The notes beneath the pieces were generated by a model. It saw only the letters and a program-made list of their open reading frames with translations, was not told the origin of the DNA and ran no database searches. Made by a program: the position numbers and the translations under genes. A stretch of 64,000 nucleotides of DNA from Candidatus Peribacteria bacterium (GTDB lineage Bacteria > Patescibacteriota > Gracilibacteria > Peribacterales > Peribacteraceae), in contig JBEPVF010000002.1 in NCBI GenBank assembly GCA_041691135.1, forward strand, positions 160,001 through 224,000, in the 5' to 3' direction. This document shows, in pieces, positions 1-64,000 of the stretch. Position 1 is the first letter of the stretch, and every line of letters begins with the position of its first letter.

Positions 1-516
1 CCACTCATCAGAAAAAATCTCGCATCACTCGGCAGACCTGTAGCAAGAATCGTGGACAGAGACACTCACTATATAGTAATCGACAAGAAATACTCTGATT
101 TGGCTGAAGGCTTGCTCATGGATATTCGGCACCGCGATAAAGACAAAGGCCCTTTCATGGATGGTTTTTTAGTGGGCAAAAGCAAGCCATTATCTAAATC
201 TGAAAACGCTCCACTGCCCTTAGAGCCAGAAGCAATGACCATTCGGGATTTGCTAAGTGAAACTGAAAGGGGTCATCTACTTTTTTCTGAATTAGTGGTG
301 TTACTCGCTCAGCTTGGCATTGAAAAAGAGACGGGGAAAGGCAGTCATACAAAATACACCAATCCGGTTGCGGATAGATTCTGCATTCTCTCGAATCGCT
401 ATACACGTACTCATAATACTGAGATTCCAATTGGAATAGTAAGAGATAGCCTTGAAGATTTACATCTTTCTGAAGAGCAAATGAAAATGTTGGAATCAGC
501 TTTAGAAAAATTGTAG
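1..516 (+). CDS. 5'-truncated protein ending in a HicA-like (dsRBD-fold mRNA interferase) domain
   Basis: Frame is open from base 1. The C-terminal part has ELVVLLAQLG...GKGSH.K and EIPIGIVRDSLEDL, matching the HicA GxGSH pattern. Confidence 0.55.
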   Translation, partial: PLIRKNLASLGRPVARIVDRDTHYIVIDKKYSDLAEGLLMDIRHRDKDKGPFMDGFLVGKSKPLSKSENAPLPLEPEAMTIRDLLSETERGHLLFSELVVLLAQLGIEKETGKGSHTKYTNPVADRFCILSNRYTRTHNTEIPIGIVRDSLEDLHLSEEQMKMLESALEKL

Positions 517-552
517 TCGGACAGGAACCGAATTATGTTATAGATTTGAATC

Positions 553-1059
553 ATGGATGCCCTATCGATTCTAGAACTGGCAGAGATCCGTAAAGCACTC
601 GTGCAAATCTTTGCGTTCACGTTGGAGCTTCAAAAAAGTAACCCCTTGGCTTGCTATATAAAGGCGCCCCAAATTCCTTCTATATTTTCAGAGTCGCTGA
701 CGGTTCACCTCTTGCGAAGAGGACTGATATTGCCTGAACTACAAGCAGCCACATTTACTATCGGAGGCATTGCTGATGTAACTGGAATCCAAGATAAAGT
801 ACTGACTAAAATTGAGGTAAAGGCAACCGGAGACAAAGGCTTTCAACGTCTTGGCATTAAAGACCTGCAGGCTGATTATCTCGTATGGATACATTTTAAT
901 TTATTTTTTAAGGGTCAAGCACATGAACCTATGACAGTATGGACGGTTGCGAAGCCAGCAAGATTTTTCCAAAAACCAGGAATACTGACGATGAAGAACT
1001 TCAAATTAAAGGCTGCTGCTCTGCAAGAACATTCTATTGCATTCGACGACTTACATTAA
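553..1059 (+). CDS. PD-(D/E)xK nuclease, restriction-endonuclease-like (resembles Bsp6I family)
   Basis: P..FSE helix, then ADV...KIEVKAT catalytic motif, then DYLVWIHF strand; 168 aa. Confidence 0.55.
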   Translation: MDALSILELAEIRKALVQIFAFTLELQKSNPLACYIKAPQIPSIFSESLTVHLLRRGLILPELQAATFTIGGIADVTGIQDKVLTKIEVKATGDKGFQRLGIKDLQADYLVWIHFNLFFKGQAHEPMTVWTVAKPARFFQKPGILTMKNFKLKAAALQEHSIAFDDLH

Positions 1060-1060
1060 C

Positions 1061-1088
1061 AAAAGGGGCCGCTCTCGCAGCCCCTTTC
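1061..1088. terminator. Bidirectional intrinsic terminator
   Basis: AAAGGGGC-c-GC-tctc-GC-a-GCCCCTTT hairpin between convergent genes. Confidence 0.75.
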
Positions 1089-1125
1089 TATTCCCTTGCC
1101 GATGATGTTTTGTTGCGGGATCACA

Positions 1126-1554
1126 TTATTGACCCTTGGGACCGCCTGGCCCCGATTCGATCTTGGTCACATTGAAGGCGCTATCAAACTTCACCGTCAC
1201 ATGTGAACCGTCCGCTTTGGTCATGTGCGCTTCGTAGGCATCGCCTTCGGCGTCAGTCTCGACGCGGTCGACGGTGCCGCCGGGGACTGCCACAAGGGCA
1301 GCAGCAGTTACCTTGGACGCATTGTCTCCCGTCAGTAACTCTTCCTTCGTGCCGTTCGCTCCGACGTGTCCGCCTTGGTGAGGATCGAATTGAGTATCTG
1401 CAACATCCGTATCCGGATCTGCCTGGCTCACTTGCGCCTGTGAGGTGGTGGCGGAGCTGACTTGCTGTGCGCTGGATATCTGGGCGAGGAGTGGAATCGC
1501 AAGTACCATGCTGGACATGCCGGCGATGGCGCCGATCGTGAATTTGTTCTTCAT
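1126..1554 (-). CDS. Secreted PepSY-like domain protein
   Basis: Signal peptide MKNKFTIGAIAG...SSA. The segment AALVAVPGGTVDRVETDAEGDAYEAHMTKADGSHVTVKFD is PepSY-like. Start reassigned to ATG 1554. Confidence 0.75.
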   Translation of the reverse strand: MKNKFTIGAIAGMSSMVLAIPLLAQISSAQQVSSATTSQAQVSQADPDTDVADTQFDPHQGGHVGANGTKEELLTGDNASKVTAAALVAVPGGTVDRVETDAEGDAYEAHMTKADGSHVTVKFDSAFNVTKIESGPGGPKGQ

Positions 1555-1640
1555 AGAATGAGGTGGTAAGAAGTAAAAAAGAAGTAAACGTTGTCGCGAC
1601 AATTGCCACTATATGTACGTGGCATTAAGACTCGGATAAC
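1469..1640 (-). repeat. Promoter/leader/signal-peptide repeat, copy 1 (copy 2 at 6878-7046)
   Basis: Shared CATAGAATGAGGTGGTAAGAAGTAAAAAAG, palindrome TTGTCGCGACAA and TTGCCACTATA; homologous signal-peptide codons. Confidence 0.9.
1608..1640 (-). promoter_or_regulatory. -10 TATAGT with an upstream 11-bp-period tandem box (OmpR/PhoB-type site)
   Basis: Minus strand reads gTTATC-cgagt-cTTAAT-N10-TATAGT; the same layout occurs at 7014-7046. Confidence 0.5.
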
Positions 1641-1678
1641 GTCGCTGCCACTTTCACAACGTTGTACTATTGATCGAC

Positions 1679-2482
1679 ATGATTCGCCTCCTCCAGCCTT
1701 CTGATCGGCAATTGATCCTCGACTATGTCTATGCAGCTGAAAAGGAGAACATGTTCATCATCGGCAGCTTCAACCGGCCTGAGCCGTTTGAAAACAACGT
1801 GTATCTCGGTAGTTTTACGAACGATCTGCTGGTAGGACTTGGAACATTTTTCAAGCGTTTCGGCAGCCTCGTTGTTCATGCGCATGATGAAGAGGTCCTC
1901 AGAAATGTGACGAACTATTTCGGCGAACGAAAAGTGCCGATTGAATTTGTTCCAGCCTTTAAGAAGTATGCCACTCCAACGATCGAAGCACTTCGGCACT
2001 TCGGCTATGAGCCAACCGAGATCGCGGATCAAACAGTTTTTCTGCTGACATCAGATTCCTTCACCGATCACTCCGATGAATCGACGGCGTTGGCAACGGA
2101 ACAGGACATCGATGAAATCATCCGTCTGCAATGGGCAGCTGATGAAGAAGATCCGCATCAGGAAATTACAGAAAAGGATCGGCGGCAAATCCTGATCGAC
2201 TCGGAATTCATCACGAAACTCGACGGCAAGATCATCTCGAGCGCCAATGTTCAGGGTGTCTCGGAGCACTACATTCAGATCGGCGGCGTCGCAACCCATC
2301 CAGACTATCAAGGCAAAGGATATGCCAAACGAACAGTGAGTGCCGTCTGTCGATACTGGATGGCCAGAGGAAAGCACGTCCTGCTTTTCTGCCGGAATGA
2401 AAATGTGGCTGCGCTCAAGGTCTATGCCGCACTAGGCTTTCAGTCCATCGATGAATTTGTCATTGGTGTCTATAATGTGTAA
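1679..2482 (+). CDS. GNAT family N-acetyltransferase
   Basis: IGGVATHPDYQGKGYA (acetyl-CoA motif A) and ENVAALKVYAALGF. Confidence 0.9.
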   Translation: MIRLLQPSDRQLILDYVYAAEKENMFIIGSFNRPEPFENNVYLGSFTNDLLVGLGTFFKRFGSLVVHAHDEEVLRNVTNYFGERKVPIEFVPAFKKYATPTIEALRHFGYEPTEIADQTVFLLTSDSFTDHSDESTALATEQDIDEIIRLQWAADEEDPHQEITEKDRRQILIDSEFITKLDGKIISSANVQGVSEHYIQIGGVATHPDYQGKGYAKRTVSAVCRYWMARGKHVLLFCRNENVAALKVYAALGFQSIDEFVIGVYNV

Positions 2483-2655
2483 TTAACGAAAACCCTGCTT
2501 TTTCCTTTAAGGAATGGGACAATCGCCTACTTTTTTTACTCTAATTGACTGTTGAATGGCTTCAGGATCAGTTGTGGGCTGGTAAGGGATTGAGCCAAAT
2601 TTCAGCCATTAGTCGTAATATTGACTAATTCATAAAAATTAGTTAAAAAATACGT

Positions 2656-4206
2656 GTGTCCGAAGACCAAAGCGCTGATGAAAGGCAATACTTTGAGAAC
2701 CTTGCGACAAATTGTCGTGCTCAATCAGTAACAGTACCTCACACTCAAACTAGTAAGCGACTTGCCAAACTTGATGACCATCAAGTGGAAGCGATGGAAA
2801 AAATTGCTGAAGCTGTAGAAGGAGGAATTGAAAGACAACAAAATACAATCCGTGGCTTAATCACACATTGTTGCGGCTCAGGTAAAACTTGGGTTCAGAC
2901 CAATCTTGCAATTGCCTCAGCTCTTGCTCGTAAGAATTCAGACAATCAAAACGGAAAGGATATTCTTGTCGGAACAGAACGATCTTCCATCCTTCAACTC
3001 GAAGACTATTGCAATAATGCAGGTCTAGATACAGGCGTATGGGGCGCTGGCAGGCGCATGTTAGACCGACCAACTTTAGTGACCACTATTCAAGCGCTTC
3101 AGGTAAATCAAAGAGATCTCAATCGACTTTTTGGAAACAACATACACTTGCTTGTCGGTGACGAAGCAGATTTGTATTTAAGCGGACCTCGTTCAGAAGT
3201 GATCAAGCAAGTTCCCGCCAAAGTAAAAGTTGGCTTCACGGGAACACCCGATTTGCCCGACGGGAGACACGCGAGTGAGGTATGGGGTGAAGTTCTAAGT
3301 ACACTCTCTTTGCGCGATGGAATTTTAAAAAGCAAAAACGTTCCACCATATTACTATCTCTATGGAGCAAACATCGATGAGTCTTCTTTCAAAATGCGAG
3401 GCGATGACTACGATCCAAGTACTGTCGCAGCTGCACTTGCACAAGTAGAAATCTGGAACGCACTTCCTGATCTATATGATCGCCTCGTACCCATTGGTCG
3501 GCGCAAGGAGTTACCGACGCTGATGTATTTGCCAAATGTTGATCTTGTTCGTTCCGTGACTGAGGAATTACGGAGGCGACACGGTGATAAATTGGATATT
3601 CGCTACTGGTCAGGTGATGATACCTCTTCGAGTGAGCTCAAGGATGATATAGAAGACTACGATAATGGTAACGTGCACATTCTGGGATTATGTGAGATGG
3701 GCGGAAGAAGTTTAAATTTCGTAAATGCCCGAATCCTCTTCGATTGTTATCCAACTCAGTCTAAACGCAAGTACGAGCAACGAGTGGCAAGAGTAATGAG
3801 GCGTATTTGGCCAGGCTCAGAGTTACATAACCGTGGCATTAGAAAAGAAGGATGCACTATTATTCAAATAGTTCCCACACGTCGCCAGGGTAGCCATTAC
3901 TTTCGCCCGGTAACCCTACCCGATATCTTAGGTGAAGATACTTGGATAGATGTAAAAAAAGGACAACCCTTGCTGGCAGGACAGCGTAATCACGATGACT
4001 CCAATGGCGCTCCTATCTTGCAAGATATTATTGATTTACGTGAGCAAATCCAAGCGCAGAACCCTGACTATTCACTCCAGCTCATTCAAGAATTAGACGT
4101 ACTACGAGAACTACGTACACGTGGAAATCTGCCGCGAGCAGATCTCGACGGAGGACGTTTTTACTTAGGCCGAAAATATGTCCGCAGAGGATCTCCCACT
4201 GAATAA
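2656..4206 (+). CDS. Superfamily 2 (DEAD/DEAH, ResIII-like) helicase/ATPase
   Basis: Walker A CGSGKT, motif II GDEAD, motif III GFTGTP, motif VI YEQRVARVMR. Confidence 0.85.
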   Translation: MSEDQSADERQYFENLATNCRAQSVTVPHTQTSKRLAKLDDHQVEAMEKIAEAVEGGIERQQNTIRGLITHCCGSGKTWVQTNLAIASALARKNSDNQNGKDILVGTERSSILQLEDYCNNAGLDTGVWGAGRRMLDRPTLVTTIQALQVNQRDLNRLFGNNIHLLVGDEADLYLSGPRSEVIKQVPAKVKVGFTGTPDLPDGRHASEVWGEVLSTLSLRDGILKSKNVPPYYYLYGANIDESSFKMRGDDYDPSTVAAALAQVEIWNALPDLYDRLVPIGRRKELPTLMYLPNVDLVRSVTEELRRRHGDKLDIRYWSGDDTSSSELKDDIEDYDNGNVHILGLCEMGGRSLNFVNARILFDCYPTQSKRKYEQRVARVMRRIWPGSELHNRGIRKEGCTIIQIVPTRRQGSHYFRPVTLPDILGEDTWIDVKKGQPLLAGQRNHDDSNGAPILQDIIDLREQIQAQNPDYSLQLIQELDVLRELRTRGNLPRADLDGGRFYLGRKYVRRGSPTE

Positions 4207-5671
4207 CGACGGCGATAAGGAGCGATGGGGCATTCCAGAAGGATGGAGTGAGGTCTTGAATTTACCTGTAAAAACTATTAAAGATCGAATGGAAATTTCA
4301 GAAGGCGATCAACACTTGGACGGAAACGGCAGAATGAGAATCTTCTATGCTGAATCGTATGTGCGCGAGCAACTTAAAGATGTCTTGGAAATGTCAATAG
4401 CACAAAGAGGAGGAGGTTTCATGCGAAAAGGCGAATTACATGGCCACAAAAAATTTTGGTCAGACTATTTAGAAGAAAGTTTCAAAATGGAAAAGGGCTG
4501 TATATCAATACTACTAAATCAATATGGAGAAGGCGTCACTGGTATAACTCATGCTGGCACCATAAGAGATGAGGCATATTTTCCTGAGAGCCAAGTAATG
4601 AATATTGTGGAAGCAATTCCTATGGCCGATAAAGAAAAATGCCTAAGACAAGGAGATAATTACTATTGGACAATCCACAGTAGTCCTGATGACTATCGTG
4701 ATAGATTTGATTTTCAATATGACGAAATTGTCATTGCAAAATCTCCATCAGGCAAAGCTAGAATTTATTATCTCGAGGAAGCTGTAGAGCGCGTTAAAGG
4801 ATACAATCCGCACAAATTCGAGGAGGAGATGCTTCTAGCTACAGAAAGACGTATCAAAATGAACGAAGCAGAACGTCTTGCTCCACAATTCGACTTAAAA
4901 AGACAGTATATGCGCTGTGATAGAAAGACTGTTGAATCAATGACAATCACCGAAGCTAATAATATAGAATCTATGGTTGCAATTGCAATAGATACTCATC
5001 CTACATCAGCAGACTTTTTAACTTTTCGAAACAGTATACTGCGCTTTAGAATTGGATCTTGGCAAAGATTTGCAAAAGTATTTGGCTACAATGGTGATCC
5101 AAATGAGGATTTCATACTTCGTCTAAAAATTGCAGAAAGGATATATGGAAAAGAAGATCCATTTGTTATTACAAAAACATTAGAAACTTATGAGCTTCTG
5201 AAGTACCCCCATGAAGAGTTGGGTGAAGTTGCACTTCAATGGGCAGATGATATAAGAGCAAAGGCGGTAAACTCTGAAATATGGTTCAATTGCGCGGAGC
5301 AATTGGCTAAGAAACATTACAGGATTAGTGATACTGCTCTTCACAAATTTGCAAAGAGAGTGGGCTATTCAGCAGGACGACTTAAACACCCTGAGGTGAG
5401 AATGATAATTGGATTTATCCTCTATGGAACTAATGATCAGTTCTTATTTTCGCGCATAGAGCAATATGAGTCGCTAAACCTTCTGATTAGAGGAAGATTT
5501 TTTAATGTGCCTAAGAAAGATCCAGAAATAAGGCACGATGCTACTGGAGAAATCATCGACCCTTCTGCTGATTTCGTAATTAGTCCATTTGCCCCCGAAT
5601 CACAGAAAGCTCCATTTTGGCTTAAACAACTTCGACAAAGACTAATTGACTCTAAAACTGCACAAGAATAA
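4178..5671 (+). CDS. Hypothetical protein, possibly the frameshifted C-terminal half of the helicase
   Basis: 497-aa AT-rich ORF overlapping the helicase end by 29 nt in the +1 frame; degenerate repeats such as IFYAESYV, AYFPESQV and IYYLEEAV. Confidence 0.65.
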   Translation: MSAEDLPLNNDGDKERWGIPEGWSEVLNLPVKTIKDRMEISEGDQHLDGNGRMRIFYAESYVREQLKDVLEMSIAQRGGGFMRKGELHGHKKFWSDYLEESFKMEKGCISILLNQYGEGVTGITHAGTIRDEAYFPESQVMNIVEAIPMADKEKCLRQGDNYYWTIHSSPDDYRDRFDFQYDEIVIAKSPSGKARIYYLEEAVERVKGYNPHKFEEEMLLATERRIKMNEAERLAPQFDLKRQYMRCDRKTVESMTITEANNIESMVAIAIDTHPTSADFLTFRNSILRFRIGSWQRFAKVFGYNGDPNEDFILRLKIAERIYGKEDPFVITKTLETYELLKYPHEELGEVALQWADDIRAKAVNSEIWFNCAEQLAKKHYRISDTALHKFAKRVGYSAGRLKHPEVRMIIGFILYGTNDQFLFSRIEQYESLNLLIRGRFFNVPKKDPEIRHDATGEIIDPSADFVISPFAPESQKAPFWLKQLRQRLIDSKTAQE

Positions 5672-5701
5672 CGTTCCCCTTAATCCTTCCCCTCCTCCCT
5701 T

Positions 5702-6127
5702 ATGGATTTCTCCAACATCAATCTCCTTGCCGTCCTCGTCGCAGCCATCGCTGCCTTTGTGATCGGCTTCCTGTGGCACGGGCCGCTCTTCGGCAAACAG
5801 TGGATGGCGATGATGAACATTCCTCAGTCGGAAGTGGATGCTATGCAGGCCAAGGGCATGGGACCGATGGTGCCCAGTATGATCGCCGCGCTGGTGCAGC
5901 AGATCATCACCGCATTCGTCATGGCACACCTCGCCAACGCACTCGCAATCACCGATGCCACAGCCGCCGTGCTGTTTGCCGTCTTGATCTGGCTCGGCTT
6001 CTTCGCAACGACGATGCTCAATGCCGTGCTGTGGGAGAAGAGAAAGATGAATCTGTATCTGTTCAACATCACCTACCATCTCGTCTCGCTCATCGTTGTC
6101 GCACTGATCGTGGTGCTGTGGCGCTGA
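5702..6127 (+). CDS. DUF1761 family membrane protein
   Basis: INLLAVLVAAIAAFVIGFLWHGPLFGKQWM N-terminus; four hydrophobic helices. Confidence 0.85.
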   Translation: MDFSNINLLAVLVAAIAAFVIGFLWHGPLFGKQWMAMMNIPQSEVDAMQAKGMGPMVPSMIAALVQQIITAFVMAHLANALAITDATAAVLFAVLIWLGFFATTMLNAVLWEKRKMNLYLFNITYHLVSLIVVALIVVLWR

Positions 6128-6151
6128 ACATTGGAATCATTTCACTCAAAT

Positions 6152-6182
6152 AAAAAGGAGCTGCCCTGCAGCTCCTTTTTTT
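6152..6182. terminator. Bidirectional intrinsic terminator
   Basis: AAAAAGGAGCTGC-cct-GCAGCTCCTTTTT between convergent genes. Confidence 0.85.
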
Positions 6183-6219
6183 CCCTTTCCCTCTGATGTC
6201 ATCGATTCGCATACCTCGA

Positions 6220-6963
6220 CTACTGAGCCGAGGAAGTCTGATTTGTTGCAGTCCCCTTCGACGGACGCGTTGGGAGCGTCACGCCTTTTTCGGCTGCGAT
6301 TTGCTGAATCGTCTTACCGCTGTCGAGTGCCGTTTGGAGTTCTGCCTCCGTCATACCGAGTTTCTGCGCGAGCATATCGTTACGCGGACCGTGTCTGAAA
6401 CCCATTGGAGATGCCGGTAATGTCACGCCTTTTTCCGTGGCGATTTGCTGGATAGTCTTTCCCCCGGCGAGCGCCGCTTTAAGTTCCGTCTCGGTCATAC
6501 CGAGTTTCGCAGCGAGCTCAGCCGAATTCGGACCATCATGTCCCGAGCCACCGCGGCCGCCGAAGCCGAATGGCATCATGGCGGACTTCAGGCCGGCATT
6601 CGCCGTGATCGCATTTTGAACGGTCGCACGCTCGGCTTGATCGGCTGTCTTAACAGCCGCTTCGCGTTGCGTTTCATCGGTGATAGATGCGGCCGCTGTG
6701 AGTGCGGCTATATGCGTTTGGGCAACGTTTTTCTGGATCGTGACCATAGCATCGATGTTCGCAAGGAATGCATTATCTCTGGCAATGAGGTCTTGAACGC
6801 TCTGTTGCGTCGAACCGGGAATCACGCGTGGAGAAAATGCTGTGTTGGTCGCACCGGACTCCGTTGGGGCCGAAGCGGCACTGGATACCTGGGCAATGAT
6901 CGGCACTGCGAGTGCCAGTGAGGACATACCGGCGATGACGCCGAGTGTGAATTTATTCTTCAT
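6220..6963 (-). CDS. Secreted helical-repeat protein
   Basis: Signal peptide MKNKFTLGVIAG...; two copies of LAxKLGMTExELxxALxxGKTIQQIAxEKGVTLP. Confidence 0.75.
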   Translation of the reverse strand: MKNKFTLGVIAGMSSLALAVPIIAQVSSAASAPTESGATNTAFSPRVIPGSTQQSVQDLIARDNAFLANIDAMVTIQKNVAQTHIAALTAAASITDETQREAAVKTADQAERATVQNAITANAGLKSAMMPFGFGGRGGSGHDGPNSAELAAKLGMTETELKAALAGGKTIQQIATEKGVTLPASPMGFRHGPRNDMLAQKLGMTEAELQTALDSGKTIQQIAAEKGVTLPTRPSKGTATNQTSSAQ

Positions 6964-7046
6964 AGAATGAGGTGGTAAGAAGTAAAAAAGTAAATCTTGT
7001 CGCGACAATTGCCACTATAAGGACGTGACATTAAGACAGGCATAAA
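6878..7046 (-). repeat. Promoter/leader/signal-peptide repeat, copy 2
   Basis: Direct-repeat homolog of 1469-1640; palindrome TTGTCGCGACAA at 6997-7008. Confidence 0.9.
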
Positions 7047-7325
7047 TATTTCTATTACTTTGACTAGATATTTCTCACCACCTTTTATTCACTCCCTCAG
7101 CAATAAATGTATGTGAAACAAAATACTTGACAAAAATTTACATAGAGAGTTTAATCAGACTAACACGAAAAGGCCCGACATCATCACTTTGCCCACCCCA
7201 ACTGCCGCTTCCATTAGCCCCCGGCGGCGCTTTCTTTGCATATACCACATTCACCGGCCACATCATCGGCACAGTTGTACCTGTTCTTTTACATATCGGA
7301 ATAGCAGTAATTTCCCCCTATTTTT

Positions 7326-8024
7326 ATGAACCGCATTTCTTCCCCTAGCGAAGGCAGTCCTACACCAGAATCATCACCGCGCATCGGATTCGATAGCCCT
7401 GATTTGAATAAGCCATTGCCACCATCGATCCAAAATATCATTCGTGGCAAAACAAAGCATATTCTCGACAATCCGGAGTCCAAGAAGGATGAACCGACCC
7501 CAAATGAACCGCCAAGCTTCCCGATCGATACCATCGATGGATCGTCCGGCACCCAGCGACCGCCGAAGCAACCTGCTTCTATATCTCCTGATTCACAGGC
7601 ACAAACACCAAGCGAATCTCTTCGCGATCGCGAGCCTCCCATGCCAACCATTCGTCCGACAGACAAAGAAGCTACGCCTTACTCATACGATAGTTGGAAA
7701 GTGGAAAGTGATCGCCGACGTGAGGAATGGCGAGCAGCATCGTATCAACGGCAACAGCAATTTCTGGACGAATCCGATAAGAGGCATCAGGAATTCATGG
7801 CAGAAGTAGAGCGAGACCACCAGGAATTTCTACTGTTGATTCAAGACACTAATGCGGAATTCATACGCTGGGTCATAGAAACACACCAGGAGTTCATGCG
7901 ATGGTGTGACGAGTCTCACAGTCAATTCATGATGACATCTCAGATGCAGATGGACGCATTCCATATGCATTTGCAGCAAGACGCTCTCACCGGCGCAACC
8001 GCACCAAGCGTATCCGCTGAATAA
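7326..8024 (+). CDS. Hypothetical protein: Pro/Ser-rich N-half plus 11-residue helical repeats
   Basis: An aromatic residue recurs every 11 aa from W124 to F212; HQEF occurs three times. Confidence 0.7.
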   Translation: MNRISSPSEGSPTPESSPRIGFDSPDLNKPLPPSIQNIIRGKTKHILDNPESKKDEPTPNEPPSFPIDTIDGSSGTQRPPKQPASISPDSQAQTPSESLRDREPPMPTIRPTDKEATPYSYDSWKVESDRRREEWRAASYQRQQQFLDESDKRHQEFMAEVERDHQEFLLLIQDTNAEFIRWVIETHQEFMRWCDESHSQFMMTSQMQMDAFHMHLQQDALTGATAPSVSAE

Positions 8025-8045
8025 TCTCTTTTCCCCCTCTTAATT

Positions 8046-8621
8046 ATGGTCGCTCTTCCCGCACAGCCATCGCGCGAGCCAGAGAAACAACCATCGCTTA
8101 TTCTGTCACCCTCCGACTTGAGCAGGGCACCTGACAATAGTCTCGACGATATCGATTTCACTAATAGTGTATACGCCGGGATCGCTCAGTTGCTCGAACA
8201 ACTTGCCATTGTGGAACGACGAATGGAAGCACAGCCGCAAACGCAAGATGGGCAAGAGTCACACGATATTTCTGCAGACGTGGTAGACGAGAAGCACCGG
8301 ACTCGTCAGCGTCTGCATGATATTTTTCTACGGGATCACGACTATGCAAACGGACCCCAAATGGTTCTGATGCCGTCCGATGTGTATGCGCATCCCCTGT
8401 CTCACAACAAGCTGCGTTTTCGCGATACCACCTTGAAGGAAATCGCTCGCTATATTGATACGATCGCCACCTACGAAAAGGAGTTGGAATCGCATCTGAC
8501 AAATCGTGACTCGCTGGATAAACTCGAGAGACAAGCGATGATTGCAAGTACGCTCGGTCACTTGAAAAGTCACAAGGATCACCTGACCAAAATATTGACG
8601 GGTTTTTTTGATCGACGGTGA
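8046..8621 (+). CDS. Hypothetical helical protein
   Basis: 191-aa ORF 21 nt after the previous gene, preceded by a pyrimidine-rich leader. Confidence 0.6.
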   Translation: MVALPAQPSREPEKQPSLILSPSDLSRAPDNSLDDIDFTNSVYAGIAQLLEQLAIVERRMEAQPQTQDGQESHDISADVVDEKHRTRQRLHDIFLRDHDYANGPQMVLMPSDVYAHPLSHNKLRFRDTTLKEIARYIDTIATYEKELESHLTNRDSLDKLERQAMIASTLGHLKSHKDHLTKILTGFFDRR

Positions 8622-8636
8622 ATGGCTACGGCTTCC

Positions 8637-8664
8637 GCCCCGTCCCCCACAAAGGGGACGGGGC
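8637..8664. repeat. Perfect 11-bp GC-rich hairpin without a U tract
   Basis: GCCCCGTCCCC-cacaaa-GGGGACGGGGC. Confidence 0.7.
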
Positions 8665-8945
8665 TCAGCTACAACAATCTCAGACAACAACTATTCTGAT
8701 CATGACATGCAATGGTGGTGACCTGACGACTATCGGGCTGCACCGTAATACGGGAACGGCAAGTAATAGGCGAACTCTTTACGAGAAACTTCTGACTCTG
8801 TCGCCTGTTCAGGAGAATGAATGGACATGGGAGAGGGCGCATTCTAGATTTTTTCTCGCGGGTAGCAAGAAAATCGAACACAACATTCCCTGTGACGTTT
8901 ATCAGACCATCGATTTTTTACGAGATCAGAAGCTTACAATTGGCT

Positions 8946-11900
8946 TTAGCGCAGATACGCACGTACCACCCATCCCTGATGCCAACTATAGCGCACTTCT
9001 GCCCAGTCGCCGCGTATCGATAGCAATTCGACGACAGTGTCAGGATCAAAAGACGTGAGCGCAGGGGAATCGAGCGATGGTTCCACATGGAGCTTCAAAG
9101 ACGCCGTCGTCGTGAGCATTTGTCCACCGGGAGCTGCGGGTAAAACAGACCCTGCCGAATGCATCGTTGCAGTATCAAGTGGCGTCGCGTGCGTCACTGG
9201 CGGAAGAGCCGCGAGTGCGTTCATGACGTAGAGACTGATGACTTTGCTGACCTCGGCACGATTGATGGCATCATCCGGACGGAACGTGGTGGCATTGCCA
9301 TCTCCTTTAACAAACCCCAGCGCTACAGCCGTAAGAACTGCACGGAAGTGCGGATGCGATGCGGGAAGATCCGAAAACGTATTCTGCGCGGGTGATGGCA
9401 AAGCCTCGGATGGGATCAAAGAGAGGAGCATCGCTACCACTTCCGCACGCGTAGCCGGACGAGCGAGATTCTCCGGTAAAGACAGACCTAAAGATGCAGC
9501 TTGTTCTCGGTAGGGAGCTGTCCAATCTTCCACGGAAGAACGCGCCGGCGAATGACCGGTGGCTTCGAGAACCATCTTGAGGGATTCGGCAACCGTCACG
9601 TTGTCCGCCGGCTTGAACAGACCGGTCGGCGTTCCATCGGCATTCGCATACCCGGAAACGATCCCTTTCTCCGCCAACAGTGCGACATAGTCGGCGAACC
9701 AACTCTGTGGCGGCACATCAGTAAAGGAAGGCGCCGAGGGTGCGGGAGCCGCTGGGTGTGATGGACTGTCGGGCGTGGATGGCGAAGGCGCGGAAGGTGT
9801 GGGACCAGAAGGAGTCGTCGTATTTGAACCCCTGCTGCCACCTCTACTACCACCACCTCCGCCACCTGATGTCGTTGTCGTACTAGAACTCCCGTTTACC
9901 AGCTGGGATAACACCGACGATGTCGATGTCAGCCAATTAGTATTGCCATTGTATGTGGCGGTAAGACTCTGTGTACCCGCCTCGAAGCCGGAGACAGTAA
10001 CCGAACCGGAACCATGGCCCAGAGTGACCGTCCCAAGCGTCGCGATCCCATTAAGAAAGGTGACCGTACCAGTAGCAGTGGACGGTGTGACCGTCGCCGT
10101 GAATGTGACGGATTGATTGACGATGGACGGATTGGGAGACGAGCCCAGCGAAAGGGCTGTGGTACCAGAGCCAACGGTCTGCGTCAGAGTAGAGGAAGTA
10201 CTGGTCGCGTAGATGACATTGCCAGCATATACAGCGCTGAGTGAATGCGTTCCAGTGGTGAATGAGGAGACACTCAGTGTTCCGGATCCCTGGCTGAGCG
10301 TTGCCGACCCGAGCGAGCTAACGCCGTCGTAGAACGTGACGCTACCGGTGGCACTGGATGGCGAGATCGTCGCAGTGAGCGTGGTGCTTGATCCGAATCC
10401 CGAAGGATTCACGGACGAGGTGAGCGTGGTAGTGCTCGGACTGAGTACTTCGTATATCACGCTCGTCGAACCAGTATCGGTAAAGGTCAGCCGACCGGAC
10501 CCATTGGTAGTGGTGGTGGTGAGTGCGGATCCGTTCTTCTTGATCTGATACGTCGTCGACGCCGCCAGGTTGCCGATGGTGTGCGTCACGGACGGAGTGA
10601 CGCCCAGAATGGTCTCAGTCCATTTTTTGTAATACGGAGCTAACGTATTCCACGTAGACATGACGACGGTACCGTACTTGGCATAATTACCGACAGTGAA
10701 GCCCGCCGCGGGCGCGATCGCTAAGTCAGAGCTTTTCCCGACAGCAGCAGTGGCATTGCGATACTTGCCGTTCTTGTACACCGTCAGTGAGCCGCTTGCG
10801 TCGACTTGGTCCGTCGCCATCACATACGGCGGCTGGTACTCAAGTGCGCCGAAATCCGCCGCACCGTACAACGGATTGCCCAGCAGATCGACGGTGAAGG
10901 ACGTGCCAGTACCGGTGTCGATAACCGGCGAGTTGTAGGGTAGCGTGTAATCATACGTGCTCACATCGGTGAACAACGGATCGGAAGTGAGACTATGCGT
11001 GTCAAAGCCCAGTGCCTGCCATTGGGCAAATGTTTTGTATACTGCATCGTAATAGGCGCTATTTCCGGCGGTCGTTCGATAGATGGTATTGTAATCACTG
11101 GTAAAACCGGCTTGGGACGTGGTGTCATCGAACGTTATCAGGGAAGAGACCGCGCCTTTGGTTTCCAAAATATTATTGCGCAGCATCGCACCAGAGCCGT
11201 ACTGGCCTGCATTATTGATTGAAATATTTATGAGATCGAAGGATGAATAGCCCGTCGTCGCATCGGCATAGATCGTGTTGTTGGTTACTGCCAGATTCGC
11301 CGTACCTTTGATGCGAACGCCGGTGAAACCTTTGTTGTTGATAAGCTTGTTGTAGAAAACGCCGCCACTCGTGTTCGACCCGCCTATTGATTTCATGACG
11401 ATGCCATACCCTTCGCCATTGACCGTATTGTATTGCACGATACCGTTGTAATTATGGCCGAACAGAATGCCGTGCGTTGTAACTTGAGTGTTAAGAGAAG
11501 TATTGTAGTAATACGGACCGTAAATGGTATTTCCCTGGATGATTCCACCATTATATTTCGTGTCACCCGCGGTGCTATTGTCTCTGCCGAGAGTGATACC
11601 AATACCGCCCCACGAACGAGATCTGATGGTGTTATTGAGGATGCGCGGCACCCCGCCTCCTCCGCCTTGCGATGTCACATTGATACCGTTTAAGGATCCA
11701 GTACCAGTCGTATCAAGCGTGTTCCCCTGAACTACGGGGGAAAACTGGTCCGCGATGTACATAAGACCGTTGGTATTAGCGGTGACCCCCGTCGTCTGCA
11801 TAGTAATCGTGTTGCCACTAAGCGTTGTTCCCCATGTTCCGGCATCCACTTGGATGGGACTTCCAGCCGTCGTAGGTACGTTGATGCTCATCGTATTATT

Positions 11901-12863
11901 CTGAAACAGAAGTGTGCCGGACGCCGAGCCAGTGGCGAGCAACATCGGATTGGGTGAGCCGCTGTTAACGGTAAACGTATTGTTCGCGATGGTGAAGGAA
12001 CCGGACGACGTAAGATACACACCGTAACTCGTCGAGGTGACAGCATTATTTGTGAAGGTTACTGAGTTTCTTCCGGCGACGCGCAGAGCCGCAGCAGCAG
12101 TCGTGAACGTATTATTACGAATGGTATACACACCGTGGCCAACACTCGTGATGTTGATGGCGTGAGTGGTATTGGCGGTAACAGTATTATTCGAGAAGAT
12201 GATGCCGGTCTCCGCAGTTGCTGCGGTATATTCGTACGCCGAGAAAGAAGTGCCAGTAAGCGTGAATGTCGACCCGCTCACTGTAAGATTCGTGTTGCCG
12301 CCTGATTTAATACCTTCGCCCGCAGCAGTAGTAAATGTACTGCTCAGAATTGTGATTCCCGAATTGGTGTTCCCAGTAAGGATCAGATCAGCGGTGGAAT
12401 CCTTAAACGTACAACGAGTGAACGTTTTTTTGGTCGTGCCGGAAGCAAGATTCGCCGCCTTTGTTTTTGTCGTTTCGGCATCGAATGTGAAACCGGTGAA
12501 GGAGGCAGTGTTGGTACCGGAGACGTTGAGCACGGTTGTAGCCGACGCATTGCTTTTGACAATCACCGTTCCGGATGCTGTCCACGATATGCCTTTGGTA
12601 ACGTTCCATGCGTGCTGCACCGAATCGTTCTCGGTGTAACTTCCTGAATTGACTACGACCAAATCGCCGGTGGTAGCGCCGGTCTCCGCCCGTTGTAAGG
12701 ATCGCCACGGCGAACCGATGGAGCCAACGTTCGCATTATTTCCAGATGTGCTCACATAATACGTGGCTGCGGAGGCAGTATTTACCCCAAAAAAGAAGCT
12801 GCCGCCGGCAGCGCCGAGCAACAGACCGAGAGACAAGAACGTTGCTTTCCAATAATTTTTCAT
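8946..12863 (-). CDS. Large surface protein: parallel beta-helix, Ig-like (Big_3) repeats, SLH domains and C-terminal SH3-like domain
   Basis: Signal peptide; YYVSTSGNNAN.GS...PWRSLQ start; NNTF repeats; GSVTFYDGVSSLG Ig repeats; SLH motifs FTDVPPQSWF, VSGY..GLFKP and FSDLP...FRPDDAINRAE; GDWAEVRY...GWV SH3b-like end. Confidence 0.85.
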   Translation of the reverse strand: MKNYWKATFLSLGLLLGAAGGSFFFGVNTASAATYYVSTSGNNANVGSIGSPWRSLQRAETGATTGDLVVVNSGSYTENDSVQHAWNVTKGISWTASGTVIVKSNASATTVLNVSGTNTASFTGFTFDAETTKTKAANLASGTTKKTFTRCTFKDSTADLILTGNTNSGITILSSTFTTAAGEGIKSGGNTNLTVSGSTFTLTGTSFSAYEYTAATAETGIIFSNNTVTANTTHAINITSVGHGVYTIRNNTFTTAAAALRVAGRNSVTFTNNAVTSTSYGVYLTSSGSFTIANNTFTVNSGSPNPMLLATGSASGTLLFQNNTMSINVPTTAGSPIQVDAGTWGTTLSGNTITMQTTGVTANTNGLMYIADQFSPVVQGNTLDTTGTGSLNGINVTSQGGGGGVPRILNNTIRSRSWGGIGITLGRDNSTAGDTKYNGGIIQGNTIYGPYYYNTSLNTQVTTHGILFGHNYNGIVQYNTVNGEGYGIVMKSIGGSNTSGGVFYNKLINNKGFTGVRIKGTANLAVTNNTIYADATTGYSSFDLINISINNAGQYGSGAMLRNNILETKGAVSSLITFDDTTSQAGFTSDYNTIYRTTAGNSAYYDAVYKTFAQWQALGFDTHSLTSDPLFTDVSTYDYTLPYNSPVIDTGTGTSFTVDLLGNPLYGAADFGALEYQPPYVMATDQVDASGSLTVYKNGKYRNATAAVGKSSDLAIAPAAGFTVGNYAKYGTVVMSTWNTLAPYYKKWTETILGVTPSVTHTIGNLAASTTYQIKKNGSALTTTTTNGSGRLTFTDTGSTSVIYEVLSPSTTTLTSSVNPSGFGSSTTLTATISPSSATGSVTFYDGVSSLGSATLSQGSGTLSVSSFTTGTHSLSAVYAGNVIYATSTSSTLTQTVGSGTTALSLGSSPNPSIVNQSVTFTATVTPSTATGTVTFLNGIATLGTVTLGHGSGSVTVSGFEAGTQSLTATYNGNTNWLTSTSSVLSQLVNGSSSTTTTSGGGGGGSRGGSRGSNTTTPSGPTPSAPSPSTPDSPSHPAAPAPSAPSFTDVPPQSWFADYVALLAEKGIVSGYANADGTPTGLFKPADNVTVAESLKMVLEATGHSPARSSVEDWTAPYREQAASLGLSLPENLARPATRAEVVAMLLSLIPSEALPSPAQNTFSDLPASHPHFRAVLTAVALGFVKGDGNATTFRPDDAINRAEVSKVISLYVMNALAALPPVTHATPLDTATMHSAGSVLPAAPGGQMLTTTASLKLHVEPSLDSPALTSFDPDTVVELLSIRGDWAEVRYSWHQGWVVRAYLR

Positions 12864-13100
12864 ACGGCAATCATTGAAGAGCAATTTGCACCGAATGACA
12901 AGCGCACACACCTGCATATAGATGACGAGTTCACTTCGAACGCATATGTCTGATGATTGGAGAAAAAATCACCTCGACTCATTCCAATGTTATTGTCAAA
13001 AAATATGATATATATTCAATGCACTGATACTCGCTGCAAATACTCGTGCATATCTAAGGCCACTCACCCCGCGCCTTTAGACACAGGATGAGTGACTATT

Positions 13101-16100
13101 TTACTGAACATTGAATTGCAGCCGATGACAGTTGGCAACGCGGGTTACTACGTCGAGCGACTGCAGCGTATCCGAACCGTTGTACAATGCCGTGATCGTC
13201 TGTGTGCCATTGCCGAGCGCACCCGTGGTCAGGCTGCCGGAACCGTGACCGAGCGGCACCGAGGCAAGCGCAACATCATTATTGAAGAATTGTACGCTTC
13301 CAGTTGCAGATGACGGTGTAACAGTGGCGAAAAGGAACACCGATTGACTAGGAATCACCACTGTCGGGACGCAGACGGACGTATATGTCGGCGCAACGCT
13401 CACCGACTGCAGGAATTCGGCTGATGTACTGGAGGGATACGTCGCATTGCCGGCATACACCGCCGTGAGGGAGTGCGTTCCCGAGCTGAGTGTGACGCTG
13501 AGCGAGCCGGTGCCGTGATTAAGTATGGCAGTGCCAAGAGACGTGATGCCATCGTAGAAAGTAACCGTCCCGGTCGCAGTCGCGGGCAGAACCGAAGTCG
13601 TGAGCACAATCGTGGATCCGGAAGCAGCCGGATTGGAACTCGATGTCAGATTCACCGATGTCGCCGCAAGAATTTCGTACTGCACGTTCGTTGATCCGGT
13701 ATCAGTGAAGCTGATTTTTCCCGCGCCATCGGATTGAACCGATGCCAGAAGAATACCGTTGCGCTGAATCTTGTACGGTGTATTGATCGCCAGATCGCCG
13801 ACAGTATGCGTGACCGAAGAATTGACACCGGCAACTGCCTCGGTCCACTTCTTATAATAATTGCCGGTCTTGTTCCAGTTGGCGATAGCCAGAGTTGCAT
13901 ACGTCCCGTACGTCGACGGAACGTAACCGCCTGCCGGTGTGATCAGGAAATTGACGGACGTCCCGCTTGGTGCCGCAGTGTTGCGGAACTTTCCACTCGT
14001 GTAGATGCCTATATTGCCAGTCATATCCACAGGATCGGTTCCCATCGTGTAGGGCGGCTGGTATTCGAAGGCACCGATGTCGGCAGATCCATGAACGGAA
14101 TTGCCGATTATATCGCGCGTGAAGGATCCGCCGGAACCGGCATCGATGGCGGGAGAGTTGTAGAGGAGCGAGTAGTCGTTGGAAGCAATGCTGGTGAAGA
14201 GCGGATCGGTTGTGATGCTGTGCGTGTCGTAGCCCGCCGCCTGCCATTGGGCCAAGGTATAGTTGGTGGTAGAGGAAGATGCCACGTTGCCGTTCGTCAT
14301 ACGATACAGAACGTTGTAATCGCTGCTGAAGCCCGACTGCGATGTCACATCAGGGAAGCCAACGAGGCCATAGGCCGTACCCTTTCCAACCATAATATTG
14401 TTTCGCAACATGGCACCCGATCCATATTGACCGGCATTATTGATAGAGATACTGAAGGCCGTGAAGTTTGGATAGCCGATACTCGCATCGGCATAGATCG
14501 TATTATTGGTGGCCTTCACATTCTGCACACCCTTGATACGTATAGCGGTTTGTCCCTTGGTGTTGATGATCGTATTGTAAAAGACTCCTCCGCTCGTATA
14601 CGGCAAGCCCACGCCTTTGATGACGACGCCGTACCCTTCACCGTAAATCGTATTGTACTGCACGATTCCGTTGTAGCTGTGACCGTAAAGAATCGCATGC
14701 GTATTCACCTGGGAACTCAGCAAAGGATTGTAGTAATACGGTCCATAGATGATGTTTCCTTGAACCAGACCGCCGTTCACTTTTTCATTGCCGGGACTGG
14801 TGTAGTCCGCACCGACGGTGATAGCCGTGCCGTTCCATGCATGGGACTTAAAGATGTTATTGAGAATTTTTGGATTCCTGGCATCCCTGCCGCTGGAAGT
14901 CACATAAATATCCGTCACCGAGCCGGTACCGGTCGTTTCGATCGTGTTGTTCTGGATCAACGGTGCCACCTGATCGGCAAGATAGATGAGACCGGTCGGC
15001 ACGGAAGTAGCTGCATTCGTTTGCATCGTCATCGTATTGCCATCGATCGTCGTACCGAACGTGCCGGAATCGATGGAGATGATCGGCAACGCTGAGACCG
15101 GTACGTTTACATTGAACGTATTATTTTTGATGAGAATCGTTCCGGTACTGGTAGCCGCACCTGCATAGAACAAGCCGGAAGGCGTGCCGCTGTTCAGATT
15201 GAAGGTATTGTTGGTCATAATGAACGCACCCGATGCGGTGAGGTACAGACCTTGTTTTGCCGTATTGATCGTATTGTTCGTCATGGTGAACGAATTCCTG
15301 CCCGAGACGCGCAGTGCGACGCTCGCCGTCGTGATCGTATTGTTATTGAACGTGTAATTGTTGCGTGCTGGACTGGTGATATTGACCGCATAGTTCGGGC
15401 CGATCGTGATCGTGTTATTGGTGAAAGTTGCCGTCTCCTGGGCTGATGTTCCGCGGTACTCATACGCCGAGTAGCCGGTGGCGCCAGAGGTGACAAAGGT
15501 CGAACCGCTCACCGTCAGATTCGTGAAGCCGCCGGACTCGATGCCTTGACCGATCAGATACGTAAAGGTGCTGCCGAGAATCGTGATATCCGTTGCCGGA
15601 CCGGCACCGGTAAACACTTGAACCGTACCGTTTTTGAAGGTGCAGCCGATGAATTTTTTCGTTCGTGAGCCGGATGCAAGGTACACGGCTTGCGTCTTGC
15701 TTTCGCCATCGAATGTGAACCCTGTGAACGTCATCGGATTGGTGCCGGAGATATATACGGCCGTATTCGCAGCCGCATTGCCCTTGACGATCACGACGCC
15801 CTGCGCGACCCAGTTAATGCCTTTGGCGATATTCCACGTGTGACGAGACGGATCATTTTCGACGTAGGTACCGGCGGCAACAAAGACGGTATCTCCGTTA
15901 GCGGCCAGCGTTTCCGCCTTCTGCAGAGTCAACCATGGTGTGGCATTGGAACCGTTGTTGCTGTCGCTCCCGATCGGACTGACGTAGTAGGTGATTCCGG
16001 CGGCGAAGACGACGCGCGAGACAAAAAAGAACGCGCCGGCCAGAATACACACGGCGAGTAACAGACCTGACGAAAATAATTTGACGTTTTTGAGGGGTGT

Positions 16101-16121
16101 ATTCATATGAAAGATATTCAA
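13101..16121 (-). CDS. Paralogous beta-helix plus Ig-like surface protein without SLH anchor
   Basis: Colinear similarity to the 8946-12863 product (shared ISINNAGQYGSGAMLRNNI and QGNxIYGPYYYN). Start is 16121 or 16106. Confidence 0.85.
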   Translation of the reverse strand: MNIFHMNTPLKNVKLFSSGLLLAVCILAGAFFFVSRVVFAAGITYYVSPIGSDSNNGSNATPWLTLQKAETLAANGDTVFVAAGTYVENDPSRHTWNIAKGINWVAQGVVIVKGNAAANTAVYISGTNPMTFTGFTFDGESKTQAVYLASGSRTKKFIGCTFKNGTVQVFTGAGPATDITILGSTFTYLIGQGIESGGFTNLTVSGSTFVTSGATGYSAYEYRGTSAQETATFTNNTITIGPNYAVNITSPARNNYTFNNNTITTASVALRVSGRNSFTMTNNTINTAKQGLYLTASGAFIMTNNTFNLNSGTPSGLFYAGAATSTGTILIKNNTFNVNVPVSALPIISIDSGTFGTTIDGNTMTMQTNAATSVPTGLIYLADQVAPLIQNNTIETTGTGSVTDIYVTSSGRDARNPKILNNIFKSHAWNGTAITVGADYTSPGNEKVNGGLVQGNIIYGPYYYNPLLSSQVNTHAILYGHSYNGIVQYNTIYGEGYGVVIKGVGLPYTSGGVFYNTIINTKGQTAIRIKGVQNVKATNNTIYADASIGYPNFTAFSISINNAGQYGSGAMLRNNIMVGKGTAYGLVGFPDVTSQSGFSSDYNVLYRMTNGNVASSSTTNYTLAQWQAAGYDTHSITTDPLFTSIASNDYSLLYNSPAIDAGSGGSFTRDIIGNSVHGSADIGAFEYQPPYTMGTDPVDMTGNIGIYTSGKFRNTAAPSGTSVNFLITPAGGYVPSTYGTYATLAIANWNKTGNYYKKWTEAVAGVNSSVTHTVGDLAINTPYKIQRNGILLASVQSDGAGKISFTDTGSTNVQYEILAATSVNLTSSSNPAASGSTIVLTTSVLPATATGTVTFYDGITSLGTAILNHGTGSLSVTLSSGTHSLTAVYAGNATYPSSTSAEFLQSVSVAPTYTSVCVPTVVIPSQSVFLFATVTPSSATGSVQFFNNDVALASVPLGHGSGSLTTGALGNGTQTITALYNGSDTLQSLDVVTRVANCHRLQFNVQ

Positions 16122-16271
16122 TCGTAATAAACCTTTGACATCAAGAGAAAGGCGTTTTCACGTAAAAAATGTCTGAGTGTTCACAGAGCACCGACACTTT
16201 TAGCAAAAAATATTTTGTGCACGGCACATCGGCGCAGTGCCATCACCGCGCCGATGCTGAATCTAAAAAAT

Positions 16272-16667
16272 TTAATACGGCGTAGCCAACGTCAGCGTCC
16301 CACGCATCTTGTGCCAACAAGTATACGACGCTGCTAATAGCACAATGCAAACGAGTGGGAAGATCGCCATACCGAAACCATTGACGATCCAATTGGCCAA
16401 GGCAGCGGAGAAGAAATCGATGAAGAAGCCAACGTAGGTCCACTCTTTAATGCGTGGCGGAATCATCGGAAGCACCAGGGTGAAGCCGCCGATGATTTTG
16501 GCAATTGTGAGTTCGATACGGAAATAATCCGGGAAGCCGAGTTGTTTGATGGCATCGATAGCCATCTGCGCATTAAAGAAAAGGAGCGCCGGCAGAGAGA
16601 TGCCGATTACAATAAGGAGTGTGGCGATCCAGTAGAGGATCTTGATCTTACGCGAGCTGGCGGCCAT
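16272..16667 (-). CDS. DoxX-like membrane protein
   Basis: LGFPDYFRIEL.IAKIIG and RIKEWTYVGF motifs. Confidence 0.85.
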   Translation of the reverse strand: MAASSRKIKILYWIATLLIVIGISLPALLFFNAQMAIDAIKQLGFPDYFRIELTIAKIIGGFTLVLPMIPPRIKEWTYVGFFIDFFSAALANWIVNGFGMAIFPLVCIVLLAASYTCWHKMRGTLTLATPY

Positions 16668-16706
16668 GGTGAGGGGAGATGAAAAAATTGGGAGGGGAAT
16701 GGAAAA

Positions 16707-17216
16707 TTATTTAGTGGCTGCGAGATATTCATCAAGCTGTTCCCACGTTCCCTGGAATCCCTGCTTCATCGACTCGCGTCCTTGTTCGAAGGCCTTCATT
16801 TCTTCTTCCGACGCGTTGATCGGTCCGCCACGAAGCGTAACCGTCGTCTTGCCTTCGTGTTCTTCCAGCGACAGGTGGTTAAGTACTTCGAGCGGCCATA
16901 TGGCAATGAACGGATTACGGGTGATGCCGCCAGCCGCATCCGAGAATGAATTCACGAACACCATGCTTTCCTGCGGATTGATCTCGCGATACGTGAACTT
17001 GCCCCACATCTCCATACCGTCGGGCGAGCGCATGCAGTAGTGGAACACGCCGCCCGGACGCAGATCCAATTTGATGTCACCCATCTTAAAACCTTTGGGC
17101 CCCCACCACTGTGCCAGGCTGTCGGCTTCGGTGAACGCTTTCCAGACCAGAGAGCGTGGCGCATCGAACGTGCGGCTGATGTCAAATTCTTTCGAAGTAG
17201 TGGTATCGGCGGCCAT
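16707..17216 (-). CDS. SRPBCC/AHSA1 domain protein
   Basis: ISRTFDAPRSLVWKAFT...WWGPKGF...DLRPGG. Confidence 0.9.
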   Translation of the reverse strand: MAADTTTSKEFDISRTFDAPRSLVWKAFTEADSLAQWWGPKGFKMGDIKLDLRPGGVFHYCMRSPDGMEMWGKFTYREINPQESMVFVNSFSDAAGGITRNPFIAIWPLEVLNHLSLEEHEGKTTVTLRGGPINASEEEMKAFEQGRESMKQGFQGTWEQLDEYLAATK

Positions 17217-17255
17217 GAGAGAAGGGGGAAGTAATGAAAGAAATAATTTCCACTG

Positions 17256-17711
17256 TTACGCCTGCAAAAGATCGGCGAGTTTGTCGAGACTCTGGTTCCA
17301 GCCTTCCTTCTGTCCTTTGGCCGCTTCGGCTGCCGGACCGGTCGCTCTCTTCATCACCGCCGTCACCGTCAGAACCGTTTTGCCGTTTTCTTCGGCAAAC
17401 GTAATGGTGTTGAGCGCTTCGAGTTGCGGATTCCCCTCTTCATCTTCGAAGGCAGTGGAGCTGAAGACGAGGCGTTCGGGTTCGACGACTTCGTGAAACA
17501 TCCCTCCCATCGGCGACACCGTCACTCCATCAGGCCAGGTCATATCAACACGAATGGCATTATTCGGTTTTGCATTCCATTCGCATACCGGATTGGTGAA
17601 TCCCTTGGGACCCCACCATTTGGCAATCTGCTCGGGATCGGTCCACGCTTTCCAGACGACTGAACGCGGAGCATCGAAAGTACGGGTGATGACAAGTGTG
17701 TCATTGGTCAT
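17256..17711 (-). CDS. SRPBCC/AHSA1 domain protein
   Basis: ITRTFDAPRSVVWKAWTDPEQIAKWWGP...GWNQSLDKL. Confidence 0.9.
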   Translation of the reverse strand: MTNDTLVITRTFDAPRSVVWKAWTDPEQIAKWWGPKGFTNPVCEWNAKPNNAIRVDMTWPDGVTVSPMGGMFHEVVEPERLVFSSTAFEDEEGNPQLEALNTITFAEENGKTVLTVTAVMKRATGPAAEAAKGQKEGWNQSLDKLADLLQA

Positions 17712-17747
17712 GATGATAAAAAGGAAAATGGATAGAAGAAGAAAAAA

Positions 17748-18074
17748 TTACTGAAGAGTTTTCAAATATTTTTCGAGTGAATCGAGACGGTCGTCCCACA
17801 ACTTCTGATACTCGGTCAGAAAATCTGCGGCAGCGACCACCGCCTGTGGCGCCATCTTCACCATCTGTTCCTTCCCCTGCCGGCGCTTGATCACCAGTTT
17901 CGCCCGCTCCAGCACCTGCAAGTGTTTGGAAATTGCTGCGAAGGTCAGCTTGTACGCTTTACTGATATCGCTGATCGACAGCTCTTTTTGCGCCACCCGT
18001 CGCAGAATGTCGCGACGCGTAGGATCGGCCAGGGATCCAAAGACCAGATCAAGATTGAGAGTAAGTTCAACCAT
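17748..18074 (-). CDS. ArsR/SmtB family transcriptional regulator
   Basis: FGSLADPTRRDIL...AISKHLQVLERAKLV; heads the SRPBCC-SRPBCC-DoxX operon. Confidence 0.9.
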   Translation of the reverse strand: MVELTLNLDLVFGSLADPTRRDILRRVAQKELSISDISKAYKLTFAAISKHLQVLERAKLVIKRRQGKEQMVKMAPQAVVAAADFLTEYQKLWDDRLDSLEKYLKTLQ

Positions 18075-18083
18075 TTGGTTGAA
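18066..18083. promoter_or_regulatory. Palindromic operator overlapping the ArsR start codon
   Basis: TTCAACCA-tt-TGGTTGAA, a perfect 8-2-8 inverted repeat directly downstream of -10 TATCAT (minus strand). Confidence 0.75.
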
Positions 18084-18201
18084 TGATAGTTTGTACTCCC
18101 TGCGCCGTCAAATGTTTTTATTTCTTTCATAAAAATCCTTCATAGACCGTACCCAAACAAAAAATTTGACTACGTCTCGCCCCCCTCTACAGTACCCGCC
18201 T

Positions 18202-18429
18202 ATGGCTCGTGAAAAACCTCCCATCAAGATATCATCTGCTACCGAGCGTGAATTTGGTACCACACCTGTCGGAGCAACTCGTGGCGAAAGAATTAACGCA
18301 TCGCGTGGTCCTAATTATTGCCATCATGAATGGGTAACGCCTCAGATTAAAGATGTCGGTTACGAAGTATACAATCTATGTAAACACTGTCTTATGCCTC
18401 AGGATCTGCCAAAGGAAAAAAGTAAATAA
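18202..18429 (+). CDS. Small hypothetical protein with a possible Zn site
   Basis: CHHEW...CKHC motif; ATG 8 nt after TACAGT. Confidence 0.5.
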   Translation: MAREKPPIKISSATEREFGTTPVGATRGERINASRGPNYCHHEWVTPQIKDVGYEVYNLCKHCLMPQDLPKEKSK

Positions 18430-18438
18430 TGGAATTAT

Positions 18439-18975
18439 TCACCCTACGATCTTCATAATCGTATTCCAGTTCCTCGTCGTCACATTTTTGCCGAACTCCT
18501 TCTCTATTATTTTCATCGCATCGGGCGTGTGGACATCCGGCGAAAGCGTGAGGACGCTGCAGATGTCTTTTCCACGCACTTGCAGAATCTCGAAACTCTT
18601 GTCGGGCGAGACATAGGGGATCTTGAGTTTGCTCGCAGGCTTTTCCGGCAGCAGGGAAATATACAGCCGTACCTGCGGCGTCACGCGGATTTTTTTGAAT
18701 GGTTCGCCATCGGCCAAATCTTTGAGTTCATCGACCGTTCGTACGATAACGCTGATGTGACGATCATATTTTTTTTCTAACTGCTGCTCGATTGTTTTTG
18801 ACGCAACTTTTTTTGCCGCATCGAACAGTACGTTACCACTGGCGAGAAGCGTCTTCACATTCGTAAATCCCATCGACTCGAATGCCTGCTTCAAATCAGA
18901 CATCTTGATTAAGTTGTTCCCACCGACGTTGATACCACGGAGAAAAGCAGCATGCGGAATATGAGCCTTATTCAT
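18439..18975 (-). CDS. DUF1697 family protein
   Basis: AFLRGINVGG, TLLASGNV and TTRNWNT motifs. Confidence 0.9.
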   Translation of the reverse strand: MNKAHIPHAAFLRGINVGGNNLIKMSDLKQAFESMGFTNVKTLLASGNVLFDAAKKVASKTIEQQLEKKYDRHISVIVRTVDELKDLADGEPFKKIRVTPQVRLYISLLPEKPASKLKIPYVSPDKSFEILQVRGKDICSVLTLSPDVHTPDAMKIIEKEFGKNVTTRNWNTIMKIVG

Positions 18976-18997
18976 GCGCGAATTATACGCCATACGG

Positions 18998-19198
18998 CTA
19001 CCACTCCGTTACCTCATTGTCGATCACCGTATTGCTGACGCCACCTCCGTTGCCGATCGGCGCATTGATCGTGTTTCCCTGAATGATGTTGCCGCTGGAT
19101 CCGCCGTACGTCCGGATCGAAATGGCACCGGCTGGAACATGGATTTTATTCTCGGTACAGATTGTATTACTCCCTTCTAAGAAGATACCGATTCTCAA
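18998..19198 (-). pseudogene. Beta-helix gene remnant
   Basis: GIFLEGSNTICTENKI...SSGNIIQGNTI resembles beta-helix rungs; no ATG, and an in-frame stop lies shortly upstream. Confidence 0.4.
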
Positions 19199-19274
19199 TG
19201 ATCCTGAACTACAAAAAATGTCTAATCAAAGCCAAAAAAGTTGAGCAGCGCTCAAGCGAAGAAAATCAATGCTG

Positions 19275-21839
19275 TTACCGAATTCGATACTCCACCACAT
19301 GTGAATAAGAGGCGAAGAAGATGGAGTTTCCCCACAGCGCAAATCCACCGGTGACTCCCGGCGCATACGTTGCTTTCAGACTCACCTGGTAGGTTGCCGG
19401 GTCGATAGTGAAGATACCTCCTGACGTAAGACCGTAAAAAAGTCCGTCCGGTCCCAGAGCGATTGAGTTGATGAGAATAGTAAATGGAACGTCTGCTGTG
19501 TGTATTACCGTTTTTGTCTGCGGGTCGAAGACGAAAAATGTTGTTCCTGCAAAACCAATGATGTGTCCGTCCGGCGTCGTGGCAAGATCGGTAATGCTGA
19601 TCTGATGTGGGACGGGAAGAACATCGAAAGTCAGCTGATGATTGATCGGATCCCAGCCGAATAAATGGGCGCCCGTCGCCGTGGATACGCTTCCACCTCC
19701 GCCACGCACGTCTGTTCCCCCGACTATCAGCGTATTCAAAGCGGTTAACGAGATAACACTCTGATTAGGAATCACCTGAGTGGCGCTCGTCTCCTTTTGG
19801 GTTTGTGGATCGATTTCGGTCAGGTAACCGCCAAGCTTCCCATACTCTGGCACCGACCCAACAAATATTCTGTCACTTGCCGCGATCATGGCCATGGGAC
19901 GCCAGGTATGCGTTGTCACCTCCGGAAGGACAGGAAGAATGTAAGGGTTGGAATCCGCTTTGCTACCCGGCGCATAAGATAGAGACGGATCATAGGCTAG
20001 CATATTCGCCAGAGCGCTATAGGAAGCGATATAGAGAAATTTATTGTAGGTCAAAAAAGAATACGTTTCCCCGGCTCCGATTGGGCTCACATCCGTATCA
20101 ATACGCACTCCTCCGCTGCCGGTTGCAGAGGGGTCAAAGCGCACGAGATTCATGGGCAATTCTGAACTGCCATAGATCTTATTATCCGGACCCCAGACTA
20201 AGCGAAAAACAATTAAATCCTTTCCTGGATACGCGTAGGAATGTGTGACATCGCCGTTTGTAGCGGTATGAAGGACGATTTTTCCGTCGACAGTACTCTT
20301 GATCCTTCTTCCATCCTGTAGCAAAACCGCCGGATGCTGCAGAGTGTTTGGGACACTACTTGTTGCGACGGGTATTGCATTCCAACCGTTAAGGTGCAGC
20401 CAATAGACACTGCCTGTCGACGTGCCCACACTTGCGTACACGCTGCCGTCAGGGCCTTGCGTTTCATGGATGTTAAACGTTGCTATTTTGGAGGTATCAG
20501 TCAGGAGTTCGCGATGCTCCCCCGTCGCGATATTATACGCAACGAGATTCGTATGTACGCTGCCGACGGTTGTATACACAAAACTGCCGCTGTCGGCTGC
20601 GATGAACCGCGCATACGATTCCGTTGCGCTCATTCTGCCCAAGTCTTCGAGCTTATTCGCAACGGGGTCGTAGCGGACCAGCTTGGCATTCGGATAGGTG
20701 CAACCGTAGATCTTCCCGTCAGGACCGGCTGTCAGCTGCCATATGTATGCTTCAGTCGTACTCGGTCGTCCTATGTATTCAAGCTTCTTCGCTACCGGAT
20801 CGATACGGTACAATTCGGCTTTTCCGACCGTGCCGATATAGATTTTATGATCCGACCCGACCGTCATCGCCCATGCGCCAGCTGCGTTAGAATTCGGAAA
20901 AGTATAGACGTCATAATTGCCTGTATCCGGATCGATAGACACGACATCACCGATAGACCCTTCGTAATAATAACTCACGTATAAACGCTCAGAATCGGGC
21001 GTCGGCCCGGGTCCGATGATCTGTGCCAGTGTGCCACCTTTGCCTTTGTAGTCGCCAATATCGGTGAAGCTGCCGGCCGGCCTGTCTGGTAACTGTGGCG
21101 GCGGAATTTTACATTCCATAGTGCAAATTTCTGAGCCGCTCCCATTGAGCGATCCTGCATCGCACTCTTCTGTGCCCGCCTTCCATCCATCGCCGCAAAC
21201 GGGAGCCGGATGAAGATTGATGGTTGCCTGTGGATCGTTGATGATGAGCACATACAGTGCAGACGGTTCCAGAAGAACACCACCACTGCCATCATCTGTC
21301 GAATGGAAATGCATGCCATTTCTCTCTTCAAAAGTGATCAGTCCGTTCCCATGAGCGGAATCTTCGCCTCGCGCTTTGGTCGACGCAAAAAATTTGCCAC
21401 TTGGGAATTTCTGGAGAAAAGAAGATGCTCCTCTGTGCTGAATTTCCTGCGTCGCATTCGCATCCGAATATTGATAACCGAAATAATTGGTGTGCTGACC
21501 AAAGGCAACGTCAAACGGAATAGCTGTGAAGGTACTGGGCGTGTGCACTAAATACATTTTGTTGGCGACGAGTGTCTGCGTGTCTTGATCCGAAAAATCT
21601 ACACTGATGACATCCACTCCTCCGGAGGTACCAACTTTGGTGAGGGAGCCGGTAAGCCATGGATTCTGCGCCGAGCGCAAAGAGACCGAATTTTTCGACC
21701 AAAAAAAGGTCAACAATACAGCAATACAAAATACGATGACTACCGCGATGACTGAGCGCTTAAAGGAGGATGCATGGAGCATCGAACGGGGTGTTGGTAT
21801 GAATCTGGACAGTATACAGGAAAACAGTGATTTTTTCAA
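19275..21839 (-). CDS. Membrane-anchored beta-propeller protein with a Cys-rich (DUF4215-like) repeat
   Basis: N-terminal TM; CGDGW...EECDAG..NG....CT.EC; repeated GPDGKIYG and YDP blade motifs. Confidence 0.8.
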   Translation of the reverse strand: MKKSLFSCILSRFIPTPRSMLHASSFKRSVIAVVIVFCIAVLLTFFWSKNSVSLRSAQNPWLTGSLTKVGTSGGVDVISVDFSDQDTQTLVANKMYLVHTPSTFTAIPFDVAFGQHTNYFGYQYSDANATQEIQHRGASSFLQKFPSGKFFASTKARGEDSAHGNGLITFEERNGMHFHSTDDGSGGVLLEPSALYVLIINDPQATINLHPAPVCGDGWKAGTEECDAGSLNGSGSEICTMECKIPPPQLPDRPAGSFTDIGDYKGKGGTLAQIIGPGPTPDSERLYVSYYYEGSIGDVVSIDPDTGNYDVYTFPNSNAAGAWAMTVGSDHKIYIGTVGKAELYRIDPVAKKLEYIGRPSTTEAYIWQLTAGPDGKIYGCTYPNAKLVRYDPVANKLEDLGRMSATESYARFIAADSGSFVYTTVGSVHTNLVAYNIATGEHRELLTDTSKIATFNIHETQGPDGSVYASVGTSTGSVYWLHLNGWNAIPVATSSVPNTLQHPAVLLQDGRRIKSTVDGKIVLHTATNGDVTHSYAYPGKDLIVFRLVWGPDNKIYGSSELPMNLVRFDPSATGSGGVRIDTDVSPIGAGETYSFLTYNKFLYIASYSALANMLAYDPSLSYAPGSKADSNPYILPVLPEVTTHTWRPMAMIAASDRIFVGSVPEYGKLGGYLTEIDPQTQKETSATQVIPNQSVISLTALNTLIVGGTDVRGGGGSVSTATGAHLFGWDPINHQLTFDVLPVPHQISITDLATTPDGHIIGFAGTTFFVFDPQTKTVIHTADVPFTILINSIALGPDGLFYGLTSGGIFTIDPATYQVSLKATYAPGVTGGFALWGNSIFFASYSHVVEYRIR

Positions 21840-21916
21840 TCATCCTGACACTGATAAAATGGCTTTCCATAGCCTAAAATAAGCAAAATTAGCTCTGAGT
21901 TAAGACCGTTCTGTGC

Positions 21917-22510
21917 CTATGTCTGCGACCGCGCTGCTTTGAGCGCCTTGGCCCACCATACCAGCTGCGTGAGCATCTTGGTCGCATGATCATGAAGACC
22001 GGCTTCGGTCTCGGCATTCCATTGGGCTTTGCCTGATGCGATAGGAGACATCACGCTGCCCGGAATGTGAATAGCATTGCGAATGGGTGCCATCTGCAAT
22101 TCGACAGCCGTTTGGCGCAATTGCTCCACCGCCCGCGCACCGCCGACGCTGCCATAACTCACGAAACCGACTGTCTTGTTATTCCACTCGCCGTAGATCG
22201 AGTCGAGCGCGTTCTTGAGCACACCGGACGGACCGTGATTATATTCCGGTGATACAATGACGTACGCATCTGCCTCACCGATTTTTTTCGCCCACGCGTT
22301 GACGACATCGTGTCCGTAGTTGCCGTCCTTCACCATCGACGGAGGCATCGGCTGATCGAAAAACGGCAGCTGATAATCACGCAGATCCAAAAGTTCCGCC
22401 TCGATGCCATCAAGCTTTTTTACCTCCTCGAAAATCCAATGCGCCGGTTTGTCGCCGAACCTGTTTGGTCGCGTGCTGCCGATGATGATCTTGAAGTGGA
22501 GAGGTGTCAT
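21917..22510 (-). CDS. NADPH-dependent FMN reductase
   Basis: IIGSTRPNR, SPEYNHG..GVLKNALD and GGARAVEQLR. Confidence 0.92.
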   Translation of the reverse strand: MTPLHFKIIIGSTRPNRFGDKPAHWIFEEVKKLDGIEAELLDLRDYQLPFFDQPMPPSMVKDGNYGHDVVNAWAKKIGEADAYVIVSPEYNHGPSGVLKNALDSIYGEWNNKTVGFVSYGSVGGARAVEQLRQTAVELQMAPIRNAIHIPGSVMSPIASGKAQWNAETEAGLHDHATKMLTQLVWWAKALKAARSQT

Positions 22511-22614
22511 AGACGATTAGTGTAGCAGGAGCAGAACCGCGACAGTGGAGATGACAATTTTGACGGATGAATCAATGACAAACTTACTGTTTTCTGTTAG
22601 CTTAATCGTCTCGC

Positions 22615-23490
22615 ATGACAGTCACGGACAATACTCCACTGGCAGTTGATCTCCTCGCTCCGACTCTCCGCATGGGAAGTGTCGCATTGAACGTACGAGA
22701 TATGACCGAGATGAAGAAGTTCTACACCGAGGTAATCGGAATGGCTGTGTTGCACGAAAACGGCTTGGTTGTGACCCTCGGCATCCGAGGAACACCGCTC
22801 GTCGTGCTCCATCACACCGTTGATCTTCCGGAAACATCCACCGAAGAGGCGGGGCTCTACCATCTGGCCATTCTGTTTTCGTCGCGCAGCGAACTGGCGC
22901 ACACAGTTGAACGCGTGCTGGAGCAAGCGCCGCATCTCTATTCCGGTTCGGCGGATCACCTGGTGAGCGAAGCATTCTATTTATCTGACGCCGAAGGCAA
23001 CGGCATCGAACTCTACTACGATCGCGATCCGACTACGTGGCAGTGGCAGAACGGACTCGTGCAGATGGATGCGATTTACATGTCGCCGCAAGAGTACATT
23101 CGACAATACAAAGATGAGCAATCTGCTGACGGTACGGTGACGATGGGTCACGTGCATTTGAAAATCGGCAACATCGAACAGGCGCATGTGTTTTATATCG
23201 ACACCATCGGCTTCAATCTGAGTGCCTGGTTGCCACATGCGCTTTTTGCATCGGTGAATCGGTACCATCATCATCTGGGCATGAACACCTGGAATAGCCG
23301 CGATACCGGAAAGCGCGGCGACACGCTGGGACTCAGACATTTTGAAATTATTCTGCCCCGGAAGGAACGCCTGACTGCATTGAAGGATCGCCTCGGTGCG
23401 GCGGCCATTGCGACCGACGAGTCTGGTGATGGGTTGTGTTTTGCGGACCCGTGGAATAATCGAATAGTCGCGACAGTGCACAACGACTGA
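22615..23490 (+). CDS. VOC family dioxygenase (CatE-like)
   Basis: GLYHLAIL, DHLVSEAFYLSDAEGNGIELYYDR, MGHVHL and YHHHLGMNTW. Confidence 0.9.
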   Translation: MTVTDNTPLAVDLLAPTLRMGSVALNVRDMTEMKKFYTEVIGMAVLHENGLVVTLGIRGTPLVVLHHTVDLPETSTEEAGLYHLAILFSSRSELAHTVERVLEQAPHLYSGSADHLVSEAFYLSDAEGNGIELYYDRDPTTWQWQNGLVQMDAIYMSPQEYIRQYKDEQSADGTVTMGHVHLKIGNIEQAHVFYIDTIGFNLSAWLPHALFASVNRYHHHLGMNTWNSRDTGKRGDTLGLRHFEIILPRKERLTALKDRLGAAAIATDESGDGLCFADPWNNRIVATVHND

Positions 23491-23512
23491 GTCTGCTGGT
23501 ACTCTTGTGTCT

Positions 23513-24082
23513 ATGAATCCCTCCCGACTCGAAGCCTTCAGTGACGGCGTGATCGCCGTCATTATCACCATAATGGTGTTGGAAATAAAAATGCCACACG
23601 GCGCCGATATTCTGGCACTGCAGCCGTTGGTTCCGGCGTTCTTCGGTTACGTTCTCAGTTTCGTCATCATCGGCATCTATTGGAACAACCACCACCACTT
23701 GCTCCACGCGGCCAAGCACATCGATGGCCGGATCATGTGGGCCAACTTGCATCTGCTTTTTTGGCTCTCATTACTGCCTTTTTTGACCGGCTGGCTGGGC
23801 GAATATCCGGCCGCACCATGGCCGACAATGCTCTACGGAGTCGGGTTACTACTGTGTGCTATTTCCTACACCTTGCTTCAAACATCCATCGTCGCGTTAC
23901 ATGGCAAAGATTCCGACCTTGCAAAAGCATTGGGTGGCGACTTGAAGGGAAAGCTCTCGATCATTCTGTACGCGACGGCAATCATATTGGCTTTTTCACT
24001 GCCGTGGATATCGTATGTACTGTACGTTGCGGTCGCGCTGATGTGGTTCATTCCCGACCGGCGCATAGAGAACCAGGGATAA
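23513..24082 (+). CDS. TMEM175 family potassium channel
   Basis: RLEAFSDGVIAVIITIMVLE and YWNNHH motifs. Confidence 0.92.
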   Translation: MNPSRLEAFSDGVIAVIITIMVLEIKMPHGADILALQPLVPAFFGYVLSFVIIGIYWNNHHHLLHAAKHIDGRIMWANLHLLFWLSLLPFLTGWLGEYPAAPWPTMLYGVGLLLCAISYTLLQTSIVALHGKDSDLAKALGGDLKGKLSIILYATAIILAFSLPWISYVLYVAVALMWFIPDRRIENQG

Positions 24083-24090
24083 TGAATGGC

Positions 24091-24672
24091 CTACGGATGC
24101 AGCACCTCACTTTTCGCAAGCATTTCGACAAACATCTTGATCCGCTTTTCGCGCGTTTCGGGTTTTTTTGCCGTCTGTAAACGATAGACGATTGCATACA
24201 GATTCTGCTTGTTGAGTGTCTCGAAAAACGATTTCGCTTTTTTATTCTTTTCCAGCACCTTCAAAAAATCCGCCGGGATCTCCATGGTGCTATGCGAATC
24301 GTAGGCGCGTTGCCAGCGGCCGTCTTTTTTTGCCAATGTCACTTCTTGCAGCCCTGATGCCTGCATTCGCCCGACTTTGATCAGTCGCTGCACATGCTGT
24401 GTATTGCGCTTCGACCAAGCGCTCTTGGCACGCCGCGGCGTGAAGCGTTGCAGCCACGATGCATCGTCATACGGCTGCTTCTGTCCATCGATCCAGCCGT
24501 AACACAACGCCACATCGAGTGCTTCGTCGTAGGTGACGGATCGCTCGCCGGAATTCTTTTTACTCAGTCGCAGCCACAAACCTTTCTCTTTTTCATAATG
24601 CGCCGCCAGCCACTTTTCCCACGCGGCAGACGTGGCGAAGTGGCGGATGGGAAGATCGGTGGGATGAGCCAT
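24091..24672 (-). CDS. YdeI/OmpD-associated family protein
   Basis: ALCYGWIDG, FTPRR..S.WSKRN and AKKPETREKR. Confidence 0.9.
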   Translation of the reverse strand: MAHPTDLPIRHFATSAAWEKWLAAHYEKEKGLWLRLSKKNSGERSVTYDEALDVALCYGWIDGQKQPYDDASWLQRFTPRRAKSAWSKRNTQHVQRLIKVGRMQASGLQEVTLAKKDGRWQRAYDSHSTMEIPADFLKVLEKNKKAKSFFETLNKQNLYAIVYRLQTAKKPETREKRIKMFVEMLAKSEVLHP

Positions 24673-24799
24673 AGAGATAGAGTGTACATTGTTGATAATG
24701 AACAATTATTGTATACAAAATTCAAAAGAAGATCTTTGTCCTTCTCAATAGCGAAATATACCGATCATCCTGCACATTTCTATACGCTTTTACCGACCT

Positions 24800-26635
24800 G
24801 TGTTTAGCTATGGTATGGCCAGCATTTCTTTTCGGGAAAGCGACACCATTTTGGACAATCAATTTCTGGAGTACGCCCAAGGAGGACCATCGTGCCTGTC
24901 AGAAGTTATCGACCGTTATCAACGAGAAATAATCGCAAGTATCAGAAATACAACAAGGGACTACAGCGTCGCGGAAGACATAGCGCAGGATGTTTTCTTT
25001 TTTTTACATCAACAACCGGAAACATATCGGGGACCTCATCTTAAACCATGGCTCCATCATATTGCGCACCAAAGAGCAGTCCATTATATGGTGCAGAAAA
25101 AAAGACGAAGGCAAGTGCGACCTGAAGATATAGAGCGATGGCATGCACGCGGCAGAGCCACATTGGCTCCGTACACACACTGTGACGAAGGCAATATTCC
25201 ATTTGAAATGGTCATCGATAATCGTGAGCCTGAACCCTACGACGCATTGATGCGGAATGATTATCAAATGATCATTCAGGAAGTCCTCCAAACCACTTCG
25301 ACTATTCAGCGCGAAATTTTTCAGCTCTATTACACTGGAAATTTTACACATCCCGAAATTGCAGAACGTGTGGACGCGTCTGTCAACGGAGTAAGAAGTA
25401 CTATATTCAGAACATCTGAACGCATACGAAAACTCATTGCAGATCGAGAAAGTGAAAAGGGGGAATTCACTTATACGGATGCTACTGATGCGGAACTATC
25501 CATGGATGACGTGGCACGAGATTGTATCCAACTAGAAACGATCTCGAAAGGAACAGCGCGTCAACGCCGCTATAGGGCAAGAATAACTGCATCAGCAGAT
25601 GCGGCTAACAACAATTCCATAGGTGAAGATGTTCCGCGTTTTAAGAAAATACCAAAATGGATGGCGGCTCTTACAGAAGAAAGTGCTACCCAGCTGTATA
25701 ATGTTCTTACTGACAAACCTTCCAAAGCCAAACTTCGCGCTTTCTTCAAACAACTTCTGGCACCGGGTGAAAATAGGAAGGAAGAAAAATTAGCTCGAAC
25801 CACTTTAAATCAAGCAGATGGCGTGCAAGCCCAACTGATCCAATTCATTCACGATCTGGGTAATTCCGAACGTGTTCTCGGTAAATTTGTTCAATCACCG
25901 AATCTCCTTAGGGCCAGAGAACAGCAAGAAATTATAATTCCCAATTTGAACACGCTTATTGTTTCGCACTTCAAACAATATCCCAAGCTGGAGTCGGAAC
26001 GCACATTATTGGATATCGGTGCATGGGACGGCCGCTTAACAAGTAGTCTTCGTGATTATTTCGGTGCTATGTATGCCGTCGAACCGAACCCACAGCGCTT
26101 CGGTGAGATGCTCAAACGAAGGACTCCAAAATTGATTCCCATACAAGCAACCGCACAACGATTGATGGAAATGGATGATATTCCTTCTCCTGATGTTATC
26201 CTCATGAGTCATTTGCTGTACTTTTTCCAAGATGAAAAAGATGACGAGCTCCTCAATTGGGCCGTAGAAAAACTTCCCCGCAAAGGACTTCTACTCACCG
26301 TCCTCAATGATCTGGTGCCAGACGGAGCAACAAGGGCGCATTTACGACGTGAGTTACACGGACGAGAGCGGAATCCGTGGCCATCGCGATACTCGGAATA
26401 TCTACAGCGCAAAGGCATGTCTGTCTCCGTAATGCGACCGAGTCTTCGATGTACAAGTACGACACCCGAAGGACTTGAGGCCACACGTGATCTCATGCGC
26501 TTTATGCTTCCGCGCGAATCGCAAGGTGAAGAATCACTGGAACAGTATGTGCAACGGTATGTCGCGAATAGAAATGGCGTTGGTCAGCATCAATTCACCC
26601 ACACGTTATACATCATGGCGGCACGCAAACAGTAG
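24800..26635 (+). CDS. ECF-type sigma-70 factor fused to a class I SAM-dependent methyltransferase
   Basis: Region 2 AEDIAQDVF...WLHHIA; region 4 QREIFQLYY...EIAERV..SVNGVRSTIFR; C-terminal LLDIGAWDG, AVEPN and DVILMSHLLY. Start is 24800 or 24815. Confidence 0.8.
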   Translation: MFSYGMASISFRESDTILDNQFLEYAQGGPSCLSEVIDRYQREIIASIRNTTRDYSVAEDIAQDVFFFLHQQPETYRGPHLKPWLHHIAHQRAVHYMVQKKRRRQVRPEDIERWHARGRATLAPYTHCDEGNIPFEMVIDNREPEPYDALMRNDYQMIIQEVLQTTSTIQREIFQLYYTGNFTHPEIAERVDASVNGVRSTIFRTSERIRKLIADRESEKGEFTYTDATDAELSMDDVARDCIQLETISKGTARQRRYRARITASADAANNNSIGEDVPRFKKIPKWMAALTEESATQLYNVLTDKPSKAKLRAFFKQLLAPGENRKEEKLARTTLNQADGVQAQLIQFIHDLGNSERVLGKFVQSPNLLRAREQQEIIIPNLNTLIVSHFKQYPKLESERTLLDIGAWDGRLTSSLRDYFGAMYAVEPNPQRFGEMLKRRTPKLIPIQATAQRLMEMDDIPSPDVILMSHLLYFFQDEKDDELLNWAVEKLPRKGLLLTVLNDLVPDGATRAHLRRELHGRERNPWPSRYSEYLQRKGMSVSVMRPSLRCTSTTPEGLEATRDLMRFMLPRESQGEESLEQYVQRYVANRNGVGQHQFTHTLYIMAARKQ

Positions 26636-26647
26636 ATTGAAACGTGA

Positions 26648-27013
26648 TCACTTCTTCCGCTGTGCCCGCCACCGTTCTTCCATTCTGCCGATATGATCGT
26701 GATCGAAACCGAAGTAGTGGGCGATCTCGTGCCACAGAGTTTCGCGGACGAGTGACGGTATTTCTTCGGGTGATCGGGCCACACGTTCGATGGATGCGCG
26801 GTACAACGTGATCTTGTCCGGCGGTTTGCCGTTAAAATCACGACCCCACGTGGTAAGGGGGACACCTTCGTACAGTCCCAGCAGAATCCCCTTCCGATGC
26901 GGCGGCGGGTCTTCTTCGATTGCAATCAATACATCGCTTAATTTTTCGCGAAGCTGATCCGGTAGCGCATCGACTGTGTCTTTCACAATCGCTTCGTAGG
27001 TCTGATGATCCAT
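26648..27013 (-). CDS. Zincin-like metallopeptidase (Zincin_1)
   Basis: LLGLYEGVPL, PDKITLYR and HEIAHYFG. Confidence 0.9.
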   Translation of the reverse strand: MDHQTYEAIVKDTVDALPDQLREKLSDVLIAIEEDPPPHRKGILLGLYEGVPLTTWGRDFNGKPPDKITLYRASIERVARSPEEIPSLVRETLWHEIAHYFGFDHDHIGRMEERWRAQRKK

Positions 27014-27063
27014 GCGCCCAGACTACACCGCAACGAGCGCGACCGAAAATTGTTGCCATACTT

Positions 27064-29472
27064 TTACTGCCGGGTCAGCTCATGTTCTTGGACACCCGGA
27101 TAATAGTAACTAAGGATTTGTTCGGCCGTTTTTCCCTCGTTCGCCTGACCGGCGGCTCCGCAACCGGACATGCCCACGCCATGGCCTTGCATCGACATGC
27201 CGGTACACCACGGATCGGGTTTGCTGGCGAAGACATCGGCATTCGGAAAATTCTTCCAGTTCGCTTCCTGTGGGGACCGTGTGCGACCATCGTCACTGGA
27301 GAAGTACGGCGGTTTGATGATGTCGCCCTTCGTCATCAAAACTTGATTGGCCGTACTGGTCACCGCCTTCACCCACTGCGGATTCTTGGTTTCGAATGAT
27401 GCGCCCGCATACTTCTGGAACGAATCGGGACTGTCCGAACCGTCGTACGGTTGGCCGGGAAATTTGCGATTGTGCTGGTCGAGGTAGTACGCCGCATAAC
27501 TGCGCGCCGCGACGGCGAAGGCCCGTTGTTTCTCGTACGGTTCGCTATCGGGCTCTTCGCCCAGACCGAGCAGGTATCGATCGAGCGGCAGTTCGTTGAT
27601 TAGAGCCAATTTTCCATCAATGACGCGGCATTCCAGCACGCCGCGAAATTGGTTCTCTCCACGCGGAAAGGCCGACACTTTGGTGAACACGTCGCCGGGA
27701 TTGATGCGCACGATTCCTTTGGCGATCTCCTGCCCGTCACGTTCGGCACGACAATCGGTATCGCTCATCGAGAGCAGAAGATCGCCCGCCGGCAGTTGCA
27801 CGCTATTCACATACGTGTCGTGTGGGATTCCCACCGTCAGGCTCCCCTTGGCGAAAGTCGCCTCGTTGCGCAGCAAACGGATGCGGATGGTCGGTCCGTA
27901 ATACGGCGCCTGTGCGGCTGCCGTCTCCGCCGCGGCGAGCGGCTTACTCAGTTCTCGCTGCAGCCGGTGCTCGCCCACTTTGGTACTGACGACGTGCGCG
28001 GGAGTTCCGCCGACATGGACGGCGTACAGAATGCTGCCCACCTTCAGCTGATACTCGCCGGCATCGGGCGGCAGTTGCACTCGCAAGTGCAGCGCAACGG
28101 ATGCGTTGGCGCTCAGCGGCGCAGGTAAAAGCAAATCGTTGACCAGACGTGTGGACAGAAATTCCGTCGCTTGCCACACCTGGAAACGCGGATCTGACGC
28201 CTTGATCGAACCGATCTTCGTGCGTTGTGCCAGCGCCATATTGCTCGCCTGAAACTGAAAGTCGAGTTGCACGATATCGCCGGGATGCCCGGTTACATCC
28301 GCGCTCGGATAGATGAAAATTCCGTTCGTGCCGATGGCGATGGAACGCGGTTGTTTTTCGGCGGAAGACGACACATCGATTGCGGCCGGCGGCGGAGGCG
28401 GGAAGCGCACATCAGCCGACACTTTTCCGGTCCGCGCATTATCGCGAATCTGATCGAGCACGCCCCGCACATAATAACCCGGACAACGAGTGCCCATCAG
28501 ATCGCCATGACCGACAACGGGAGGCATGTCGCGACCGTGGAAGGTAACATTTTTTGTCAGATCCACGCTGTACTTCTGACTGAGGGTAACCAGCAATGAC
28601 TGCAGACTGTGGATCTGTTCCTGCGTCGGTTTTTCGGTATCGGTATTGCCCATCAACGCGATGCCCATCGTGCCGACGTTGTAACAGAAGGCATGCCCGC
28701 CCACGACGTCGTCACCGCCCTGGCGTCCCTCGTATATCTGACCGTCTTCGTCGACCACATAGTTGTAGCCGATATCTCCCCATCCGCGGCTCTTGGCATG
28801 GTATTGGTAAATCGCCCGCATGCGTTCCACCGCACTGCGCGTTTCGCCGGTCACCTGATCGGCCGTGTGATGGATTACAAATAATTTAATCGACGGTGAA
28901 TACTGGATCGGCCAACTGTACGGTTTTCCATCGGGTGCTGTGCTCACCGTTTTCGTCACTGTGAATTCATCCGGATAGTTTTTCTGCAGCTGAGCGCAAT
29001 TGACCGTGCGTGACGGAACCTGGTCACTGCGCATCACCGCGTTCAACTCGGCTTCGGTGACGATCTTATCGCCGATGGTGAGACTCTCGTCGGCACCCCA
29101 GTCGCTACGCGAGAGAATATGCGGCGGACCGGGATCATCGGTGGAGGCCGTCGTGTAGTGCACCGGATCGTGCGAGACACGGATGGGATGCAATTGATCG
29201 TCGACGCTCGCACCGCGGATCCGCACCAGCGAAACGGACTCCTTGAACATGACGAGCGTGGACTCCGTCACAGTCGGATCTTCCTCATCACGCTCTACCG
29301 TGTACCACGGCGACCACTGGGTGCCTTCCCAGGCACTCACATCAGCACTCGTCGCCGACGAAACAAATCCGATGCTGAGCGCATCGATCGGCTGATCGAA
29401 CCGATACTGTTGCATGGCAGGCGCCGACGCCGTCAGGAGCAGCAGACTGCCGAAAAGAAACCACGATCGCAT
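27064..29472 (-). CDS. Secreted N-acetylmuramoyl-L-alanine amidase (Amidase_2) fused to a SpoIID/LytB domain
   Basis: IHHTA, GWGDIGYNY, GH.D...T.CPG; then INELPLDRYL.G, AVAARSY and GHGVGMSGCGA. Confidence 0.88.
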   Translation of the reverse strand: MRSWFLFGSLLLLTASAPAMQQYRFDQPIDALSIGFVSSATSADVSAWEGTQWSPWYTVERDEEDPTVTESTLVMFKESVSLVRIRGASVDDQLHPIRVSHDPVHYTTASTDDPGPPHILSRSDWGADESLTIGDKIVTEAELNAVMRSDQVPSRTVNCAQLQKNYPDEFTVTKTVSTAPDGKPYSWPIQYSPSIKLFVIHHTADQVTGETRSAVERMRAIYQYHAKSRGWGDIGYNYVVDEDGQIYEGRQGGDDVVGGHAFCYNVGTMGIALMGNTDTEKPTQEQIHSLQSLLVTLSQKYSVDLTKNVTFHGRDMPPVVGHGDLMGTRCPGYYVRGVLDQIRDNARTGKVSADVRFPPPPPAAIDVSSSAEKQPRSIAIGTNGIFIYPSADVTGHPGDIVQLDFQFQASNMALAQRTKIGSIKASDPRFQVWQATEFLSTRLVNDLLLPAPLSANASVALHLRVQLPPDAGEYQLKVGSILYAVHVGGTPAHVVSTKVGEHRLQRELSKPLAAAETAAAQAPYYGPTIRIRLLRNEATFAKGSLTVGIPHDTYVNSVQLPAGDLLLSMSDTDCRAERDGQEIAKGIVRINPGDVFTKVSAFPRGENQFRGVLECRVIDGKLALINELPLDRYLLGLGEEPDSEPYEKQRAFAVAARSYAAYYLDQHNRKFPGQPYDGSDSPDSFQKYAGASFETKNPQWVKAVTSTANQVLMTKGDIIKPPYFSSDDGRTRSPQEANWKNFPNADVFASKPDPWCTGMSMQGHGVGMSGCGAAGQANEGKTAEQILSYYYPGVQEHELTRQ

Positions 29473-29542
29473 CAGCCGCATTTTACATGGCAACGCGCGA
29501 GCTGCTAATGACAACCCGCCCGACCGGAGTATGCTGAACAAC

Positions 29543-30079
29543 ATGCGGCACGGATTCTCCCTGGCGCTGTCGGCGAGCATCATTCTTACACTCGTAGGAT
29601 GCAGCAGTCCGCGCATCGACAATACCGCCGGTTGGCCGACGTTTCAGTCCGATGACTTCGGTTTTAACGTACTGATGCCCGGTACTCCGCAAAAAATATC
29701 CCGGGAAGTGCCGAGCGCCACCCCCGGCGTGACGATTCCCATCTTCGTGTTCACCACCACGGAATCAGGCGGTCCCAACTATGATGTGACGGTGACCGTT
29801 CTGCCGCGCGCGTTCAATACGGTCGACGCGCAGTCGGTACTGGCCAATGCACTCGACGGTCTGAAGCAGGCTTACTCGGGCAGCACCATCACCCAAAAAA
29901 TATTCAGCGCGCACGAAAAGAAGCCGTCGCTCGATTTCGTCTTATCATTGCCCGCTTCCCGCTCGGTGCGCGGCATGATGATCAGCGTCGATCATCAGAT
30001 CTACCAAGTGACCATCACCGGTGACGTCGCGAATAACAATCATGATGCGCTCTTCTTGCAGTCATTCCATCTGCTGTAA
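29543..30079 (+). CDS. Putative lipoprotein
   Basis: Lipobox LVGC after a hydrophobic stretch; W.TF.S...GF.V.MPG.P pattern. Confidence 0.7.
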   Translation: MRHGFSLALSASIILTLVGCSSPRIDNTAGWPTFQSDDFGFNVLMPGTPQKISREVPSATPGVTIPIFVFTTTESGGPNYDVTVTVLPRAFNTVDAQSVLANALDGLKQAYSGSTITQKIFSAHEKKPSLDFVLSLPASRSVRGMMISVDHQIYQVTITGDVANNNHDALFLQSFHLL

Positions 30080-30082
30080 TTC

Positions 30083-30769
30083 TTAGGCAGCATGTGCCAG
30101 TGCCTCAGCTACAGAATGGTGCTGGTGAGAAGCCGTAAACTCAAGGATATCCTCATGTGCATGGTCATCGTGAGCATGCGTATCATGTGAGGCTTCCTCT
30201 GAAATATATCTCTCTTCACCAAGAGCGAAACGGTCACGAACCAAGGGATCGATGTCTGTATCGCTTGGGTCACCCATTCCTTTCTGAGCATGGCCGTTAT
30301 GATAGAATGTTGTTTTTGCTTCATGACTTACGGCGAACCAAAGATCTGTATACTCAGGCGCTGCTGCATGCTCAAGAACATGCATAGCACCATCTCTAAA
30401 AGTATCTACATTCTTACAATTAACGATAAGCGTGTCCCATTTGTCCACATCGCCCAAATTTGAGGGATGATCGCCATGACCTTCACCACCATGATCACTC
30501 TCATTCACAGCATGAACAATGGCATGTTTAATTTCGAGAGCAACTGCTGCCGTCATCACTTCGACCTGAGGAATAACCTCCAAGCGCGTCTCGCCGTAGG
30601 TACGTAACCAGAACTTTCCTGTTTTGAAGGTTTGTGTCGCTTCACTCGTTCCATCGTCGCCATGTCCATGGCCACCTCCTTTGGTAGAACCATTGGCTTC
30701 GCCAGCAGGCTGTTCGATGGAGGCAACTCCTCCAGGGTACGGATCATGATGAAGTTCGGCGGTAGTCAT
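30083..30769 (-). CDS. His-rich hypothetical protein with a possible degenerate STAS core
   Basis: GHGHGDD, DHGGEGHGDH and SHDTHAHDDHAH tracts; LIVNCKNVDTFRDGAMHVL. Confidence 0.6.
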   Translation of the reverse strand: MTTAELHHDPYPGGVASIEQPAGEANGSTKGGGHGHGDDGTSEATQTFKTGKFWLRTYGETRLEVIPQVEVMTAAVALEIKHAIVHAVNESDHGGEGHGDHPSNLGDVDKWDTLIVNCKNVDTFRDGAMHVLEHAAAPEYTDLWFAVSHEAKTTFYHNGHAQKGMGDPSDTDIDPLVRDRFALGEERYISEEASHDTHAHDDHAHEDILEFTASHQHHSVAEALAHAA

Positions 30770-31138
30770 AGTTGGGGATGCATAAAACAGTAAACGGGGC
30801 AAATTAAAGTTCCTCGCGGCTCCTACGTCAAGAGAATTTTTTTGTCAAATTTGTCGATATGGCTGCTTATACATCACTTTAAATCGAATTTGGGCAGTAC
30901 GGGGCCGAGAGGGGCAAAATTTTATAACGAGCCAAAAAGGCGATTTGAGGGTGAAAACCAAAAAAATCTTCTGCGGCAGGCCGTCGGTCGCCGAAAGTGG
31001 AACTGCTCCAGATACTTTTCTCCGTTCATGAAAGATATGTCGTGAAAAAAATTCTTTTTCCGTCCGACATCTGGCAGGATCTACTACTTCAACCGTCTCT
31101 TAATTCACCCTTAAGCTCTTCTCCGACATACTCTCGTC

Positions 31139-31825
31139 ATGATCAATGTATTCAAGAAGATCTGGCCGCTGCTGATCGGACTCACTCTGCTGATCGGCGT
31201 GTCGTACCTGGCGCAAACGCACTACGATCAGATGCGCGCGCTGCTGAATCAGAATGCATCGAGTACCAACATGTTGCTGTACGTGGGCATCGGTATCGCC
31301 ACGGTTATCATTCCGTTCGGCAGTCTCATTCCTTTTATTCCCATTGCCGTCCTGCTCTGGGGATGGCCTACTACAGCCATTCTTACGCTGGTTGCGTGGG
31401 TACTGGGTGCACAATTGCTGTTCGAATTTTCGCGCTTCGTCGGCAAGCCGTTCATGATGAAAATCATTCCGACATCGCAACTCGACACGATCGCAACGCT
31501 CGTGCAGGGTGATGGATTGCTGCATGCGATCTTTATCCGCATGGTCGTCCACGCCGACATCGTCAGTTACGCCTTCGGCATGTTCACCGATATCAACCGC
31601 TGGAAATTTTTGCTCGTCACCATCATAGGCGTAGGACCGGGCGCCGTGTTGTACGCCTACTTCGGCAGTCTGCCGATTGTCTACCAGATAGGAATGGCTC
31701 TCGCCGGCATTATTGCTTTTGCAGTGTACTGGTCGATAGGAGAACGGCGGGAGAGGATCGCGGAGTTGATGCAGTCGCGCTTGGCGCGAAAAAACACCCC
31801 GGCTCGAAGCATGATTCTCCGTTGA
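31139..31825 (+). CDS. TVP38/TMEM64 (VTT/DedA-like) membrane protein
   Basis: GA.L.F..SR..G, IFIRM...DIVSYAFG and FLLVTIIG.GP. Confidence 0.85.
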   Translation: MINVFKKIWPLLIGLTLLIGVSYLAQTHYDQMRALLNQNASSTNMLLYVGIGIATVIIPFGSLIPFIPIAVLLWGWPTTAILTLVAWVLGAQLLFEFSRFVGKPFMMKIIPTSQLDTIATLVQGDGLLHAIFIRMVVHADIVSYAFGMFTDINRWKFLLVTIIGVGPGAVLYAYFGSLPIVYQIGMALAGIIAFAVYWSIGERRERIAELMQSRLARKNTPARSMILR

Positions 31826-31830
31826 TCTTG

Positions 31831-32472
31831 CTACATGACTTTTCCGCTCTGGTCAGCGACGATATCACTCAACGATTTTGTCAGTTCCGCCGTCACGACC
31901 AACCGTTTGTCGTAACTGTGCGCATCGCGGTTCCACAGGCCGTTGCAGGTGATCAGTTGTAATTGCGCGCCGCTCGCCGTGCCGAAAACTTGCCGGAGAG
32001 GAAAGCGCTCTGTCGAATAGGCCTGACTGGCCGTCACCTGAAAATGCATCAACCGGCCGGCCGCATCTTCTATGGAGACGTCATCGCCGGCGACCAATTT
32101 TTTGAGATCCCAAAAAACGCCGCGTGTACCGGCGACCGTATCGAGATGTCCGGCCATTACCGCATTCCCTTTCTCTCCCGGCATCGCACCCGGCGAGAAC
32201 CAGCCGATTTGATCCGCACGCGCCGGTATATCCATGTTCCCTTTGGGCGTGAGTCCAACCGATACGATCAACGCATCGATACGCAGTCGCGGAATGCGCA
32301 GGCGCGCCGGCAACGACACCATCGGCGCGGATGAAGACGTCAGTACGCTTGCTCTGAAAGGAGGAGTCTCGTTCGATGGAAACAGGATGAGCAAATATTC
32401 ACCGACAAGAAAAAGAATCAGCAGAATCAGGACAAACCCGAGCCGCTGCACGACTGACAAGCGGATGGTCAT
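31831..32472 (-). CDS. Class F sortase
   Basis: PGEKGNAVMAGHLD, LQLITC and YDKRLVV (His-Cys-Arg triad); ATGA overlap with the upstream gene. Confidence 0.9.
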   Translation of the reverse strand: MTIRLSVVQRLGFVLILLILFLVGEYLLILFPSNETPPFRASVLTSSSAPMVSLPARLRIPRLRIDALIVSVGLTPKGNMDIPARADQIGWFSPGAMPGEKGNAVMAGHLDTVAGTRGVFWDLKKLVAGDDVSIEDAAGRLMHFQVTASQAYSTERFPLRQVFGTASGAQLQLITCNGLWNRDAHSYDKRLVVTAELTKSLSDIVADQSGKVM

Positions 32473-33992
32473 ACGCGGCGGATCTCCGGCCATACGTACA
32501 CGGACAATGCCAACAGCATGATGAGCGGCAAGGAAGCACCTTGCACCGGCGGCAGTTCGCCTCTGCCCGCTGCCGGCGGACCGTTGGGAATGACTTCTTC
32601 GGCGCGACCGCCACCATATCCGGGCCGGGGAATAGCTACCGAAGGCCCGCCACCTGCGTCTGGCAATCCCGGAACTCCACCTCCACCTCCACCGCCACCA
32701 CCTCCCACACCACCCGTGTCCGGATTACTTCCGCCTCCCGCTCCACCGCCGCCCGTGCCGTTCTCGCTCGAGGATGACCCGGTTGTCCCTCCTCCGCCGC
32801 CGGATGATGACGAAGATCCGCCACTTGTAGCTGATGACGCACTGCTCGCCAGAATGGAACTGCTCTCTGCACCAGCGGCAAATCCCGCCGTACAATTGAT
32901 GAACGAACCGCTGCTCTCGAGCGGCAACGGCGACAAGGTGTTGCCCGCGCCATACCACTGTGTGAGCAATTGCTGCGCCGGTTTGCCCTGCGGTGTGAAC
33001 GCCACATCGCCCGGACCCCCCGCCATCGCACGGCTCTTCCAATCCCACAGATACATACCCTGCATACCCGCTTGCGTGTTCCAGTACGACAAAAGCGCTT
33101 CGTAATCATTCAGTTGTTCGTTGCCGTCGTAGCAACCGCCCAGCGACCAATTGGATGGATCTTTGTGCGCACCGGTGATGCTGCGGTAGCCGACTTCGGT
33201 AAAGATCACTGGCTTGCCGTACTGCAGTCCCAGCGGCTGTACCTCGGAATGGTTCCATGCATCCCATTCCTGTTTCATCTGATCAATCGTCACCGTGCCC
33301 GACTGCGACAACGGGTGATACGCCGACAAGCCGATCATATCGAGATCACTCCAAAAACCGATGTCCTTCTTTTCGTCGATGAGTCCGAGACCGCCGTGAT
33401 TGGCGCTGTAGGTGAGTTTGCCCGGGAACACATTGCGCAGATCAGTGATCAGATCTTTCCAATGTTGTGTGTTTGACGCGTTGATCTCCGGCGATGTCAG
33501 CTTGATCATTTCGGTGCCGATGCACAGTGCCTCCACCTGATTTTGGGCACCAAGGAATGCGTAGTGACGCAACACCGCACCGTAGTTCGCAAACCACTCG
33601 TCCCGATTGGTCGGATCAATATTCGCGCGCCAGCCGTGATCCTTCGTTTCGACATGCACGTTGAGCATGACGGCGAGGCCGCGGCTATGCGCCGCCTCGA
33701 TGCCAGCGATCAGTGAGTCGTCGGTGGGCGTATTCCAGCCGGGTGCCAGATCGGTGGAAGAGACATCGGATTGGTAGTACGGAATGATGAGGCTCACCGC
33801 GTTGGCGTGCGTGCCGACCAGTTGGTCGAGCGATTGCCGGAATGATTCGGTCCCGAAATCGCCGGACCACGCCGGATTGATGTTGGCGCCTTTCTGCCAA
33901 TCGACAACAGCGGCGGAAGCCACCGGAATACCGGCGGCATAGGAGCTGATAATCACAGACAGGACGATGCGGTACGCGGAGCGAGGAGCCAT
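32469..33992 (-). CDS. GH113-like TIM-barrel glycoside hydrolase with sortase sorting signal
   Basis: IGTE, LTYSAN, IGLSAYHPL and IFTEVGYRS; Gly/Ser linker; LPDAG and PPAAG motifs; terminal hydrophobic helix followed by RR. Confidence 0.8.
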   Translation of the reverse strand: MAPRSAYRIVLSVIISSYAAGIPVASAAVVDWQKGANINPAWSGDFGTESFRQSLDQLVGTHANAVSLIIPYYQSDVSSTDLAPGWNTPTDDSLIAGIEAAHSRGLAVMLNVHVETKDHGWRANIDPTNRDEWFANYGAVLRHYAFLGAQNQVEALCIGTEMIKLTSPEINASNTQHWKDLITDLRNVFPGKLTYSANHGGLGLIDEKKDIGFWSDLDMIGLSAYHPLSQSGTVTIDQMKQEWDAWNHSEVQPLGLQYGKPVIFTEVGYRSITGAHKDPSNWSLGGCYDGNEQLNDYEALLSYWNTQAGMQGMYLWDWKSRAMAGGPGDVAFTPQGKPAQQLLTQWYGAGNTLSPLPLESSGSFINCTAGFAAGAESSSILASSASSATSGGSSSSSGGGGGTTGSSSSENGTGGGGAGGGSNPDTGGVGGGGGGGGGGVPGLPDAGGGPSVAIPRPGYGGGRAEEVIPNGPPAAGRGELPPVQGASLPLIMLLALSVYVWPEIRRV

Positions 33993-34223
33993 ATTGTTCT
34001 AGTAGACAAACAACTGTCCCAAAAATGACATGCGTTAGACACGGTGCAGCCACGTGGAGCAAGAATAGGAAAGGACGCTGCCCCAAAAAGTGCCAGGAGT
34101 AGCCCTAACTGGGTCTTGAACCTTCTTTTTTAAATATATTGACTTAATACATTTTTTATTTTATTTTACTATGCTAGCACGACGCTGGGAAGATGTCCGT
34201 CAGACCCACGAAAGGAGACCGTT

Positions 34224-34469
34224 GTGGGATTCAGAGTCGCTCTTTCTCTGCTGGTTCTGCCTCTGTGCACAGGATGTGCCGCCTGGCAGAAGTCCGTGAG
34301 CATCGGATTGGAAGTGAAGATGCCCTTGGACATAGACCCCCACGCCAAACGCGGTGGCGATACGGTGGCGAAGATCGAACTTCGCTTCACAAAAGAACCG
34401 CCCAAGAAGTCGCTTCCAGCAGGTGTGCCACCCGCCAAAATGGCGATCAAAAGCGACCTCCTTCTCTGA
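34224..34469 (+). CDS. Small putative lipoprotein
   Basis: Hydrophobic N-terminus ending CTGC; AAGGAG 6 nt before the GTG. Confidence 0.45.
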   Translation: MGFRVALSLLVLPLCTGCAAWQKSVSIGLEVKMPLDIDPHAKRGGDTVAKIELRFTKEPPKKSLPAGVPPAKMAIKSDLLL

Positions 34470-34577
34470 GAGACATCACGGCCACCTCACAGTGGCCTTG
34501 TTTTAGATTACCACTCATCTGAATCCCTTTCGCGTATCCCTCTTTCCCAAAGCCCCGATCGGGGTACCATGTGCCGC

Positions 34578-35465
34578 ATGGCTTCCCGGCTCATTCCGCT
34601 GATCACACTCGTTGGAACGCTTTTGCTGACTGCGTGCACAGGTCGAGAGCAAGCATCGTTGTTGTCTGCACGCACCACGAGCGCCGTCCATTCTTCTTCG
34701 TCCGCATCATCACAGAAAAAAAATGTATCGCCATCGGCCGCTTTTTATCTGGGCATGTTCCCGGCATCGGAATCTTCGAGCGCACCCGTCAAACCAAAAG
34801 GACTTCGCATTCCCATCCTTGTCTACCATCATCTGCGCGAGAACGAAGGCTGGGCACCCACCACCTGGAGCGCGAAGATGTCAGTATCACCGGGCGGCTT
34901 CGCAAGACAGATGCAGTGGCTGGTCGATCATCACTACACGACGATTGATTTGAACGCACTGACGGCGATCCTGAAGGGCGAACAAGCCGGCCCGGCCAAA
35001 CCGATCGTCATCACATTTGATGATAACAATCTGACACCGTACGACATAGGCTTGCCGATCCTGGAACAGCACGGACAGATCGCCGTTTTTTATCTGGTCA
35101 CCGAGCGGCTCGACAATCCGAATTTCATCACGCGCGACAAAGCGAAAGATCTGGCGGCACGCGGCATGGACGTGGAATCGCACACCGTGACGCACGCCAC
35201 GCTCACCACTCTGTCGGCTGCGAAACTGGATTGGGAACTGCAGGAGAGCAAACGCGTGCTGGAAGAGCTCATCGGCAAACCCGTGCTGCATATCGCTTAC
35301 CCGTCGACGGCACACAACAAAACGGTCCGCGACCACGCCGCAAAAGCCGGTTACATCACCGGCACGATCATGGATCCGCGGCCGGTGACGGAAAAAGACG
35401 ACCTGATGAAACTGCCGAGGATCATGATGTTGGACACGACGGATTTGGCGAAGGTACTCCCCTGA
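34578..35465 (+). CDS. Polysaccharide deacetylase (NodB/CE4) lipoprotein
   Basis: LTAC lipobox, IPILVYHH, ITFDD, ESHTVTH and AYP. Confidence 0.9.
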   Translation: MASRLIPLITLVGTLLLTACTGREQASLLSARTTSAVHSSSSASSQKKNVSPSAAFYLGMFPASESSSAPVKPKGLRIPILVYHHLRENEGWAPTTWSAKMSVSPGGFARQMQWLVDHHYTTIDLNALTAILKGEQAGPAKPIVITFDDNNLTPYDIGLPILEQHGQIAVFYLVTERLDNPNFITRDKAKDLAARGMDVESHTVTHATLTTLSAAKLDWELQESKRVLEELIGKPVLHIAYPSTAHNKTVRDHAAKAGYITGTIMDPRPVTEKDDLMKLPRIMMLDTTDLAKVLP

Positions 35466-35469
35466 GAAT

Positions 35470-35594
35470 GAAGCCAAGGGAACCGAGACAACCGACGATC
35501 TTTCAAAAAGATGCGTTGAGAAAGCAATCACTCCACGGCGTAAGAAACCGAATATATTCCTCGGTTTCTTCGGTTTCATCGCTTCCTTCGGTTC
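35470..35594. repeat. Inverted pair of degenerate 9-mer arrays
   Basis: Left arm GAAGCCAAG GGAACCGAG ACAACCGAC; right arm TTCCTCGGT TTCTTCGGT TTCATCGCT TCCTTCGGT. Confidence 0.6.
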
Positions 35595-35732
35595 GCTCCC
35601 CGTACGATTCACGACGAAATGCTCCCTACGGGTATGGATTTACGCCCGATCTCCGGTACATTCCCCACGTACTCGCACGAGCCGGGTAGTTGATACCCGC
35701 TCTCTCCTTTATCTCTTTCCATTTCTTCTGCT

Positions 35733-36563
35733 ATGGCTGTGCGCAAATCGGTTCAAACGGAGCAGGGGCCAATGCCTCCGCCTCCGCCACCTCGTCCATC
35801 GTTTTCTCCACCTCCGCCACCCCCACCACCTATGACCGTCTCTTCGAACAATGACAAATGGTTCGCCATCTCGATGGGTCTGCTCGGCGTCATCATCGGA
35901 TACAGCCTGAACAGTTTCATGCATGGCGGAACTTTGGTTGCACCAACCGAGCAGGTCGCACAGGCGCCGACCGCTCCCTCCGTTCCGCCACCACCGGCGG
36001 CGGCGACCGGTACGCCTCCTCAGACGGGTATCGGGCCCACGCTTGGACAGAAGAACGCGACCATCACGCTCGTCGAATTCACCGATTTCCAGTGCCCGTA
36101 CTGCGGCCGCCATTTCACCGATACATTCGGCAAAATCAAGGCTGATTATGTCGACACCGGTAAGATCAAATACGAACTGCGCAACTTCCCGCTGACGCAG
36201 ATTCACCCGAATGCGATGATCGGCGCCGAAGCGGCGATGTGCGCCAATGCTCAGGGAAAGTTCTGGCAAATGCACGACACGCTGTTCACGAATCAGGGAA
36301 CATGGAGCAATGAATCCGATCCGACTGCCACGCTCAAAAAGTACGCCGCGGACATCGGTCTGAATGCCACCAAATTCGCCAGCTGCTTGAAGAATCACGA
36401 TATGGCATCTGTCATTCAGAAAGATCAAGCTGACGGTTCGGCTGCCGGTATCGATGGCACACCGGGCTTCTGGATCATCGGACCCAACGGCAAGACACAG
36501 CAAATCAGCGGCGCCTATCCGTTCGACACCTTCAAGACAGCCTTCGACGGAATGCTTCAATAA
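35733..36563 (+). CDS. DsbA family thiol-disulfide oxidoreductase
   Basis: EFTDFQCPYC, GIDGTPGF and ISGAYPF; TM anchor; poly-Pro N-terminus. Confidence 0.92.
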   Translation: MAVRKSVQTEQGPMPPPPPPRPSFSPPPPPPPPMTVSSNNDKWFAISMGLLGVIIGYSLNSFMHGGTLVAPTEQVAQAPTAPSVPPPPAAATGTPPQTGIGPTLGQKNATITLVEFTDFQCPYCGRHFTDTFGKIKADYVDTGKIKYELRNFPLTQIHPNAMIGAEAAMCANAQGKFWQMHDTLFTNQGTWSNESDPTATLKKYAADIGLNATKFASCLKNHDMASVIQKDQADGSAAGIDGTPGFWIIGPNGKTQQISGAYPFDTFKTAFDGMLQ

Positions 36564-36581
36564 GAAATTGCACATATAGTA

Positions 36582-36612
36582 AAAAACTGCCCCACGTAAT
36601 GGGGCAGTTTTT
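36582..36612. terminator. Bidirectional intrinsic terminator
   Basis: AAAAACTGCCCCA-cgtaa-TGGGGCAGTTTTT. Confidence 0.85.
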
Positions 36613-36631
36613 GTATGGTCCTCGGTTTTCT

Positions 36632-36892
36632 CTAATACCGGCTCAATGAACTTTTCCAAATTTCGGCATCCGTTTTCGGTTCCGCAATGCCGTCTTTCTG
36701 GAAGTATTTCTTTACGAAAGCATTTGCTTCTTCCTGGGTATCAAATGCCTTCTTCCACTGCTTCACGTCGACTTTCTTCCGGCCTTTGTAAATAATGGCG
36801 CCCGGAATAAACTTGCCGGTTCCGACAACACGACAGGTATCAATGATGTACGCATCGTATTCACGGTCGACTTGTTGAAGAGTTTGCTGCAT
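36632..36892 (-). CDS. Small hypothetical protein
   Basis: 86-aa ORF with pyrimidine leader, ending at the shared terminator. Confidence 0.6.
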   Translation of the reverse strand: MQQTLQQVDREYDAYIIDTCRVVGTGKFIPGAIIYKGRKKVDVKQWKKAFDTQEEANAFVKKYFQKDGIAEPKTDAEIWKSSLSRY

Positions 36893-36932
36893 GCGGGGTG
36901 ATGGGAAAAAATACAAATGCTCTTGCTCCGGA

Positions 36933-37022
36933 TCAGTGCAAAATATGAAGAATCAAATACAGAACAGCCCATCCGCCACCGAACAGCACGGCAATAGCGG
37001 AGAATTTGAGAAATGTCTCCAT
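36933..37022 (-). CDS. 29-aa single-TM microprotein (not in the ORF track)
   Basis: METFLKFSAIAVLFGGGWAVLYLILHILH*, preceded by TTTCCCTTATCCTTTCCTTTCTATCGT. Confidence 0.5.
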   Translation of the reverse strand: METFLKFSAIAVLFGGGWAVLYLILHILH

Positions 37023-37248
37023 ACGATAGAAAGGAAAGGATAAGGGAAATCCACGTGCTTATGCACTGTTAACTATGACGCAACAGGAGGGGCGAACTTA
37101 CCTGATGTCGACTTGCGTACGGAGTGAATTTCCATAAAGAGAAGCGCACTTTTCGCTTGAGTTACTTGTATCTTTACATGAGTCAGGTAGCGTGAAGTAA
37201 GATTTTTTGCCGAGCCACGTCGGCTAACATCACATTCCTTTCACTTGC

Positions 37249-37431
37249 ATGCGCCTTACGACCCGCGTTCTCCATACCATCGGCACCCTCTCGTTGCGAC
37301 GCCAGATCGACCAGACGTTGAAGCGCGCCAAAGTCGCACTCGCCGTGTTTATCGCCGTGTGCGTCATTGCATTTCTTTCGCTGATCGTGATCGCATCGTA
37401 CTTTTTAATACACTTGATACAGGGCCGATGA
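37249..37431 (+). CDS. 60-aa single-TM protein
   Basis: Basic N-terminus then a long hydrophobic helix; pyrimidine leader; downstream terminator. Confidence 0.55.
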   Translation: MRLTTRVLHTIGTLSLRRQIDQTLKRAKVALAVFIAVCVIAFLSLIVIASYFLIHLIQGR

Positions 37432-37486
37432 GCGGTCAGCCTTCGACACGTTAACACTGACAGTGATTCCAGCAACTGATCACTAC

Positions 37487-37526
37487 AAAACCGCCCTCCC
37501 CTTTCGGTTCGGGCGGTTTCATTTTT
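37487..37526. terminator. Probable bidirectional terminator
   Basis: AAAACCGCCC...GGGCGGTTT between convergent genes. Confidence 0.6.
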
Positions 37527-37533
37527 GGGGTCA

Positions 37534-39246
37534 CTAGGGGGCCGCCGTCTCATCTACCAAACAGTCGACGTTCAAACTGATCGCCGCCTGCGCTGCGCCT
37601 TTGGTATTGGCGCCGACGGCCGAGGCCAAGAAGTGCGTGCCGGTAGTGGGTGCATGGAATGATCCGGTGAAGTTACCGTTCGCATCGGCGGTCGCACTGC
37701 CGACTTTCACGCCGTCGACTTTTAGATCGATCGCCTCGTTCGGGCCATAGCCCGTGCCGACGAGCGACATTGTCTTGCCCGGCACCACGTACCACGTGGA
37801 AGGCGTGACACTGGGGAAGAAGCCGCCGGTCGCGATTGAAACGTTCGCCGAACCGTGGCTTGTCTCGCCAATCAGGAAGTACGTCACGTTCCCCGTAGCA
37901 TCCCACGGAATGGTGATCGAATGGGTAAGTGTCGTCACGTTGCCATCCACATCGGCCTGCGCCGTGGTAATGACTGCATTTGTTGCATCTTCCAATCTGA
38001 CTGTTTCACCCGGATAGAACCCTGTGCCACTCACGCCGTTCGTATCGCCGGGCAACGAAAAGTATGCCGTGGGCGTAGCGCCCGGATACAGCTGTCCGAT
38101 GGATACATCGAATGATGCCGACCCGTTGCTGCTCTCGCCGATGAACGTGAATGTTTTGGCGGCGGCACCGAACCCGAGCGTGATTGCATCGGGTGCCGAG
38201 AAGTCACCGGTACCGTTGGCCGTAAAGGACGAGAGCTTTGTCGTGCCATCCATCAAATCGATCGTTTCGCCGGGCGCATACCCTCCGCCAGTTGCGCCTA
38301 TTTTCTGTCCCGGCGTGCCGTAGTACGCCGATGGGCTGACATGCGGGAACAATGTTCCCACTTGCACATCCACCGATGCCGATGCACCGCTCGTAGCTCC
38401 TTCGGCAGAAATCGTGACGCTCGTGCTGCCGAAGCCGACATGAATCGAATCAGGTGCCGCAAAGTCGCCCAGGCCGTCGGCCGGGAATGTTCCGACCACC
38501 GTTGTCCCAACTTTCACCATTACATCTTCGCCGGGAGAATATCCTCCACCGATCACGCCGATCGTTTGACCGGGATCGGCATAGTAACTGGACGGCGATA
38601 CATGTGCGTAGAAACCGCCGACTGCAATTTCGAACGACGCCATTGCCCCGCTGTTCTGCCCCGCCACCGTCACTTTCATTTTCTTATTGGCGTCACCATT
38701 GGGCACTGTGAGTGCATTGGCTTTGCTGAACGTTCCACCCGCATCTGCCACGGCCGTTGCCGCTACAGTCGTACTGTCATCCACAAACATGTTCACCGTC
38801 TCGCCTGCCTGGAAGTTTTCGCCGTTCACGCCAAGAGATCCGCCCGGCGGCAACCACCAGTCGAATGGCGAGGCGTTAGCCCACACGCCTTCGATATAGA
38901 AACTGCCGTTCGCCGTTCCGCCCGACGGAGCGGTGGCTGTGATGGAATACGAACCGGCCGGTCGTACCGGTACAACGAAATCAAGCGCCGAAAAAGACCC
39001 TTCGTCGTTGGTCGTTGCCGTCTGTGTCGCCCCCTGAAAAGACACCGTCACCGTTTCATTAGCGGCGAATCCATCGCCACCGATCGTCAGATGCGAACCG
39101 GGAGGACCGGAATACGCACTTAAGTGCAGCCACTGCCCGTCGGCAAACGCATGAAAGACCGGCAGTACCATCGCCGCGATCGTCAAAGCGGCCAGGGCCG
39201 CCATCCTCCGCGGTTGATACCGCGTAAAACCCAGTAAAGTTTCCAT
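37534..39246 (-). CDS. Secreted protein with about six tandem Ig-like repeats
   Basis: Signal peptide; repeated P..y..PG....v.G.g[FY].pgEtv...Ad..G.F units of about 85-90 aa. Confidence 0.8.
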   Translation of the reverse strand: METLLGFTRYQPRRMAALAALTIAAMVLPVFHAFADGQWLHLSAYSGPPGSHLTIGGDGFAANETVTVSFQGATQTATTNDEGSFSALDFVVPVRPAGSYSITATAPSGGTANGSFYIEGVWANASPFDWWLPPGGSLGVNGENFQAGETVNMFVDDSTTVAATAVADAGGTFSKANALTVPNGDANKKMKVTVAGQNSGAMASFEIAVGGFYAHVSPSSYYADPGQTIGVIGGGYSPGEDVMVKVGTTVVGTFPADGLGDFAAPDSIHVGFGSTSVTISAEGATSGASASVDVQVGTLFPHVSPSAYYGTPGQKIGATGGGYAPGETIDLMDGTTKLSSFTANGTGDFSAPDAITLGFGAAAKTFTFIGESSNGSASFDVSIGQLYPGATPTAYFSLPGDTNGVSGTGFYPGETVRLEDATNAVITTAQADVDGNVTTLTHSITIPWDATGNVTYFLIGETSHGSANVSIATGGFFPSVTPSTWYVVPGKTMSLVGTGYGPNEAIDLKVDGVKVGSATADANGNFTGSFHAPTTGTHFLASAVGANTKGAAQAAISLNVDCLVDETAAP

Positions 39247-39374
39247 AAGGTGTGAGAGAAGAAGAGATCTGAATGGAAATCGAGACGACAACCGCAAGCG
39301 GCTATTACAAAATTTCTCCGGCAAATAAAATTTTCACTCTTCTTCCGATGAGCGGAGGAAACTCAGACCGTATT

Positions 39375-39488
39375 TTAGGGTCGTCGCATCAGTGCCCTGA
39401 TGCCGAACACGATGCCGATCAGAAGGATAAGTCCCACAAACCACGCCAGTAGTTTGTACGCAATGAACAATTCAAGGAGAGTTGCCAT
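39375..39488 (-). CDS. 37-aa single-TM microprotein
   Basis: MATLLELFIAYKLLAWFVGLILLIGIVFGIRALMRRP*; leader TTTTCTTCCCCTTCCTCATTT. Confidence 0.55.
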   Translation of the reverse strand: MATLLELFIAYKLLAWFVGLILLIGIVFGIRALMRRP

Positions 39489-39684
39489 AAATGAGGAAGG
39501 GGAAGAAAACCAGAGACAGTGACGGTGTGGAATCCATGTTATGACAATGACCCCCATCTCCCTTCCAGCTTTCAAATATCCCATTCTGCTTAAATCTCCA
39601 TTTCTTATGAGCTAATCTGATTATTGTCAAATATTCATTTAAATGTTATAATATATACAACACACACTTCCCCACACCCCTTCT

Positions 39685-40551
39685 ATGTCTAAGTATTCTA
39701 CCAATCACCTGCTCGTGACCGGGCTGGCCGCAGCGGTCTTTTCGGGCGCGATCACCTTCGCCAGTCTGTCGGCCGCCATGGGAGGCCCCGGCCCGCAAAT
39801 GAATTCCATGCAAGGCCAGATGCCGATGATGCCACAGGGCGGCAGCATGCAACCTGGCATGATGCAGCAAATGAACGGCATGCCGGGCATGCAACAGAAT
39901 AACGGTAATCAGGGTCCCGGTTCGATGAACCACCCGATGATGCCCTTCAACGGCTCTAATGCATCGCCGTCCGGAATGCCGATGAACACGATGCCGCAGA
40001 ACTTTATGAACCAGCCGATGCAGAATCCAAGTTCGATGCAGAACATGCAGCTGTTCATGAATCATATGCCGATGCCGGGGAACGACGGCAGCCAGGGCAG
40101 TCAGCCTGGCGATATGATCAAGCTTCAGCCGGGCAACTTTGTGGGCGGCTCCGCACCGACGAACATCATGCAGCCGAATATGTTGAATTTGCCGATGGGC
40201 CAGAATCAGAACCAGGGACAAAACACTTCCATGGCAGGTGGCATGCCAGGAATGATGAATCAGATCGATACGTCACAGCTGTCAGCCACGCAGAAAACAA
40301 AGCTGCTCAAATTGCTGACGAAAAGTGTGACGAGGATCGATCAGTCAATCGCCAGAGCACAGAAGCGAATCGATCAGCTCCAGGCAAGAATCGATCGCGA
40401 AGAAGCGAAGGCCTCACCCGATACCGATAAAGAAGATGTATGGCAGAATCAGATCGATACCATGAATAACGGTATGGATACTGCGAATAATACGAAGGAT
40501 CAGATTCAAAGCCAGATCGATGATCTGAACGCCGTCGACCAGGCGCAATAA
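39685..40551 (+). CDS. Exported Met/Gln/Asn/Pro/Gly low-complexity protein with C-terminal coiled coil
   Basis: Signal peptide, about 160 nearly uncharged residues, heptad-like C-terminus, downstream terminator. Confidence 0.8.
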   Translation: MSKYSTNHLLVTGLAAAVFSGAITFASLSAAMGGPGPQMNSMQGQMPMMPQGGSMQPGMMQQMNGMPGMQQNNGNQGPGSMNHPMMPFNGSNASPSGMPMNTMPQNFMNQPMQNPSSMQNMQLFMNHMPMPGNDGSQGSQPGDMIKLQPGNFVGGSAPTNIMQPNMLNLPMGQNQNQGQNTSMAGGMPGMMNQIDTSQLSATQKTKLLKLLTKSVTRIDQSIARAQKRIDQLQARIDREEAKASPDTDKEDVWQNQIDTMNNGMDTANNTKDQIQSQIDDLNAVDQAQ

Positions 40552-40573
40552 GCGTCGAGAATAAACGTCGATC

Positions 40574-40601
40574 ACTGCGGTCCCCACGGGCCGCAGTTTT
40601 T
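40574..40601 (+). terminator. Intrinsic terminator
   Basis: ACTGCGGTCC-ccac-GGGCCGCAGT followed by TTTT. Confidence 0.75.
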
Positions 40602-40640
40602 GTGTGGATGATCAAATGTCCTCTCCTCTATAATCCGAAT

Positions 40641-41024
40641 ATGCCGTATCTGCTGTTGTTGAGTCTCATTCTCATCGCCTGTAACAGGCATGTCGAGCCG
40701 GCCGCAACCAACGAATGGGAAAATGCGAACACCGTCTCGTCGGCCGCGTCGTCCGTCTCTTCCGTGACAAGCAGCTCTGTGCCACAGAAGACAAGTACGC
40801 TGACGCTCAAGGATTTTACAACGAAGTTACACGCCGACATGGGCAGCGATGATCTGGTGGCCGCATTCGGCCAACCGGATCAAGATTTGGGCAGTGGTCT
40901 GCATATTTCCGAATATATTTTGGACGACGGCAGTACCGTTCTGATCGGTTTCGCCGGCACAAGCATTTTGTACGCACGCCATAAAACCGGCAGCGGCACC
41001 GAGGAATTGCTGTCGAATCAATAA
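40641..41024 (+). CDS. Small lipoprotein
   Basis: LIAC lipobox; FGQPDQDLGSGLHI.EY.LDDGS motif. Confidence 0.7.
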   Translation: MPYLLLLSLILIACNRHVEPAATNEWENANTVSSAASSVSSVTSSSVPQKTSTLTLKDFTTKLHADMGSDDLVAAFGQPDQDLGSGLHISEYILDDGSTVLIGFAGTSILYARHKTGSGTEELLSNQ

Positions 41025-41030
41025 AGATCA

Positions 41031-41384
41031 CTACTTCTGACGAGCGCTGCGCTTCAAATGTTTCGTCCCCCAGTCGCTGAGCGTATCGATCATCGGATTG
41101 AGCGTGCGACCGTACGTCGTGAGCGCGTACTCCACGCGCGGCGGAACAACCGGGAAAACGGTACGTTCGACGATGCCATCATGTTCCAGTTCGCGCAGCT
41201 GTTGCGCCAACATCTTGGGTGTGATGCGCCCCAAGCCGCGCTGCAGTTCACTGTAGCGCTTCTTACTCTCCTGCAAATGCCATAGAATCGGCAGCTTCCA
41301 TTTACCGCCGATCACGCCGAGCGAAATGGTGACCGGACATCCTTGCGCGCACTGCGCGTCGTGAATGGAAGAGTGAGGAATCAT
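41031..41384 (-). CDS. HxlR family transcriptional regulator
   Basis: CPV...L.VIGGKWK and LRELE.DGIV.R..FPVVPPRVEYALT. Confidence 0.92.
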   Translation of the reverse strand: MIPHSSIHDAQCAQGCPVTISLGVIGGKWKLPILWHLQESKKRYSELQRGLGRITPKMLAQQLRELEHDGIVERTVFPVVPPRVEYALTTYGRTLNPMIDTLSDWGTKHLKRSARQK

Positions 41385-41484
41385 AGTATATTAAAGGGAA
41401 GTATATAACTTCTTAGTATGTTCTTGCTCTTATAATAGCATGAGGCTATGGTGAAACTACTATTTTTCCATCCTCAATTTTTCC

Positions 41485-42120
41485 ATGTCCACCTACACCG
41501 ACAACCTGCAATGGCGCTACGCCACCAAAAAATTCGATCCGTCCAAAAAACTGACACCGGAACAGCTTGATGAACTGCTGGAGATTGCACGCTTGTCGGC
41601 TTCGTCCTACGGCTTGCAACCCTACAAGTTCCTTGTGATCACGAATCCGGAATTACGCGTAAAGCTGCGTGAGGCGGCATGGGGTCAGAGCCAGGTCACC
41701 GATGCATCGCATTTGATCGTCTTGTGTGCGCGCAAAACCATCGACAGTGCCTATGTCGGCCACTATATCGATCTCATTGCCAAAACCCGCGGTATACCTG
41801 CCGAAAACTTAAAAACATTCCATGACATGATGGCGGCATCGATTGAACATCAGACACCAGCTGATCTGGAAGCGTGGGACAAGAAACAAACGTACATCGC
41901 TCTCGGTTTCCTCTTGTCCGGTGCAGCCCAGATGCAAATCGACGGTTGTCCCATGGAAGGTTTCGACGCAGCGAAATTCGACGAAATTCTGGAACTCGGT
42001 AAGCAGGGACTCACAGCCACCGCCCTCTGCACCCTCGGCTTCCGCGCTGCGGATGACAATGCCGCAAAAGACAAGAAGGTGCGCTTTCCGAAGGAGGAAT
42101 TATTCGAGTTCCGCAGCTAG
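41485..42120 (+). CDS. Nitroreductase (NfsB-like)
   Basis: WRYATKKFD, SASSYGLQP and CPMEGFD; divergent from HxlR. Confidence 0.92.
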   Translation: MSTYTDNLQWRYATKKFDPSKKLTPEQLDELLEIARLSASSYGLQPYKFLVITNPELRVKLREAAWGQSQVTDASHLIVLCARKTIDSAYVGHYIDLIAKTRGIPAENLKTFHDMMAASIEHQTPADLEAWDKKQTYIALGFLLSGAAQMQIDGCPMEGFDAAKFDEILELGKQGLTATALCTLGFRAADDNAAKDKKVRFPKEELFEFRS

Positions 42121-42168
42121 AAACCACTGAATCATTCGGGATCATCCGCACGCTCTCGTGCTATACCA

Positions 42169-42193
42169 AAACACCGTTCTTGCGAACGGTGTT
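42169..42193 (-). terminator. Intrinsic terminator
   Basis: AACACCGTTC-ttgc-GAACGGTGTT with an A tract on the left. Confidence 0.7.
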
Positions 42194-42213
42194 CGGTTCC
42201 CCGAAGAAGTTAT

Positions 42214-43821
42214 TTAGGAAGAAGAACTGGTACTCGTCGCACTCGTCGACGATACGCTGCTAGCCGACTCACTGGTAGTTGCCGCCGTGCTACTCGAAGA
42301 GCTTAGACTCGATGTGCTACTCGCGCTCGTCACTTCGCTGCTGGAAGAAGGAAGTTCGGAGGAGAGACTCGAAGCAGGTGTAGAACTGATGGACGTACTA
42401 CTCGTCACAGACGTACTCGACTCACTCACGGCCGCCGACGAAGTCGTCGGTGCCGAACTGAGTGATGACGAAGAAACTGATGCCGGTATCGACGCGACGG
42501 ATGACTCGCTACTGATACCGCCGACGCTGTAACTCACGCCCAGCTGACCGCGCAGGACCGTACACTCAGTCGCGTTGCCTATGCGTTGGTCTTCGCAATT
42601 CGCCTGCCATGCGCCGCTGTAACACACGTCCGTGCCATTGCCACCTTCGTCGCCATTGAGCAAGCCACCGTCGATCGTATCGTTGCCGTCCTCGCCGTTC
42701 AGATAACCGGCAGCATCGCCGCCGCACAGGAGGTCCTCTTCGCTACCGCCCTTCATGGTCACCTGACCGGCCGAAATGATCGTATCGGCACCTTGTCCGC
42801 CTTCGAGAAGGCTTTTGCCGGTACCGCCGACGACCGTGTCGTTATCCTGATCACCCTGGAGATAATCATTTCCGGCCAAGCCGCAAATGATATCGTTTCC
42901 TTCAGCACCGACCATGTGATCATCACCGCTCGTTCCGACCATCACATCCGCTCCACCCGTTCCCTGCAAGAAACCGGTGTACTGCTGACCATTCATCGGT
43001 CCGCCGTGGATGATTCCGTTCGCAACGTAGATTGTGGCCGTCTTTCCCATGCAAAGGGGAACGCCGGTCGACGTCGACAGACTGGATGACGACATGCTAC
43101 TGCCCGAACCGGCGACCGCTCCTGATCCGCCGAAATTGTAGACATGCAGCATCACACTGCGATCCGTATCTGCGGACGTATCGAGCAAGATGACGCCATT
43201 GGCAGCGTACATCGTCTTGAGTGACGCCGCGTCGTTATTGGGAACAAGTCCGGACGGTGTGAATCGCACCGTGCCAAACGATGCACCCGACGGCATCAGC
43301 GTTTCCAGAACCGTCGTCGGTCCGGTGGGAAGCGTGAAGTCGTAGTGTGAAATATCGTAACAGGTACTGCCCGACACCACTCCGTCGCCGTTCACGTCTC
43401 CGGTACCCGCACTTTCACAGATCGACTGCGGCGTAAAAGCTGCCTGGCTCCAGGGATGCACGGTGCCCTGCGCATCAATCATATCAAAAGCAAATGGCAT
43501 CGCCGGCCCCGCAATCGCTCCCGACAACCCTCGCTGATCCGGCGTGTGAATCACCGGACAAGCGGCTTCAGCTTGCAGAAATGCCTGTACCGGATCACTT
43601 GCATGGCTTTCGAGCGCTTGCAGATCGGCCAGCGTCTTTATCGATCCGTTACACAAATGTTTCATGACCATCACACTCGTGCTGCCGGTTCCTGTCGATA
43701 TGATCGTCGAACCGCTGGCGGCGAATGCCGACTGGAATTGCCAAGCAATTGCGGCGCCTGCAAGTAAGAAAGCTGCCAGAAAAAATGAACGGGCCTGTGG
43801 TGGTGCTGTGGAGGCAAACAT
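42214..43821 (-). CDS. Secreted protein with RTX/hemolysin-type Ca-binding repeats and Ser/Thr-rich tail
   Basis: GxxGxDxxx nonapeptides (GTSGDDHMV, GAEGNDIIC, GLAGNDYLQ); signal peptide; poly-Ser C-terminus. Confidence 0.8.
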   Translation of the reverse strand: MFASTAPPQARSFFLAAFLLAGAAIAWQFQSAFAASGSTIISTGTGSTSVMVMKHLCNGSIKTLADLQALESHASDPVQAFLQAEAACPVIHTPDQRGLSGAIAGPAMPFAFDMIDAQGTVHPWSQAAFTPQSICESAGTGDVNGDGVVSGSTCYDISHYDFTLPTGPTTVLETLMPSGASFGTVRFTPSGLVPNNDAASLKTMYAANGVILLDTSADTDRSVMLHVYNFGGSGAVAGSGSSMSSSSLSTSTGVPLCMGKTATIYVANGIIHGGPMNGQQYTGFLQGTGGADVMVGTSGDDHMVGAEGNDIICGLAGNDYLQGDQDNDTVVGGTGKSLLEGGQGADTIISAGQVTMKGGSEEDLLCGGDAAGYLNGEDGNDTIDGGLLNGDEGGNGTDVCYSGAWQANCEDQRIGNATECTVLRGQLGVSYSVGGISSESSVASIPASVSSSSLSSAPTTSSAAVSESSTSVTSSTSISSTPASSLSSELPSSSSEVTSASSTSSLSSSSSTAATTSESASSVSSTSATSTSSSS

Positions 43822-44046
43822 ATAAAAAAAAGGAAAGAAGTAATAGACATGTATCTGACGGCGCACCTGGTCTGCCTGCTACGAAAAAACCGATTTTTTC
43901 GTCTTCGGACATCAATACGGCTCAGGAACTTTATGCGACTGCCTGCGCTAAAAGTAGAATGTTCTACACAAGATGCGAAAGAGATCCGATCTATGCGCGT
44001 CACACAGAGTGTTCGTAAATTTTTTATTATTTTTTCCCATTTGTGT

Positions 44047-44355
44047 ATGAAGCGCAAACTCATAGCCGCATCGGCCGTCATCGCGGGCAGTGCATTCGTC
44101 TTACCGGCACTTGCCCAGGTAAGTAGTTCAAGTACGACCGATATGACGGACGTCAGTTCGTCATCAGTTTATTCGGTGACGGATACCACGACCAGCACCG
44201 GAGTGGACAGTTCAACCAGTACAACTGTTACCGATCCCAACAGCGGCGCCAGCGTCGACGCAGGCGATACGAGTTCAATCAATTCAAACGGAACAGCCAT
44301 TCCAGCGAGCCTGCCGAACACCGGTGCAGGCACGATGGCAGAGGTTGTGAAGTAA
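44047..44355 (+). CDS. Small secreted Ser/Thr/Asp-rich LPNTG protein, probable sortase substrate
   Basis: Signal peptide MKRKLIAA...ALA; ends LPNTGAGTMAEVVK; immediately upstream of a sortase. Confidence 0.75.
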   Translation: MKRKLIAASAVIAGSAFVLPALAQVSSSSTTDMTDVSSSSVYSVTDTTTSTGVDSSTSTTVTDPNSGASVDAGDTSSINSNGTAIPASLPNTGAGTMAEVVK

Positions 44356-44368
44356 ATCCCTTAAACCT

Positions 44369-44989
44369 ATGCGCAATATTTCCCGCGCACTCCTCATAGC
44401 CAGCACGCTCGCCATCCTTACCGTGGCGGGCATGCTGGGCATGGCGCGCTCGTCGGCATGGAGCGGAACATTACCGGTGAACACCTCATCGGCTTCAACG
44501 ATCTTTCCGCTTTCTTCTTCAATCGATGAGAGACAGAAAGTCGGCACGCCGGTGCGCCTCGTCATTCCCACCATTCGAGTGGATGCAGCAATTGAACCGA
44601 TCGGCCTTTTGCCATCGGGAGAGATGGACGTACCGAAAGAATGGAATGACACGGGCTGGTACGATCTGGGTCCCCGTCCGGGTGACATCGGTAATGCGGT
44701 GATCGACGGACACTTCGACAGTCCCACTGGCAAAGCTGTTTTTTACGAATTGAAAAAATTGAAGCCCGGCGATGTGCTACAAGTTGTCGACGACGCGAAC
44801 CTGGTTCGCACTTTTGTCGTACGGCGCACGGCATCCTATGTGTCCTCTAACGCGCCGCTTCAAGAACTATTTGGCCACAGCGATGGCACGCACCTCAATC
44901 TCATTACCTGCGGCGGCGCTTGGCTGAAGGATCAGCATCGATACGAGGATCGTTTGGCCGTGTATGCCGATTTACAGACAGACAATTGA
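44369..44989 (+). CDS. Class F sortase
   Basis: PGDIGNAVIDGHFD, LNLITCGG and YEDRLAVYA. Confidence 0.9.
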   Translation: MRNISRALLIASTLAILTVAGMLGMARSSAWSGTLPVNTSSASTIFPLSSSIDERQKVGTPVRLVIPTIRVDAAIEPIGLLPSGEMDVPKEWNDTGWYDLGPRPGDIGNAVIDGHFDSPTGKAVFYELKKLKPGDVLQVVDDANLVRTFVVRRTASYVSSNAPLQELFGHSDGTHLNLITCGGAWLKDQHRYEDRLAVYADLQTDN

Positions 44990-45031
44990 GAAAATCAGAG
45001 GTGCTGACTTCAATCTGGTATACTCATTGAC

Positions 45032-45931
45032 GTGACCGACTCCGCACCGCCTTCCTATACACCTTTGGCCACCAAGGAAGAGAAATCTCTCGCCTTACTC
45101 GAGATGGGAGGCAAAGTGGTACTGAATATAGGAGTCGGAAAAGAAGCGACCATCGCAATCGTTCGCGGCCGGAGCGGCGCGTTCTTCGTGTTGGAGTACG
45201 ACGATGGCACAGGCACTGCGCTGCACGAACATCCGCTCGTCGAATTGACACAGAAAGTGGTTGGCAAAATCGAAACCATACATCCGGTTGCACCCGCCGC
45301 TACGCCTGCGACATCTGCCAAAGCACCCTCCGTACCCGAAGGTCCGCCATCAACCGCCGATATTCTTACCGCCCTCACCCGACTGAACATGCCGCGCGAA
45401 GTGCGCATCGATTGGCAAGACGGCAAACCCGCGTTCTGGGCGCGCACCATCGGACGCACCGGCGCGAATCTCGTCATCGCTTTCGATGATCATGGCACCA
45501 CGCGCACGGCCGAGTATCCGCTCAAAGACTTACGCGCCCACGTGACTGCCATTCGTAGCATTCCGATCGACTCAGCCATCATCGTACCGAAGCATGCTGT
45601 GGCAGCCGAATCGTCGACCGCTTCCAATCAGGCCACACCCGTACCACACCCGACAACGGTACACGATTCCCTAGCCCAGGCGCGCGCTACCGGGATCGTC
45701 TCGCTGCAGGCCGATGGCTTAACGCTACACTTCACTCCGGACGGCATCACGCTTACCGGCGACGCCGGTTCGACCTGGGAATATCACATCACCAATGACG
45801 GCGACGAACGCATGGTCGGTATGCGTCCACGGACCATCACACTCGAACGCGTGCGGGATCTACTGGCACATATCGCCCAGGGACGCACACAGGTGGAAGG
45901 CCAAAAAACATGGCACGCCGAGTGGAAGTAA
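45032..45931 (+). CDS. Hypothetical protein with an internally duplicated beta-rich domain
   Basis: GRSGAFFVLEYDDGTG..EHPLVEL aligns with GRTGANLVIAFDDHGT..EYPLKDL. Confidence 0.65.
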   Translation: MTDSAPPSYTPLATKEEKSLALLEMGGKVVLNIGVGKEATIAIVRGRSGAFFVLEYDDGTGTALHEHPLVELTQKVVGKIETIHPVAPAATPATSAKAPSVPEGPPSTADILTALTRLNMPREVRIDWQDGKPAFWARTIGRTGANLVIAFDDHGTTRTAEYPLKDLRAHVTAIRSIPIDSAIIVPKHAVAAESSTASNQATPVPHPTTVHDSLAQARATGIVSLQADGLTLHFTPDGITLTGDAGSTWEYHITNDGDERMVGMRPRTITLERVRDLLAHIAQGRTQVEGQKTWHAEWK

Positions 45932-45999
45932 AAAAAATCGAATAAATACGTAAGCCTCGGGAGAGTCGCGCGTCTTTGCACATGAATTTCCTTTTCTGT

Positions 46000-46862
46000 A
46001 TGCGCAATTCCTCTTCTTCACTGGCCCGCTTTTTTTTGTTCTGTCGCTCGTCGTATTGACGGTACAGGCAACGAGCGCGAAGCAAGCATCACGTCAAATA
46101 TCATCGACCGTTTCTCTCCCGGCTGTTGCGACGGCCGCGCCGGTTACCTCGTTTCCTTACGAGGAACAACAGCGCATCAACACAGTGGCACAGGCCAATG
46201 CGGCGGTGGTGAGCGTCATTATTTCCAAAGACTTGCCGGTCATCGAGCGGTACTATCAGACGATAGACATGGGCAACGGCATACGCGTCCGGGTGCCGCG
46301 CACCCGTCAGCAGGGCAGCCAGGAGCAAGTGGTCGGCGGAGGCACCGCTTTCTTTGTCTCAAACGATGGATTGCTGATGACGAACAAACATGTGGTATCG
46401 GATCCCGGTGCTTCGTATACGGTTCTGTTGAATGACGGACAGAAAGTGAAAGCGACGGTTCTGCAAGTGGACAATCAAAATGATATCGCGTTGCTGAAAA
46501 TTGACCGCACCAATACGCCACCGCTCACGTTGGCCGGCGACAACGATATCCATTTGGGACAGACGGCCATTGCCATCGGCAACTCTCTCGGCGAATACCG
46601 GAACACGGTGAGTGTCGGCGTGGTCTCGGGACTCGGCCGCTCCATCACAGCCGAAACAGGCCTCGGCAACGGCACCGAAACACTCAGCGAGATCATTCAG
46701 ACCGACGCGGCCATCAATCAGGGTAATTCGGGCGGACCGCTGCTGGACATACTGGGCAATGTGATCGGTATGAACACCGCCGTCGCAGCATCAGGACAAA
46801 ATATCGGCTTTGCTATTCCGGCAAGCGAACTCCGGCGAGTGCTGACTGCGTACGGGAGATAA
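46000..46862 (+). CDS. HtrA/DegP-like trypsin protease without PDZ; signal peptide out of frame at a T8 tract
   Basis: TNKHVV, DIALLKI and GNSGGPL triad. ATG 46000 joins the 46056 ORF only if the tract at 46030-46037 is T9 or T6. Confidence 0.8.
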
Positions 46863-46967
46863 CAAACCCACCGAAAGTACCTCATCACCCGCCTTGGCAT
46901 TGGTATTTGGATTTTGACGGGCATTTCATCCTTTTTCTTCTCCCGAAATCTTGCTAGAATGCTCTTT

Positions 46968-47354
46968 GTGAATCGCTCGTACGCCATCATTGTCATCGTC
47001 GTCGCGCTCCTTCTTATTGGCGGGGGCATCACGATGTCGCATTTGCAGGGTTCGGTGATGACACCGGTCCCATCCCCTACCGTCGACGCAACCACGTGTC
47101 CGTCCGAAATTACCGCCGCCGATACCGGCCGCACGATCACCTGCCATGTAGGGAACCGTTTCACGATCCACCTGAATCAGGGAAGCCAACCGATCGAGCA
47201 TTTATCGTGTGAACCGAAGGGCAATCTCGGCATCATCGCCAGCCAGTCACCCACCGATTCCGACGAGTACACCGTGCAGTTCGAAGGCGTGCGCCCCGGC
47301 ACGTGCACCATGCACAACGACAGCTTCGACGCGACGATTGCTATCGTTTCGTAG
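46968..47354 (+). CDS. Membrane-anchored small Ig-like protein (possibly chagasin/I42-like)
   Basis: TM helix, then ITAADTGRTITCHVGNRFTIHL...FEGVRPGT. Confidence 0.6.
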   Translation: MNRSYAIIVIVVALLLIGGGITMSHLQGSVMTPVPSPTVDATTCPSEITAADTGRTITCHVGNRFTIHLNQGSQPIEHLSCEPKGNLGIIASQSPTDSDEYTVQFEGVRPGTCTMHNDSFDATIAIVS

Positions 47355-47404
47355 GAATGAAAAATTGATATCTGCGTGAGAAGCGGGAAATTTTTTATGT
47401 ATCC

Positions 47405-48157
47405 TCACGATGCTTTACTCATATGGGGCAGCCGTATCTTCTCCAGCACTACAAGGGGCTTATGCCCAGGATCATCGATATAAGGTAGCTTTGCGTCCAT
47501 GTAAATGAACTCATCGTGTGATGCTGGATCAATCTGTCTTTCTCCCACCTGAAGTTCAATCTTTCCAATCGCCATCTGTATCGCCGCTGTTCTGCCCGCA
47601 GGGGTTGCCCAAAAATCTTTCAGCGAACCTGAAGGAATATTCACTCCCGTCTTGGCAGCGATCTCAGATACACGATCATCATTACGCGTGATGTACCACT
47701 GCAAGCCCCGCACATCCTTGGGGTTATCATGTATCAGTCTTTGCCTGAAGTCCCACATGGCCGCCTCTGCCTGACGCGGCGATATTTTTTTATTCAGTAA
47801 ATTGCGATACGCTTCGCGGAATGGCGAATGAAAAAACCGCATCACCATTTCATCTTCCTGTTCACGAGTGAATGGAGAACGGTCCGGTATCGGTAAACCG
47901 AGTTCTTGGTGCAGGGGACAATGCAAAGCGACAATTGTTTGCCACGCATTCTGATGCCCTCCCACTTTCAGTCCAGAAAGAAGTTCATGAATTTCTGCAG
48001 CTGTCCGATTCGAAAGATGTATAAACTCCTCATTCGCCGCAACCAAACCCTGACGATGATCCAGATCACTCAGAACAGCTGAGTAATCTTCGATAACAGC
48101 GCCGGATTCAACGACTGTTGTGCTCACCGTAAAGAAAAAGTCGGAGGGAACTGACAC
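47405..48157 (-). CDS. Hypothetical protein
   Basis: 250-aa ORF with normal composition filling an intergenic gap; start uncertain. Confidence 0.55.
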   Translation of the reverse strand: MSVPSDFFFTVSTTVVESGAVIEDYSAVLSDLDHRQGLVAANEEFIHLSNRTAAEIHELLSGLKVGGHQNAWQTIVALHCPLHQELGLPIPDRSPFTREQEDEMVMRFFHSPFREAYRNLLNKKISPRQAEAAMWDFRQRLIHDNPKDVRGLQWYITRNDDRVSEIAAKTGVNIPSGSLKDFWATPAGRTAAIQMAIGKIELQVGERQIDPASHDEFIYMDAKLPYIDDPGHKPLVVLEKIRLPHMSKAS

Positions 48158-48294
48158 CGATTGTACGCTTGGCGTTCAATGCGCCAACAAATTCGTGCGT
48201 TATAGCCCATTCTGGCTTCATTTGAGCCAAAAAGACGCTCTGGCGAACGGCGGCGGAACGAGTATTCTGCTCCCCATTGCTCCGCGCATTGTTC

Positions 48295-49293
48295 ATGAAT
48301 CGACTCGTCGCCTTTTCCGTCGCCACAAGTCTGCTGCTTATCGCAAGCATCGCTATGACAAGCCTGGCAATGCTGGTCGGACCCAATATCGCTTTTCAGC
48401 ATTTGAAGGAAGCGATGGCACAGGAGACGCCCCAGGCGACGATGATCGCAGTGGGCGATGTGATGCTATCGCGCATGGTGCAACGCGGCATACGGTCGAA
48501 TGCCGATCCGCTCTATCCTTTTTCGCGCATCAAGGAATATCTGTCGTCGGCGGATTTCGTGTTCGGCAATTTGGAGACCACCATCTTTCCCGGCGATCTG
48601 ACGCCAACGACGACGATGCAGTTTCGCAGCGACCCGGGCGTGGAGAAGCGCCTGTACGACGTGGGATTCCGCGCGCTCTCGATCGCCAATAATCACATGC
48701 ACGATTACAAAAAGCAGGGCATCCGTTCGACAGTGATGGCGCTCGAAGCCGCCGATATTCGAGCGGCGGGTGCGGGTGATACCGAAGAACATGCCTACGC
48801 TCCGCAGTACATGACGACTAACGGCATCACCTTCGCCTTCCTGGCCTATGCCGATCCGAAGATTATTGCCCCCGCCTCCCGCGCCCGGGGGGATGATGCG
48901 GGTATCGCCATCATGGATGTGGCGAAAATGCAGGCAGCGGTGAAGGCTGCCAACGAAAAGGCCGACATCGTGATCGTCTCGATGCACAGCGGTATTGAGT
49001 ACACCAGTGTCCCGACCGACAGCCAGAAAACATTCGCCCATGCGGCCATCGATGCCGGCGCCGACATGGTGGTGGGCGCGCATCCGCACACCGTGCAACC
49101 GGTCGAAATCTACCACAACAAATATGTCTTCTACAGCCTCGGCAACTTCGTATTCGATCAGATGTGGTCGAACGGCACCAGACAGGGGCTGACGGCAAAA
49201 ATAACGTTCACGCCAGACGGTGTGAAGAACGTGGAACAGATTCCGGTATCGATCGATACGTCGTATCAGCCGTTCATACCAAATCAGCAATAA
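48295..49293 (+). CDS. CapA/PgsA family metallophosphoesterase-like protein
   Basis: VGDVML, GNLE, ANNH..DY, H.G.EY, GAHPH and YSLGNF. Confidence 0.92.
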   Translation: MNRLVAFSVATSLLLIASIAMTSLAMLVGPNIAFQHLKEAMAQETPQATMIAVGDVMLSRMVQRGIRSNADPLYPFSRIKEYLSSADFVFGNLETTIFPGDLTPTTTMQFRSDPGVEKRLYDVGFRALSIANNHMHDYKKQGIRSTVMALEAADIRAAGAGDTEEHAYAPQYMTTNGITFAFLAYADPKIIAPASRARGDDAGIAIMDVAKMQAAVKAANEKADIVIVSMHSGIEYTSVPTDSQKTFAHAAIDAGADMVVGAHPHTVQPVEIYHNKYVFYSLGNFVFDQMWSNGTRQGLTAKITFTPDGVKNVEQIPVSIDTSYQPFIPNQQ

Positions 49294-49327
49294 TCATTCT
49301 ATGTATGCCCAATGAATAGCGGAGCGT

Positions 49328-51127
49328 CTATTTCTTCTCCGACCGCTTACGTTCGTTCTCGTTCAGGACCTTCTTACGCAGACGGATGCTGCTCGGCGTG
49401 ATCTCCACCAGTTCATCATCGTCGATATACTCCAATGCCTGCTCCAGCGTCATCGGCTTGATCGGCGTGAGAGTGAGCGCTTCGTCGGTACCGGAGGCGC
49501 GCACGTTCGTGAGCTTCTTGTTCTTGGCGGCGTTGACAACCAGATCGCCCGGTTTGGCGCTCTCGCCGATGATCATCCCTTCGTACATTTTGGTCTGCGG
49601 CAGGATGAACAAACGACCGCGCTCTTCCAGTTTCCAGAGCGAATAGGCCATTGCATCGTCGGTTGCCATCGAGATCATGGATCCGCGCGTGCGACCTGGA
49701 ATATCGCCGCGATACGGCTCGTAGGCCAGGAACGAGTGGCTGAGGATTCCTTCGCCACGTGTTTCGATAATGAAGTCGCCGCGGAAGCCGAGCAGTCCGC
49801 GCGTCGGTACTTTGAATTCCAAACGTGAATGACCGTTCTCGGTGCGCATGTCGACCATTTCGCCTTTGCGCTGCGATAACATGTTGATCACGGTGCCGGA
49901 CGATACTTCGGGTACATCGATGATCGCCTGCTCCACCGGTTCCACCTTTACGCCATTCTCTTCGCGCATGATCACTTCCGGACGCGACACCTGGATCTCG
50001 AACCCTTCGCGACGCATCGTCTCGAGCAATACCGACAAGTGCAATTCGCCGCGACCCGATACTTTGTAGGCTTCGGTGTTGGGAATTTCTTCGACCTGCA
50101 ATCCCACGTTCGTCTCCAGTTCCTTCTGCAGACGCGCCTTGATATGTCGTGTGGTCACGAGCTTGCCTTCGCGACCGGCGAACGGCGAATCGTTGACCAT
50201 GAAGGTCATCGACACCGTTGGCGGATCGATACGAATGGCTGGCAACGGCTCGGCGGCTGCATCGGTCGTGATCGTTTCGCCCACATAGATGTCGGGAATA
50301 CCGGCGATCGTGTAGATATCGCCCGCCTTCGCCTCCGGTACTTCGATTTTCTTGAGGCCTTCGTTGGTCAGGATTTTGCTGATCTTGCCGGTACGCGCGG
50401 TTCCATCGGGCTTTTTGACTGTCACCTGTTGACCGACCTTCACCGTTCCCTCATACACGCGACCGACAGCCAAGCGGCCCAAATAGTTGTCGTATGCCAG
50501 CGCCGACGGCTGCATGCGGAACACCGCATCGGTGTTCTGCGACGCCTCGGCCACATGCGCCATGATCATCTCGAACAGCGGTGTCAGATCTTTGGAATCT
50601 TCGTCGAGCGTCTTTTTGGCAATGCCCTCGCGCGCGATGGCGAAAATGTACGGAAAATCGGCCTGCGCATCATTGGCACCCAGTGCGACGAACAGATCGA
50701 ATACCATGTCCACGACTTGCAGCGGACGCGCGGCGGGCTTGTCGATCTTGTTGATGACGACGATCGGACGTAATCCCAGCTCCAGCGACTTCTTCAACAC
50801 GAACTTTGTCTGCGGCATCGGACCTTCCTGAGCATCGACGAGGAGAAGCACGCAATCGACAGTGCGGAGCACGCGTTCCACTTCGGATCCGAAGTCGGCG
50901 TGTCCCGGCGTGTCGACGATATTGATCTTGCAGTCTTTGTAATGGATCGATGTGTTCTTGGCGTAGATGGTAATGCCGCGCTCGCGCTCCTGATCATTGC
51001 TGTCCATGATCAACTCCCCCACTTGTTCGTGCGCCTCAAATGCTCCGCCCTGTTTGAGCAGCGCATCGACGAGCGTCGTTTTACCGTGGTCAACGTGGGC
51101 AATGATGGCGATATTCCGGATAGTCAT
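49328..51127 (-). CDS. typA: Translational GTPase TypA/BipA
   Basis: [38 protein letters not shown] and DDELVEITP. Confidence 0.98.
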
Positions 51128-51232
51128 AAAACAGGCGAATGCACCCGAAAAGCACGCTCGGGCAGGAAGTAGGGGTAGTATCGGGATTTTTTGGCTAAGT
51201 GCAAGGAAAAGTGGATCAAATCAGCACTTTTG

Positions 51233-51820
51233 TTAAAAGTGGCGGAAGGTCAGGGACTCGCGTTGTTTCCGCTTGTATCTGCGTCCACCAAAATCATCCA
51301 TACGCACTGAAGGAATACCATGTTCCCATTGATAACGTGCCGGCCCCTGCAGCACATAGAGGTCACCGGGATTCAGTAACATGCGCACGTATTCCTGAGT
51401 GCTCTGTCGTATCAGTTCCATCACACACGATGAACCGAGTGACAGGCCGGCAATAGAGTTACCGAAAATCGGTTTATCCCTGTGATGATGAATGCCTTGT
51501 CCTGCAGAATAGCGCGCAATATATACAGAATTAAATGACCCGACATACAGAGGCTCATCATCGAAAGGCAAACCAAAAATGCCCAGGTCATAAATTTGGT
51601 TTGCAATGTCCTTCAGTACATTTGGCAGCTTCGCCGTTCCGAAACTCATGATTCCATATTTATCTGGCTGAAAGCGAATGTGCGTGTTCACCCAACGTTG
51701 CAAAATATTCTGCTGTCGATGGGACATGAAACCCGGGAACAAACTCAATCCTTCCGGAACATTTCCCTCCAATTGTTTTGCTGCAAGCGATCTGTCCGCG
51801 ACACCTTTAAAGTTCATCAT
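51233..51820 (-). CDS. AlkB-like 2OG-Fe(II) dioxygenase
   Basis: Y..GQGI.HHRD, LSLGS, ARY.WEHGI and R.SLTFR. Confidence 0.85.
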   Translation of the reverse strand: MMNFKGVADRSLAAKQLEGNVPEGLSLFPGFMSHRQQNILQRWVNTHIRFQPDKYGIMSFGTAKLPNVLKDIANQIYDLGIFGLPFDDEPLYVGSFNSVYIARYSAGQGIHHHRDKPIFGNSIAGLSLGSSCVMELIRQSTQEYVRMLLNPGDLYVLQGPARYQWEHGIPSVRMDDFGGRRYKRKQRESLTFRHF

Positions 51821-51839
51821 AACCTACAAGAAATCAGTA

Positions 51840-52310
51840 TCAACGCTTCATATGTCTTTCGTGTTCCAACAACCATTCCTTGCGCATATCACCGCCGGCG
51901 TAATTACCCACACCACCGCTCGACGGCACCACGCGATGACACGGAATGATGATGACGATGCGGTTTTTGCCGCATGCCGTGCCCACCGCTCTTACGGCTG
52001 CCGGACGCTTGACGCGCTTGGCGATCTGTTGATACGCACGTGTTTCGCCAAACGGAATGGCTGCGATCTCGTCCCACACGCTCAACATAAAATCCGATCC
52101 TTCCAGGATAAGCGGCAGTGAATCGAATGCCGTGCGTCGACCCACCAAGTATTCTTCCACCTGATGCTGACAATCTTTCATGATCGGATGCGGCACATCG
52201 CTTGCACCTTCGTCATCTACGAAACGCACCTCAAGAATACCGCGCGGGGTGCCGCGGATCTCTATATATCCGAGTGGTGAATCGAAGAAGAGGGAACGAC
52301 TGTCAGTCAT
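51840..52310 (-). CDS. ogt: Methylated-DNA--protein-cysteine S-methyltransferase
   Basis: IPFGET..Y..IA, RAVGTAC..N and IPCHRVV. Confidence 0.92.
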   Translation of the reverse strand: MTDSRSLFFDSPLGYIEIRGTPRGILEVRFVDDEGASDVPHPIMKDCQHQVEEYLVGRRTAFDSLPLILEGSDFMLSVWDEIAAIPFGETRAYQQIAKRVKRPAAVRAVGTACGKNRIVIIIPCHRVVPSSGGVGNYAGGDMRKEWLLEHERHMKR

Positions 52311-52382
52311 GGGGGGAGAAGAGAGCGAGTACGCAGCTATGGTACAGACTGACAACGATACTGACCCGCAAAATCTCGGAAA

Positions 52383-52970
52383 TTACTGCGGACTCACCGT
52401 TCCAACCGACGTGCCGTTGGCAGGCTGATTCACTCGCATGGCCGGACGCGGACTGGAGATCTGGTACGTTCCGGTGAGTGTTCCTTTGCCGATGACATGG
52501 AAACGTAACGCGCTCTTGAACGCGTCGCGGCTCTGCGGCGCCTTGGTGAGTAAGGTGTTGAGCGCGTACACCGTAAAGACGTAGTGATGCTTGGGGCCGG
52601 GATCCGGACATGGGCCGCTGTAGCCGATACGGTTAAAGGAGTTTTTACCCTGTAGCGATCCACTGGCCGTATCGCCACCGACAATCGTGAGCGGCGACGT
52701 GGGAATATTCCACGCCATCCAGTGTACGAACGCGCGGTGCTTGGGCGCATCGATATCATCCACCAGAATCGCGAGCGACTTGGTATTTTTGGGCAGGTTA
52801 TCCAATGTGAGTGTCGGCGCGGTATCGGCACCGTCACATGTGTTCTCCACCGGAATAATCTTGCCGTCGTCGAAGGCGGGACTACGGACACCGATATCCG
52901 TACTGGCGCCGCATGCAGCAAGAAGCATTGCACCGATACCGAAAGCCAGAAGACGGAGGGAGAGTTTCAT
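52383..52970 (-). CDS. YbhB/YbcL (PEBP/Raf kinase inhibitor-like) lipoprotein
   Basis: LAAC lipobox, DDIDAP, FVHW, GYSGPCP and HHYVFTVYAL. Confidence 0.9.
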   Translation of the reverse strand: MKLSLRLLAFGIGAMLLAACGASTDIGVRSPAFDDGKIIPVENTCDGADTAPTLTLDNLPKNTKSLAILVDDIDAPKHRAFVHWMAWNIPTSPLTIVGGDTASGSLQGKNSFNRIGYSGPCPDPGPKHHYVFTVYALNTLLTKAPQSRDAFKSALRFHVIGKGTLTGTYQISSPRPAMRVNQPANGTSVGTVSPQ

Positions 52971-53032
52971 ACGAAGGGCGTGATCGTACCATATTTACTG
53001 CATGGCACAATATGATGGCTTGGAACCATACC

Positions 53033-53063
53033 AAAAGAACGGCGGTTGCCCGCCGTTCTCTTT
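53033..53063 (-). terminator. Intrinsic terminator
   Basis: AGAACGGCGG-ttgc-CCGCCGTTCT flanked by A/T tracts. Confidence 0.75.
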
Positions 53064-53085
53064 AATTAGACTCAGTACTGCGCGT

Positions 53086-54609
53086 TTATTCAATATTCAA
53101 CGTTGCCGCACTGGGGCTCTGCAGTTGCGCACCGCTCGTGATATTACTCAGTGTGATGTTCACATTCTTCTGCAAATCCGACTGCGTCGTATTATTGAGA
53201 ATAGGAATGATGAACGCCTTGAGCGTCTCACCCGGTGCAAATGTAAGCGTTCCCGATGTCGCCGTGTAATCGGCGCCGGTCTTGGCATTACCGTCGCTCG
53301 TCGAGTAACTCACGCTCACCGTCGACTGCACTCCACCCACACGTATCACCGGAATTGAAATGCTGCCTGCACTCTTCAGTACGGTGTACGTACTCTGCGT
53401 GAGCTTAAGAGAACCGGTGGACGCCGATGTCGCTTCGTCGTCGATGATCGTCAGCACGATCGGATTCGGCGCACCGAGAGTCGCACCACCTGTGGGATTG
53501 CTCAATGTGAGGTTCACCGTCTTATTGCCGTCGATGGTGGAGTTATCCATGATCGGAATCGAGAACGTCTTCGTGGTCTCACCCGCGCCGAACGTGAGCG
53601 TGCCGGTGGTCGTCGTATAGTTGCTACCCGATGTAGCCGATCCGTTGCTCGTGGCATAGTTCACCGATACCTGTGCCGAATTGCTGCCCGTGCGATTGAC
53701 CGTGATCACGGCATTAGCCGTATTTTCCTGCACACCGTACGCATTCGCCGAGAAGAGAAGCATGCCACCCGGTCCGGCCGACGACGCCGTGGACGTATTG
53801 CCTCCGGTGCTGGAGTTACTGCTGCCGCTGGAAGGTGCCGTGCCTCCGCCACCATCGTTATCCAGAATCGTCAGGATCGCGCCGCAAGGATTGCCCAGCA
53901 CCACGCCGCCGGACGGCTCTTTCAGAACCAGACGGAGCGTCTTGTTGTACGTGGCTGCTTTGTTATCGACAATCGTCACTGAGAACGGTTTCGTCAGTTC
54001 GCCATCGGCAAACGTGAGCGTGCCCGATGTATTGTTGTAATCATCACCCGATACAGCTGTAATCGGTTCCAACGCATACTGCACACTCACCGAACCCTTG
54101 GTTCCGTTCGAACGGACCACTGCAACGTCGAATGTCTTGGACGCCTCGCCAATCGTGAAAGCATCTTTGGAGAAACGAACCGCACCCGCCGCACCAGGCG
54201 TACCCGGAGTACACGACGTCACCTGGCCATTGTTGCTTGAACTCGATGTGGAAGAATTATTGTTCGTCGCGCCGTTCGAAGACGAGGAACTACTGCTACG
54301 CGAACGTGAACTGGCTGCATTGGTATCGAACGACACACCCATAGCCACTGCGAACCGATCGAACATCACCGCTGCCTGCGCGCGTGTGAGCGGCTCATCG
54401 GGATGAAACTTGCCATCGTCGAATCCTTTGATAATTCCTTTGTTGTACATGTGTGCCACGGGAACATCGTAGTAGCTCCCGGCCGGGATATCGGCGAACA
54501 GGCTGGAGCCGAGCATGGTGGCACCGAAGGTAGTACCTGCCACGCCAAAGACCACGCCTGCAACAAACGGGATCCCCATTGCAAGCGACCAAAGACGTTG
54601 TCGTTTCAT
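53086..54609 (-). CDS. SLH-anchored protein with three Calx-beta domains
   Basis: FADIP...GIIKGFDDGKFHPDEPLTRAQ; three copies of V.Y.....A..G.[DN]Y....GTLTF..GE..K.F. Confidence 0.9.
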   Translation of the reverse strand: MKRQRLWSLAMGIPFVAGVVFGVAGTTFGATMLGSSLFADIPAGSYYDVPVAHMYNKGIIKGFDDGKFHPDEPLTRAQAAVMFDRFAVAMGVSFDTNAASSRSRSSSSSSSNGATNNNSSTSSSSNNGQVTSCTPGTPGAAGAVRFSKDAFTIGEASKTFDVAVVRSNGTKGSVSVQYALEPITAVSGDDYNNTSGTLTFADGELTKPFSVTIVDNKAATYNKTLRLVLKEPSGGVVLGNPCGAILTILDNDGGGGTAPSSGSSNSSTGGNTSTASSAGPGGMLLFSANAYGVQENTANAVITVNRTGSNSAQVSVNYATSNGSATSGSNYTTTTGTLTFGAGETTKTFSIPIMDNSTIDGNKTVNLTLSNPTGGATLGAPNPIVLTIIDDEATSASTGSLKLTQSTYTVLKSAGSISIPVIRVGGVQSTVSVSYSTSDGNAKTGADYTATSGTLTFAPGETLKAFIIPILNNTTQSDLQKNVNITLSNITSGAQLQSPSAATLNIE

Positions 54610-54784
54610 AAGTAAAGGTGGAAGAGAATGATACCGGAGCAGTATGCAGGTGCCGTGGAGGAGAATTCAATAGACAAAGGGGAGGGAGTGCTCGATACAC
54701 ATTAAATTACGTGACACAGCTTGATATGCCAAACTTACAATATCTAAACACTTAGTATTTAACAGAACTTATTTCCTGAAGTTG

Positions 54785-56185
54785 TTATTTCTTTTTGCGT
54801 AAAGGAAGATCAATATAAAAAGTCGTACCTTTACCCTCATGGCTATCAAAACTAATTTTGCCCCCCTGAGCCTCAACTCCCCCTTTGGCAACATATAGGC
54901 CAAATCCATTCCCTTCAATAGTGTTTCTGACATTACTCGCTCGATAAAGTTTTTCAAAGATTTTTGACTGCTCTTTAAGTGGGATACCCATTCCTGTATC
55001 ACGAATTTCAAAATGAATTACTTCATCTTTTATTTGCAATAAGAAATCTATTTCTCCATTCGCAGGCGTATATTTGACTGCATTTGTAAGAAGGTTTTCT
55101 ATTGTCATTCTAGTCAAGCGTTTATCAAGAAAAACAATAGGTAAAGAGGTCTGAATTTGGATACTGAGCTTAATAGATTTTTCCTTAACTTTAGGCTCAA
55201 CAACTTGGCAAATTTCTTCTACAAATTCTTTAAGATTTAACTCTTGGGGCTCGACACGAACACGACCGAGTTGAACCCTCGAAACATCTAAGATCATACT
55301 TACTAAGTCAGATAAATTAAGAGTTACCGATTGTATAGTTCTTATTTGCTTTTGTTGATCCTGATTTAAAGAGCCAACATCTTCGTCCATCATTAACTCC
55401 AAATACCACTTAATTGCAGTAACCGGTGCTGCGAGCTGATGACTTACTATGCCCAACAGTTCATCTTTTTGTTTGTCAATTTCACGCAGTTGTGCATTGG
55501 CAATTTGTAGCTGCTGATATAGATAAGCTTTTTCCAAAGCAAGAGCAACTACGTTTGTTAAGTTTTTAATAGATTCTTTCTCAAAATTATTAATTGACAT
55601 GTAATCACGATTTAAAGCAACAATAAATACACCTAGTACTTTACTTTCGACTATTAGAGGATAGAGCAATATTGACTTAATATGAGATTCAGATACTAAT
55701 GATTGCATTTTTTTTGGATTAATCAGCTCTCCCCAAATCTCTTTCAGATTATGAGTTACATTCGCTTTTTTGAGGTAGACTGCTTTTTTAAAAAATTTGC
55801 GCTTAATAACATTAGAAATGATTATTTCTTCTAGAATCATATTTTGTTTTTTTAAAGAATCTTGTACTCTTTTAGTCTTGGAGAAAGCTAAAGGAATAAG
55901 TGAATCAACTTGTGAATCAAAATAGAGAATACCGACTAGTTCAAAATTAAGATCGGTCAAAACTGTTTGGGAGAGTTGGGCTGCCAACTCTTTAGGCTCA
56001 AGTGTTAATATTCCTATTTCGTAAAGCCTGCTTAGAAGAGAAAGTGCCTTGTTTTTGTGCACAATTTCAATGTTTTTCTCATAAAGACTTTTAACTATAG
56101 CATCATCATTATCAGAAACTGTTGGAACTGTGTTAGACGCAATTTTACGTTTTAAATTAGCCTTTAGTTTTCGCTCTAGAAACAT
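54785..56185 (-). CDS. Soluble GAF-HisKA-HATPase histidine kinase
   Basis: GAF segment (SILLYPL....VLGVF), H-box VSHQLAAP, N-box NLLTNAVKY, DTGMGI and GNGFGL; no TM helix. Confidence 0.92.
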   Translation of the reverse strand: MFLERKLKANLKRKIASNTVPTVSDNDDAIVKSLYEKNIEIVHKNKALSLLSRLYEIGILTLEPKELAAQLSQTVLTDLNFELVGILYFDSQVDSLIPLAFSKTKRVQDSLKKQNMILEEIIISNVIKRKFFKKAVYLKKANVTHNLKEIWGELINPKKMQSLVSESHIKSILLYPLIVESKVLGVFIVALNRDYMSINNFEKESIKNLTNVVALALEKAYLYQQLQIANAQLREIDKQKDELLGIVSHQLAAPVTAIKWYLELMMDEDVGSLNQDQQKQIRTIQSVTLNLSDLVSMILDVSRVQLGRVRVEPQELNLKEFVEEICQVVEPKVKEKSIKLSIQIQTSLPIVFLDKRLTRMTIENLLTNAVKYTPANGEIDFLLQIKDEVIHFEIRDTGMGIPLKEQSKIFEKLYRASNVRNTIEGNGFGLYVAKGGVEAQGGKISFDSHEGKGTTFYIDLPLRKKK

Positions 56186-56360
56186 CTAGTAATTATATCA
56201 TATTATTATGCCATATACAACAAACTATGACTAATAACTTACATGTGTAAAACCTCCAAAAGTATCAGATATCCATACAGCTACTCCCTCAGCAGCTATA
56301 CCACATTTTTTTACTAACGTGCTACTAAATGATAATTAGGTAAATACTCTAAAAAAGTGT

Positions 56361-56645
56361 TTATTCTAGGCTCGTTGGCACTTGATTAGGTTTTAAGTCT
56401 GCAATTAGAGTACCCGCGGCTTCCTTACAAACTTCACGTCCAGCGCGGCCAAAGAGTTTTATAAACCTATTAACTAGGTTATTTATTGTAACAATGGAAT
56501 TGGAATTTTCTATTGAAACTATCCCCATTTCTTTATCAATTATATTTAAGCCTTCTACTTTAGCAGCCTCAAACCAAGCTACAGGTCCCATGAGTAGCTC
56601 CTGCTCTCTAATTATTTTTAGCGCTATTTTTTCGTATATGTTCAT
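56361..56645 (-). CDS. Small soluble helical protein of unknown function
   Basis: 94 aa: KIIREQELLMGPVAW.EA.KV.GL...LVNRF..LFGRAGREVCKEA; starts 16 nt after the membrane gene stop. Confidence 0.75.
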   Translation of the reverse strand: MNIYEKIALKIIREQELLMGPVAWFEAAKVEGLNIIDKEMGIVSIENSNSIVTINNLVNRFIKLFGRAGREVCKEAAGTLIADLKPNQVPTSLE

Positions 56646-56661
56646 GATGGCTATGTTGAAA

Positions 56662-57468
56662 CTAAGATTCCTTAAGTTTACTAAAACCAAGAACGCCAAA
56701 ACTCAATAAGAATAATCCTATTGTCAGCATGAGATCTCCAAAATTACCATTGTAATAAGTACCAACAGTAGTTGTATAAGAAAAAATAAAATCAGCAGCA
56801 GTCATGACTGCTAAACCTAATAAAATTGGTATAATATCTAAAGTATACATGCCCCCCATATATCTAAAGGAAAGTCCTGATATTACAGCTGCAAGAGTAA
56901 CTCCTACAAAATCTCCAAGTGGATAGGCAATATCAAGCGCTGTCTTTAGGGGAGTCTCACCAGCAGGAACTAGTACACCTCCACGCGCGACTACAACAAA
57001 AGCATAGTAGGATAAAATAAGTAGAATTAGAGGCGCAAATACAACAAAAATTTTAGCGTACAGATTTCTTAGGCCAAACTTAGCACCAGTTACTTTTGAA
57101 AGGTGAAAAGCGCCAAGACCATAAAAAAAGATACTAGGTGCAAACCCTAAATCTGCAACTGATGGATATGGAGCAGGTATGCCCATGAAGAAATTATAGT
57201 AGGACCAAATATTTTCGCCGCATCCCCACAGAAAAATCCCAAGTCCGATAAAGAATACCGCTCTTCCAATAGCTGTTTTTAGTCCACCCCATTTTTTTGC
57301 AGACAACATAGCGATGATGCCACTAAAAAAAGGAAGGAGTCCGAATAGGAATGAATAAAGATAGTTGTAGAAACCTTCTGTCGTTTTTGTAAAAAACAAT
57401 ATTGCCCAGAATGCACTAAGAGCAATTAAAGAAATTACACTGATTTTTTGAGGGTAATTTATTTTCAT
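56662..57468 (-). CDS. Stand-alone 7-8 TM receptor-like membrane protein
   Basis: W..GE.IWSYY......PYPSVADL and DIAYPLGD patterns recall the membrane input region of signalling proteins; no cytoplasmic output domain. Start is 57468 or 57507. Confidence 0.7.
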   Translation of the reverse strand: MKINYPQKISVISLIALSAFWAILFFTKTTEGFYNYLYSFLFGLLPFFSGIIAMLSAKKWGGLKTAIGRAVFFIGLGIFLWGCGENIWSYYNFFMGIPAPYPSVADLGFAPSIFFYGLGAFHLSKVTGAKFGLRNLYAKIFVVFAPLILLILSYYAFVVVARGGVLVPAGETPLKTALDIAYPLGDFVGVTLAAVISGLSFRYMGGMYTLDIIPILLGLAVMTAADFIFSYTTTVGTYYNGNFGDLMLTIGLFLLSFGVLGFSKLKES

Positions 57469-57503
57469 ATGTACTTTAATTATAGCTTTTTTAAATTTTT
57501 CTG

Positions 57504-58640
57504 TCAAATATAGTAAACTGCCGGTCTCGGAAAACCATTAAAATTGCTTGAAACCGTAAGACTATACGCTCCGACATCATGGAAAATTAGCTTATCACCT
57601 ATTTCAACATCTCGAGGCAAGAAGGCTTCACGAGTAATAATATCAGCGGAGTCACCCGTCGGCCCAGCAAGAGCAAAAGGTGCCTCTTCTACGTTATAGG
57701 AAGAACGCATAGTAGTAACCCTATAACGGGTAGATCCCTGGAAAGCCATTGCTTCATGCAATGCATCATATACACCGGCATCAAGAAATATCCATGTACT
57801 CTCACTTCGTTCAACTTTCCCTATTACAGTGGCTACAAGAATACCTGCAGTAGCTATAATTTTTCTTCCTGGCTCAATTATAATTTTTGGCTGATATGGA
57901 AGTTTATTGAATTGGACGAGCGTATTTTTAGCAATCTCCTTTAGACTTAGTTCAATTTCTGTCGAAGCATAGGAACAAGGAAAACCACCACCAATATTTA
58001 CGACTTCTATTTCAATTCCTAGTTTTTTAAGACGCTTTAGAGGCTCCTGCAAATGCCCTAATGCTTCAGCCCAAGCTAAAGGATTGCTTGCCTGTGATCC
58101 TACATGAAAGCTAACACCATACGGCTTAAGACCAAGTTTTTTAGCTCTTTCGAGCAGAGGAACTACATTTTCCTTAGTTGTACCAAATTTTTCAGAAAAC
58201 TTAAAAACACTCCCAGCATCATTTGCAATCATTCTAACACTTACTCGTGAGCCAGGGGCTGCTATTGCAATTTTTTCTAATTCAGAGAGTGAATCAAAAG
58301 CAAATCTATCTACACCATATTCAAAGAACTCTTTTATATGTAACAGTGGTTTTATGGCTGACCCATATATAATTTTCTCAGGTGATACATTTATTTTTTT
58401 TAGAATATTGAGCTCATAAACTGAAGCAACTTCATAGCCGCAACCAACATCTGATAATATTTTTAATACCTCAGGTTCTGAATTCGCCTTCATTGCATAA
58501 TGAATCGCCGCTCTTGGAAAATACTTCTGAAACTCCCTAAAGCTATGAACCATATTCTCTTTGGAAAAGAGAAAAAACGGAGTTTCATATTGGATTTCAT
58601 CTAAGGCTGCATGATCAAATTTATTTTTATGAGTTGTCAT
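57504..58640 (-). CDS. Fold-type III PLP decarboxylase (ornithine/lysine decarboxylase-like)
   Basis: YAMKAN (PLP lysine), KFG, FHVGSQ, IGGGF, EPGR, GPTGDSAD and GAYS...FNGF. Confidence 0.9.
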   Translation of the reverse strand: MTTHKNKFDHAALDEIQYETPFFLFSKENMVHSFREFQKYFPRAAIHYAMKANSEPEVLKILSDVGCGYEVASVYELNILKKINVSPEKIIYGSAIKPLLHIKEFFEYGVDRFAFDSLSELEKIAIAAPGSRVSVRMIANDAGSVFKFSEKFGTTKENVVPLLERAKKLGLKPYGVSFHVGSQASNPLAWAEALGHLQEPLKRLKKLGIEIEVVNIGGGFPCSYASTEIELSLKEIAKNTLVQFNKLPYQPKIIIEPGRKIIATAGILVATVIGKVERSESTWIFLDAGVYDALHEAMAFQGSTRYRVTTMRSSYNVEEAPFALAGPTGDSADIITREAFLPRDVEIGDKLIFHDVGAYSLTVSSNFNGFPRPAVYYI

Positions 58641-59542
58641 AAAACGCTATAGGCAGATAAAATCATAATTCCGAGTATAATAATTATTATACCAATAATT
58701 TGAAGAAGCGTTATTTTTTCTCTCAAGAAAAGATGTGCAAGGAGAATCGTTGGAAGAGAAAATGCTCCACTCAGAAGGGCAACGACGCTTGTCAAAGATG
58801 TAACACTATATCCCCAACTAATAGCAAGATAGGCAACTATTTCACAGGCACCAACCAAGAGTAAAAACTTCCAGTCAGAAGATTCTATTTTAAATATTTT
58901 TTTCCTCCGAATTTTAGCAAAAATTAATATAGTTAGAGTCATAAATACATACATTGCAAAAGTATCAAACCACCAATCTTGCCCTTCAATAAAACTATTC
59001 CAGGATAAAGTCCATATGATTGCAAGTACTGTTGCCACAGCAATTTCTACAAAACCAGGCACACGGCTAAAAATAATGCGCTTCGTTTGCACAGCCTGCT
59101 GGTCCAAATTAATTAATAGTATGCCAGCAAAAAGAGGAATTAATCCTAAAAGGAAATAGACATTTATAGTCTCTCCAAACAAAATTATAGAAAAGATAGC
59201 TGTAAAACCAGAATAGGAAGAAAAAATGGGGCTGAGCACAGCAACCTGACCCTTTCCAAAACCCTTGTAAACTAAAAGATAGACTGCGGCTTGAAGTACA
59301 CCAAAGAAAAATAGTAATATCCATTCATGAATACCATGGGGTATTTGAAGCGAGTGCTTACTTAGTACTGACTGATAAAATATGACAAGAAAAAGTATCC
59401 CCGTTCCAAATAAGTGAGCCCAAACTAATGTGACAATATCTCCTACCTTATCAATTACTTTTTTTGCAAAAAAATCGGCCAATCCCCAACCTAACATACC
59501 TCCAAGCCCAGCAATTATAGCGACGATTAATTCAGTTTCCAT
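58637..59542 (-). CDS. EamA/DMT family transporter
   Basis: About 10 TM helices in two repeats; WGLADFFAK, VLSPI.S and LFLREKIT; ATGA overlap with the decarboxylase. Confidence 0.9.
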   Translation of the reverse strand: METELIVAIIAGLGGMLGWGLADFFAKKVIDKVGDIVTLVWAHLFGTGILFLVIFYQSVLSKHSLQIPHGIHEWILLFFFGVLQAAVYLLVYKGFGKGQVAVLSPIFSSYSGFTAIFSIILFGETINVYFLLGLIPLFAGILLINLDQQAVQTKRIIFSRVPGFVEIAVATVLAIIWTLSWNSFIEGQDWWFDTFAMYVFMTLTILIFAKIRRKKIFKIESSDWKFLLLVGACEIVAYLAISWGYSVTSLTSVVALLSGAFSLPTILLAHLFLREKITLLQIIGIIIIILGIMILSAYSVL

Positions 59543-59590
59543 AAATTTTATAGCAACTATTAATACTTCAAATTTAGATTACAAGTTATT

Positions 59591-59609
59591 TTGACATATG
59601 TTAAGTCAA
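59591..59609. promoter_or_regulatory. Candidate operator over the -35 of the EamA-decarboxylase operon
   Basis: TTGAC-N9-GTCAA inverted repeat containing TTGACT on the minus strand. Confidence 0.35.
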
Positions 59610-59723
59610 TATTGCATAGACTAAGGACTCAAGTTAATGAGCCTAATAAAAAAATTTTCTCCTGACTAGACATTTCGTAGCTGGATGTTTATTCTTAATT
59701 TTAAACAAATAAATTCATTCCTT

Positions 59724-62027
59724 CTACTTATATTTTTTTAAATTTAACTTAGCTTCACCTAGTCTGATTAGTAAAATTGCCAGTGCTAATAAAGCTGATA
59801 GAGTAAAAAGTGTTACAATACCCACTATAAATTTACTTCTAACCTTTCCATACAAATCATCTGTATACATATCGATTTCAATGATACCAATTGTGTTTCC
59901 TTCACTATTTTTTATAGGAGCAATTCCTGAAACAAATTTTCCCCACTGATCAAAAATAGAGTCATAGGCTACTGGTTGCCTAAGAGCATCATTCAAATTT
60001 TGAGGAATGGGCGAAACATATCTTATGCCTGGTGCAACGTTTTCCTCAGTATCATCTATTTTCCCATCAAGATTATAATCAGCAGAAAAAGGTAAATTAT
60101 AATTGGAATCGGCATCAGCAACAAATTCCCATACATCTTTTATCTCAGTAGGACGCATGATATAAACATATCTAATATTTTTGTCCTGATTTCTTATTTC
60201 ATTCAATCTATTAAAAACTTTTTGATACTCAGTAAGCTTCATATCTTTTGCAAAATGCAGAGCATTTATGTCAGTTTCCTGAAACTCCATAGCAGCAGTT
60301 GCCGAAACAAATTTTAATTTGCTTAACAGATCATTTTTTACAATCTTCAATGTATAAAAATACATGAATACGATAACTAATAAAGATACTGAACTAATTA
60401 TAAGGATTAACAAATATAGTTTTTTGTTTTTCAAAAAGTTCATGCATTCTTTTAAAAGAGATCTATTAAACGCAGTTAACCTTATAAAAATTAGGAAGAT
60501 GAAAAGCGCAAAAAACCAAAACAGAGGGAGAAAAGTTTGCGAACTCAATTTACTCAAGTCACTAGCTCTCATGTCAGCTGCCATAACCGCTATGACATTT
60601 CCTTCCTTGTCTTTGATTGGTGCATAACCAGAAATTACTTTGCCCCAGTTATCTTGGTAGAAATCTTTATTGGCAAGAGGTCTGTTGTATCCTTCTAGAG
60701 CCTCTAAAGGCGGGTTTGTGTATATTTGTCCTGGCCATTGTAAATAATCTTGAGAATCAATTTTTCCATCACTATTCACATCAACATCATTAGTCGTATC
60801 GGCATCTGAATTTGCATATGGATTTATAGAATGGGAGTCGGCGACAAATTCAATCTTTGAAGGATCTGTTTTAGATTTCCTAAAAATATAGGCGAACAGA
60901 ATGTCGGCGTTGCTTATGCGGATTTCCTTTAGCTGAGATACTACTCTTTGCCACTCTGGTTTTTTCCAATCTGCTTCAACCTGCAGAGCCTCAATATCTT
61001 TAGGATCAAATGCCAATACTCCGGTTGTAGCTACTGATATGATTTTCTCCTTCATTCGCTGCATATTCAATGCATCGGTGTAGCGTTGAATACCGTATGT
61101 TAAACCAGCTGCAAAAAGAGCAAGACCAAGAATGATTCCTATGCTTCTCTTTGTAAGAAAAAAACCTCGCAGTCCGGATAGTAAGCGGGTTTTGATGGGT
61201 ATTCCTTCGGGCATTATAATATTTTGTTCTCCTGTTCCATTATTTGCAGCAATAGCCGCTTGTATCTTCTCTCTCCAAATTTTCTCGAAGAAGACCTTCT
61301 CCATTCCAGCCATCTCCGGATAATCGATCAAACAGGCACGTTTCTCTACATGATTAAAGCAGGCAATAGTGTCACCGGTAATGATTTTCTCGTACGAGAA
61401 AGAACATTCCTCTTGGGAAATGAGAAACGTTTTCCGATACTCAAATGGATCGCGCGATGCGAAACGCCGACCGAGCGGGGTATCGTGCGCGATGACACGC
61501 TCGAAGATATTGCGAGTACGGCGCTCGCGAAAATACTCGACAAAAAAATCACGGAGTGGATCCTCTTCTACAGTGTGCTGGACAGGCAGATAACGAAGCA
61601 TTTCTTTTCCTTTATCAAGCAAACGCATGTATGCCTGCTTCATTCCAGCTTCTCCTTCGAAGTGTTGCATATCCGGCCGGGTCTTATCCACTTTGAGCGA
61701 CGCGACATACGACTCAAAATTTTCGTGTCGGCGCAGTAGTTCTTCACGTTTCTGATTCGTATCTTGATGAAGCATTGTGGACACTGCGTCCAGCGATATA
61801 AGCGTGTACTTCCAGTTATCGTTAATCCATTCCTTCTTTACTATCTTCTTGCGAATCAATTTCTTCATCGCCTGATCAAGCACGCCAGGACTCTTTCCCG
61901 TTTTGGAAGCGATTTGCCGAGTGGTTAGGGCATCGTGTTCGAGAAGATTTTTCAGAATCAGGAGTTCCGTAGTAGAAAACCCCGCATCCTGTAAATACGC
62001 CTCGATGCTTGATGGCAAGGATTGCAT
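59724..62027 (-). CDS. TrmB-type wHTH regulator fused to TM helices and two extracytoplasmic Cache/PDC-like domains
   Basis: N-terminal L...GFS..E.....LL..LTTRQIASKTG HTH; FEGEAGM effector region; two D.WGK..SG.APIK..EGN.I domains, each with a DxNxDGKID loop; four TM segments. Confidence 0.8.
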   Translation of the reverse strand: MQSLPSSIEAYLQDAGFSTTELLILKNLLEHDALTTRQIASKTGKSPGVLDQAMKKLIRKKIVKKEWINDNWKYTLISLDAVSTMLHQDTNQKREELLRRHENFESYVASLKVDKTRPDMQHFEGEAGMKQAYMRLLDKGKEMLRYLPVQHTVEEDPLRDFFVEYFRERRTRNIFERVIAHDTPLGRRFASRDPFEYRKTFLISQEECSFSYEKIITGDTIACFNHVEKRACLIDYPEMAGMEKVFFEKIWREKIQAAIAANNGTGEQNIIMPEGIPIKTRLLSGLRGFFLTKRSIGIILGLALFAAGLTYGIQRYTDALNMQRMKEKIISVATTGVLAFDPKDIEALQVEADWKKPEWQRVVSQLKEIRISNADILFAYIFRKSKTDPSKIEFVADSHSINPYANSDADTTNDVDVNSDGKIDSQDYLQWPGQIYTNPPLEALEGYNRPLANKDFYQDNWGKVISGYAPIKDKEGNVIAVMAADMRASDLSKLSSQTFLPLFWFFALFIFLIFIRLTAFNRSLLKECMNFLKNKKLYLLILIISSVSLLVIVFMYFYTLKIVKNDLLSKLKFVSATAAMEFQETDINALHFAKDMKLTEYQKVFNRLNEIRNQDKNIRYVYIMRPTEIKDVWEFVADADSNYNLPFSADYNLDGKIDDTEENVAPGIRYVSPIPQNLNDALRQPVAYDSIFDQWGKFVSGIAPIKNSEGNTIGIIEIDMYTDDLYGKVRSKFIVGIVTLFTLSALLALAILLIRLGEAKLNLKKYK

Positions 62028-62176
62028 GACAAATTGACACTTTACCCCGATTTTTAACGATGTAAACGATCAAAAGTACCCTTTGCGATAGTAAGAATTT
62101 GAAATATGGGTATTTTGGCTTCGGGTAAAGATTATCTGACGTTCTATGAACTAATAGAACAGACCAACGAATCGCC

Positions 62177-62704
62177 TTATAATCCTTGTTTTTCCGCTGG
62201 CAGTTTAATGGTTCGTGGATCAGTAATTCCGGCATTCCATTCATTCTTAGAAGAAGCAAGTTCCATACCTGCGGCCCCCTGTAATTTTCCTGATTTCCAA
62301 TGCAACAACGGTATATCGTGATCCATTTGATCAGACCCAAGTGAAGCAATAGTTTTAGGAGGGGGATCGATATTGAATATCAAAATTCCAGTACCCCCCT
62401 TGCTAGTTATTATTGGTGTATTTAGAGCTTTTGCCTGGCACCAACTTTTTGGAGAAGTATACCTTTTGACTCCAGCAATTTTATCAGTCTCACCATCTGT
62501 AAATGGCAAGTCTGAGCAATTTAAGTCTGCTTCATCTATTGTAAAACCTTCAACGACATCCCACGACTGTGATTTATAAACTATGACATGGACCAACAAG
62601 TTACTCATAATGGGCAATTTTTTTACTGGTTCTGCAAAGCTTTCTGTTTGTGCACAAGAAGTCAGTAATACTAAGAGGCCAGTAATAAAAATTATTTTTT
62701 TCAT
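62177..62704 (-). CDS. Lipoprotein, candidate immunity protein
   Basis: MKKIIFITGLLVLLTSC lipobox; its ATG overlaps the upstream TAA (TAATG). Confidence 0.7.
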   Translation of the reverse strand: MKKIIFITGLLVLLTSCAQTESFAEPVKKLPIMSNLLVHVIVYKSQSWDVVEGFTIDEADLNCSDLPFTDGETDKIAGVKRYTSPKSWCQAKALNTPIITSKGGTGILIFNIDPPPKTIASLGSDQMDHDIPLLHWKSGKLQGAAGMELASSKNEWNAGITDPRTIKLPAEKQGL

Positions 62705-64000
62705 TATTTCAGTGCGATACGATAAATTGTAAATTTATCAGCTTTTTCATCAAGTCTATCGTATGACATAAAATGATACCGTATTGTATTATCAGCTTGG
62801 CGATTATAATCCCCATTATATTTTTTTTGCACAGAATCGTAAGCAGACACATATTGACCGTTAGTATCGAGCTTAAACTCACCTGTGCCTGAAGCAACAG
62901 GCGTGTAATCATTTACTAAATCACCGAAATTAGTATCCATAACCCATATGCCGTCTTGCTCTTTTTTTCCAATTACCATTGTGTGTGGAGTTGAACCGTA
63001 CATCATTTGAACAATATCACCTTCTTTTACATCAATTGAGCTAACTTTGTTTTTAAATGAATTAAATTTATTACCTTGATCTATAGCTATAACATTAGGA
63101 CTGCCATCGACATCCCATCTATAGCGCAGATCTACAAGTTCTCCGTTTCGAATTTCCTTACCATCATCGTGGTTAGAGGGAAGTAAAATACCTGTGGAGT
63201 TTATTATAAGAACTTTCCTCAGCCAATCTTTACACTCCAGTTGACCTGTGTCATGCGGAGACCCTCTTAACTCAAATCCTTTGACACCTAAACTTGTATT
63301 TTCAACGTACGATAATTCTCCGTTCGCATAATCTTTAATGAATTGGTCAATAATCTTCTTATTCCCCTCCGGGATCTGCCCATAATCAATATCAAATATA
63401 GAAGCAATTTTCTCGTTCATTCTAGTCTTCTCCTCAAGAGAAAAACTGTTCCACTTGTCTCCAAATAATTTGGGAATGTCCACCTCCGAATGAGAAACCT
63501 CCTTCACCGTAAACTCGCTCGTCGCCATCTGCGCTGTCGATCCGTCTTCGAAGCGAACAACCACGTTCAACCATGTCTGACCGTGGATCATGTGATTCGT
63601 GAGTACGCTTGCAGGAAGGGTAATGTAAAGACCATGACGTATGGCTGCCAAAGATTGTGAATCAATATCGGCATCTGATTTACCTGTTACATCAAAGAGT
63701 GCTGGCATAACACGTACATTCTGCACTCTCTTGTCACCGATTACATAGTCCAAACGAATGCGGATCTGATCGTCACTCGTAAATTCTGCACCGTTGATTG
63801 ATGCTGCGATCATATGTGGTGCAGCATTCGCCTCGTTGCTCGGGTTGAAGATTTGTTCGTAGCCGGCAATACTAAAGAGCGCTTTGAGCATTCTCTGTTT
63901 CGCCTGAGTATCTTTCTGAAGCGCCACAACCATGATCTTCTGCCAGGGAATAGCAGTGACCTGCTCCACTGTTTTTGCGTAGTCGACCATCTCAACTAGA
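62704..64000 (-). CDS. 5'-truncated protein with C-terminal CHAP/NlpC-P60-like cysteine amidase domain
   Basis: GQLECKDWLRKV...VKEGDIVQM....PHTMVI......GIWVMDTNF (Cys-His-polar order); frame is open to the window end. Confidence 0.65.
   Translation of the reverse strand, partial: LVEMVDYAKTVEQVTAIPWQKIMVVALQKDTQAKQRMLKALFSIAGYEQIFNPSNEANAAPHMIAASINGAEFTSDDQIRIRLDYVIGDKRVQNVRVMPALFDVTGKSDADIDSQSLAAIRHGLYITLPASVLTNHMIHGQTWLNVVVRFEDGSTAQMATSEFTVKEVSHSEVDIPKLFGDKWNSFSLEEKTRMNEKIASIFDIDYGQIPEGNKKIIDQFIKDYANGELSYVENTSLGVKGFELRGSPHDTGQLECKDWLRKVLIINSTGILLPSNHDDGKEIRNGELVDLRYRWDVDGSPNVIAIDQGNKFNSFKNKVSSIDVKEGDIVQMMYGSTPHTMVIGKKEQDGIWVMDTNFGDLVNDYTPVASGTGEFKLDTNGQYVSAYDSVQKKYNGDYNRQADNTIRYHFMSYDRLDEKADKFTIYRIALK

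Follow-up and report, generated by a model that had tools for sequence, protein, structure and literature searches.

A sigma factor of the ECF type joined to a methyltransferase-like module in a Candidatus Peribacteria bacterium

Why would a bacterial sigma factor carry a methyltransferase fold at its C-terminus? The question is raised by a single open frame in a 64,000-nucleotide stretch of contig JBEPVF010000002.1 (assembly GCA_041691135.1, positions 160,001 to 224,000; hereafter the window) from a Candidatus Peribacteria bacterium. The gene and its immediate surroundings are arranged as follows.

24091-24705, opposite strand to the fusion gene: flanking YdeI/OmdA-like gene
24706..24799, no strand: divergent intergenic region upstream of the ORF, with weak sigma-70-like consensus matches only
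24800..26635, plus strand: whole ORF P0001, an open frame of 611 aa with an ECF-type sigma core and a methyltransferase-like module
26648-27013, opposite strand to the fusion gene: flanking Zincin_1 gene

As the preliminary description had claimed, the frame is uninterrupted: it opens with GTG at 24800 (an ATG at 24815 is the other start candidate) and continues for 611 codons without a stop. In the public gene call (P0002, 515 aa), Met97 is taken as the start, which removes sigma region 2; since this hides the fusion, similar proteins are likely under-annotated. The locus was also found to be contiguous in the product of a second assembler, an 8147-nt Logan contig from one run that spans 24000-27500 with 0 differences; it should be noted that this contig is not independent, as the run is possibly the source sample. 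The gene had been described as AT-richer than its surroundings and as lacking a recognisable anti-sigma neighbour, and both statements hold. The GC content of the ORF is 45.9% versus 52.9% for the genome (5.5th percentile among equal-sized windows), and no anti-sigma gene adjoins the monocistronic fusion gene, both flanking genes being antisense to it. A promoter and terminator scan of 24706..24799 yielded 7 weak sigma-70-like matches, which is not above the 4.0 +/- 2.0 found in shuffled sequences, while an Rfam scan of the window detected no RNA family and no RNA runs containing the gene are listed. The genes that neighbour the fusion locus lie on scattered contigs in congeners, and no empty site is definable.

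The protein itself can be divided into the following parts.

24908..25108, plus strand: sigma region 2, residues 37-103 (Pfam PF04542, 37.2 bits against a cut-off of 24)
25109..25270, plus strand: sigma2-sigma4 spacer, residues 104-157, 54 aa and too short for region 3 (pLDDT 34-62 in the full-length model)
25271..25432, plus strand: sigma region 4 helix-turn-helix, residues 158-211 (PF08281, 40 bits against a cut-off of 25.7; pLDDT 87-90)
25436..25651, plus strand: junction segment, residues 213-284, partly flexible, homologous by BLAST and HMMER to what precedes the module in giant sigma fusions
25652..25984, plus strand: helical lid subdomain, residues 285-395 (alignment A3; helices in the model)
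25985..26632, plus strand: Rossmann-type class I SAM methyltransferase core, residues 396-611 (AF2, Foldseek, VIA and profile matches)
26006..26032, plus strand: motif I, L-L-D-I-G-A-W-D-G, residues 403-411, with Trp in place of the expected middle Gly of GxGxG
26303..26350, plus strand: post-beta5 motif L-N-D-x5-G-(S/T)-R-A-H-L-R, residues 502-517, the polar patch that is best conserved in the family

Both of the sigma regions reported in the preliminary description score above their Pfam cut-offs. Region 2 (E 2.5e-9) is located upstream of Met97, region 4 is covered by Sigma70_r4_2 (PF08281) at residues 158-205 and is also matched by PF04545 (23.8 bits), and the sequence patterns of the two regions are typical and readable in alignments. 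At E<=1, Pfam returned no PF00140 or PF04539 match that would indicate regions 1.1/1.2 or 3. The NCBIfam model TIGR02937 (sigma70-ECF) scores 68.6 bits versus a cut-off of 42.9, and the closest solved relatives of the sigma part are all ECFs (7qh5, 8z6g, 6in7, and 1or7). Unlike the known ECFs with C-terminal extensions, this core fits no NCBIfam subfamily, as none of the subfamily or equivalog models reached its cut-off. The best paralogue in its own genome is only 21.5% identical, the best matches among 150 family genomes are stand-alone ECFs with 22-31% identity, a word-index search of residues 1-225 against shorter proteins gave no match, and sigma2 has a pLDDT of 61-69 in the full-length AF2 model. 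By these matches the sigma part is an ECF-type (group 4) sigma2-sigma4 core, very divergent and comprising residues about 30-212.

Beyond region 4, the preliminary description had placed a linker of ~170 aa ahead of a full Rossmann methyltransferase. The methyltransferase was recovered as proposed, whereas the intervening stretch is more than a plain linker, as residues from about 285 to 395 form a conserved helical subdomain of the module, which begins with the family motif P-x-W-x-x-x-L-x-E-x-x-A-x-(R/Q)-L (alignment A3), and the homology of relatives starts from about 216-220. BLAST aligned residues 215-316 with 584-683 of P0004 (E 1.5e-8), the HMMER alignments to P0004 and P0028 begin at query residue 3-6, and the pLDDT of the junction in the full-length model ranges from 97 at 231-240 to below 50 at 265-275. 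The three methyltransferase motifs are all present (LDIGAWDG within 403-411, AVEPN at 426-430, and DVILMSHLLY at 465-474), and the fold is confident. An AlphaFold2 model of residues 271-611 has a pLDDT of 91.3 and a pTM of 0.83; VIA aligned the module with 1xxl at Z 19.6 (rmsd 4.3, 209 aligned), and its 50 listed matches at Z>=17.3 are methyltransferases throughout. Foldseek matched the module model to BioC 8x8j (E 3.5e-12), JHAMT 7ec0, Tam 2p35, and HNMT 1jqd, the best matches of the family profile among solved structures are CypM 7wzg (2e-5) and METTL9 8gze (1.6e-4), and an ESM Atlas search returned generic methyltransferase clusters only.

The module resembles these Methyltransf_11/12/23-type class I enzymes in its seven-stranded Rossmann-type fold and N-terminal helical cap, as well as in possessing the Asp and Gly residues of motif I, the Glu of motif II, and the Asp of motif IV. 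It differs from them in its sub-gathering Pfam scores (Methyltransf_23, 23.6 vs 27; Methyltransf_12, 19.3 vs 30; Methyltransf_11, 18.4 vs 21.2), in the Trp of motif I, and in being embedded in sigma-linked multidomain proteins. D405-I-G-A-W-D-G411 and E428 align to L-D-L-G-A-G-D-G and A-T-E of METTL9. The Trp form of motif I occurs in 22/32 distinct family members and the motif II Glu in 27/32, from which we conclude that the cofactor motifs are, by their conservation, under selection. The conserved polar residues are N503, D504, R512, H514, R516, Y531, and Y583, and P0001 lacks none of the invariant or nearly invariant family residues listed for A6, which is the family alignment without ECF relatives (in A4 and A5, which included ECFs, these were misaligned by MAFFT onto the methyltransferase region). 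According to the models, the C-terminal domain is a class I SAM methyltransferase fold, for which SAM binding is predicted. The full-length AF2 model (pTM 0.60) gave no sign of a fixed arrangement between module and sigma. The same preliminary description had also considered a delivered effector, an idea that found no support, as P0001 contains no hydrophobic segment (maximum 19-residue Kyte-Doolittle mean of 0.75) and a Pfam scan found no secretion genes adjoining it.

With about 400 aa beyond region 4 and no anti-sigma nearby, P0001 exceeds the >50 aa that mark an ECF extension. In the parts of the two reference works covered here, ECFs with regulatory extensions are reviewed as lacking an adjacent anti-sigma and as monocistronic (PMC8999054, PMC7826278), and the fusion of sigma and anti-sigma genes is given as a known origin of such extensions (PMC8999054). 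P0001 shares with these ECFs its sigma2-sigma4 core, the missing anti-sigma neighbour, and a long C-terminal domain of ligand-binding or enzyme fold. It departs from them in the nature of that domain, a 390-aa combination of helical lid and class I methyltransferase fold that we did not find described in the covered parts of either source. The preliminary description had likewise recognised no methyltransferase extension. The main text of the ECF classification PMC7826278 contains 0 mentions of one; the portion of its supplement covered has at least 14 mentions of methyltransferases, among which all concern neighbouring genes and none a fusion, and the corresponding portion of the review PMC8999054 lists none. 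P0001 also matches none of the described extension types (SnoaL, TPR, Cys-rich, WD40, DUF1835, or transmembrane). Our literature searches returned no relevant paper on a sigma factor fused to a methyltransferase, on sigma factors of Peregrinibacteria, or on alpha-CTD sigma factors in the candidate phyla radiation.

Is the module otherwise associated with sigma factors? As a family, the ~390 C-terminal residues (helical lid plus Rossmann core) are rare, being held by 9/200 genomes of one CPR family and by 0/389 elsewhere in the phylum sample. Searching 1.84 billion cluster representatives with residues 216-611 identified 69 matches at E<=1e-3, 24 of them at E<=1e-30. The first module alignment (A1) had no conserved stretch, while scans with alignment A2 gave one genome record, two weak partial matches on metagenome contigs, and one weak match on viral contigs. 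One match in genome G431 (model positions 8-145) was rejected as spurious, since it arose from an unrelated N-terminus of P0017 included in A2 and the protein is a DUF4139/DUF4140 protein; matches in G036 and G038 are probably the same artefact, and all three genomes were left out of the holder counts.

Sigma70_r2/r4, with or without r1.2 and r3, was found N-terminal to the module in 7/34 scanned database relatives (P0004, P0007, P0010, P0011, P0020, P0025, and P0028), and these giant sigmas can carry further domains, such as RNase H in P0028 and an alpha-CTD in P0010. Among the nine module-holding genomes, six exhibit sigma linkage, and in five of them, including that of the window, the module lies at most two genes away from a large sigma that ends in an alpha-CTD-like tail. 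The genome of the window (G000) encodes, besides the ECF fusion, an 871-aa sigma with an alpha-CTD followed by a 267-aa gene and then a 787-aa module protein; a third paralogue of the module in this genome has no sigma nearby. In G210, G894, and G427, the module gene is directly downstream of the sigma gene (663, 662, and 806 aa, respectively) on the same strand, overlapping it in G210 and separated by about 25 nt in G894 and about 78 nt in G427; the module protein of G894 has 612 aa. G154 has a module gene, then a 436-aa gene, then an 801-aa sigma, and G286 encodes an 844-aa sigma-module fusion, while the remaining three holders (G042, G269, and G482) have the module without a nearby sigma. 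Residues 207-768 of the G154 sigma are 35% identical to 141-634 of P0010 (E 9e-73), and on this alignment P0010 is the fused counterpart of the two-gene arrangement. The preliminary description would have abandoned the fusion had homologs occurred only as separate genes; instead, relatives of the module are both sigma-fused and sigma-adjacent.

The domain order is sigma and then module in 9/9 fused proteins. In the module tree, sigma-fused modules are found at >=3 places, and P0001 clusters with a paralogue from its own genome rather than with the giant fusions (support 0.87). BLAST also found no match between its ECF part and the sigma parts of the giant fusions. Together, these scattered positions and the lack of an ECF match point to independent origins of the sigma-module fusions. 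Given the repeated linkage of this rare family to sigma factors, the fusion in P0001 does not look like chance. The arrangement is reminiscent of sigma/anti-sigma operons in that the module gene is at +1 after sigma in G210, G894, and G427. Unlike an anti-sigma factor, the module has an enzyme fold and conserved cofactor motifs, and none of the module proteins matched an anti-sigma domain family. It also differs from known ECF extensions by serving group-3-like large sigmas, either fused or neighbouring. A relaxed Pfam scan detected no helix-turn-helix domain in 18 sigma-less members. The number of sigma genes per genome (2-9, with 5-9 in the holders) has no obvious link to the presence of the module. 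Motifs I and II have been lost from two of the giant fusions, P0025 and P0028, which means that cofactor binding is not shared by the whole family; the post-beta5 motif is retained even in these two. The ECF-type fusion is a singleton: no further ECF-plus-module architecture was found among the 69 database relatives or in the 150 family genomes against which the ECF part was searched, none of the same-genus genomes had a match (4/4 congeners), and a word-index search with the whole protein returned only itself.

The reading that we favour, tentatively and at somewhat less than an even chance, is that P0001 is a one-component sigma that carries its cognate partner domain in cis and uses it to sense SAM/SAH or a substrate. 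It starts from the architecture, the fold, the conserved cofactor motifs, and the recurrent sigma fusion and adjacency, all of which are observed; from these we infer SAM binding, contact between module and sigma, and gating. On this view, a Peregrinibacteria-type (CPR) bacterium would use P0001 as an alternative sigma factor that is soluble and made of one polypeptide, with an ECF-type sigma2-sigma4 core joined to a ~390-residue module of junction, helical lid, and methyltransferase fold. The module would be a lineage-restricted partner of sigma factors, and since it is adjacent to sigma genes in sister genomes and fused to sigmas in metagenomic relatives, P0001 can be read as a Rosetta-stone fusion that joins such a sigma and its partner in one chain, in this case with a sigma of the ECF type. 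As the cognate regulator of this sigma in cis, the module may be a functional analogue of an anti-sigma or of the SnoaL/TPR extensions of ECF41/42, and whether sigma2 and sigma4 can bind core RNA polymerase and promoters would depend on SAM/SAH or a methyl acceptor filling the cofactor pocket of the module. SAM auxotrophy, a separate candidate reason for sensing SAM, was ruled out, as metK is present. Counting against the favoured reading are the singleton status of the ECF-type fusion, the three holder genomes and the third G000 paralogue that have the module with no sigma nearby, and the loss of motifs I and II in P0025 and P0028.

An active enzyme would account for the conserved SAM-type motifs and polar patch no less well than a pure sensor. 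As the main alternative, the module might be a methyltransferase that sigma tethers to the initiation complex, where it would methylate the sigma, an RNA polymerase subunit, the nascent RNA 5' end, or promoter DNA, with sigma regulation being secondary. We consider this possible, if on balance doubtful. Motifs I, II, and IV are kept in most members, the polar patch is what one would expect of an active site, the best profile structures (CypM and METTL9) are peptide/protein methyltransferases, and giant sigmas do carry other enzyme or nucleic-acid domains. Nor need an aromatic residue in motif I block SAM, as exemplified by Tyr68 of catechol O-methyltransferase, which we take to sit in the G-x-G-x-G loop. 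The covered part of PMC5001633 places Tyr68 in the active site and describes efficient methyl transfer as dependent on it. However, a target for such an enzyme cannot be named. The fold matches are methyltransferases of generic kinds, acting on small molecules or proteins, among which no family is prominent, and no nucleic-acid methyltransferase signature was seen. Moreover, P0025 and P0028 keep the module despite their deleted motifs, which argues for a role that is at least partly non-catalytic. A bolder version of this idea, which we regard as unlikely, envisions a family of sigma-tethered SAM methyltransferases in Peregrinibacteria-type CPR, fused or co-encoded with alternative sigmas and methylating the nascent RNA 5' end, promoter DNA, or RNA polymerase within the initiation complex; this would be a bacterial initiation-coupled modification with the ECF fusion as its most compact version.

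The fusion could also be a recent one-off chimera with no joint function, formed when a duplicated module came to lie behind a decaying ECF gene in one species, in which case the sigma part may be non-working. Its singleton status, absence from the congeners, AT-rich composition, divergent ECF part with modest sigma2 pLDDT, and the public start that excludes region 2 would all suit such an origin, which nevertheless seems quite unlikely to us: the 611 codons are open, region 2 is well matched upstream of Met97, the patterns of regions 2 and 4 are readable, and the module retains all family-conserved residues. Since relatives show repeated, independent cases of a module fused to or next to a sigma, joint function is also the more economical explanation. 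In PhyR, an ECF-like domain at the N-terminus is followed by a signalling-type domain at the C-terminus, a topology that P0001 equals, and its unusually divergent ECF part could by analogy be a decoy that does not bind RNA polymerase and is exposed or hidden by the module in order to titrate the regulator of another sigma. This is very unlikely, given that Pfam at E<=1 found no PhyR-type sigma-like or receiver domain, no NepR-like, anti-sigma, or other small partner gene is adjacent, and the modules of relatives sit on full-length, apparently functional sigmas with regions 1.2 to 4. Least probable of all is an anti-phage defence component related to MADS. The PADLOC profile mad2 (PDLC04134) is the best-scoring named profile for the core, matching residues 393-521 of P0001 at E 6.2e-8 and P0008 at 1.8e-11, but these matches span only 130-165 of 492 model positions (285-415 for P0001), i.e. 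the generic methyltransferase core. P0001 has ordinary neighbours with no other mad genes, and the recurrent context of the module is sigma factors, with a single weak match on viral contigs.

The one-component sigma remains the reading that we prefer for P0001. ECFs with built-in sensors are the 'one-component systems' among sigmas, for which just a few kinds of extension have been described, and P0001 adds to these an enzyme-fold extension with conserved SAM-type motifs. The module looks like an undescribed sigma-factor partner, one that is rare and lineage-restricted and accompanies sigmas as an ECF fusion, as a fusion to large sigmas, or from within two genes. As such, it offers a testable handle on transcription control in the CPR, where regulation is almost unexplored, and should the module prove catalytically active, a sigma factor would here be bringing an enzyme to promoters.

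The gene under study is one open frame of 611 codons with GTG first, matching the uninterrupted 611-aa ORF of the preliminary description, and it encodes a protein (P0001) that the public gene call truncates.

Features of the window around the P0001 gene
24800..26635 (+), P0001, 611 codons
25088-26635, P0002, public gene call of 515 aa, begins at Met97, region 2 lost
23507-24082 (+), TMEM175-type potassium channel homologue of 191 aa (PF06736, E 2.9e-32), two genes upstream of P0001
27064-29622 (-), 852-aa protein with Amidase_2 (N-acetylmuramoyl-L-alanine amidase) and SpoIID domains, parts of which have ~70%-identical DNA copies at G000:C10:16969-17531 and 18529-18741

The precomputed Pfam list of P0002 consists of region 4 only, and thus public annotation conceals that this is an ECF-type protein. 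Since region 2 is encoded upstream of Met97 in the same open frame (E 2.5e-9), translation truly begins at either GTG 24800 or ATG 24815. Few starts in this genome have a Shine-Dalgarno-like core (58/565 crude long-ORF starts), so the lack of one at this gene is uninformative. An 8147-nt Logan contig from one public DNA run spans 24000-27500 with 0 differences, which excludes a single-assembler artefact, while the run may be the source sample and adds no independent support. The gene is monocistronic and both flanking genes (YdeI/OmdA-like and Zincin_1) are opposite-strand and unrelated; as had been described, neither is an anti-sigma gene. It is also indeed AT-richer than its surroundings, with a GC content of 45.9% vs 52.9% for the genome (5.5th percentile of equal-sized windows).

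Both sigma regions noted previously lie above their Pfam cut-offs, with Sigma70_r2 at residues 37-103 (37.2 bits vs 24) and Sigma70_r4_2 at residues 158-205 (40 bits vs 25.7), separated by a 54-residue spacer. Neither region 1.2 nor region 3 was detected in P0001, nor was any hydrophobic segment. The protein passes the general NCBIfam sigma70-ECF model (68.6 vs 42.9 bits), its scores with the NCBIfam subfamily and equivalog models all fall well short of cut-off, and the top solved-structure sequence matches of the sigma part are ECF sigmas (7qh5, 8z6g, 6in7, and 1or7). A canonical RpoD-like sigma of ~517 aa is present in the same genome, as in all 151 family genomes searched, and therefore P0001 is an alternative rather than a housekeeping sigma. 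The genome has 8 region-2 matches, within a family range of 2-9.

The C-terminal module is predicted to fold as a class I SAM methyltransferase. By sequence, Methyltransf_23 remains sub-threshold (E 4.6e-5, 23.6 vs 27 bits in Pfam), whereas AlphaFold2, given a 35-sequence alignment, models residues 271-611 with confidence (pLDDT 91.3, pTM 0.83). Foldseek placed this model with BioC (8x8j, E 3.5e-12), followed by JHAMT, YcgJ, Tam, and HNMT, and an independent aligner listed methyltransferases in 50/50 rows (1xxl, Z 19.6, rmsd 4.3, 209 aligned). The Rossmann methyltransferase first recognized by eye is thereby upheld, and its three motifs are found at residues 403-411, 426-430, and 465-474. The proposed linker of roughly 170 aa is for the most part not a linker: homology of P0001 to its relatives starts at about residue 216-220, and residues 285-395 form a conserved helical lid of the module.

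Motifs of the module
Motif I: D-I-G-A-W-D-G in P0001, Trp in 22/32 distinct family members
Motif II: A-V-E-P in P0001, Glu in 27/32 distinct family members
Motif IV: D-V-I-L-M-S-H-L-L-Y-F in P0001, typical of the Methyltransf_11/12/23 type
Post-beta5 motif: L-N-D-x5-G-(S/T)-R-A-H-L-R, best-conserved polar patch (32 distinct members)

Among solved-structure sequences, the family profile best matches CypM (7wzg, E 2e-5), a peptide N-methyltransferase, and METTL9 (8gze, E 1.6e-4), a protein-histidine methyltransferase whose L-D-L-G-A-G-D-G aligns with L-D-I-G-A-W-D-G of the module. A bulky aromatic residue in the motif I loop need not block SAM. Its place is one that we take to be equivalent to Tyr68 of catechol O-methyltransferase. 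Tyr68 is an active-site residue of that enzyme and important for methyl transfer (PMC5001633). Two of the giant fusions, P0025 and P0028, have lost motifs I and II and kept the R-A-H-(L/F)-R patch, and so at least part of the role of the module may, judging from these sequences, be independent of SAM.

Among the species-representative genomes sampled, the module family is rare and confined to one lineage. A HMMER search with residues 216-611 against 1.84 billion cluster representatives gave 69 matches at E<=1e-3, of which 33 reach E<=1e-10 and 24 reach E<=1e-30; the close matches are metagenomic multidomain proteins of 300-1500 aa, and 9/10 of the clusters checked for ten of them are singletons, the other (1/10) having two members. 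In the whole family (200 genomes), 10 genomes have a match at E<=1e-8 and 9 are true holders; the remaining one, G431, was rejected because it matches only the foreign N-terminus of one alignment member. That N-terminus, DUF4139/DUF4140-like, belongs to P0017, whose presence in the search alignment yields spurious partial matches at L053 1724-3235 and probably also at L006 and L007 (G036 and G038). The module was found in 0/4 same-genus genomes, 0/336 genomes from other families of the class, and 0/389 from other families in a phylum sample. The genome of P0001 (1.74 Mb, 35 contigs, 92% complete; window on a 274.7-kb contig) carries three copies, all on contig C2: P0001 itself, the 787-aa paralogue P0005 (C2:57.5-59.9 kb, 35% identical to P0001), and a third of 622 aa (C2:228.3-230.1 kb, 25% identical).

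The module recurs beside and behind other sigma factors. In 7/34 database relatives (P0004, P0007, P0010, P0011, P0020, P0025, and P0028; 891-1493 aa), Pfam places Sigma70_r2/r4, accompanied or not by r1.2 and r3, on the N-terminal side of it, with extra domains in P0010 (alpha-CTD) and P0028 (C-terminal RNase H). The latter, a metagenomic protein of 1493 aa whose methyltransferase core lacks motifs I and II, ends in PF00075 (E 1.8e-9). Within the family, the following arrangements were observed.

Sigma factors and the module in family genomes
G000 (the genome of P0001): ECF fusion P0001 and, separately, a one-strand row of a 706-aa sigma, an 871-aa sigma, a 267-aa gene, and the 787-aa module protein
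G210: 663-aa sigma overlapping the start of a 609-aa module protein
G894: 662-aa sigma with alpha-CTD, then 25 nt downstream a 612-aa module protein
G427: 806-aa sigma with alpha-CTD, module directly downstream
G154: module protein, 436-aa gene, 801-aa sigma with alpha-CTD
G286: 844-aa fusion

No sigma was seen near the module in G042, G269, or G482, or near the third G000 paralogue. The G000 row lies outside the window (L019, G000:C2:54000-68000, 3523-11835, minus strand); its 706-aa sigma-70 has r1.2, r2, r3, and r4 after a 340-aa N-terminal extension, its 871-aa sigma-70 has a weak alpha-CTD-like tail, its 267-aa protein is without family, and a WD40 protein follows the module paralogue. 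An alpha-CTD-like domain (PF03118, up to 44.9 bits) stands behind region 4 in large alternative sigma-70 proteins of this CPR family (L050 5807-7795; L052 1377-3794; L025 2166-4568; L004 3230-5221; P0010). The RpoA of G000 itself retains its CTD (G000:C14, 55.4 bits); a sigma carrying its own UP-element-reader-like domain looks unusual. The r2-r4 part of the giants is also matched by PADLOC MzaA of the defence system Mza (E 1e-36 to 1e-46; P0004 186-424, P0010 299-540), a model that evidently contains a sigma-70-like domain and has no match in P0001.

The sigmas neighbouring the module are homologous to each other over 400-660 residues and to the N-terminal part of P0010 (35% identity, E 9e-73 in one example), and thus P0010 is a fused form of the two-gene arrangement. 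Domain order is sigma then module in 9/9 fused proteins. In a FastTree phylogeny (32 sequences, 246 columns), sigma-fused modules occupy at least three places, namely the giant clade (support 0.95), P0011, P0010, and P0001, the last grouping with P0005, P0006, and P0023 (support 0.87). The ECF part of P0001 has stand-alone ECFs as its best relatives (22-31% identity, 150 family genomes) and no BLAST match to the sigma parts of the giants. In our reading, one module was joined on several independent occasions to sigmas of more than one class, which is classic Rosetta-stone evidence for a functional link. Homologs of the module, accordingly, are not confined to separate genes, a finding named beforehand as fatal to the fusion, but occur as neighbouring genes and as fusions. 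The sigma-less P0005 may itself be a degenerate former sigma fusion, its residues 110-183 matching P0020 156-229 (32% identity, E 8e-8) in a stretch that reaches region 2.

P0001 combines an ECF core that has no anti-sigma neighbour with a long C-terminal ligand-type domain, and in sister genomes the same domain is encoded at +1 relative to other sigmas. Sigma/anti-sigma pairs and ECFs with regulatory extensions follow the same pattern, and some such extensions seem to stem from fusion with an anti-sigma factor (PMC8999054, PMC7826278). Our favoured, still tentative, reading is that P0001 is a one-component sigma: the module would be its cognate partner, joined to it in cis, and the cofactor or substrate pocket of the module would determine the availability of sigma2 and sigma4. 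The full-length AlphaFold2 model (pTM 0.60; pLDDT 61-69 for sigma2, 87-90 for sigma4, and >90 for the module) gives no sign of a fixed arrangement of these parts. SAM auxotrophy was dismissed as a rationale for SAM sensing, since metK gives G000 its own SAM synthesis. The main rival, which we regard as a lesser but serious prospect, is an active methyltransferase that the sigma would bring into the initiation complex, and the conserved SAM-type motifs and polar patch fit it at least as well. Alongside the repeated joinings, a functionless one-off chimera appears improbable, and a PhyR-like sigma mimic more improbable still. Least likely of all is a defence component: PADLOC mad2 does match the P0001 core (E 6.2e-8), but over just 130 of 492 model positions, and no MADS-like gene neighbourhood was seen around P0001.

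The extension had not been recognized as a known type, and indeed the extension types on record in the accessible text of the ECF classification and review are SnoaL, TPR, Cys-rich, WD40, DUF1835, and transmembrane (PMC8999054, PMC7826278). 'Methyltransferase' has 0 occurrences in the main text of ECF classification 2.0 and 14 among the supplement matches listed, all of them neighbouring genes, and the full-text literature covered likewise described no ECF sigma with a methyltransferase-fold extension. Sigmas that carry a regulatory or partner extension are a known kind; what we rate as new is that the partner module is itself an undescribed, sigma-linked family.
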